IMG/VR virus record: IMGVR_UViG_2541047426_000009 | Location: 1-27,364 of that record | Reading direction: 5' to 3' (one strand) | DNA: 27,364 nucleotides | Origin: a virus | Lineage: Duplodnaviria; Heunggongvirae; Uroviricota; Caudoviricetes | Shown here: in pieces, positions 1 through 27,364 of the stretch | Numbering within the stretch: the stretch's first letter is position 1 | Layout: every line of letters starts with the position of its first letter | The notes under the pieces: generated by a model | Databases searched by the model: none | Seen by the model: the letters and a program-made list of their open reading frames with translations, nothing else | Told to the model about the DNA's origin: nothing | Program-made: the position numbers and the translations under genes

Positions 1-7746: not shown

Positions 7747-7871
7747 ATTTTCAACGCGTTTGAAGTTCCGGACGGCGCCGGAATAGAATCAAAAATACTT
7801 AAGTAGCGCGCAGGGAGAAGAGGGATGGACCCCGAACAGGGGAGTGCTATTTATCTGGAAGGATTCTGTTG

Positions 7872-8129
7872 ATGAGAATCGAAGAATTACGTGAAATTTT
7901 TAGTGAAGATGGCCTCTATACTGTGCGCGTTGAGAAGGGCGCTATTGTCAGCCACTGCCGTATTAAATGTTTACAGTCTCAACAAAGGAAGAGTGGAGCT
8001 GCGTTAATTCATTTTGTGGATGGGCTTGTGACGGATGGTTTTATTTTGCGTGCAAATGAATTTGTCACATCGTTGCCGTCTCTGAAAGAAGCTGGGATTA
8101 AGGCTGGTTTTTCTGCTTTTGAAGATTAG
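7872..8129 (+). CDS. hypothetical 85-aa protein (Rem-like by size and position downstream of hok)
   Basis: ATG with GGAAGGA RBS; position matches rem in Qin; identity not verified. Confidence 0.45.
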   Translation: MRIEELREIFSEDGLYTVRVEKGAIVSHCRIKCLQSQQRKSGAALIHFVDGLVTDGFILRANEFVTSLPSLKEAGIKAGFSAFED

Positions 8130-8198
8130 TGAATTCATCTACAATTCAGCGCAGGGCTGAACCCCTGTTGAGTAACACTGTGCCACCGGAGAAAGCCG

Positions 8199-8477
8199 AT
8201 GGCGCAAAATTCCAGACTACACAATTCTGATAATTCAGCCGTCTTTGCCAGCAGGCACGGGCGGCGTTCTCATGCATTCAAATCTGACTGGTTCCGGCAC
8301 GCCCCATGCACTGAAGAACAGGCCGAATGGCTGATTCAGAACTACCGCAGACGTGGGTATGAGTTTAGGAAAGCCCTCAGCCTCGATTATCGTCACTGGA
8401 TAATCTACGTCAGGCTGCCGTACTCCGAGCGCCCACCGCGTCCGTCCCGCACATTCCAGCAACGCATCTGGAGGTAA
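8199..8477 (+). CDS. hypothetical 92-aa protein immediately upstream of the DUF968 gene
   Basis: ATG with GGAGAAAG RBS; stop 1 nt before the GTG start of the next gene. Confidence 0.4.
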   Translation: MAQNSRLHNSDNSAVFASRHGRRSHAFKSDWFRHAPCTEEQAEWLIQNYRRRGYEFRKALSLDYRHWIIYVRLPYSERPPRPSRTFQQRIWR

Positions 8478-8478
8478 C

Positions 8479-9525
8479 GTGCGGGTATTACTTCGACCTG
8501 TTCCGGTACCGGAACTTGGGGTGGTGGTCCTTAAACCAGGCCGTGAATCCATGCAGGTATTCCATAACCCTCGAGTGCTTGTGGAGCCGGAGCCGAAAAG
8601 CATGCGCGGTCTGCCGTCCGGCATCGTCCCTGCCGTTCGCCAGCCGCTGGCGGAGGATAAATCATTACTGCCGTTTTTCAGCAATGAGCGTGTGATTCGT
8701 GCTGTTGGTGGCGCTGGTGCACTGTCTGACTGGCTGTTGCGTCATGTCAAATCCTGCCAGTGGCCTCATGGTGACTATCATCACAGTGAAACCGTTATTC
8801 ACCGTTATGGTACCGGCGCAATGGTGTTGTGCTGGCACTGCGACAACCAGCTGCGTGACCAGACATCCGAATCACTCGAGCAACTTGCTCATCAAAACCT
8901 GTCAGCATGGATGATTGACGTCATCGGTCACGCAATAAGCGGTACGCAGGAGCGTGAATTATCTCTGGCTGAATTATCCTGGTGGGCGGTCCGCAATCAG
9001 GTGGCGGACGCGCTACCGGAAGCGGTATTACGTCGTTCGCTGGGGTTGCGTGCGGAAAAAATCCGCTCAATGTACCGTGAAAGCGACATCGTACCGGGAG
9101 AGCAGACCGCCACCATCATACTGAAGCAGCGCACAAAAAATCTTGCGCCGCTGCCTCACGCCCACCAGCAAAACCCACCACAGGAAAAGACGGTGGTCAG
9201 CATTGCCGTTGATCCGGAGTCTCCGGAATCCTTCATGAAACGACCTAAACGTCGCCGCTGGGTAAATGAGAAATACACACGCTGGGTAAAGACACAGCCG
9301 TGTGCGTGTTGTGGTAAGCCAGCGGACGATCCTCATCATCTGATTGGTCATGGTCAGGGCGGAATGGGAACAAAATCCCACGATATTTTCACGCTACCGC
9401 TGTGTCGGGAGCATCACAACGAGCTTCATGCGGATCCGCTGGCGTTCGAAGAAAAGCATGGTTCCCAGGTTGATTTAATTTTTCGTTTTCTTGATCACGC
9501 CTTTGCGACTGGCGTGCTCGGGTAA
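8479..9525 (+). CDS. DUF968-family prophage protein (YdfU-like) with Cys/His-rich zinc-finger/HNH-like C-terminus
   Basis: 348 aa from GTG; motifs CQWPHGDYHH...CWHCD and CACCGKPADDPHHLIGHGQGG...CREHHNELH; widespread in E. coli lambdoid prophages upstream of rusA/Q. Confidence 0.8.
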   Translation: MRVLLRPVPVPELGVVVLKPGRESMQVFHNPRVLVEPEPKSMRGLPSGIVPAVRQPLAEDKSLLPFFSNERVIRAVGGAGALSDWLLRHVKSCQWPHGDYHHSETVIHRYGTGAMVLCWHCDNQLRDQTSESLEQLAHQNLSAWMIDVIGHAISGTQERELSLAELSWWAVRNQVADALPEAVLRRSLGLRAEKIRSMYRESDIVPGEQTATIILKQRTKNLAPLPHAHQQNPPQEKTVVSIAVDPESPESFMKRPKRRRWVNEKYTRWVKTQPCACCGKPADDPHHLIGHGQGGMGTKSHDIFTLPLCREHHNELHADPLAFEEKHGSQVDLIFRFLDHAFATGVLG

Positions 9526-9537
9526 AAGAGGTGACTG

Positions 9538-9897
9538 ATGCTCATAGATTTGGTTTTACCTTACCCGCCGACGGTGAACACTTACTGGCGACGCCGTGGC
9601 AGCACATATTTTGTATCAAAAGCCGGGGAGCGTTATCGCCGGGCAGTGGTGCTTATTGTTCGCCAGCAGCGACTGAAATTAAGCCTGTCCGGACGGCTGG
9701 CAATAAAAATTATTGCAGAGCCACCGGATAAGCGTCGTCGTGACCTGGACAATATTCTGAAAGCACCGCTGGATGCGCTGACGCATGCGGGAGTGTTAAT
9801 GGACGATGAGCAGTTTGATGAAATCAATATTGTACGTGGTCAGCCAGTATCTGGTGGACGGCTGGGTGTGAAGATTTACAAAATTGAGAGTGAGTGA
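9538..9897 (+). CDS. rusA: RusA Holliday-junction resolvase
   Basis: 119 aa; motif PDKRRRDLDNILKAPLDALTHAGVLMDDEQ matches RusA family (recalled DRRRRDLDNLQKAAFDALT); AAGAGG RBS. Confidence 0.85.
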   Translation: MLIDLVLPYPPTVNTYWRRRGSTYFVSKAGERYRRAVVLIVRQQRLKLSLSGRLAIKIIAEPPDKRRRDLDNILKAPLDALTHAGVLMDDEQFDEINIVRGQPVSGGRLGVKIYKIESE

Positions 9898-9905
9898 GCG
9901 TAAAT

Positions 9906-10436
9906 ATGATATATCCGGAAATTACAGGCAAAAGCGGCGAACATTTACGCCTGAACACGCTGGAAGCAGTCTGGATCCAGGGGAAATTACGGATGTGGGG
10001 GCGGTGGTCGTATATCGGTGGGGGTAAATCCGGAAATATGTTTAACCGGTTACTGGTTTCGAAAAAGCTGACGAAAACAGCAGTTAATGAGGTTTTACGC
10101 AGCATGAAGAAATCCGGGCTGGAAAAACCGGAACTTGAGGCATTTTTTCGGGATATGACCAGAGGGAAGCAGAAGAGCTGGTTGTCACATTGTACAGACA
10201 CAGAGGCGTTGATTATTGATCGCGTTATCAGTGAGGTGCTTGGGGAATATCCCGGGCTAATCAATATTCTCCGGCAAAGGTACGAAGGACGGGGAATGAG
10301 TAAGAGAAAAATGGCAGAATGTTTAAATCGTACTCACCCGGAATGGTGTTTCAGCACATGTGAGAAACGTATTGCAGGTTGGTTAGCCGTGGCTGAACAC
10401 ATGCTTTATGTACCTATGCACGATTCATTTCGATAA
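9906..10436 (+). CDS. putative late-gene antiterminator (Q-like)
   Basis: 176 aa; directly upstream of a promoter-proximal terminator and the late region; GKLRMWGRWSY motif recalls Q proteins of Stx-phage type. Assignment rests mainly on position. Confidence 0.55.
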   Translation: MIYPEITGKSGEHLRLNTLEAVWIQGKLRMWGRWSYIGGGKSGNMFNRLLVSKKLTKTAVNEVLRSMKKSGLEKPELEAFFRDMTRGKQKSWLSHCTDTEALIIDRVISEVLGEYPGLINILRQRYEGRGMSKRKMAECLNRTHPEWCFSTCEKRIAGWLAVAEHMLYVPMHDSFR

Positions 10437-10531
10437 AAAAAGCTTGCTTTTTTACGCAGAAACAGCTTGAATTCCTGTAAGCTTCGCAAAGCTGTATCGC
10501 GAGGCGAAATGCAAGTTTTTTCGCACAAGGA
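10437..10531 (+). promoter_or_regulatory. putative late promoter (pR'-like) and Q-utilisation region
   Basis: Intergenic segment between Q-like gene and a strong terminator, with an additional stem-loop (GCGAAA...TTTCGC); promoter hexamers not resolved. Confidence 0.35.
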
Positions 10532-10554
10532 AGCCACCGGAAGGTGGTTTTTTT
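10532..10554 (+). terminator. tR'-like intrinsic terminator about 100 nt downstream of the Q-like gene
   Basis: CCACC-ggaa-GGTGG followed by TTTTTTT. Confidence 0.6.
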
Positions 10555-10677
10555 GTGTCCGTAATATACAGCAGCGCAATAAATTCGCTGGTGGTTATTA
10601 ATACCGTTCTTTCAGGTTGCTGGCTTTTTCGACAAGAGTTATTGGTGTGTCACGTTAACCGGAAAAGGGAAAAAGAC

Positions 10678-10875
10678 ATGCTGAAACAGCAGGATATGAC
10701 AGAAACCGCCAGAGTGGTGTTTAATGAATTAAGCGTTACCGACCCGGCGACAGTCGGGGAGATTGCGCAGAATACTTACCTTTCACGCGAACGCTGCCAG
10801 TTAATACTGACCCAGCTGGTTATGGCGGGTCTGGCAGACTATCAGTTTGGTTGTTACAGACGCCTTCAGTCCTGA
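10678..10875 (+). CDS. hypothetical 65-aa protein, possible small winged-helix DNA-binding protein
   Basis: ATG with AGGGA-like RBS; first ORF after tR'. Confidence 0.4.
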   Translation: MLKQQDMTETARVVFNELSVTDPATVGEIAQNTYLSRERCQLILTQLVMAGLADYQFGCYRRLQS

Positions 10876-11025
10876 AGGCTTTTTTATTTGTGGTAAATGG
10901 GCGGCTGGTGGGTGTAAGGGGCACCCACCAGCCATCTGCTCATGCGTTGGGTTCACAAGCAAACCTCAGGCCCACTGCTTTGCGCAAAAGCAGAATGAGC
11001 CTATCAGAGACAGGCTTAATGATCC

Positions 11026-12083
11026 ATGCTTAATACTGTAAAAATATCCAGTTGTGAGTTAATCAACGCCGACTGCCTGGAATTTATGCGGTCGTTACCC
11101 GAAAATTCTGTTGACCTGATAGTCACGGACCCGCCGTACTTCAAAGTGAAACCCGAGGGCTGGGATAACCAGTGGGCGGGTGATGAAGATTACCTGAAGT
11201 GGCTGGACCAGTGTCTTGCGCAGTTCTGGCGGGTGCTGAAACCTGCCGGAAGTCTTTACCTGTTCTGTGGCCATCGTCTGGCATCTGACACCGAAATCAT
11301 GATGCGTGAGCGGTTTAACGTGCTGAACCATATCATCTGGGCAAAGCCGTCCGGACGCTGGAACGGGTGCAACAAGGAAAGCCTGCGGGCGTATTTCCCC
11401 GCCACAGAGCGCATTCTGTTCGCAGAGCATTATCAGGGGCCGTATCGTCCGAAAGATGCCGGGTATGAGGCGAAGGGTAGGACACTGAAACAGCATGTGA
11501 TGGCCCCGCTGATTGCTTACTTTCGTGATGCGCGCGCTGTCCTGGGGATAACGGCAAAACAGATTGCAGATGCCACAGGAAAGAAAAACATGGTGTCGCA
11601 CTGGTTCAGTGCCGGTCAGTGGCAGCTGCCGAACGAAAGCGATTATCTGAAATTACAGGCACTGTTTGCCCGGGTGGCAGAAGAGAAGCATCAGCGGGGT
11701 GAACTGGAAAGCCCCACCACCAGCTGGTGGATACGTATGCCTCTCTGAACCGACAGTATGCGGAGCTGCAGAGTGAATATAAGCATCTGCGGCGGTATTT
11801 CGGTGTGACGGTGCAGGTGCCGTACACCGATGTGTGGACGTATAAACCGGTGCAGTACTATCCAGGGAAACATCCGTGCGAAAAACCGGCAGAAATGTTG
11901 CAGCAGATAATCAGCGCAAGCAGTCGTCCGGGAGACCTGGTTGCAGATTTCTTCATGGGGTCGGGGTCGACAGTGAAAGCAGCGATGGCGCTGGGACGTC
12001 GTGCAACTGGCGTTGAACTGGAGACTGAACGTTTTGAGCAGACGGTGCGGGAAGTACAGGATTTAATCATTCGTAACGGATGA
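11026..12083 (+). pseudogene. DNA amino-methyltransferase (motif IV DPPY before motif I FxGxG), split by a frameshift near 11703-11748
   Basis: ORF 11026-11748 carries ADCLEFMRSLPENSVDLIVTDPPYF; overlapping ORF 11727-12083 in another frame carries DLVADFFMGSGSTVKAA; together one MTase. Confidence 0.7.
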
Positions 12084-12123
12084 GATTGCGGAGTTAATCA
12101 TGCGTCGTTATTATTCAGCAATC

Positions 12124-12199
12124 GGCCCTTTAGCTCAGCGGTGAGAGCGAGCGACTCATAATCGCCAGGTCGCTGGTTCAAATCCAGCAAGGGCCACCA
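12124..12199 (+). tRNA. tRNA with CAU anticodon (Ile2/ileX-like, or Met)
   Basis: Cloverleaf: acceptor GGCCCTT/AAGGGCC, D-stem GCTC/GAGC, anticodon loop CTCATAA, T-arm GCTGG-TTCAAAT-CCAGC, 3' CCA; resembles recalled E. coli ileX. Confidence 0.85.
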
Positions 12200-12279
12200 A
12201 CCGCCACTAGCTCATCAGGAAAGAACGTCACCCTGTGCGAGATTCGGAGTCCCCGGTGGCGGTCCATTATCGGTATTCT

Positions 12280-12356
12280 GCGTTGTTAGCTCAGCCGGAC
12301 AGAGCAATTGCCTTCTAAGCAATCGGTCACTGGTTCGAATCCAGTACAACGCACCA
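12280..12356 (+). tRNA. tRNA-Arg (UCU anticodon, reads AGA)
   Basis: Acceptor GCGTTGT/ACAACGC, D-stem GCTC/GAGC, anticodon stem ATTGC/GCAAT with loop CTTCTAA, T-arm ACTGG-TTCGAAT-CCAGT, 3' CCA. Confidence 0.85.
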
Positions 12357-12760
12357 CACCACACTTATCTGCCCTGACTCTCTTTTGCGGGCTTTTTATT
12401 ACAGGAAAGACACCGGACAGTGAAATGTTAAATGCCTCACAATTCAGGCAGTTGACTGTTGCCTGACATGCTGAGCGTTTGTTAAAAAAATCCTGCATGA
12501 TGAATCCCCCTGAGCGGCGGGGCATAATGACAGATGTTTGGTTGCGTATTGTATAGGCAAGTTGCGGATTCTGTCTGGTCATTGCAGAATTCACCGGGAG
12601 GCACCCGGCATCATGCTGTATACAGAGATTAGGCATATATCCAGGCTTCTCATCGCAGGAGCCTTTTTACATGCAAAAAAAAGCCCGAGTGGGTTCGGGC
12701 AACAGCATGAGATACTTGCATTGTCATTTTTATCGTGTGGATTTTAACCAGGGTTTATAA

Positions 12761-12790
12761 GGCTGCGCAACTGCGCGGCCTTTTTCGTTT
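12761..12790 (+). terminator. putative intrinsic terminator upstream of the esterase gene
   Basis: GGCTGCGC-aact-GCGCGGCC followed by TTTTT. Confidence 0.4.
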
Positions 12791-12879
12791 TGCGGGCTGC
12801 GGTTCTCCTCTTTTGATTCTCCTTGTGGCCGGACCGTGGCCCGCAACTGTTGAGGAAAATCCCGGAAAGGGGAGGAATA

Positions 12880-14295
12880 ATGACATTTAAACATTATGAT
12901 GTTGTCAGGGCGGCGTCGCCGTCAGACCTTGCGGAAAAGCTGACACACAAACTGAAAGAGGGCTGGCAGCCGTTTGGTAGTCCGGTGGCCATAACCCCTT
13001 ATACCCTGATGCAGGTGATTACAGCAGAAGGTGATGTGGTGGTCAGTGGTGCAACTGAGCCGGATTGGTACTACGTCATCGTACTGGCCGGGCAGTCCAA
13101 TGCCATGGCTTACGGTGAAGGGCTTCCGCTGCCGGATTCATACGATGCTCCGGATCCGCGCATTAAACAGCTGGCGCGCCGCAGTACAGTTACGCCGGGT
13201 GGGGCTGCCTGCAGATATAACGATATTATTCCGGCCGACCACTGCCTGCATGATGTGCAGGATATGAGTACGCTGAATCATCCGAAGGCAGACCTGAGCA
13301 AAGGGCAGTACGGCTGTGTCGGCCAGGGCTTACATATTGCCAAAAAACTGCTTCCGTATATCCCGAATAACGCGGGGATCCTGCTGGTACCATGCTGTCG
13401 TGGTGGTTCGGCATTACCCAGGGCGCGGAGGGGACATTCAGTGCGGACGCGGGGGCCAGCCAGGATTCGGCGCGCTGGGGTGTGGGTAAACCGTTATATC
13501 AGGATCTGATTTCCCGCACTAAAGCGGCATTACAGAAAAATCCCAAAAACGTTCTGCTGGCCGTCTGCTGGATGCAGGGAGAGTTTGACATGAGCGCCGC
13601 CACCCACGCACAGCAACCTGCGCTGTTTACAGCCATGCTGGCACAGTTTCGTGCTGACCTCTCCGTGTTTAACGCGCAGTGCCATGGTGGCAGTGCTGCA
13701 GATGTGCCGTGGATTTGTGGTGACACGACGTATTACTGGAAAAATACCTACGGCACCCAGTACAACACCATTTACGGGGCGTACAAAAACAGGGAGAGTG
13801 AGGGCGTTTATTTTGTGCCCTTCATGACAGACGGTAACGGCGTCAATACCGCCACTAACGCGCCGGCAGAAGATCCGGATATTCCGGCATCAGGATATTA
13901 CGGTGCGGCATCGAGAACGAATGGAAACCAGGTATCATCAAACCGCCCGACACATTTCAGTTCATGGGCGCGCAGGAGCATTATTCCGGATCGTATGGCA
14001 ACCGCTATTCTGAACGCAGCCGGGCGCACCTCAGCCTTCATCAGTGGTAAGGCACCGGAAATCAAACCCTCGCCCGGCGGCAACACGCCATCGGGTCCGT
14101 CTGCAGATACGTCCGTTCGCACAATCTCCCTGCTGCCGGCAGCCGGAGAGGCTGCTGCGCAGGGCTGGAGCATTAAGGATGGCGGAATTCAGTTGTCAGA
14201 TGGTGTATTTAAGATCACCAGGCAGAGCAATAAAACCTGGTCCCTGACGCATCCGGTGGATGACGCAATTACCCTGCTGACACAGGGCGGCAGAC
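12880..14295 (+). pseudogene. N-terminal part of a nanS-p-like sialate O-acetylesterase (DUF1737 + SGNH/SASA domain), frameshifted near 13400-13420 and truncated by an IS insertion
   Basis: MTFKHYDVVRAASPSD N-terminus and YYVIVLAGQSNAMAYGEG motif; reading frame switches between track ORFs 12823-13509 and 13392-14531; ORF runs into the IS inverted repeat at 14296. Confidence 0.7.
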
Positions 14296-14337
14296 TGAAC
14301 CGCCCCGGGTTTCCTGGAGAGTGTTTTATCTGTGAAC

Positions 14338-15228
14338 TCAGGCTGCCAGATCATCGTTTCCGATGGAAGCATAATAAGCTTTTTCTGCTTCTGCCGGAGG
14401 AGTATGGCCCAGCCTTCCCAGCAATCGTCGATTGTTATACCAGTCCACCCACGTTAGTGTGGCCAGTTCCACTTCTGCACGGTTTTTCCAGCTCTTACGG
14501 TGTATTACCTCCGCTTTGTAAAGACCATTGATGCTCTCAGCCATCGCGTTGTCATACGAGTCGCCTGTACTCCCTGTTGATGCCAGTAATCCGGCTTCTT
14601 TTAGTCGCTCCGTATAGGCCAGTGACACATACTGAGAGCCTTTATCGCTGTGATGGATGGTGCCAGACGGACGACGGGCCCACAACGCCTGCTCCAGCGC
14701 ATCCAGCACGAATGTCGTTTCCATAGACGATGAGACCCGCCACCCCACGATGTATCCGGCAAACACATCAATGATAAACGCCACATAGACGAAGCCCTGC
14801 CATGTGCTGACGTAAGTAAAATCAGCCACCCACAGCTGGTCAGGTCGTTCTGCCACGAACTGACGGTTTACGCGGTCGCCTGCGGCAACGGCTTTCCGGC
14901 TGATGGTCGTACGGACCTTTTTACCCCGGAGAACACCGGCAAGTCCCATAACCGCCATGAGACGTGCCACTGTACATCTGGCCACCCTGATTCCTTCCCG
15001 TAACAACTGACGCCAGACTTTACGCACACCGTACACCTGATGATTTTCATCGTATACGCGCTGTATCTCTCTCTTCAGCCAGTCGTCGTGCTGCGCACGG
15101 GCACTGCGTTTATCCGGATGATGTCGCTGTTGCTGACAATGGTAATACGTTGACGGGGCAATATGCAGTTCGCTGCATACCGGTCCGACCCCGTACTGCT
15201 CACGCAGCTTATCCAGCAGTGGCATCAT
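14338..15228 (-). CDS. IS3-family transposase OrfB (DDE catalytic domain)
   Basis: 296 aa; matches recalled IS629 OrfB. Confidence 0.9.
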
Positions 15229-15551
15229 TTTTTCCAGAGGCGGTCGAACTCCGCCTTCGCAAAATAAGCGGAAGCCTGGCGAAGGATATCGTTACTGCGG
15301 CGCAGTTCACGATTTTCACGTTCCAGCTCTTTCAGACGCTGACGTTCAGCGCTGGTGAGCCCACCATCACCGCCCCCGGTATCCCGCTCATGCTGGCGAA
15401 CCCAGACACGCAGAGTCTCCGGCGTACAGCCAATCTTTGGGGCAATGGAACAAATTGCCGCCCACTGTGAGTCATATTCATCCTGACTTTCCAGAACCAT
15501 ACGAATCGCCCGCTGACGGACTTCGGGGGAAAAACGAGTATTTTTAGTCAT
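15225..15551 (-). CDS. IS3-family transposase OrfA (HTH)
   Basis: 108 aa; overlaps orfB start, typical -1 frameshift arrangement. Confidence 0.9.
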
Positions 15552-15605
15552 CCTGTTTACCTCTTTCTCAGGGAGTTTAGTCTCCAGGATTTCCGGGGCG
15601 GTTCA

Positions 15606-16045
15606 GACTGACCTGTAAGTTCCGCCTGTCAGGCGCACTGACCAACAATCAGTTCGGGCTGGGGATTTATCTGTATACGGATGCTCCCGTTCCTGATGGT
15701 GTGGCGATGACGGGTACCGGTAATCCGTTCCTGATGTCGTACTTCACTCAGACCACTGACGGCAGAGTGAATCTGATGCATCACAGGAAAGCCGGAAACA
15801 CGAAGCTGGGGGAGTTCGGCGATTACGGTAACGACTGGCAGACGCTGGAGCTGGTGTTCACCGCCGGCAGTGCCACGGTTACTCCGAAACTGAATGGAGT
15901 GGCTGGCCCGGCATTCCAGGTTATAAAAGACAGTATGACACTGGGACTGAATGCGCTGACGCTGACGGATGTTACAAAAAATGCAGCGTATGGCGTTGAG
16001 ATAGAAAGTCTGGTGCTGGAGATAAATGCACCGGCATCATCATAA
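15606..16045 (+). pseudogene. C-terminal part of the nanS-p-like esterase, separated from the N-terminal part by the IS element
   Basis: After removing the IS and one TSD copy the frame is continuous with the upstream segment; track ORF 15701-16045 is its tail. Confidence 0.65.
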
Positions 16046-16194
16046 AAAGTGAGCCAGTCAAATGGAAGGTATCGTTAAACTCACCGGTAGTGTCAGTGGG
16101 TCGTCTGAGACGCCTGCATGAGTTATCAGAGCCATCAGTAGTTAACTGGTGGCTTTTTTATTGTTGTCAGCTTCCGGATAACGGGAGACGGGGT

Positions 16195-16410
16195 ATGTAC
16201 CAGATGGAAAAAATCACAACGGGTGTGTCATACACCACGTCAGCGGTGGGGACGGGATACTGGTTACTGCAGCTGCTGGACAAAGTCTCTCCGTCCCAGT
16301 GGGTGGCGATAGGCGTGCTGGGGAGTCTGCTGTTTGGGCTGCTGACATATCTGACGAACCTGTATTTCAAGATTAAAGAAGACCGGCGTAAGGCGGCGCG
16401 GGGAGAGTAA
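16195..16410 (+). CDS. class II holin / pinholin (phage 21 S-like)
   Basis: 71 aa, dual-start MYQM; matches recalled S21 ([16 protein letters not shown]...[22 protein letters not shown]); GGGAGA RBS. Confidence 0.8.
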
Positions 16411-16414
16411 AGTG

Positions 16415-16759
16415 ATGAAGAAAAAATACGAACTGGTTGTTAAAGGGATAAATAATTACCCGGATAAGATTACTGTTACTGTGGCACCGGAAATTGGTGG
16501 GTATCCGTCACTGTTGTTGCCAGATGTGGCGATTAGTCTTGACCGTACTGAAGGTGCCACGCTGGAGTTTTACGAAGCTGAGGCGAAAAAGCAGGCGAAG
16601 CAGTTTTTCATGGATGTTGCTGCCGGGTTATGTGAAGGGGATGGTCCGTTGCCGGAAAAGCGCCCCGTAATTTTAGAGGCGCAGGATGTGTTGATAACCT
16701 ACAGAGGAAAACTACCGGGAATAATTACGGGTTCTCTGAAGACTCCACCGCTGGCCTGA
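16415..16759 (+). CDS. uncharacterised 114-aa protein inserted between holin and endolysin (YdfR-like by position)
   Basis: Starts 5 nt after holin stop with GGGGAGAG RBS; soluble, no recognisable motif. Confidence 0.5.
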   Translation: MKKKYELVVKGINNYPDKITVTVAPEIGGYPSLLLPDVAISLDRTEGATLEFYEAEAKKQAKQFFMDVAAGLCEGDGPLPEKRPVILEAQDVLITYRGKLPGIITGSLKTPPLA

Positions 16760-16809
16760 AGACTTAACATATCCAGGGATTTGAAATCGATAAACCCTGA
16801 TAAATATCC

Positions 16810-17343
16810 ATGAACGCAAAAATCAGATACGGCCTGTCGGCTGCCGTTCTGGCGCTGATTGGTGCAGGGGCGTCTGCGCCTGAAATCCTCGACCAGTTTC
16901 TTGACGAAAAAGAAGGTAACCACACCACGGCATACCGTGATGGTGCGGGTATCTGGACCATCTGCCGCGGTGCCATCCTGGTGGATGGTAAACCTGTCGT
17001 TCCGGGCATGAAGTTGTCGAAGGAAAAATGCGACCAGGTTAACGCCATTGAACGTGATAAGGCGCTGGAGTGGGTGGAGCGCAATATTAAAGTACCGCTG
17101 ACCGAACCCCAGAAAGCGGGGATCGCGTCATTCTGTCCGTACAACATTGGTCCCGGTAAGTGTTTCCCGTCGACGTTTTACAGACGAATTAATGCAGGTG
17201 ATCGCAGGGGAGCGTGTGAGGCGATTCGCTGGTGGATTAAGGACGGTGGCAGAGACTGCCGTATTCGCTCAAACAACTGCTACGGTCAGGTTTCACGGCG
17301 TGACCAGGAGAGCGCGCTGGCGTGCTGGGGAATTGACAGATAA
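16810..17343 (+). CDS. SAR endolysin (GH24 lysozyme, phage 21 R-like)
   Basis: N-terminal weakly hydrophobic Gly/Ala-rich segment then E...D...T catalytic pattern (DEKEGNHTTAYRDGAGIWT). Confidence 0.85.
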   Translation: MNAKIRYGLSAAVLALIGAGASAPEILDQFLDEKEGNHTTAYRDGAGIWTICRGAILVDGKPVVPGMKLSKEKCDQVNAIERDKALEWVERNIKVPLTEPQKAGIASFCPYNIGPGKCFPSTFYRRINAGDRRGACEAIRWWIKDGGRDCRIRSNNCYGQVSRRDQESALACWGIDR

Positions 17344-17435
17344 GCAGAATATTTTGCTGAAAAATGCGGTTTGCTCACACTGGCGGATAACACGAAATCC
17401 TGCGAACTGGCAAAAACTAAGTGAATAAAAGTAAA

Positions 17436-17470
17436 ACCCCGTTTGTTGGCCGCAAACGGGGTTTTGTGTT
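17436..17470 (+). terminator. strong intrinsic terminator after the endolysin gene
   Basis: CCCCGTTTG-ttggccg-CAAACGGGG followed by TTTTGTGTTT; A-rich upstream so possibly bidirectional. Confidence 0.55.
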
Positions 17471-17498
17471 TCTGACCTTGAGTAAGGCAAGGGAGAAC

Positions 17499-17681
17499 AT
17501 GGGAAAGTATAAACGAATTCTGTTGAGATTGACTATGAAAAACGGCCTTGAACTGAAAGCGCCTGTAACTGATGACGTCAGCAGAGCGCTGGCTTTTGCT
17601 ATTAAGTGGGTGGCGGTCGGTATTGCTGTGTCTCCGATGCTGTATGGGCTGGCAAAACTGGTCATTGCGTTGAAATCGTGA
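17499..17681 (+). CDS. small 60-aa protein with C-terminal hydrophobic helix
   Basis: ATG with AAGGGAGAA RBS; C-terminal segment ALAFAIKWVAVGIAVSPMLYGLAKLVIAL. Confidence 0.4.
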   Translation: MGKYKRILLRLTMKNGLELKAPVTDDVSRALAFAIKWVAVGIAVSPMLYGLAKLVIALKS

Positions 17682-17693
17682 AGAGGATTAAGC

Positions 17694-17825
17694 ATGTCAG
17701 ACAAGCTCATAACGCTGGCGAAGATCCTCTGTGTAATCGTCGGCATTTCATTTTCACTAATGCTGGTTGCTATTTGCTTTTCCACTGCCTGGCGCGTCTT
17801 AACTTTGTCATGGCTGGTGGGGTGA
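17694..17825 (+). CDS. 43-aa single-pass membrane peptide
   Basis: ATG with [52 protein letters not shown]; below the ORF-track size cut-off. Confidence 0.35.
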
Positions 17826-17832
17826 GGGGGAT

Positions 17833-18300
17833 ATGAACCGTGTTCTGTGTGTGGTGATTATTGTCCTGCTGGTAGCCTGTGGTGTGCTTAGTCTGGGGCT
17901 GAATCATTACCGCGATAACGCCATTACCTACAAAGCGCAACGCGATAAAAAAGCCAGTGAGCTGAAGCTGGCGAACGTGACAATTACTGATATGCAGGTA
18001 CGCCAGCGTGATGTCGCTGCACTTGATGCCAGATACTCGAGGGAATTAGCCGATGCGAGAGCTGAAAATGAAACTCTGCGTGCTGATGTTGCCGCTGGTC
18101 GTAAGCGCCTGCGCATCAACGCCAACTGTCCAGGCTCCTTGCGTAAAGCCCCCATCACCTCCGGCGTGGATAATGCAACCGGTCCCCGACTGGCAGAAGC
18201 CGCTGAACGGGATTATTTCATCCTCAGAGAACGGCTGATGGCAATGCAGAAGCAACTGGAAGGAGCACAGGAATATATCCGTACCCAGTGTATACCGTGA
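17833..18300 (+). CDS. Rz i-spanin
   Basis: 155 aa; N-terminal TM then coiled-coil-like region; contains embedded +1-frame lipoprotein ORF. Confidence 0.8.
18068..18238 (+). CDS. Rz1 o-spanin lipoprotein embedded in Rz
   Basis: [15 protein letters not shown] lipobox signal then Pro-rich mature peptide, wholly inside Rz in the +1 frame. Confidence 0.7.
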
Positions 18301-18763
18301 TGTTTTGTTACGAAGGTGTTACTGGTAACGTTAAGGTAATTTAACAAAGAGTCAGTTCCGGACTTTATAGTGTGCTCAGTTCATGGCCAAAAACGATTTC
18401 TGTGATAAATATTTTGAATATTATTTACAGGTAAATGGAGTGGGGCACATGGATAGAAATATTACAATAGAGTATGAAGTATATGCCCGTATTGTATGGG
18501 CAGAGAAGGCAAAAACATGGTAATTCCGTGTGTTGCCATGATACCTGATTGGCAGAATTGTTGTTTGGTTTTGAGTATATAGTCAGCGTCTTTTGTTCGG
18601 TAATTGCTCTTTCAATTAAAATGCCAGATATGATTTGCTTTTCTTTGTTGTTTAGTTTTTTTGTATATTATTTTTATTGTTTTTATATAATTAGTTTTTT
18701 ATTGTTGTCTTATTAAGCACGGTAAATTCAGGATGGCAGTCTGTAGATAAACGGAGGTTACTT

Positions 18764-19078
18764 ATGCTACATGATCACCTGGCAGAATGTCTGGAGAAAA
18801 AAGGACTGTACCGGAGAGCAGCTGAACGATGGGCAAAAGTGATGGTACAGCTAAGTGATGACCAGAAAAGAAAAGTGGCGGCACAGAAACGAGCAGAGTG
18901 TTTGCGTAAGGCGCGCCGGACTCCGGTTTCACCGATGAACCTGACAGAAATAAAACAAGCGGTCAACAGACTACATTCTGAGTTGGGAATGGGATTTGAA
19001 GAGCGGCGGGTATTCCGACGATATAAAGGGACAGGAGAACAGAATACGTCCGGAAACGCGCGGTCAAAAAAATGCTAA
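18764..19078 (+). CDS. PerC-family transcriptional regulator (Pch-like) moron
   Basis: 104 aa; pattern LEKKGLYRRAAERWAKVM...RAECLRKARR...LTEIKQAV matches recalled PerC/Pch family; strong RBS AAACGGAGG; AT-rich upstream region. Confidence 0.6.
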   Translation: MLHDHLAECLEKKGLYRRAAERWAKVMVQLSDDQKRKVAAQKRAECLRKARRTPVSPMNLTEIKQAVNRLHSELGMGFEERRVFRRYKGTGEQNTSGNARSKKC

Positions 19079-19113
19079 AAAATATCTGAGAGCGTTATTG
19101 CCTGTTACCATAA

Positions 19114-19142
19114 GAAAAAGCGACTTTAGTGGTCGCTTTTTG
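19114..19142. terminator. putative bidirectional terminator between convergent genes
   Basis: AAAAAGCGAC-tttagtg-GTCGCTTTTT, A-run and T-run on either side. Confidence 0.45.
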
Positions 19143-19159
19143 TGTCATATATAAGTCGT

Positions 19160-19384
19160 TTAAGTAAACCTGTCTGAACAGGTTCTCTGGTCGTGTTTGT
19201 CTTTGTTGGGTACAAATTGAGAATATTTTTCATTAATTAATCTTCTTCTGCAGGCTTCAATAACCCACGCTGAAAAATTTCCTGAACCTTTCAGATCAAG
19301 AGCGATGTTAATTTGTTCAATCATCTGGTTTGGAAATCGGATGTTGCGGGTTGTTGTTCTGCGGGTTCTGTTCTTTGATGACAT
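19160..19384 (-). CDS. small 74-aa protein, possible ribbon-helix-helix regulator (YlcI/YnfO-like by position upstream of terminase)
   Basis: ORF on minus strand in AT-rich region; assignment by size and context only. Confidence 0.45.
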   Translation of the reverse strand: MSSKNRTRRTTTRNIRFPNQMIEQINIALDLKGSGNFSAWVIEACRRRLINEKYSQFVPNKDKHDQRTCSDRFT

Positions 19385-19583
19385 AATGTTGCCCCATATT
19401 CAGTGTTGCTGATTTGTATTATCTGAAGTTGCTTTTACGTTAATTTGATGCAGATCAATTAATACGATACCTGCGTCATAATTGATTATTTGACGTGGTT
19501 TGATGGCGTAGATGCACGTTGTGACATGTAGATGATAATTATTATCATTTTGCGGGTCCTTTCCGGCGATCCGACCGGTTACG

Positions 19584-19595
19584 GGGCGGCGACCT
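19584..19595 (+). other. cosN cohesive-end sequence GGGCGGCGACCT
   Basis: ACG/GGGCGGCGACCTCGCGGGTTTTCGCTATTTATGAAAATTTTCCGG matches recalled lambda cos junction. Confidence 0.75.
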
Positions 19596-19770
19596 CGCGG
19601 GTTTTCGCTATTTATGAAAATTTTCCGGGGAAAATCATGTCGGTACTTCTCGAACATAACTATTTGTTTTTTCTAATATCGAATCCGTAAAGGTCCGACA
19701 TGAAAACGCCTGAAAAAGTCATTTTCGGGCACTTTCATGTCGGACCCTGTATTTGTTGTGAGACTGTTTC
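19596..19770 (+). promoter_or_regulatory. cosB-like region with three CATGTCGG elements (19636-19643 +, 19695-19702 inverted, 19736-19743 +)
   Basis: Orientation pattern +,-,+ mirrors lambda R3/R2/R1 but the element sequence differs from lambda. Confidence 0.5.
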
Positions 19771-20290
19771 ATGAAGGTTAATAAAAAGAAACTTGCCGAA
19801 ATTTTCAACGTGGATCCGCGAACGATTGAACGCTGGCAGTCTCAGGGGCTCCCTTGCGTCTCCGGAGGTGGTAAGGGCGTTGAATCTGTATTTGATACCG
19901 CCACGGCAATTCAGTGGTATGCGCAGAGGGAAGCTGATATCGAAAATGAAAAACTCCGTAAAGAGGTTGAGGATTACAGGGCTGCCAGCGAGGCAGATCT
20001 CCAGCCTGGGACTATTGAGTACGAACGCCATCGACTTACGCGTGCGCAGGCTGACGCCCAGGAGCTGAAGAATGCCAGAGACTCCGCAGAAGTGGTGGAA
20101 ACCGCATTCTGTACTTTCGTGCTGTCACGGATCGCAGGTGAAATTGCCAGTATTCTTGACGGGATCCCTCTCTCAGTACAGCGGCGTTTTCCGGAACTGG
20201 AAAACCGACATGTTGATTTCCTGAAACGGGATATTATCAAAGCCATGAACAAAGCAGCCGCGCTGGATGAACTGATACCGGGGTTGCTGA

Positions 20291-20316
<26 letters not shown>
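19771..20316 (+). CDS. nu1: terminase small subunit (Nu1-like; N-terminal DNA-binding domain diverged from lambda, remainder near-identical)
   Basis: 181 aa; C-terminal two-thirds matches recalled lambda Nu1 ([42 protein letters not shown]...). Confidence 0.9.
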
Positions 20317-23998
<3,682 letters not shown>

Positions 23999-24018
<20 letters not shown>

Positions 24019-25318
24019 TCTCCCGCATATTGCCAGCATGGCTTTTAATGAGCCGCTGATGCTTGAACCCGCCTATGCGCGGGTTTTCTTTTGTGCGCTT
24101 GCAGGCCAGCTTGGGATCAGCCGCCTGACGGATGCAGTATCCGGCGACAGCCTGACTGCCGGAGAGGCACCCGCGGCGCTGGCGTTATCCGGTGATGATG
24201 ACGGACCACGACAGGCCCGGAGTTATCAGGTCATGAACGGCATCGCCGTGCTGCCGGTGTCCGGTACGCTGGTCAGCCGGACGCGGGCGCTGCAGCCGTA
24301 TTCGGGAATGACCGGTTACAACGGCATTATCGCCCGTCTGCAACAGGCTGCCAGCGATCCGATGGTGGACGGCATTCTGCTCGATATGGACACACCGGGC
24401 GGGATGGTGGCGGGAGCATTTGACTGTGCTGACATCATCGCCCGTGTGCGAGACATAAAACCGGTATGGGCGCTGGCCAACGACATGAACTGCAGTGCAG
24501 GTCAGCTGCTTGCCAGCGCCGCCTCCCGGCGTCTGGTCACGCAGACCGCCCGGACAGGCTCCATCGGCGTCATGATGGCTCACAGTAATTACGGTGCTGC
24601 CCTGGAGAAACAGGGCGTGGAAATCACGCTGATTTACAGCGGCAGCCATAAGGTGGATGGCAACCCCTACAGCCATCTACCGGGTGATGTCCGGGAAACA
24701 CTGCAGTCCCGGATGGATGCAACCCGCCGGATGTTTGCGCAGAAGGTGTCGGCATATACCGGCCTGTCCGTGCAGGCTGTGCTGGATACCGAGGCTGCAG
24801 TGTACAGCGGTCAGGAGGCCATTGATGCCGGACTGGCTGATGAACTTGTCAACAGCACCGATGCGATCACCGTTATGCGTGATGCACTGGATGCACGTAA
24901 ATCCCGTCTCTCAGGAGGGCGAATGACCAAAGAGACTCAATCAACAACTGTTTCAGCCACTGCTTCGCAGGCTGACGTTACTGGCGTGGTGCCAGCGACG
25001 GAGGGCGAAAACGCCAGCGCGGCGCAGCCGGACGTGAACGCGCAGATCACCGCTGCGGTTGCGGCAGAAAACAGCCGCATTATGGGGATCCTCAACTGTG
25101 AGGAGGCTCACGGACGCGAAGAACAGGCCCGCGTGCTGGCAGAAACCCCCGGTATGACCGTGGAAACGGCCCGCCGCATTCTGGCCGCAGCACCACAGAG
25201 TGCACAGGCGCGCAGTGATACTGCGCTGGATCGTCTGATGCAGGGGGCACCGGCACCGCTGGCTGCAGGTAACCCGGCATCTGATGCCGTTAACGATTTG
25301 CTGAACACACCAGTGTAA
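23999..25318 (+). CDS. C: head protease/scaffold gpC (Nu3 scaffold expected as in-frame C-terminal nested product)
   Basis: GTG start 20 nt before B stop as in lambda; VTAELRNLPHIASMAFNEPLMLEPAYARVFF... near-identical to recalled gpC. Confidence 0.85.
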
Positions 25319-25327
25319 GGGATGTTT

Positions 25328-25660
25328 ATGACGAGCAAAGAAACCTTTACCCATTACCAGCCGCTGGGCAACAGTGACCCGGCTCATACCGCAACCGCGC
25401 CCGGCGGATTGAGTGCGAAAGCGCCTGCAATGACCCCGCTGATGCTGGACACCTCCAGCCGTAAGCTGGTTGCGTGGGATGGCACCACCGACGGTGCTGC
25501 CGTTGGCATTCTTGCGGTTGCTGCTGACCAGACCAGCACCACGCTGACGTTCTACAAGTCCGGCACGTTCCGTTATGAGGATGTGCTCTGGCCGGAGGCT
25601 GCCAGCGACGAGACGAAAAAACGGACCGCGTTTGCCGGAACGGCAATCAGCATCGTTTAA
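25328..25660 (+). CDS. D: head decoration protein gpD
   Basis: 110 aa [27 protein letters not shown]... near-identical to recalled lambda gpD. Confidence 0.9.
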
Positions 25661-25678
25661 CCTGACCCTTCATCACTA

Positions 25679-25702
25679 AAGGCCGCCTGTGCGGCTTTTT
25701 TT
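25679..25702 (+). terminator. intrinsic terminator-like hairpin between D and E
   Basis: GCCGC-ctgt-GCGGC followed by TTTTTTT. Confidence 0.45.
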
Positions 25703-25715
25703 ACGGGATTTTTTT

Positions 25716-26741
25716 ATGTCGATGTACACAACCGCCCAACTGCTGGCGGCAAATGAGCAGAAATTTAAGTTTGATCCGCTGTTTCTGCGTCTCTTTTTCC
25801 GTGAGAGCTATCCCTTCACCACGGAGAAAGTCTATCTCTCACAAATTCCGGGACTGGTAAACATGGCGCTGTACGTTTCGCCGATTGTTTCTGGTGAGGT
25901 TATCCGTTCCCGTGGCGGCTCCACCTCTGAATTTACGCCGGGATATGTCAAGCCGAAGCATGAAGTGAATCCGCAGATGACCCTGCGTCGCCTGCCGGAT
26001 GAAGATCCGCAGAATCTGGCGGACCCGGCTTACCGCCGCCGTCGCATCATCATGCAGAACATGCGTGACGAAGAGCTGGCCATTGCTCAGGTCGAAGAGA
26101 TGCAGGCAGTTTCTGCCGTGCTCAAGGGCAAATACACCATGACCGGTGAAGCCTTCGATCCGGTTGAGGTGGATATGGGCCGCAGTGCGGCGAACAACAT
26201 CACGCAGTCCGGCGGCACGGAGTGGAGCAAGCGTGACAAGTCCACGTATGACCCGACCGACGATATCGAAGCCTACGCGCTGAACGCCAGCGGCGTGGTG
26301 AATATCATCGTGTTTGACCCGAAAGGCTGGGCGCTGTTCCGTTCCTTCAAAGCCGTCAGGGAGAAGCTGGATACCCGTCGCGGCTCTCATTCCGAACTGG
26401 AGACAGCGGTAAAAGACCTGGGCAAAGCGGTGTCTTATAAGGGAATGTATGGCGATGTGGCCATCGTCGTGTATTCCGGACAGTACGTGGAAAACGGCGT
26501 CAAAAAGAACTTCCTGCCGGACAACACGATGGTGCTGGGGAACACTCAGGCACGCGGTCTGCGCACCTATGGCTGCATTCAGGATGCGGACGCACAGCGC
26601 GAAGGCATTAACGCCTCTGCCCGTTACCCGAAAAACTGGGTGACCACCGGCGATCCGGCGCGTGAGTTCACCATGATTCAGTCAGCACCGCTGATGCTGC
26701 TGGCTGACCCTGATGAGTTCGTGTCCGTACAACTGGCGTAA
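25716..26741 (+). CDS. E: major capsid protein gpE
   Basis: 341 aa MSMYTTAQLLAANEQKFKFDPLFLRLFF... near-identical to recalled lambda gpE. Confidence 0.9.
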   Translation: MSMYTTAQLLAANEQKFKFDPLFLRLFFRESYPFTTEKVYLSQIPGLVNMALYVSPIVSGEVIRSRGGSTSEFTPGYVKPKHEVNPQMTLRRLPDEDPQNLADPAYRRRRIIMQNMRDEELAIAQVEEMQAVSAVLKGKYTMTGEAFDPVEVDMGRSAANNITQSGGTEWSKRDKSTYDPTDDIEAYALNASGVVNIIVFDPKGWALFRSFKAVREKLDTRRGSHSELETAVKDLGKAVSYKGMYGDVAIVVYSGQYVENGVKKNFLPDNTMVLGNTQARGLRTYGCIQDADAQREGINASARYPKNWVTTGDPAREFTMIQSAPLMLLADPDEFVSVQLA

Positions 26742-26782
26742 TCATGGCCCTTCGGGGCCATTGTTTTTCTGTGGAGGAGTCC

Positions 26783-27181
26783 ATGACGAAAGATGAACTG
26801 ATTGCCCGTCTCCGCTCGCTGGGTGAACAACTGAACCGTGATGTCAGCCTGACGGGGACGAAAGAAGAACTGGCGCTCCGTGTGGCAGAGCTGGAAGAGG
26901 AGCTTGATGACACGGATGAAACTGCCGGTCAGGACACCCCTCTCAGCCGGGAAAATGTGCTGACCGGACATGAAAATGAGGTGGGATCAGCGCAGCCGGA
27001 TACCGTGATTCTGGATACGTCTGAACTGGTCACGGTCGTGGCACTGGTGAAGCTGCATACTGATGCACTTCACGTCACGCGGGATGAACCTGTGGCATTT
27101 GTGCTGCCGGGAACGGCGTTTCGTGTCTCTGCCGGTGTGGCAGCCGAAATGACAGAGCGCGGCCTGGCCAGAATGCAATAA
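26783..27181 (+). CDS. FI: DNA packaging protein gpFI
   Basis: 132 aa MTKDELIARLRSLGEQLNRDVSLTG...; GGAGG RBS. Confidence 0.85.
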   Translation: MTKDELIARLRSLGEQLNRDVSLTGTKEELALRVAELEEELDDTDETAGQDTPLSRENVLTGHENEVGSAQPDTVILDTSELVTVVALVKLHTDALHVTRDEPVAFVLPGTAFRVSAGVAAEMTERGLARMQ

Positions 27182-27192
27182 CGGGAGGCGCT

Positions 27193-27364
27193 GTGGCTGA
27201 TTTCGATAACCTGTTCGATGCTGCCATTGCCCGCGCCGATGAAACGATACGCGGGTACATGGGAACGTCAGCCACCATGACATCCGGTGAGCAGTCCGGC
27301 GCAGTAATACGTGGTGTTTTTGATGACCCTGAAAATATCAGCTATGCCGGACAGGGCGTGCGTG
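27193..27364 (+). CDS. FII: head-tail connector gpFII, 5' portion only (runs off the right edge)
   Basis: GTG start with GGGAGG RBS; MADFDNLFDAAIARADETIRGYMGT... matches recalled lambda gpFII. Confidence 0.8.
   Translation, partial: MADFDNLFDAAIARADETIRGYMGTSATMTSGEQSGAVIRGVFDDPENISYAGQGVR

Follow-up and report, generated by a model that had tools for sequence, protein, structure and literature searches.

The window, the whole 27,364-nucleotide stretch of viral DNA analyzed here, carries a late-region segment in which a Q-like antiterminator gene is followed by a DNA methyltransferase gene, a pair of tRNA genes, a 523-bp gap (12357-12879) and the 5' part of a nanS-p-type esterase gene (Table 1). 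The Q-like gene upstream and the esterase gene downstream had been anticipated by an original prediction and are borne out by their Pfam domains. Its description of a CAU tRNA and a UCU tRNA-Arg followed by about 520 bp with no convincing open reading frame (ORF) likewise agrees with our calls: exactly two tRNAs are found by both ARAGORN and Rfam, and Pfam recognizes nothing in the longest ORFs of the gap (116 aa, minus strand; 69 aa, plus strand). The methyltransferase gene between the Q-like gene and the tRNAs had been overlooked; frameshift-split in the window, it is an intact 1059-bp CDS in strains Sakai, TR01 and 06-3462. Also missed was the nature of the 80 bp that separate these tRNAs, which are a decayed argN. 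Compared with argN of Sp4 and Sp5, this remnant is missing 11 nt from the anticodon/variable arm and bears further substitutions, and neither ARAGORN nor Rfam calls a tRNA at 12200-12279.

Table 1. Coordinates of features in and around the tRNA-to-nanS-p region of the window.
Feature	Position	Strand	Evidence or remarks
Q-like late antiterminator gene	9894-10436	+	Pfam DUF1133 (1e-110) and Phage_antitermQ (1.4e-8); ECs_1778 "phage antiterminator" in Sakai Sp9
DNA methyltransferase gene	11026-12083	+	Frameshift-split into 11026-11748 and 11727-12083; Pfam N6_N4_Mtase in both halves
tRNA, CAU anticodon, ileZ-type	12124-12199	+	ARAGORN; Rfam tRNA 70.9 bits; RefSeq tRNA-Ile ileZ3 (anticodon cat) in Sakai
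Decayed argN tRNA-Arg(UCG) remnant	12200-12279	+	Aligns to argN of Sp4 and Sp5
tRNA-Arg, anticodon UCU	12280-12356	+	ARAGORN; Rfam tRNA 71.4 bits; RefSeq argO3 in Sakai
Weak hairpin and T-run after argO, left border of cargo slot	12371-12397	+	Conserved in Sp4, Sp5 and Sp10
Actual cargo slot, 39-bp filler	12398-12436		blastn breakpoints and alignments
STnc100-family sRNA gene	12437-12674	+	Rfam RF02076 match at 12466-12674; own terminator 12643-12672
EcOnc03, 51-56-nt sRNA of the AgvB/AsxR "anti-sRNA" group	12679-12734	-	Terminator stem 12683-12700
Predicted sigma-70 promoter of EcOnc03	12741-12770	-	-10 TAAAAT 12741-12746; -35 TGCGCA/TTGCGC 12764-12770; read from sequence
Terminator-like hairpin and T-run in nanS-p leader	12759-12790	+	Scan; -18.8 kcal/mol, z = -2.7
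nanS-p, 5' part	12880-14298	+	ATG at 12880; Pfam DUF1737 and SASA esterase; frameshifted, then IS-interrupted
IS3-family insertion sequence (IS629 type) within nanS-p	14299-15595	-	OrfA HTH_Tnp_1 and OrfB rve domains

Positions 11900-13100 are 100% identical in nucleotide sequence to prophage Sp9 of E. coli O157:H7 Sakai, with the tRNAs, the sRNA pair and the start of nanS-p all alike, and 12100-12900 is matched at an identity of at least 99% by 355 E. coli records. The present analysis establishes the identity of the sequence, its synteny, the breakpoints and the families to which its parts belong, and we consider it very probable that the window represents an Sp9-type lambdoid prophage from E. 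coli O157:H7 with an unoccupied moron site and a known convergent sRNA pair. It is related but not identical to Sakai Sp9: methylase gene and nanS-p are frameshifted, nanS-p (in Sakai ECs_1781, an intact 1854-bp CDS) harbors the IS629-type element, and for the head genes the match is to strain TR01 instead. The insertion sequence contains an ALIL frameshift pseudoknot (Rfam, 121.5 bits), is lacking at this nanS-p site in Sakai, TR01 and 06-3462, and breaks collinearity with Sakai at 14298/15596.

Synteny with the regions that flank stx, set beforehand as the refutation test of the original prediction, was found on both sides of the gap. The left flank (11973-12397) is 80.7% identical in alignment to its counterpart in 933W and Sp5, the Q-distal/tRNA flank, and the right flank (12437-12987) aligns to the same two phages, from 46 bp past stx2B into nanS-p, with 76.2% identity; 12423-12980 aligns to the Stx1 phage 75/02 with 81.4% identity. 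Homology breaks off at 12397 and resumes at 12437 in 933W and Sp5, breaks off at 12397 and resumes at 12477 in Sp10, and resumes at 12423 in the Stx1 phages 75/02 and Sp15, while Sp4 is collinear across the whole region. At the place of the 39 bp of 12398-12436, directly past the hairpin that follows argO, 933W and Sp5 have a 1341-bp stx2AB cassette and Sp10 has a 744-bp insert with a TerB-like gene. The truly variable slot measures about 39 bp; about 440 bp of the gap forms a conserved module that is also carried by Stx phages between stxB and nanS-p. The proposal of a toxin slot without its cassette thus stands with respect to the missing toxin and the syntenic flanks, but not with respect to a variable part of about 520 bp. 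At the left border, the 933W annotation has a [quoted passage not shown] at the equivalent of the hairpin after argO; we rejected a true terminator here, as the fold (-6 kcal/mol, z = -0.5) is no better than shuffles, and retain it as conserved border sequence only.

Searches for toxin remnants agreed with the predicted absence of toxin from the gap. Stx1A/B and Stx2A/B yielded chance matches only by tblastn with E up to 10 (E at least 0.2, none in 12357-12879), word-7 blastn with the stx1 and stx2 cassettes found nothing in the same interval, and neither method detected a TerB remnant in the gap. A search for a Fur box or a site of the pStx1 type gave at most 11/19 in the gap, the value most often obtained in 500 shuffles, against 15/19 for the sequence upstream of stx1A in Sp15 that served as positive control. 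Among the hallmarks of a Stx-phage late region, a Q-type antiterminator, a tRNA cluster (with argN decayed), synteny of both flanks and nanS-p are present, and stxA and stxB are absent. With only 39 bp in place of stx, the slot is unoccupied, and these comparisons support reading the locus as the late-region slot of Stx phages without toxin.

Empty slots are frequent rather than exceptional. In a blastn survey of viral loci, 43 IMG/VR loci among the matches listed had the slot empty (21-23), filled by a TerB-like gene (10), by a 108-aa ORF (6) or by stx2AB (4); these shares are those of the matches listed and not population estimates, and within this sample of related viral contigs about half have an empty slot. 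Shiga toxin genes are only one of several interchangeable inserts at the site.

Although described at first as empty, the gap holds a module that encodes two known sRNAs, a dyad already reported by Tree et al. (2014) for this very prophage (PMC4104026). The plus-strand member matches the STnc100 model RF02076 over its full length (1-206) with 175.2 bits against a gathering score of 47 (E = 4e-41), and an STnc100-family RNA is located at the corresponding site of Sp4, Sp5, Sp10 and Sp15. Its terminator (z = -3.7) is the third in the gap and had escaped the original prediction. The whole-molecule fold was discarded as proof of this RNA: folding of 12437-12674 is indistinguishable from shuffles (z = -0.9), and membership in the STnc100 family therefore rests on the covariance model. 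Weak Rfam matches to Leu_leader, rpsB, P26 and Plastid-ycf2 were set aside, being attributable to chance or to a tRNA read on its reverse strand. The Sp9 RNA is a homologue of EcOnc27/sRNA103. Published northern sizes belong to paralogues (EcOnc27, about 235/247 nt; EcOnc06, about 177 nt), and the Sp9 copy itself is represented by the Hfq-CRAC peak EcOnc28 only; EcOnc27 is also found in Table S2 of that study (PMC4104026). Two candidate promoters may be read in the sequence, one with a -10 element TTAAAT at 12428-12433 and a start near 12440, the other with a -35 element TTGCCT at 12459-12464, an extended -10 element TGTTAAAAA at 12480-12488 and a start near 12495. The RNA may be a primary transcript, or it may arise by processing of read-through from the tRNA operon or the late promoter (pR').

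The minus-strand member is EcOnc03, whose published 51-nt sequence (Fig. S4, PMC4104026) matches 12679-12729 exactly. A minus-strand hairpin placed by the original prediction at about 12680-12705, and taken there to suggest a small transcript or regulatory element, proves to be the terminator of this sRNA, recovered with its U-run by terminator scan and by folding. Expression, size and Hfq dependence are known from the literature on identical sequence: EcOnc03 of Sp9 is the third most abundant unannotated sRNA in Hfq-CRAC (PMC4104026), and its northern bands of 56, about 54 and 51 nt are destabilised in an hfq mutant (Table S2, PMC4104026). Within the literature searched, EcOnc03 is mentioned only by Tree et al. 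2014 (PMC4104026). The 56-nt species implies a mapped 5' end that is 6 nt away from the predicted promoter, and the TTGCGC-N17/18-TAAAAT arrangement of this promoter is common to the upstream regions of EcOnc03, AgvB and AsxR.

Comparison with these two anti-sRNAs helps to define EcOnc03. On the minus strand at 12676-12735, AgvB (RF02702) scores 56.6 bits, barely at its gathering threshold of 56, with alignment through positions 20-62, and AsxR (RF02703) scores 46.8 bits, under its gathering threshold of 63. All three have a 3' body of about 42 nt with terminator, the promoter sequence, a similar length, a convergent position beside an STnc100-type sRNA and published Hfq dependence. EcOnc03 is nevertheless not AgvB proper, the anti-GcvB RNA: the Rfam alignment has mismatches and a gap over model positions 5-20, and the 5' variable region, CGAUAAAAAUGACAAUGCA, is without CACAACA, the GcvB R1 target mimic of AgvB. 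Nor is it AsxR proper, whose 5' region CGAUUAUUAAACGA pairs with FnrS; the EcOnc03 5' end differs, and the AsxR score is below threshold. Since its 5' region is unlike those of AgvB and AsxR, the target of EcOnc03 must differ from theirs. By analogy with these two, EcOnc03 is most likely an Hfq-dependent sponge, the 5' end of which would pair with a host sRNA or host mRNA. Comparison by eye of the 5' region with core sRNA sequences gave matches of 6-9 bp only, which are unreliable, and we make no target claim.

The two genes lie tail-to-tail between the late promoter pR' and nanS-p: the STnc100 match ends at 12674, and the anti-sRNA match meets it convergently at 12676 on the opposite strand. 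From this arrangement an STnc100-family RNA of about 180-235 nt would be produced on the late-gene strand and a 51-56-nt EcOnc03 on the other, both binding Hfq. The same dyad occurs among paralogues, as STnc100 with AsxR in Sp5 and STnc100 with AgvB in Sp10. Convergent sRNA pairs have been reported at the moron site of Sp3, 4, 5, 9, 10, 11, 15 and 17 (PMC4104026), and a review counts at least eight Sakai phages with dyads between late promoter and lysis genes (PMC7873438).

Between this module and nanS-p lies the plus-strand terminator predicted at 12761-12790, which our scan recovers as a hairpin with T-run starting 2 nt earlier. It is conserved in 6/6 aligned paralogues, is nearly invariant in Sp4, Sp5, Sp10, Sp15 and 75/02 even with the anti-sRNA replaced by other sequence, and is found by blastn at 86-100% identity in many viral contigs. 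Its position makes it a probable barrier to unmodified transcription; it would probably stop transcripts not modified by Q from reaching nanS-p and the lysis genes. The hairpin also overlaps the -35 element of the predicted EcOnc03 promoter. A speculative combination of these points, to which we assign a low probability, is that EcOnc03 sponges a core sRNA other than GcvB or FnrS, giving the cassette family a third regulatory specificity, and that the terminator with the -35 element in its stem couples Q-dependent late transcription to anti-sRNA output by promoter occlusion or collision. To the same speculation belongs a separate exchange of the two sRNAs as cassettes, suggested by a recombination breakpoint between their facing terminators.

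Might the prophage have been a Stx phage from which stx1 or stx2 was cleanly removed by recombination between conserved flanks? Homology of both flanks to those of stx is consistent with such an event, as are the 97-100% identity of 12676-12879 to sequence past stx1 in Shigella phage 75/02 and the 64% identity of the 39-bp filler with the 39 bp that follow stx1B in 75/02 and Sp15. However, stx-derived sequence was not found at the protein or DNA level, nor was a Fur box, and an empty slot is the commonest state in sampled relatives among the matches listed. The region is moreover a recombination mosaic, with only about 59% identity between its STnc100 body and that of 75/02. In such a mosaic, shared flanks do not show that this lineage ever held the toxin. 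We judge loss of a former toxin cassette to be improbable.

Two other readings concern the products of the gap, and both are very improbable. A small protein might be encoded in place of RNAs, by the 116-aa ORF (12286-12636, minus strand) or the 69-aa ORF (12538-12747, plus strand); both ORFs exist mechanically, and the Sp10 annotation has an overlapping "hypothetical protein", ECs_1960, at the corresponding position. Against coding, neither ORF has the Pfam match that might have identified it, no CDS is annotated in the gap in Sakai Sp9, TR01 or 06-3462, the longer ORF runs antisense through the tRNA-Arg, and indels among paralogues across the region are not multiples of three, whereas two RNA families with strong covariance-model scores account for the whole sequence. 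That the hairpins serve the tRNA operon and nanS-p only as terminators or insulators, with no RNA product of the region itself, would fit the presence of three terminator-like sites within 150 bp and the retention of hairpin 12759-12790 where the anti-sRNA is replaced. It is contradicted by the abundant Hfq-crosslinked reads and 51-56-nt northern bands obtained from the identical Sakai sequence (PMC4104026) and by an STnc100 match of 175 bits that covers the full 206-position structured model. The preferred reading is that of an unoccupied toxin slot beside a convergent sRNA pair. Toxin-free lambdoid prophages of EHEC, by this reading, keep regulatory-RNA cargo where Stx phages hold toxin. To the published dyad the present analysis adds base-level borders of the slot, the decayed argN, positions of promoters and terminators, and mosaic breakpoints.

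Besides Sakai Sp9 and the AgvB and AsxR anti-sRNAs, the known systems closest to this locus include Stx phages and STnc100-type RNAs. In Shigella sonnei Stx1 phage 75/02, and also in 7888 and H30, the EcOnc03 gene is 100% identical to that of the window, and the EcOnc03 promoter, terminator 12759-12790 and nanS-p leader are 97-98% identical; unlike the window, these phages have stx1AB upstream, no tRNAs annotated there and a divergent STnc100 body. The plus-strand RNA matches the STnc100 covariance model over its full length, as a relative of EcOnc27 (sRNA103) and PasD, yet its allele is only about 57-69% identical in alignment to the Sakai paralogues, and effects on fimZ/espA have been reported only for the Stx2-phage copy, not for the present allele. 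The stx2 loci of 933W and Sakai Sp5 follow the order Q - ileZ argN argO - stx2AB - EcOnc27/AsxR - nanS-p, which apart from stx2AB is also the gene order of the window, and have in common with it the hairpin after argO, an STnc100-family sRNA, a convergent anti-sRNA, terminator 12759-12790 and nanS-p. The window differs from them in its Q type (DUF1133), the methylase gene upstream, the decay of argN, the absence of stx2AB and the presence of EcOnc03 rather than the AsxR 5' region.

The late-region site where Stx phages hold stxAB measures 39 bp in the window, and the remainder of the gap before nanS-p is a conserved two-sRNA module common to Stx phages. As originally predicted, tRNA genes with CAU and UCU anticodons, the only two found by ARAGORN in the entire window, lie downstream of a Q-like gene and are followed by a 523-bp gap and an esterase gene, assigned to nanS-p because of its DUF1737 and SASA domains. 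Only short ORFs occupy the gap; Pfam recognizes neither of the longest (116 and 69 aa), and the annotations of three O157 genomes (Sakai, TR01 and 06-3462) place no CDS in it.

Coordinates of features in the window
Feature	Position	Strand	Basis and remarks
Q-like antiterminator gene	9894-10436		upstream of tRNAs
DNA methyltransferase gene	11026-12083		between Q and tRNAs; frameshifted
tRNA, CAU	12124-12199		ARAGORN, Rfam; ileZ3 (cat) in Sakai Sp9
Decayed argN, tRNA-Arg UCG	12200-12279		80-bp spacer between both tRNAs; alignment to argN of Sp4, Sp5
tRNA-Arg, UCU	12280-12356		ARAGORN, Rfam; argO3 (tct) in Sakai Sp9
Candidate promoter 1, STnc100-type RNA	12428-12433 (-10)		TTAAAT; start ~12440; RNA ~233 nt
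Candidate promoter 2, STnc100-type RNA	12459-12488		TTGCCT/extended -10 TGTTAAAAA; start ~12495; RNA ~177 nt
STnc100 match, full-length	12466-12674	plus	Rfam 175.2 bits (gathering score 47)
Terminator-like site	12643-12672	plus	scan; fold z = -3.7
AgvB-model match	12676-12735	minus	Rfam 56.6 bits (gathering score 56)
Terminator-like site	12683-12700	minus	scan; z about -2.2 for whole sRNA fold
Predicted EcOnc03 promoter	12741-12746 (-10), 12764-12770 (-35)	minus	TTGCGC-N17/18-TAAAAT
Terminator-like site	12759-12790	plus	scan; fold z = -2.7
nanS-p esterase gene	12880 (ATG)-14531		DUF1737 and SASA domains
IS3-family element, IS629-type	14299-15595		ALIL frameshift pseudoknot; inserted in nanS-p

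Alignment to the Stx2 phage 933W and the stx2 prophage Sp5 bore out the proposed Stx-phage-like architecture. Window 11973-12397 matches their left flank at 80.7%, ending at the hairpin that the 933W annotation labels a possible rho-independent terminator before stx, and 12437-12987 matches the right flank at 76.2%, from 46 bp past stx2B into nanS-p; 39 bp (12398-12436) thus stand against 1341 bp in 933W containing the stx2 promoter region, stx2A and stx2B. Sp4 is collinear with the window throughout and likewise lacks cargo. In Sp10, left homology stops at 12397 and returns at 12477, with a 744-bp insert bearing a TerB-domain gene there, and in the Stx1 phages 75/02 and Sp15 homology rejoins at 12423. 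No Stx1, Stx2 or TerB remnant was detectable in the gap. The suggested search revealed no Fur box: the best match in the gap (11/19) equalled the mode of shuffled sequence, against 15/19 for a positive control upstream of stx1A. The cargo slot is where it was proposed but measures 39 bp, not about 520 bp, and the gap is free of toxin but not vacant, the remainder being the two-sRNA module recognized by Rfam as STnc100 and AgvB.

At least 120 loci, a non-random sample, were recovered by scanning IMG/VR for the invariant STnc100 core. Among the matches listed, 43 have the STnc100 motif TGAATCCCCC downstream of argO, at discrete distances: 110-113 nt (16 loci; empty slot, Sp4 type), 145 nt (5; empty slot, the window's type), 170 and 245 nt (2; short partial fillers), 732-736 nt (6; a 108-aa ORF without Pfam match), 804-864 nt (10; TerB-domain gene) and 1441-1443 nt (4; stx2AB). 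Because these classes differ in content, the site is a polymorphic cargo slot; empty is its commonest state among the matches listed of this non-random sample. The conserved 108-aa ORF (MVFSALNIYHSYGVGRVNIDEASG...), a fourth slot occupant, lies in the ~730-bp insert of contigs L011, L054, L062, L073, L088 and L090.

The whole window is an Sp9-like prophage from another strain. Across 12100-12900 it is matched at ≥99% by 355 E. coli records, mostly O157:H7, and 11900-13100 is 100% identical to Sakai Sp9. It differs from Sp9 by the IS629-type element and a few frameshifting indels, and in its head genes it is similar to strain TR01. nanS-p, intact in Sp9, is frameshifted near 13390-13510. The methyltransferase gene, missed by the original prediction along with the decayed argN and a third terminator, is split near 11727-11748 by a frameshift that may be genuine or an artefact of sequencing; Sakai, TR01 and 06-3462 have an intact 1059-bp CDS. 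The argN remnant has lost 11 nt in the anticodon/variable arm relative to argN of Sp4 and Sp5; the Sp10 copy is also degenerate. Compared with Sp4, Sp5 and Sp10, the CA-rich argO trailer (12352-12369, CACCACACCACAC) has a duplicated CCACA (5 nt). Elsewhere, a sok antitoxin RNA (7349-7498, plus strand; RF01794, 103.9 bits) adjoins the prophage's hokD-type toxin gene.

The small transcript suggested earlier proved correct: the published EcOnc03 sequence (Fig. S4, PMC4104026) exactly matches 12679-12729 on the minus strand, where the AsxR model scores 46.8 bits, under its gathering score of 63. In Sp9, EcOnc03 ranked third in abundance among unannotated Hfq-CRAC sRNAs (Tree et al. 2014, PMC4104026); northern bands of 56, ~54 and 51 nt were destabilised without Hfq (PMC4104026). 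The length of the 56-nt species puts its 5' end 6 nt beyond TAAAAT of the predicted promoter. The scan recovered both hairpins proposed originally (12761-12790, plus; about 12680-12705, minus) within a few nt. The plus-strand hairpin at 12759-12790, whose stem holds the -35 of the predicted promoter, is nearly invariant in 6/6 aligned loci, even where unrelated sequence replaces the anti-sRNA; it would probably block non-antiterminated transcription into nanS-p and the lysis genes.

EcOnc28, a plus-strand Hfq peak of Sp9 ~60 nt from EcOnc03 (PMC4104026), falls inside the STnc100 match when placed by that offset. Both promoter-like sites for this RNA are kept among aligned paralogues, and the lengths they predict are near northern sizes of paralogues EcOnc27 (~235/247 nt) and EcOnc06 (~177 nt; PMC4104026). 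Alternatively, the RNA may be processed from tRNA-operon read-through across the post-argO hairpin (12371-12397), which folds weakly (z = -0.5). Some IMG/VR prophage contigs carry 3-5 STnc100-family genes in tandem (L016 2265-3380, directly 3' of phage tRNAs; L033 1702-2340; L066 4349-5513 and 8357-8555, with a period of ~254 bp and adjoining an isrI match), so this sRNA gene can be amplified into arrays.

The module is itself mosaic. Relative to Stx1 phage 75/02, EcOnc03 is 100% identical, its promoter and the second terminator 98% and the nanS-p leader 97%, whereas the STnc100 body reaches about 59%, which places a recombination junction between the two tail-to-tail terminators. Phages 7888 and H30 match the EcOnc03/terminator/leader region at about 83-84%, well under 75/02. 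The EcOnc03 allele is thus also the stx1-linked anti-sRNA of 75/02. Since the counterpart of window 12676-12879 in 75/02 (contig L004) lies downstream of stx1B and is 97-100% identical, the data are compatible with a stx1-bearing ancestor; however, such an ancestor is not demonstrated, because the flanks recombine freely and the gap holds no toxin remnant.

A ~42-nt 3' region is common to EcOnc01a/b (AgvB), EcOnc02 (AsxR) and EcOnc03, which diverge over 14-18 nt at their 5' side (PMC4104026); TTGCGC-N17/18-TAAAAT also precedes AgvB and AsxR. The EcOnc03 5' region (CGAUAAAAAUGACAAUGCA) differs from that of AsxR and, unlike AgvB, lacks the GcvB-target mimic CACAACA; by analogy with both, it would most likely pair with host RNA, assisted by Hfq. 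Among the papers searched, Tree et al. 2014 is the only one to mention EcOnc03. Rfam assigns STnc100 plus AsxR to Sp5, STnc100 plus AgvB to Sp10 and STnc100 alone to Sp4 and Sp15; the STnc100 RNA 3' of stx2B is EcOnc27 (sRNA103), treated in three recent papers. Convergent sRNA pairs at the moron site past the late promoter (PR') were described for Sp3, 4, 5, 9, 10, 11, 15 and 17 (PMC4104026) and restated in a 2021 review (PMC7873438). With everything essential published for Sp9 itself since 2014, the finding is already known.

Follow-up and report, generated by a model that had tools for sequence, protein, structure and literature searches.

The small gene lodged between the holin and the endolysin of the prophage analysed here almost certainly belongs to the YdfR/DUF1327 family, as judged from its profile matches, and is probably an accessory gene rather than a component of lysis. 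On balance, we favour an explanation of the whole locus in which a YdfR protein is produced late as an accessory and in which the stretch of DNA under analysis (27,364 nt, from a lambdoid prophage of the E. coli O157 type; hereafter the window) carries an allele shortened by deletion. YdfR would be a small, soluble cytoplasmic protein of the ‘moron’ type that occupies gaps in the late operons of enterobacterial lambdoid phages. Its gene would have taken over the coupled start behind the pinholin, a site that belongs to the endolysin in relatives lacking ydfR. Since this start is coupled to the pinholin gene, the protein would be made late, alongside the lysis proteins, once Q-antiterminated transcription passes through, and would nevertheless stand outside the holin/endolysin clock. 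The allele of the window would have kept the domain of 72–74 aa and one additional module, and would have lost a C-terminal extension and a convergent partner gene.

The late region of the window carries, in this order, a DUF1133 Q-like gene, a DNA methylase, tRNAs, a NanS-p-like esterase, the lysis genes, a PerC-like gene, and the terminase (Table 1). The pinholin has the dual start MYQM, whose Met1 and Met4 give products of 71 and 68 aa, and the endolysin, as read from its sequence, combines a Gly/Ala-rich, SAR-like N-terminus with an E-8x-D-5x-T motif. Some 40 nt ahead of the holin start, at 16128–16156, there is a terminator-like hairpin with a T-run behind it, and Q-mediated antitermination would presumably be required for late transcripts to pass this site. 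Another terminator-like hairpin, strong and bidirectional, comes shortly after R (17433–17465). The segment 17421–17825 holds two small hydrophobic ORFs at the site where close relatives (the Stx1 phage YYZ-2008, E. coli O157:H7 E32511, and the Stx2 phage Min27) have an antirepressor (ant) gene. Upstream of the cassette, the NanS-p-like/DUF6645 esterase gene (13392–16045) is split by an IS3-family element; it is intact in E32511, with 1854 nt.

Table 1. Features of the window in and around the lysis cassette, with positions counted from the first nucleotide of the window.
Feature	Position	Strand	Evidence and remarks
sok antitoxin RNA	7349–7498		Rfam
Two tRNAs	12124–12196 and 12280–12353		
sRNA STnc100	12466–12674	+	Rfam
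Anti-GcvB sRNA AgvB	12676–12735	−	Rfam
IS3-family orfA/orfB	14338–15551	−	
ALIL frameshift pseudoknot	15154–15270		Rfam
Esterase C-terminal fragment	15701–16045		
Class II (phage-21-type) pinholin S	16195–16410	+	PF04971, 8.5e-33; phrog_9876/phrog_20 holin
Shine-Dalgarno GGGGAGAG of ydfR	16400–16407	+	Within the 3′ end of S; 7–9 nt upstream of the start
ydfR-family gene (DUF1327)	16415–16759	+	114 codons plus stop; PF07041, phrog_406
DUF1327 core, residues 1–74	16415–16636	+	Alignment of 24 sequences, AF2
Linker and ‘module 2’ (EKRPVILEAQDVLITYRGKLPGIITGSLKTPP), residues 75–112	16637–16750	+	Alignment; pLDDT 33–47
Deletion junction	16751–16759	+	DNA alignment of the window with L009, Evi, and mEp460
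R leader, 50 nt	16760–16809	+	Ends …CCTGATAAATATCC before the ATG; conserved for this endolysin allele
SAR-type endolysin R, 177 aa	16810–17343	+	PF00959 (Phage_lysozyme), 1.5e-24; phrog_7
Hydrophobic ORF, ~60 aa	Probable start 17499		phrog_1115
Hydrophobic ORF, 43 aa	17694–17825		phrog_4906
Rz	17833–18300		Two small ORFs between R and Rz
Rz1	18053–18238		

The gene runs from the ATG at 16415 to the stop codon at 16757–16759. All homologues in the alignment begin with MKKKYEL or MTQNYEL, and this ATG is therefore the start of a product of 114 aa. We also considered an in-frame GTG at 16412, which is an unlikely start since every homologue aligns from the ATG. The start codon is reached at the fifth nucleotide past the holin stop TAA (16408–16410), and the last codons of S hold the Shine-Dalgarno sequence that serves ydfR. 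A preliminary description of this DNA had proposed a soluble protein of 114 aa that starts 5 nt after the holin stop with a ribosome-binding site of its own, and every part of this is borne out. The protein has a pI of 5.5, and neither its sequence nor its Kyte-Doolittle profile contains a transmembrane segment or a signal peptide (the highest 19-residue window reaches 0.89). The junction between S and ydfR (GAGAGTAAnnnnATG) is conserved among the loci compared (the window, L002, L007, L009, L012, L014, and L016–L018), and the start of ydfR lies exactly 5 nt past the stop of the S21-type holin in all the E. coli-type loci examined. In cassettes lacking ydfR, comparison of the junctions indicates that the same Shine-Dalgarno site serves the endolysin. 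The ORF is a real gene: its profile score of 155 bits, its dN/dS, and its AF2 fold rule out a chance reading frame.

The match of the protein to PF07041 (DUF1327) spans residues 1–112 and scores 155.2 bits, for a cut-off of 25 (E = 5.4e-46), and the match to phrog_406 has an E-value of 3.8e-64. No NCBIfam model matches the protein, a profile search found no match among the PDB sequences (best E = 1.2), and the matches to the PADLOC defence models were at noise level (E of at least 0.02). Identical proteins (100%) are encoded by YYZ-2008 and E32511, and the PGAP/RefSeq name in phages and genomes is ‘YdfR family protein’. The family, its name, and its placement between S and R are thus already known from Pfam, RefSeq, and the K-12 genome, so that the term ‘uncharacterised’ used in the preliminary description fits the biochemical function of the gene but not its family, name, or gene order. 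The same description pointed to the YdfR proteins of Qin-like prophages, and it did so correctly, given the PF07041 match and the shared gene order. The order holin-ydfR-lysozyme is also found in YYZ-2008, E32511, Qin-type prophages, mEp460, Evi, and PhiR42_1. The S-ydfR-R block was matched in 4368 of the 5426 complete E. coli genomes, at a median of two places per genome, and at least 80% of it was covered in 2557 of them. The family is small: clustering at 90% identity yields 256 clusters, and 1.84 billion proteins include 91 representatives of it at 50% identity. A few of its members have unusual architectures. One (P0152) joins a coiled-coil segment to a following module 2 and has no N-terminal domain; another (P0126) has 287 aa, with a long additional C-terminal region. 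A holin-YdfR fusion (P0010) and a YdfR-Ant fusion (P0040) may be frameshifts or assembly artefacts.

The N-terminal part of the protein is a domain of its own. Structure prediction, suggested in the preliminary description as a check, gave a confident model of the core (pLDDT of 90.7 and pTM of 0.80 for residues 1–76, from an alignment that included the distant stand-alone homologues). In this AF2 model, the core of about 72 aa is built of three strands in antiparallel arrangement and, after them, a long helix (beta-beta-beta-alpha). Y53 and E54 never vary among 24 sequences with identities down to 24%, and Y5 is conserved in at least 90% of them; the window core contains the [FY]-Y-E motif where the helix begins. 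The N-terminal domain is under purifying selection: over the first 74 codons, the two main allele types differ with a dS of ~1.5 and a dN/dS of 0.27, and the comparison with the K-12 type gives a dN/dS of 0.24–0.28; dS is saturated in this domain. Module 2, whose model confidence is low, is found in some E. coli alleles only; neither K-12 YdfR nor the stand-alone forms have it. Its dS is 0.07–0.22 and its dN/dS 0.5–0.8. We considered the conservation of module 2 as a sign of constraint and rejected this reading, because the low synonymous divergence means that the similarity reflects recent shared ancestry.

The C-terminal end of the window protein bears the trace of a deletion. At the DNA level, the window tracks the long form of the gene through codon 112 and then jumps to the endolysin leader of ~50 nt, so that codons 113–114 (Leu-Ala) and the TGA derive from the far side of a deletion of ~470 bp. 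The alignment indicates that this deletion took both the C-terminal extension and a convergent gene of 86 aa (phrog_2572). The long alleles (176/183 aa, phrog_2091) are found in E. coli and Shigella prophages and in the phages 2H10 and PhiR12. They share with the window allele an N-terminal domain that is 61–97% identical, module 2, the holin junction, and the endolysin leader, but they differ from it by an extension of ~65 aa and by a 3′ end that overlaps the convergent 86-aa gene. The partner-less alleles of 114–116 aa are intact and abundant, with clusters of 464, 759, 1129, and 945 members.

The preliminary description had remarked that the gene interrupts the usual adjacency of S and R in phage-21-type cassettes, and comparison with relatives confirms it: the S stop overlaps the R start in phage 21, and in Min27 the ATG of R lies at +5, exactly at the position of the ydfR ATG in the window. 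No Shine-Dalgarno sequence was found in the R leader of the window (16760–16809), and R is therefore uncoupled from both S and ydfR there, whereas it is coupled in phage 21, Min27, and Qin. The spacer between ydfR and R shows no significant RNA fold (z = 0.8), and the last 17 nt of the leader (CCTGATAAATATCCATG, R start codon included) are invariant in four ydfR-containing loci. The junction between ydfR and R varies: the two genes overlap in the Qin-type cassettes, a gap of 50 nt separates them in the window, and in the long forms the gap measures 320 nt and contains an antisense gene.

Homologues also occur elsewhere in late operons. In a survey of genomic context, which sampled about 15 loci and was no census, DUF1327 genes were found behind Rz/Rz1 (L006) and behind a gpI-like gene (L004). 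Others separate the tail genes gpM and gpL (L021–L023 and gp24 of the Salmonella phage ES18), separate the tail chaperone from the tape measure (L024/L025), or precede unrelated types of holin (L019). The distant homologues above the Pfam cut-off are stand-alone proteins of 71–86 aa with their own Shine-Dalgarno sequences. Like the window protein, gp24 is a DUF1327 protein (30.7 bits, cut-off 25; 33% identity over the domain) encoded by a small insert of the late operon, but it lies between gpM and gpL, has a stand-alone form of 86 aa with its own Shine-Dalgarno sequence, and is paired with the convergent gp25 and annotated terminators. The ES18 record labels both gp24 and gp25 ‘possible moron; function unknown’.

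These data bear on the suggestion of the preliminary description that the gene could be a moron exploiting late expression. As in morons in the sense of Hendrix and Juhala, ydfR is an extra gene between two genes that are adjacent in relatives (phage 21 and Min27), and its composition is unlike that of the flanking genes (GC 0.45–0.48 and GC3 0.46–0.48 for ydfR, against 0.54 and 0.69 for S and 0.55 and 0.60 for R). Neither a promoter nor a terminator of its own, such as would permit expression from a repressed prophage, was found for ydfR in the window, and its start is coupled to S. No promoter-like site lies near the gene on the plus strand (the region has a total of 2, against 3.1 in shuffled sequence), the 5 terminator-like sites of the region are only a marginal excess over the 2.7 of shuffled sequence (sd 1.7). 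The gene is therefore no classical autonomous moron. A search of the region around ydfR against Rfam returned no family. The suggestion thus stands as regards an optional, AT-richer gene with relatives at other late-operon sites and with the label of its ES18 homologue, but not as regards an autonomous transcription unit.

The other proposal of the preliminary description, a role in lysis timing or endolysin control, is favoured by the position of the gene alone. YdfR could act as a cytoplasmic, antiholin-like factor that tunes the triggering of the pinholin or the activation of the SAR endolysin, by binding the short cytoplasmic C-terminal tail of the pinholin, with its stoichiometry set by the coupling to S. 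The +5 start in every E. coli-type locus examined, the conserved GAGAGTAAnnnnATG junction, and the co-transcription of ydfR with S, R, and Rz would all fit such a regulator. Yet DUF1327 occurs in only 101 of the 436 phage records with an S21-type holin and is missing from the other ~77%, which include Min27 and the experimentally studied phage 21; both phage 21 and the 933W-like phages lyse without ydfR. This is not the consistent co-occurrence with the holin expected of an antiholin. YdfR also lacks the topology of antiholins such as S21-71, lambda S107, T4 RI/RIII, and P1 LydB: it is a separate ORF without a transmembrane segment, signal peptide, or periplasmic part, and both known targets lie in or beyond the membrane. 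The start of the S21-71 antiholin is already present inside the holin gene of the window. Moreover, some relatives lie far from any holin, in the tail region or downstream of Rz/Rz1, the junction between ydfR and R is not conserved, and cells overproducing K-12 YdfR show no growth defect (PMC13232886). We thus regard a regulator of lysis as quite unlikely, even if the E. coli ydfR genes lie strictly between S and R, behind a coupling signal that is invariant, which could reflect a lysis-linked role in this subfamily. Alternatively, the insert might matter mainly in cis, by uncoupling the translation of the endolysin from that of the holin and changing the S:R ratio, with a dispensable protein. 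This would agree with the location of ydfR at the exact coupled site of R in Min27 and with the conserved R leader of the window, which lacks a Shine-Dalgarno sequence. We consider it very unlikely, given the purifying selection on the protein (dN/dS 0.24–0.28), its well-defined fold, the re-coupling of R to the ydfR stop in Qin-type cassettes, and the homologues outside lysis cassettes.

A further explanation starts from the neighbours of DUF1327 genes. In most of the loci sampled, a convergent gene of 70–186 aa lies 11–49 nt downstream of the DUF1327 gene or overlaps it, namely in L003–L006, L009–L013, Evi (L016), L019/L020, L023, L024/L025, and ES18 (L026). DUF1327 might act with or against this gene, for example as a late antagonist or regulator of a moron product that the prophage expresses, and the window copy would then be an orphan, possibly functionless, whose phrog_2572 partner was removed by the deletion. 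More broadly, the pair could form a mobile two-gene unit of the late-operon gaps of enterobacterial siphophages, in which an RNase E- and/or RNA-binding protein controls the antisense-overlapping transcript of the partner or the stability of late mRNAs, and from which the copies in lysis cassettes would derive. The partners belong to the families phrog_10490, phrog_25324, phrog_2572, and phrog_18578, and some of them follow DUF1327 across sites: phrog_25324 accompanies it behind a tape-measure-like gene, behind the S21 holin, and ahead of a holin_8 gene, and phrog_10490 behind a gpI-like gene, in the gap that separates the chaperone from the tape measure, and, at 36% identity, in the gpM-gpL gap of ES18. 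The phrog_2572 partner adjoins or overlaps DUF1327 in all 8 of the phage records that contain it. In one comparison of two pairs, the partners are 65% identical and their DUF1327 genes only 36%. Judged by eye, 5 of the 9 printed gaps between DUF1327 and its partner hold a short, GC-rich hairpin; the window does not have this hairpin. However, the partners come from at least four families unrelated in sequence, which fits an insertion hot spot for morons equally well. In addition, a partner is missing from the Qin-type, mEp460, and L021 loci, the partner-less alleles of 114–116 aa are abundant and intact, and neither gene matches a known model of defence or toxin-antitoxin systems. The recurrent pairing could reflect a two-gene unit that is mobile or no more than a hot spot for insertions, and we hold a function exerted through the partner, as well as the wider scheme of a mobile unit, to be unlikely. 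Were the scheme true, the unit and its function would be undescribed so far. The recurrent convergent partner is in any case a concrete handle on the function of YdfR, and it may outweigh our main finding.

We return to the accessory protein made late, which we prefer, and to what it might do. The closest studied relative is YdfR of the Qin prophage of K-12 (P76160). Like the window gene, it matches PF07041, lies between a class II holin (of the essQ type) and a lysozyme, and starts at +5. Residues 1–74 of a K-12-like protein are 46% identical to those of the window protein (BLASTP), with the same predicted beta-beta-beta-alpha fold. The two proteins differ beyond this domain. K-12 YdfR, of 103 aa, ends in an unrelated helical tail, and its stop overlaps the lysozyme start, whereas the window protein has module 2 in place of the helical tail and an end that stems from the deletion junction, and its gene is followed by an uncoupled leader of 50 nt.

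The interaction of YdfR with RNase E comes from a single study of an overproduced, tagged K-12 protein (PMC13232886, 2026). In that study, a two-hybrid screen returned residues 1–72 of K-12 YdfR three times (the window domain is 46% identical to this region), the full-length protein interacted with Rne 1–597, and Strep-YdfR co-eluted Rne 1–598. A DNase-resistant nucleic acid co-purified with the protein, and the authors could not exclude a contaminant as the carrier of the RNA; overproduction left the transcriptome almost unaltered (PMC13232886). Another lead, an envelope screen cited for ydfR (PMC3879167), does not have the gene in its main text and was given no weight. By analogy with the K-12 protein, the N-terminal domain of the window protein might bind the catalytic N-terminal half of RNase E, RNA, or both, which is a tentative proposal. 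If it does, it would modulate RNA turnover late in infection. A modulator of RNase E or RNA is the best mechanism available for YdfR, though we would still put its chances well below even.

YdfR-family genes are among the commonest genes of unknown function in E. coli prophages, they often have several copies per STEC genome, and they would be made just as Stx phages lyse their hosts. Insight into their function could shed light on the handling of RNA decay by temperate phages in late infection. Modulators of RNase E are known from several phages, namely Srd of T4, gp0.7 of T7, and Dip of phiKZ, and Srd contacts the catalytic N-terminal half of the enzyme. If the K-12 result transfers to the window protein, YdfR would be another phage protein contacting RNase E, and it would resemble Srd in the half of the enzyme that it targets. 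The likeness is one of description only: T4 Srd, T7 gp0.7, and phiKZ Dip are early proteins of lytic phages, whereas YdfR would be a late protein of temperate ones.

Follow-up and report, generated by a model that had tools for sequence, protein, structure and literature searches.

The stretch of DNA analyzed here (the window, 27,364 nt) is a lambdoid prophage of E. coli O157:H7, and its lysis cassette is of the phage 21 type, comprising a pinholin (S), a SAR endolysin (R), and an Rz/Rz1 spanin. Between R and Rz lie two short ORFs, here called ORF1 and ORF2, whose coordinates and features in the first-pass annotation were exact when we re-checked them.

16195..16410 (alternative start 16204), plus strand: S, phage-21-type class II pinholin (Pfam PF04971, E = 7.3e-33)
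16412..16759, plus strand: DUF1327/YdfR-family gene between S and R (Pfam PF07041, E = 5.5e-46; "YdfR family protein" in PGAP)
16810..17343, plus strand: R, SAR-type lysozyme (Pfam PF00959, E = 1.5e-24; hydropathy)
17344..17432, plus strand: non-coding stretch following R, conserved (40 distinct post-R sequences aligned)
17433..17465, no strand assigned: intrinsic terminator hairpin (13-bp stem, A-tract upstream, T-tract downstream)
17499..17681, plus strand: ORF1, 60 aa, ATG start (PGAP CDS, phrog_1115)
17535..17506, minus strand: weak sigma-70-like site TAGTCA-N18-TATACT, inside the 5′ end of ORF1
17694..17825, plus strand: ORF2, 43 aa, ATG start (PGAP CDS, phrog_4906)
17833..18300, plus strand: Rz, i-spanin (Pfam PF03245, E = 2e-46)
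18053..18238, plus strand: Rz1, o-spanin, within Rz in the +1 frame (Pfam PF06085, E = 4.1e-19)

The S gene carries the dual start MYQM, which yields 71- and 68-aa forms, and the R product begins MNAKIRYG and continues into a weakly hydrophobic Gly/Ala-rich segment. The hairpin starts 90 nt after the R stop and is separated from the ORF1 ATG by 33 nt; ORF1 and ORF2 are 12 nt apart, and ORF2 ends 7 nt before the Rz ATG at 17833. The whole 489-nt R–Rz interval is present at a coverage of at least 80% in 990 of 5426 complete E. coli genomes and is 100% identical in many O157:H7 chromosomes.

ORF1 and ORF2 are genuine, conserved genes

Both genes are already known as hypothetical proteins in RefSeq, where PGAP calls them as WP_001303555.1 (ORF1) and WP_001280929.1 (ORF2), and in PHROGs (phrog_1115, E = 6.6e-42 for ORF1; phrog_4906, E = 7.3e-24 for ORF2), and small accessory membrane proteins of phage lysis cassettes are a known kind. 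Models from Pfam, NCBIfam, and PADLOC gave no matches to either protein. The earlier remark that such peptides fall below annotation cut-offs is too strong, since both PGAP and the Sakai annotation (ECs_1966, ECs_5713) call them, but it does describe ORF2 in the many records that miss it.

We computed pN/pS (Nei–Gojobori) on the distinct DNA variants that could be fetched. In the annotated frame the ratio was 0.20 for ORF1 and 0.37 to 0.39 for ORF2, values that come from few and related sequences, while in the other frames it was about 1 or higher, with the exception of the antisense frame that shares wobble positions. Within ORF2, the N-terminal transmembrane half is the more constrained (0.30 versus 0.44 for the C-terminal half). 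The most diverged ORF1 pair, from E. coli and Salmonella, differs at 38 nucleotides and at only 12 residues. A search of 5.8 billion proteins returned 118 homolog clusters for ORF1 (E. coli, E. marmotae, and Salmonella) and 100 for ORF2 (all E. coli), with identities down to about 60%, and the hydrophobic transmembrane cores are conserved in both sets. The first-pass annotation had let its coding claim stand or fall with protein-level conservation in related prophages. Such conservation is present, as homolog clusters and as purifying selection, and the two ORFs are therefore not a non-coding spacer.

The ribosome-binding sites also bear out the first reading of this DNA, which had called them good. 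ORF1 is preceded by an SD-like AAGGGAG at 17489–17495 (SD/anti-SD duplex −8.4 kcal/mol) and ORF2 by AGAGGA 6 nt upstream of its start (−5.8 kcal/mol); the SD of Rz, GAGGGGGA, overlaps the ORF2 stop (−11.3 kcal/mol). Several competing reading frames were rejected. A 122-aa antisense ORF (17417–17785) is a shadow ORF because its frame shares wobble positions; it runs through the terminator, and its pN/pS is worse than that of the sense frame. An 86-aa extension of ORF1 from a GTG at 17421 would span the terminator hairpin, and an alternative-frame ORF covering the 3′ end of R and the spacer (17147–17428) showed no bias toward synonymous substitutions by reading of the post-R alignment. We conclude that ORF1 and ORF2 are genuine, conserved genes for very small membrane proteins.

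The terminator lies upstream of ORF1, and the small genes are probably expressed from the late transcript

In every R21-type cassette that we examined, the R stop is followed by about 85 nt of conserved spacer and next by an intrinsic terminator. The spacer has the core GGCGGATAACACGAAATCC, includes a short hypervariable patch, and is conserved across the 40 distinct sequences, those of Salmonella included. The terminator occurs in two unrelated sequence forms, one of the ORF1/H-19B type and one of the ant type. In the ORF1-type hairpin, 96% of the cells across variants keep their pairing and compensatory changes are seen at 3 pairs, and because an A-tract lies upstream and a T-tract downstream, the hairpin is potentially bidirectional. 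Searches of Rfam, at the gathering score and at E ≤ 10, gave nothing credible in 17250–17900.

The first-pass annotation had given the two ORFs a terminator of their own. A terminator hairpin does follow R, but it sits upstream of the ORFs, not downstream, and therefore closes no unit of theirs; the ORFs are contiguous with Rz. No plus-strand promoter-like site was found in 16000–19000. From the upstream terminator, the lack of a promoter, and the tight ORF1–ORF2–Rz spacing we infer that ORF1 and ORF2 probably have the Q-antiterminated late transcript as their only message and share it with Rz/Rz1. The gaps of 12 and 7 nt and the position of the Rz SD over the ORF2 stop further suggest that translation of ORF1, ORF2, and Rz is probably coupled. 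Expression solely from the late transcript argues against both a conversion gene expressed in the lysogen and an autonomous toxin locus.

ORF1 belongs to a narrow family that moves together with its hairpin

The N-terminal part of ORF1 is basic and cytoplasmic, and the C-terminal part is a weakly hydrophobic transmembrane helix rich in Gly, Ala, and Ser. An AlphaFold model built from the alignment has helices at residues 3–14 and 23–59, and with a net charge of +5 on the N-terminal flank the positive-inside rule predicts an N-in, tail-anchored protein. The maximum 19-mer Kyte–Doolittle hydropathy is 1.90 for ORF1 and 2.86 for ORF2; the single-pass topology assigned at first to ORF2 alone is predicted for both proteins. 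The two are not supported as paralogs (hhalign probability 1.6%, shuffle p = 0.12).

When 1.84 billion representatives were searched exhaustively with a profile, only 20 relatives of ORF1 emerged at E ≤ 0.001, and a scan of genome contigs for further relatives found none. The relatives share a cytoplasmic motif of the MKNGLExDAPVT type (MKNGLExxAPVT) and the TMD, and they end in ...LKS, ...LK, or ...RWW. Among phage records 14 matched, 7 of them with at least 80% query coverage, which makes ORF1 rarer there than ORF2. In Salmonella prophages ORF1 stands alone, 10 nt before Rz, and its neighbors are another class II holin and a SAR lysozyme of 35% identity. Short "RWW" peptides encoded directly before Rz at three further loci (L008, L133, and L177) resemble the ORF1 family, and H-19B encodes a 45-aa RWW peptide at the same place with an unrelated N-terminus.

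The same arrangement of hairpin and ORF1-family gene recurs at loci L004, L185, and L186. At L185 the module follows tail-fiber genes, and at L186 two modules stand in tandem before a portal-like gene, in both cases outside a lysis cassette. ORF1 thus represents a narrow family carried as a mobile module of a 5′ terminator hairpin and a small gene.

The ORF1 transmembrane segment is marginally similar to pinholin TMD2

The TMD of ORF1 (K36-WVAVGIAVSPMLYGL) resembles TMD2 of the pinholin S (from Q35) in a local likeness of 16 residues with the pattern WVAxG...S...G. In S21, TMD2 carries the G40-x3-S44-x3-G48 face that is used in pinhole assembly. The Smith–Waterman score of the two segments is 40, and composition-preserving shuffles gave p = 0.0006 to 0.004, values that are weakened because several pairwise comparisons were made. 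BLASTP of ORF1 against S returned E = 0.002 (as a single comparison), and at the DNA level ORF1 and the TMD2 region of S share two collinear, in-frame matches of 11/11 and 13/14 nt. A metagenomic contig encodes a natural S::ORF1 chimera joined exactly at the TMD2-like point.

Other comparisons point away from a relationship. Profile–profile alignment of ORF1 with the pinholin (hhalign) gave a probability of 5% and E = 0.007, the Pfam holin model (PF04971) did not match ORF1 at E ≤ 1, and the exhaustive profile search of 1.84 billion proteins placed no holins among the ORF1 relatives. With its predicted N-in orientation, the ORF1 TMD would run the other way across the membrane from TMD2. The charged C-terminal tail of class II pinholins is also lacking, as ORF1 ends LKS after its TMD and carries its charge N-terminally, and the tail of ORF2 is essentially uncharged, unlike the cytoplasmic C-terminal tail of a pinholin. 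In location, both genes are placed as a holin or antiholin gene would be, in the lysis cassette by the endolysin gene. The likeness to TMD2 is marginal, and we put it forward as a testable hypothesis suggested by sequence comparison, not as a finding.

In Stx-type cassettes the gene abutting Rz is nearly always ORF2

ORF2 is a strongly hydrophobic single transmembrane helix (AlphaFold helix 2–42, pLDDT 90) with a TMD as hydrophobic as that of Rz. Among about 185 related loci, the gap between the ORF2 homolog and the Rz ATG is 1 to 10 nt, or the two genes share 4 nt; the gene upstream of the ORF2 homolog varies, being ORF1 (about 100 loci), a 189-aa Ant of the P22_AR_N type, or a 231-aa ANT (PF03374). 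In the ant-type phages the start codon of ORF2 overlaps with the stop codon of ant. ORF2 thus has a constant place immediately before Rz in Stx-type cassettes, with few exceptions: at L028–L031 a DNA methyltransferase gene is inserted exactly between ORF2 and Rz, three loci (L101 group) lack a small ORF ending 40 nt or less from the Rz start used, and some ORF2 copies are frameshifted or fused to ant.

Homologs were found by tblastn in 276 phage records, among them 933W, phi24B, Min27, Stx2 phage I, and P13374. A spread sample of 60 records included 36 annotated ones (e.g. 933W, phi24B, and Min27) that carry no feature at the ORF2 position. In 933W the homolog fills the apparent gap between ant and Rz and is unannotated in AF125520, while in Sakai it is annotated as ECs_1966 (Sp10) and ECs_5713 (Sp6). 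Two possible origins of ORF2 were rejected: as a duplicate of the Rz TMD (KILCVIV versus RVLCVVI) it is not supported (shuffle p = 0.15), and as a leftover of the 3′ end of an ancestral R it shows no similarity to the R–Rz DNA of phage 21.

A role in tuning lysis is the tentatively preferred reading

We tentatively favor the view that ORF1 and ORF2 are late-expressed accessory inner-membrane proteins of the lysis cassette whose role would most likely be to tune lysis, a lysis-modulating role being plausible but unproven. According to this proposal, the two genes would have been inserted as accessory cargo at the R–Rz junction of a phage-21-type cassette, and their products would reach the inner membrane while the pinholin, the SAR endolysin, and the i-spanin accumulate there. 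Lysis might then be tuned through the time of pinholin triggering, the SAR endolysin's release, or spanin function; more specifically, ORF1 might bind the pinholin TMD2, which its own TMD resembles. Two observations run counter to a dedicated lysis role: ORF1-family genes also lie outside lysis cassettes, at L185 and L186, which fits generic moron cargo better, and frameshifted ORF2 variants exist in some prophages.

The main rival, which we regard as unlikely yet deserving of serious attention, is accordingly that the genes are generic moron cargo unrelated to lysis, acting for example in superinfection exclusion or interference with host membrane proteins, and that the R–Rz junction is merely a permissive insertion hotspot. 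The contents of the junction do vary, from Ant of two types and a DNA methyltransferase to between 0 and 4 tandem small transmembrane ORFs (four at L177); copies have been duplicated, fused, and reshuffled (L091, L177, L188, and the L057 group), ORF1-family modules sit after tail-fiber genes and in tandem before a portal-like gene, and phage 21 lyses its host without either gene. Against this, no promoter was detected from which a repressed prophage could express the genes, and a terminator lies just upstream. ORF2, moreover, lies beside Rz in all but a few loci and never in another context, and neither protein matched an exclusion or defense protein in PADLOC, Pfam, or NCBIfam.

For ORF2 it could also be argued that the gene is mainly a translated leader that delivers ribosomes to the Rz start or opens it, with the peptide itself secondary. 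We consider this improbable, although several details of the junction are in keeping with it. Rz and R share 4 nt and are thereby coupled in phage 21 and Qin, whereas inserted genes keep them apart in the window; there the Rz SD overlaps the ORF2 stop, the ORF2 start overlaps the ant stop in the ant-type phages, and frameshifted ORF2 variants still reach a 4-nt overlap with the Rz ATG. The weaker constraint on the C-terminal half of ORF2 (pN/pS 0.44 versus 0.30) would be expected as well, but the N-terminal transmembrane half is nearly invariant as protein, a leader would have no need for a conserved and strongly hydrophobic helix, and the SD belonging to Rz itself is very strong (−11.3 kcal/mol).

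An elaboration of the preferred lysis-tuning reading, to which we give only a small chance of being right in full, is that, within the pinholin/SAR-endolysin cassettes of Stx and related prophages, the R–Rz junction holds an expandable array of small transmembrane regulators. The ORF1 family would supply trans-acting, pinholin-TMD2-like modulators (separate-gene antiholins or pro-holins), ORF2 would be a dedicated partner of the Rz TMD or of the pinholin, and the two would jointly time lysis and hence the release of Shiga toxin.

A type I toxin–antitoxin-like module, the comparison drawn in the first-pass annotation for the 43-aa peptide, fares worse, and we consider it very unlikely. Here ORF1 or ORF2 would be a membrane-depolarizing toxin whose translation is blocked by an antisense RNA of about 70 nt. 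Both peptides are small, hydrophobic, and built around a single transmembrane helix, as type I toxins are. The hairpin with its A-tract and T-tract could terminate transcription on both strands, and our scan scored it on the minus strand; a hypothetical RNA starting near 17499 from the minus-strand TAGTCA-N18-TATACT would run from the 5′ end of ORF1 to this bidirectional hairpin and be complementary to the ORF1 SD. The same site recurs in the diverged L185 module, and H-19B shows TGCTAAAAT at the equivalent place (by reading of the sequence). Such promoter-like sites are no more frequent than chance would give, however (2 found against 4.3 expected from shuffles), the minus-strand hexamers lie within conserved codons, and their spacing is lost in L186. 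The antisense promoter that had been suggested opposite 17694–17825 was looked for, and nothing was found opposite ORF2. No Rfam family matched, and none of the Hfq-CRAC sRNA peaks of Sakai that we mapped falls at an R–Rz junction. Nor does the layout support the toxin reading: we found no plus-strand promoter for a toxin in the R–Rz interval, only 33 nt lie between the terminator and the ORF1 ATG, a long 5′ UTR is lacking, and the genes lead directly into Rz.

Known small RNAs of these prophages were also considered as candidates and set aside: HnrS (EcOnc10-12), a multicopy prophage sRNA of late genes, lies 74 nt downstream of Rz in Sakai Sp10 and is absent from the window, and EcOnc33 (about 71 nt, Sakai Sp6) lies inside an esterase gene and not at the R–Rz junction. 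The window does contain a bona fide sok RNA elsewhere, at 7349–7498.

That ORF1 and ORF2 are non-functional ORFs in a spacer is hardly tenable: their very small size, the frameshifts or fusions in a few prophage copies, and the lack of an ORF2 annotation in many phage records speak for it, but only the annotated frame, along with the shadow frame that shares its wobble positions, has a pN/pS well below 1, the start codons and SD sites are conserved, and the E. coli and Salmonella copies of ORF1 have kept their protein largely intact (38 nucleotide but only 12 amino acid differences).

The question matters because toxin leaves the cell at lysis, so that the timing of lysis in Stx phages governs toxin release as well as phage yield. 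The phage-21-type pinholin/SAR-endolysin pathway is regarded as needing nothing beyond S, R, and Rz/Rz1, and yet most Stx-type phage records in our collection, 933W included, have a conserved 43-codon membrane-protein gene abutting Rz, usually unannotated. Searches of the literature by accession, locus tag, and topic found no study of ORF1 or ORF2 in the searchable literature. If either protein modulates lysis, a medically relevant system would gain a further level of regulation, along with a simple genetic handle on it; if neither does, the annotation of many phage genomes is still corrected. In either case, the R–Rz junction is documented here as a hotspot for the duplication and shuffling of tiny transmembrane genes.

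Comparison with known systems

Phage 21 is a close point of reference. It has a holin of the same family (PF04971, dual start), a SAR lysozyme, and an embedded two-component spanin, as the window does, and the C-terminal part of its Rz is 82% identical to that of the window in DNA, although the Rz TMD is of a different type. In phage 21, S, R, and Rz overlap with nothing between them, whereas the window has the DUF1327 gene between S and R and the spacer, terminator, ORF1, and ORF2 between R and Rz. The statement in the first-pass annotation that R of phage 21 is followed directly by Rz proved right (4-nt overlap in OL657228), and R likewise overlaps Rz by 4 nt in K-12 Qin; ORF1 and ORF2 are therefore accessory insertions and not part of the core lysis machinery, and the pinholin/SAR-endolysin/spanin pathway works without them. 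In this they resemble morons in the sense of Hendrix and Juhala, being extra genes at a junction that is empty in phage 21 and K-12 Qin, but they have no detected promoter and their terminator lies 5′ of the gene.

The accessory genes of Stx phages, such as ant of 933W, share the insertion point of ORF1, with the conserved post-R spacer followed by a terminator. The window has ORF1 where phages such as 933W have the 189-aa Ant-like protein, and in 933W, Sp6, and Sp10 an ORF2 homolog follows ant and precedes Rz. A functional parallel may be found in P2, where lysA, a non-essential gene for a membrane protein that is reported to affect lysis timing, lies between the endolysin gene and the Rz/Rz1-like lysB/lysC. 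LysA is larger than ORF1 or ORF2 and multi-spanning, and Pfam and PHROG scans showed no relation between them. Hok/Sok-like type I toxins have the same size and single hydrophobic helix as ORF1 and ORF2, which differ in having no promoter of their own and no long folded leader and in being embedded in an operon. Nor do the two proteins look like spanins: they match neither PF03245 nor PF06085, have no visible lipobox, and would expose a periplasmic part of at most about 14 residues.

The releasin of Mu, gp25 (DUF2730), is a further point of comparison. It is membrane-tethered, is encoded on the late transcript a few genes from the SAR endolysin gene, has almost no periplasmic part, and helps SAR endolysins to leave the membrane (PMC9239132). 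Counting from R, ORF1 and ORF2 come first and second, and their expression, as argued above, would be late; ORF1 similarly has a short cytoplasmic part, one TMD, and 2 to 4 periplasmic residues. However, gp25 has 99 aa, an N-out/C-in topology, and an acidic cytoplasmic domain of 73 aa (PMC9239132), whereas ORF1 has 60 aa, is predicted to be N-in, and has a basic cytoplasmic part of 30 aa. Neither ORF1 nor ORF2 matched the DUF2730 signature in Pfam, and Mu is without a pinholin, while the cassette in the window has one.

Gene content between endolysin and spanins

The interval between the endolysin gene R and the spanin gene Rz, which holds the small predicted single-TM genes ORF1 (60 aa) and ORF2 (43 aa), opens with a non-coding element.

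17344-17432, non-coding stretch of ~85 nt with the core GGCGGATAACACGAAATCC, immediately 3' of the R stop

We found a spacer with the GGCGGATAACACGAAATCC core after R in every R21-type cassette examined, and the same post-R spacer is conserved in Salmonella prophage L004 (about 3830-3905), where it lies behind a 35%-identical lysozyme. The spacer contains a hypervariable patch of ~15 nt, and a search of this stretch gave neither an Rfam match nor a convincing fold. Separately, upstream of this spacer, L004 carries a 34-aa hydrophobic ORF (3708-3812; MYMAAMICFVAAFMLACDGRSGWGWFLLVGLIVM) that overlaps the lysozyme gene's end.

Related prophages have up to four small TM ORFs in tandem between R and Rz (L177 1501-2046, L091 827-1077, and L188 1-554; all locus coordinates are those of the locus named). 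The tandem set comprises ORF1, ORF2, a copy of the C-terminal half of ORF1 with a GTG start, and a 28-aa peptide with an RWW end; in some members of this group, ORF2 is followed by the ORF1 C-half. In one metagenomic contig, the 5' half of the holin is joined to the 3' half of ORF1 at the common AGTGGGTGGCG. A 311-aa DNA methyltransferase is inserted exactly at the ORF2/Rz junction in L028-L031 (2640-3575), and the gene for the Ant-like protein is fused in frame to ORF2 in the group of loci represented by L057.

Modules consisting of a terminator hairpin plus a small TM gene of the ORF1 family occur outside lysis cassettes as well, one behind tail-fibre genes (L185 2432-2689) and two in tandem ahead of a portal-like gene (L186 245-504 and 520-737).

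Other features of the window and comparison with known prophages

7349-7498, + strand, sok antitoxin RNA (Rfam RF01794, 104 bits)
12466-12674 (+) and 12676-12735 (-), convergent STnc100-like and AgvB-like sRNAs, downstream of tRNAs
~14300-15596, IS629-like element of the IS3 family; its transposase ORFs lie on the minus strand
15154-15270, ALIL frameshift pseudoknot of this element
16412-16759, DUF1327/YdfR-family gene, between holin gene S and R
18764-19078, PerC/Pch-family regulator gene, downstream of Rz
19160-19384, - strand, YlcI/YnfO (DUF3950) gene, opposite in strand to the PerC/Pch-family gene

The sok match implies that the prophage carries, in its early region, a type I toxin-antitoxin locus of the hok/sok type. 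Comparison with Sakai prophage Sp10 indicates that the SASA/NanS-p esterase gene upstream of S is interrupted by the IS629-like element. Sp10 has the HnrS sRNA at the post-Rz position, whereas HnrS is absent from the window.

The DUF1327/YdfR-family gene is a further accessory insertion in the lysis cassette; phage 21 is without it, while K-12 Qin has it as ydfR. The convergent sRNA pair, in which the STnc100-like member scores 175 bits and the AgvB-like anti-sRNA barely reaches the Rfam gathering score (56.6 versus 56), is the pR' 'moron site' sRNA arrangement described for Sakai prophages (PMC4104026).

Follow-up and report, generated by a model that had tools for sequence, protein, structure and literature searches.

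The stretch of DNA analysed here (27,364 nucleotides of the Caudoviricetes record IMGVR_UViG_2541047426_000009, hereafter the window) contains a lambdoid prophage in which a regulator gene of the PerC/Pch type, pch, lies behind a long AT-rich leader and ahead of an intrinsic terminator. The features of this locus and of its surroundings are collected in Table 1. Rz closes the lysis cassette and delimits the pch module on its upstream side, and on the other side a YlcI/YnfO gene, convergent with pch and a common lambdoid feature near cos, is placed between pch and the cohesive end. With Rz upstream and cos and the small terminase gene downstream, pch lies between the lysis cassette and cos, as an earlier interpretation made from the letters alone (the sequence-only reading) had it. 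In E. coli O157:H7 Sakai, pchA, pchB and pchC are found at the corresponding place of the prophages Sp4, Sp11 and Sp14, with Rz/Rz1 on one side and the gene of the small terminase subunit on the other. The window pch is therefore carried on a horizontally acquired element, in the lysis-to-terminase interval of a lambdoid prophage. The backbone of this prophage is a mosaic, with an early region close to that of TR01, a late region close to Sp11 and a lysis region close to Sp14. Signs of decay were also seen in it: IS629 lies inside a large ORF of the late region, and the DNA methyltransferase, which is one intact gene in TR01, is found in two ORFs.

Table 1. Coordinates of the pch locus and of related features in the window
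Feature	Position	Strand	Evidence or remark
DicF-like sRNA copy	183..232	-	Rfam RF00039, 43.5 bits (gathering score 48), E 3.7e-08, full model length
Lysozyme	16810..17343		Upstream of Rz
Rz i-spanin	17833..18300	+	Pfam Phage_lysis E 2e-46; PHROG 13 'Rz-like spanin' E 4.5e-74
Rz1 o-spanin ORF	18053..18238		Inside Rz; Sakai counterpart annotated as lipoprotein precursor
Leader, conserved 5' part	18301..18610	+	Mean pairwise identity 96.9%, 8 copies
Predicted sigma-70-like site	18341..18371	+	TTAACA-19 bp-TATAGT; lenient scan of 4 alleles, kept in all
46-aa ORF	18383..18523	+	PHROG 2157, E 1e-37, full-length match
Leader, hypervariable T-rich block	18611..18725	+	Mean pairwise identity 79%, minimum 58%; two main alleles
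Leader, conserved proximal segment	18726..18763	+	Shine-Dalgarno GGAGG at 18753-18757
pch	18764..19078	+	104 aa, ATG start; PchABC-type PerC-family regulator
Bidirectional intrinsic terminator, pch (+)/ylcI-ynfO (-)	19115..19141	both	11-bp stem, A-run and T-run flanks
YlcI/YnfO (DUF3950) gene	19160..19384	-	Pfam DUF3950 E 1.8e-18; NCBIfam YlcI_YnfO_N 34.6 bits, cutoff 30
cos, lambda-type 12-nt cohesive end	19584-19595	+	GGGCGGCGACCT, exact match
Nu1, small terminase subunit	19771..20316		E 4e-91

The Pfam PerC family (PF06069) matched the ORF with 150.1 bits (E 2.2e-44) against a gathering score of 22.6 bits, residues 1-89 lying on positions 1-89 of the 90 in the model, and PHROG families named transcriptional activators were also matched in the profile search. 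The sequence-only reading had assigned the protein to the PerC/Pch family and had named a lack of significant similarity to PerC profiles as what would speak against it; with this full-length match the assignment stands. Alignment to PerC and PchA-E, which that reading had proposed as a check, was carried out, and the protein proved to be 100% identical to PchC of Sakai, with 0 residue differences. Identity to Sakai PchB is 99% (one difference, M58V) and to Sakai PchA 98% (two differences, L6V and M58V), followed by EPEC PerC of the perABC operon on pMAR7 (47% over residues 2-88), PchE (40%) and PchD (28%). The window protein has A7, L10, E11, G14, R17, R18, A19, A20, R22, W23 and C46, a set of N-terminal residues conserved to at least 90% in 79 representatives of the PerC family. 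At the DNA level, a 1.2-kb query around pch showed 99.8% identity to many O157:H7 chromosomes, where the near-identical gene is annotated as 'PerC family transcriptional regulator'. By its length of 104 aa and its near-identity to these genes, the window gene is of the pchABC type and belongs to the PchABC subgroup of EHEC. The suggestion that the prophage may carry a virulence-regulatory gene is borne out, and the gene can be named more specifically, its product being identical to Sakai PchC.

Comparison with the known members of the family helps to place the window copy. PchC (ECs_2737, Sp14), PchB (ECs_2182, Sp11) and PchA (ECs_1091, Sp4) of Sakai are all 104 aa long, like the window protein, and their genes share with the window the architecture of the leader, the 3' UTR and the terminator; Sakai pchC differs in that the window has a pchB-type T-rich leader before its PchC-type protein. 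EPEC PerC (BfpW, on the EAF plasmid pMAR7) shares the Pfam family and the N-terminal motif with the window Pch, but it is plasmid-borne, 89 aa long and co-transcribed with the AraC-type PerA and with PerB, which precede it, and it has neither the basic C-terminal tail of 15 residues that is present in the window Pch nor a long AT-rich leader of its own. PchD (ECs_1388, SpLE1) and PchE (ECs_1588, Sp7) likewise share the invariant residues A7, L10, E11, G14, R17, R18, A19, R22, W23 and C46, whereas they are 89-90 aa long and occur in other genomic contexts.

The interval from the Rz stop codon to the ATG of pch spans 463 bp (18301-18763) with 33.0% G+C, as compared with 51.4% for the window, and the description of about 460 bp of very AT-rich DNA before the gene is accurate. 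A G+C content this low or lower is reached by just 0.07% of 463-bp segments, which makes the leader essentially the most AT-rich segment of its size; its lowest 150 bp start at 18554 and have 23% G+C. A search of Rfam at E<=1 gave no match within 18301..18610, the conserved 5' segment of the leader, and over 18200-19800 it gave spurious matches to eukaryotic miRNAs and snoRNAs only. The leader is a plausible target of H-NS. As no H-NS occupancy data for the region upstream of pch were found in PMC4764244, in its supplements or in further literature searches, the label 'H-NS-silenced' of the sequence-only reading is an inference from AT-richness.

To describe variation along the locus, eight copies were aligned, namely the window, Sakai pchA, pchB and pchC, O157:H7 strain 493/89 and isolates from human, dog and monkey, the last four being diverged copies. 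The leader falls into the three zones listed in Table 1. In the T-rich block, the window differs from Sakai pchB at 1 position in 115 bp, from pchA at 36 and from pchC at 38, and over the whole leader 57 positions differ between the window and Sakai pchC. The coding sequence, by contrast, is of the PchC type, with M58 and a linked synonymous site. Since the leader matches the Sakai pchB allele while the coding sequence matches the pchC allele, the window allele is, judged by these alleles, a natural recombinant between pch loci that joins a pchB-type leader to a PchC-type protein. If the type of leader governs regulation, the window pch may be regulated in a pchB-like manner. The coding sequence itself is 98% conserved over the eight copies. 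In the copy of monkey strain A25, 18 changed nucleotides alter only 8 amino acids, and 10 of the 18 variable codons in the eight copies are synonymous; on account of both observations the pch coding sequence looks constrained.

With regard to expression signals, a default promoter scan of the leader returned no site. A lenient scan of four alleles predicted the conserved sigma-70-like site of Table 1 and, in addition, a perfect TATAAT at 18686-18691 with a poor -35 element, which is specific to the pchB-type leader. No paper with a mapped transcription start site for pch was found in the literature searched. The terminator is strong, its hairpin folding with -14.7 kcal/mol on the + strand (z -3.9) and -11.9 kcal/mol on the - strand (z -3.8), values that none of 200 shuffled sequences equalled, and it is invariant in all eight copies within a 3' UTR that is essentially invariant as well.

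Near the start of the window lies a DicF-like copy, which is 93% identical to the first 29 nt of a K-12 DicF sequence. In reviews (PMC7769764, PMC7873438), DicF is described as an activator of pchA translation that opens the structure in which the ribosome-binding site is sequestered. Around the pch start, a local fold of 18735-18800 pairs the Shine-Dalgarno bases AGGU with ACCU of codons 5-6, but neither this fold (z -0.22) nor that of 18700-18900 (z +0.97) has an energy better than that of shuffled sequences. The duplex between the DicF copy of the window and pch, calculated with RNAduplex, has -22.1 kcal/mol, which does not improve on 29% of shuffled targets or on 57% of tiles of the window; a pairing drawn by hand comprises about 5+4 bp with a bulge between. 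As our own energy calculations are not separable from background, the sequestration of the Shine-Dalgarno sequence and the action of DicF are steps for which we depend on the literature.

The distribution of the locus was examined in 5,426 complete E. coli genomes. The leader was found in 673 of them, always at full length and with a median copy number of 3, and at least 80% of the 1.2-kb pch module was likewise found in 673 of the 5,426; from the equality of these counts it follows that leader and gene are inherited together. The ler/LEE1 region was present in 697 of the 5,426 genomes, in one copy each. Strains TR01, 472, WS4202, 2013C-3264, FWSEC0003 and 2015C-3108 appear in both the pch and the ler lists, and the pch serotypes O157:H7, O55:H7, O103:H2 and O45:H2 recur in the ler list, O111 doing so by O group only. 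Although 673 and 697 are separate counts, co-occurrence of the pch module and LEE across genomes is strongly suggested. O157:H7 TR01, with a pch locus near-identical to that of the window, has ler in its genome, and near-identical loci of this kind suggest that the host of the window would likewise carry LEE.

Amongst 50,697 phage records, the pch module was matched only by fragments induced from an O157:H7 strain, and it is thus essentially absent from sequenced free phages; lambda and related free phages share just the cos-proximal 200 bp of the 1.2-kb query. The term 'moron', used for the gene in the sequence-only reading, is apt in view of the distinct base composition, the terminator of its own, the absence from lambda and free phages and the presence of bor in the corresponding slot of Sp8. 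Like pch, the bor and lom morons of lambda are non-essential cargo of the late region with distinct composition and their own terminator, and in Sakai Sp8 it is exactly the pch slot that bor occupies. Unlike them, however, pch encodes a regulator of an unlinked pathogenicity island and not a surface protein.

In terms of function, pch is already known as an experimentally characterised virulence regulator and is not new, because published work has PchABC activating LEE1/ler by relieving H-NS silencing. Activation of LEE1/ler was shown experimentally for PchA and through a pchABC triple mutant, and it takes place only under repression by H-NS/StpA/Hha/YdgT; with Pch expressed, less H-NS is bound at LEE1 in vivo, and in a system reconstituted in vitro Pch excludes H-NS (PMC4764244). 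The pchABC genes are needed for full LEE expression and adherence in a dosage-dependent way (PMC4456613, PMC5293775). LrhA, and Lrp with butyrate, are reported to act on pchA and pchB. PerC and Pch are reported to be functionally interchangeable in LEE1 activation; however, RNA-seq of an EPEC perC deletion showed no regulation of LEE1 under the conditions used (PMC5293775), so that the effect depends on conditions and dosage. As for PchE, two papers (PMC7369912, PMC6265319) report repression of curli and flagella instead of activation of LEE.

Taking these observations together, we are highly confident that a lambdoid prophage from a LEE-positive lineage of E. coli here carries an ordinary pchABC cargo module. 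Its three parts, the AT-rich upstream region of about 460 bp, the 104-aa PerC-family gene and the bidirectional terminator, travel together as an insert that separates the lysis genes from cos. Going by the literature on identical and near-identical proteins, Pch would associate with the LEE1 promoter and lower the occupancy of H-NS/StpA there. With ler de-silenced, Ler would switch on the remaining LEE type III secretion island along with many non-LEE effector genes. The several pch copies of a genome would add up through gene dosage, and they would be regulated in their turn, inputs from LrhA, from Lrp with butyrate and from DicF having been reported for pchA/pchB. Iyoda and Watanabe are reported to have found in 2004 a smaller contribution of pchC than of pchA or pchB.

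Two other readings of the locus deserve consideration, one of the leader and one of the gene. The leader might be coding in part, the 46-aa ORF being a real gene for a small protein that is co-transcribed with pch. Its full-length match to PHROG 2157 points that way, as does a frame that is open, with start and stop unchanged, in all eight copies, including those with leaders of 86-91% identity, and the only conserved promoter-like site lies immediately upstream. PHROG 2157, on the other hand, may merely gather ORFs called in near-identical prophages, and on detailed examination the variation was not of the kind expected of a gene: 9 of the 10 variable codons are non-synonymous, and the variable sites are spread 4/5/3 over the codon positions, so that no third-position bias is seen in the eight copies. 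Furthermore, no Shine-Dalgarno sequence is recognisable upstream of its ATG, no gene is annotated under the leader among the RefSeq matches listed, and no diverged homologue was found in the 50,697 phage records, the sole match being a fragment derived from O157. A protein-coding gene is accordingly improbable for want of coding-type conservation in its codons. The excess of non-synonymous changes, the missing annotation and the lack of diverged phage relatives lead us to take the ORF as a non-gene, and the region is probably conserved as DNA or RNA. The other reading makes pch an inert, silenced passenger of a decaying prophage, with no regulatory contribution. The IS629 insertion and the split methyltransferase, the near absence of the module from free phage records and a leader that is a plausible H-NS target would all agree with it. 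An inert gene is nevertheless hard to reconcile with an ORF, a Shine-Dalgarno sequence and a terminator that hundreds of genomes retain intact and almost unchanged, with coding substitutions biased to synonymous ones and with published deletions in which the pch genes are needed for LEE expression. We therefore hold a passenger role to be very improbable, more so than a coding leader, and retain the pchABC cargo module as the explanation of the locus.

A further observation concerns the N-terminal part of the protein and its relationship to the ANR family, which includes Aar of EAEC and Rnr of EPEC. ANR proteins are described as anti-activators whose binding partners are AraC-type regulators and H-NS (PMC4983702, PMC10148876, PMC5570504). 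The window Pch matches the NCBIfam model ANR_neg_reg (NF033650) with 13.6 bits (E 0.046), below the curated cutoff of 32 bits, for which reason it is not filed as an ANR protein and is not a member of that family. Nevertheless, all eight PerC-family proteins compared, down to 28% identity, match NF033650 in one register. Among 1.84 billion representative proteins, phmmer found only 84 clusters at E<=0.001; after removal of three overlong sequences and three fragments, the remaining 78 and the window protein form the set of 79 representatives. Every one of the 79 matches Pfam PerC, and 57 match the ANR model at E<=0.01, all in a single register, with a best value of 2.2e-08. One of them, P0081 (70 aa), exceeds the ANR cutoff with 33.8 bits against 32, and another, P0061, falls short of it by 0.4 bits. 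When six bona fide ANR proteins from plasmids were in turn compared with Pfam PerC, two gave matches below threshold and Aar itself gave none. Profile comparison with hhalign, using the deep PerC profile, aligned Pch 5-54 with Aar 12-61 (E 0.0012, probability 19%); a shallow profile of eight PerC sequences gave no support when compared with Aar alone (probability 0.3%).

The published ANR signature, in the numbering of Aar, consists of A14, E18, A26, W30, A33, W45 and R49, and mutation of A14, E18, A26 or W45 abolishes the activity of Aar (PMC4983702). At a single offset, six of the seven coincide with positions conserved in the PerC family (A7 95%, E11 97%, A19 100%, W23 100%, W38 32% as the commonest residue, and R42 75%), as compared with 0-2 of the seven at other offsets, and C46 of the PerC family is aligned with C53 of Aar. 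The window Pch is identical at four of the seven sites (A7, E11, A19, W23) and has V26, V38 and K42 at the remaining ones. A model made with AlphaFold2 from the alignment of 79 sequences predicts N-terminal helices at 5-13, 16-29 and 33-50 with pLDDT of about 96, followed by a fourth helix (60-73) and a disordered tail; the predicted N-terminal unit of three helices agrees with the three helices described for ANR. Amongst solved structures, a search by sequence gave a marginal MarR match alone (E 0.036), and Foldseek found nothing for the model in the PDB at E<=0.001. In the three-helix domain of about 45 residues, the conserved A, E, A, W, W, R and C are spaced alike in the ANR family and in PerC; ANR proteins are smaller than 10 kDa and lack the C-terminal half, five of the six compared being 43-64 aa long as against 104 aa for the window Pch. 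Genomic context is in keeping with a relationship: perC follows the AraC-type gene perA, three of five further ANR genes adjoin a gene for an AraC-type, HTH or response-regulator protein, and a PerC homologue of EAEC 042 is activated by AggR according to the literature. Considering all this evidence, we think it likely that the N-terminal 50 or so residues of PerC/Pch and the ANR domain are homologous. In the literature searched, which took in the ANR papers and one paper naming both families, the two were not connected in this way. The homology is the sole element here that goes beyond the known biology of pch, and it may be new.

Such a relationship raises a different view of the mechanism, in which Pch would be a protein-binding modulator of the ANR type with a C-terminal extension, and not a classical DNA-binding activator, and would relieve silencing mainly through contacts with H-NS/StpA or with an AraC-family partner, in the manner of Aar. 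The in-register matches to NF033650, the passing of the curated cutoff by P0081, the weak reverse matches, the hhalign E value for Aar, the coincidence of signature residues at one offset only, the confidently predicted three-helix unit and the neighbourhood of regulator genes speak in its favour. Several points weigh on the other side. The window protein itself scores well below the ANR cutoff, the hhalign probability is low and Aar does not match Pfam PerC, and three-helix units generically match TPR folds. The regulatory sign of Pch is also opposite to that of ANR proteins, and ChIP of PchA at LEE1 is unchanged in an hns stpA mutant (PMC4764244), which argues against a simple dependence on H-NS. 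We therefore regard an ANR-type mode of action as a tentative possibility on the unlikely side, less secure by far than the homology of the domain.

For the organism, the pchABC reading means that the window can be annotated with confidence as carrying a LEE activator of the pchABC type, a marker of an attaching-and-effacing lineage (EHEC or atypical EPEC), and that this prophage copy contributes to the dosage of virulence-gene activation. The recombinant allele shows that the regulatory and coding parts of pch reassort between prophages, which could shift the signals that control each copy. For the family, if the relationship between PerC and ANR is true, two families of enteric virulence regulators, one of 'activators' and one of 'anti-activators', would be united in one superfamily, and the absence of a recognised DNA-binding motif in Pch would be explained. 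In that case A7, E11, A19 and W23 would make up a surface for contacts with other proteins, which provides a testable hypothesis for how Pch acts.

The first ~50 residues of PerC/Pch proteins and the ANR (Aar/Rnr) anti-activator domain appear, on profile and alignment comparison, to be homologous. NCBIfam NF033650, the ANR family model, is matched by 57 of the 79 PerC/Pch family representatives, which include the protein of the window, and its cutoff is passed by one of the 79. A single offset aligns six of the seven ANR signature residues with the PerC/Pch family, and the predicted fold of its N-terminal ~50 residues is a three-helix unit. No paper stating such a homology was found in the literature searched. 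A 155-aa protein of the Yersinia ruckeri plasmid pYR4 (L016:16-480), preceded by a DUF2786 gene, is annotated as ANR family and carries the domain C-terminally, after an N-terminal extension of ~95 residues; in PHROG 1324, a profile of 172 positions labelled as transcriptional activator, positions 104-153 match Pch residues 6-55. An ANR-type domain is therefore also found in longer proteins.

Features located in the window
Feature	Position	Strand	Details
STnc100-like match, second	30-181	-	partial
DicF-like sRNA copy	183-232	-	Rfam RF00039, 43.5 bits, slightly below gathering score 48
paa	6402..7160		AcfC-family adhesin gene; start overlapped by AT-rich stretch
hokD/sok locus	7349-7498 (sok RNA)		after paa
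DNA methyltransferase	11026-12083	+	split into ORFs of 240 aa and 118 aa that overlap
tRNA Met(cat)	12124-12199		ARAGORN call
tRNA Arg(tct)	12280-12356		ARAGORN call
STnc100 sRNA	12466-12674	+	175 bits
Anti-sRNA AgvB	12676-12735	-	56.6 bits, gathering score 56
IS629 copy	14294-15610		99.9% identity to Sakai IS629
ALIL frameshift pseudoknot of IS629	15154-15270
Pair of small ORFs (86 aa, 43 aa)	within 17421-17825		between lysozyme and Rz; PHROGs 1115 and 4906
ANR-like part of Pch	18764-18920		residues 1-52 of Pch, as compared in alignments A3 and A4

When the pch leader was compared with those of three other pch copies (L002, L003 and L004), its T-rich block (18611-18725) was found to exist as two sharply different alleles between conserved flanks, one shared by pchB and the window, the other by pchA and pchC. 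Since a PchC-type coding sequence is joined in the window to a pchB-type block, the comparison indicates that pch loci have recombined with each other. Sakai Sp14 likewise has two small ORFs between lysozyme and Rz, whereas in TR01 and Sp11 this place is taken by the antirepressor gene together with one small ORF; the interval is one more mosaic junction.

A large late-region ORF, homologous to ECs_2746/ECs_1088, is interrupted by IS629, and upstream of the insertion it is itself broken into two pieces (12823..13509 and 13392..14531). The DNA methyltransferase is a single intact gene of 352 aa in TR01 but is split in two here, which suggests a frameshift.

The stretch of the window that ranks second in AT-richness (6147-6609, 33.5% G+C) overlaps the start of paa; the early region thus seems to hold a further AT-rich cargo gene here (6147-7160). 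STnc100 and AgvB lie immediately downstream of the prophage tRNA genes, and the DicF-like copy sits between ydfC and dicB, the place expected from the TR01 annotation. One prophage therefore holds both a DicF-like RNA and pch, a reported DicF target.
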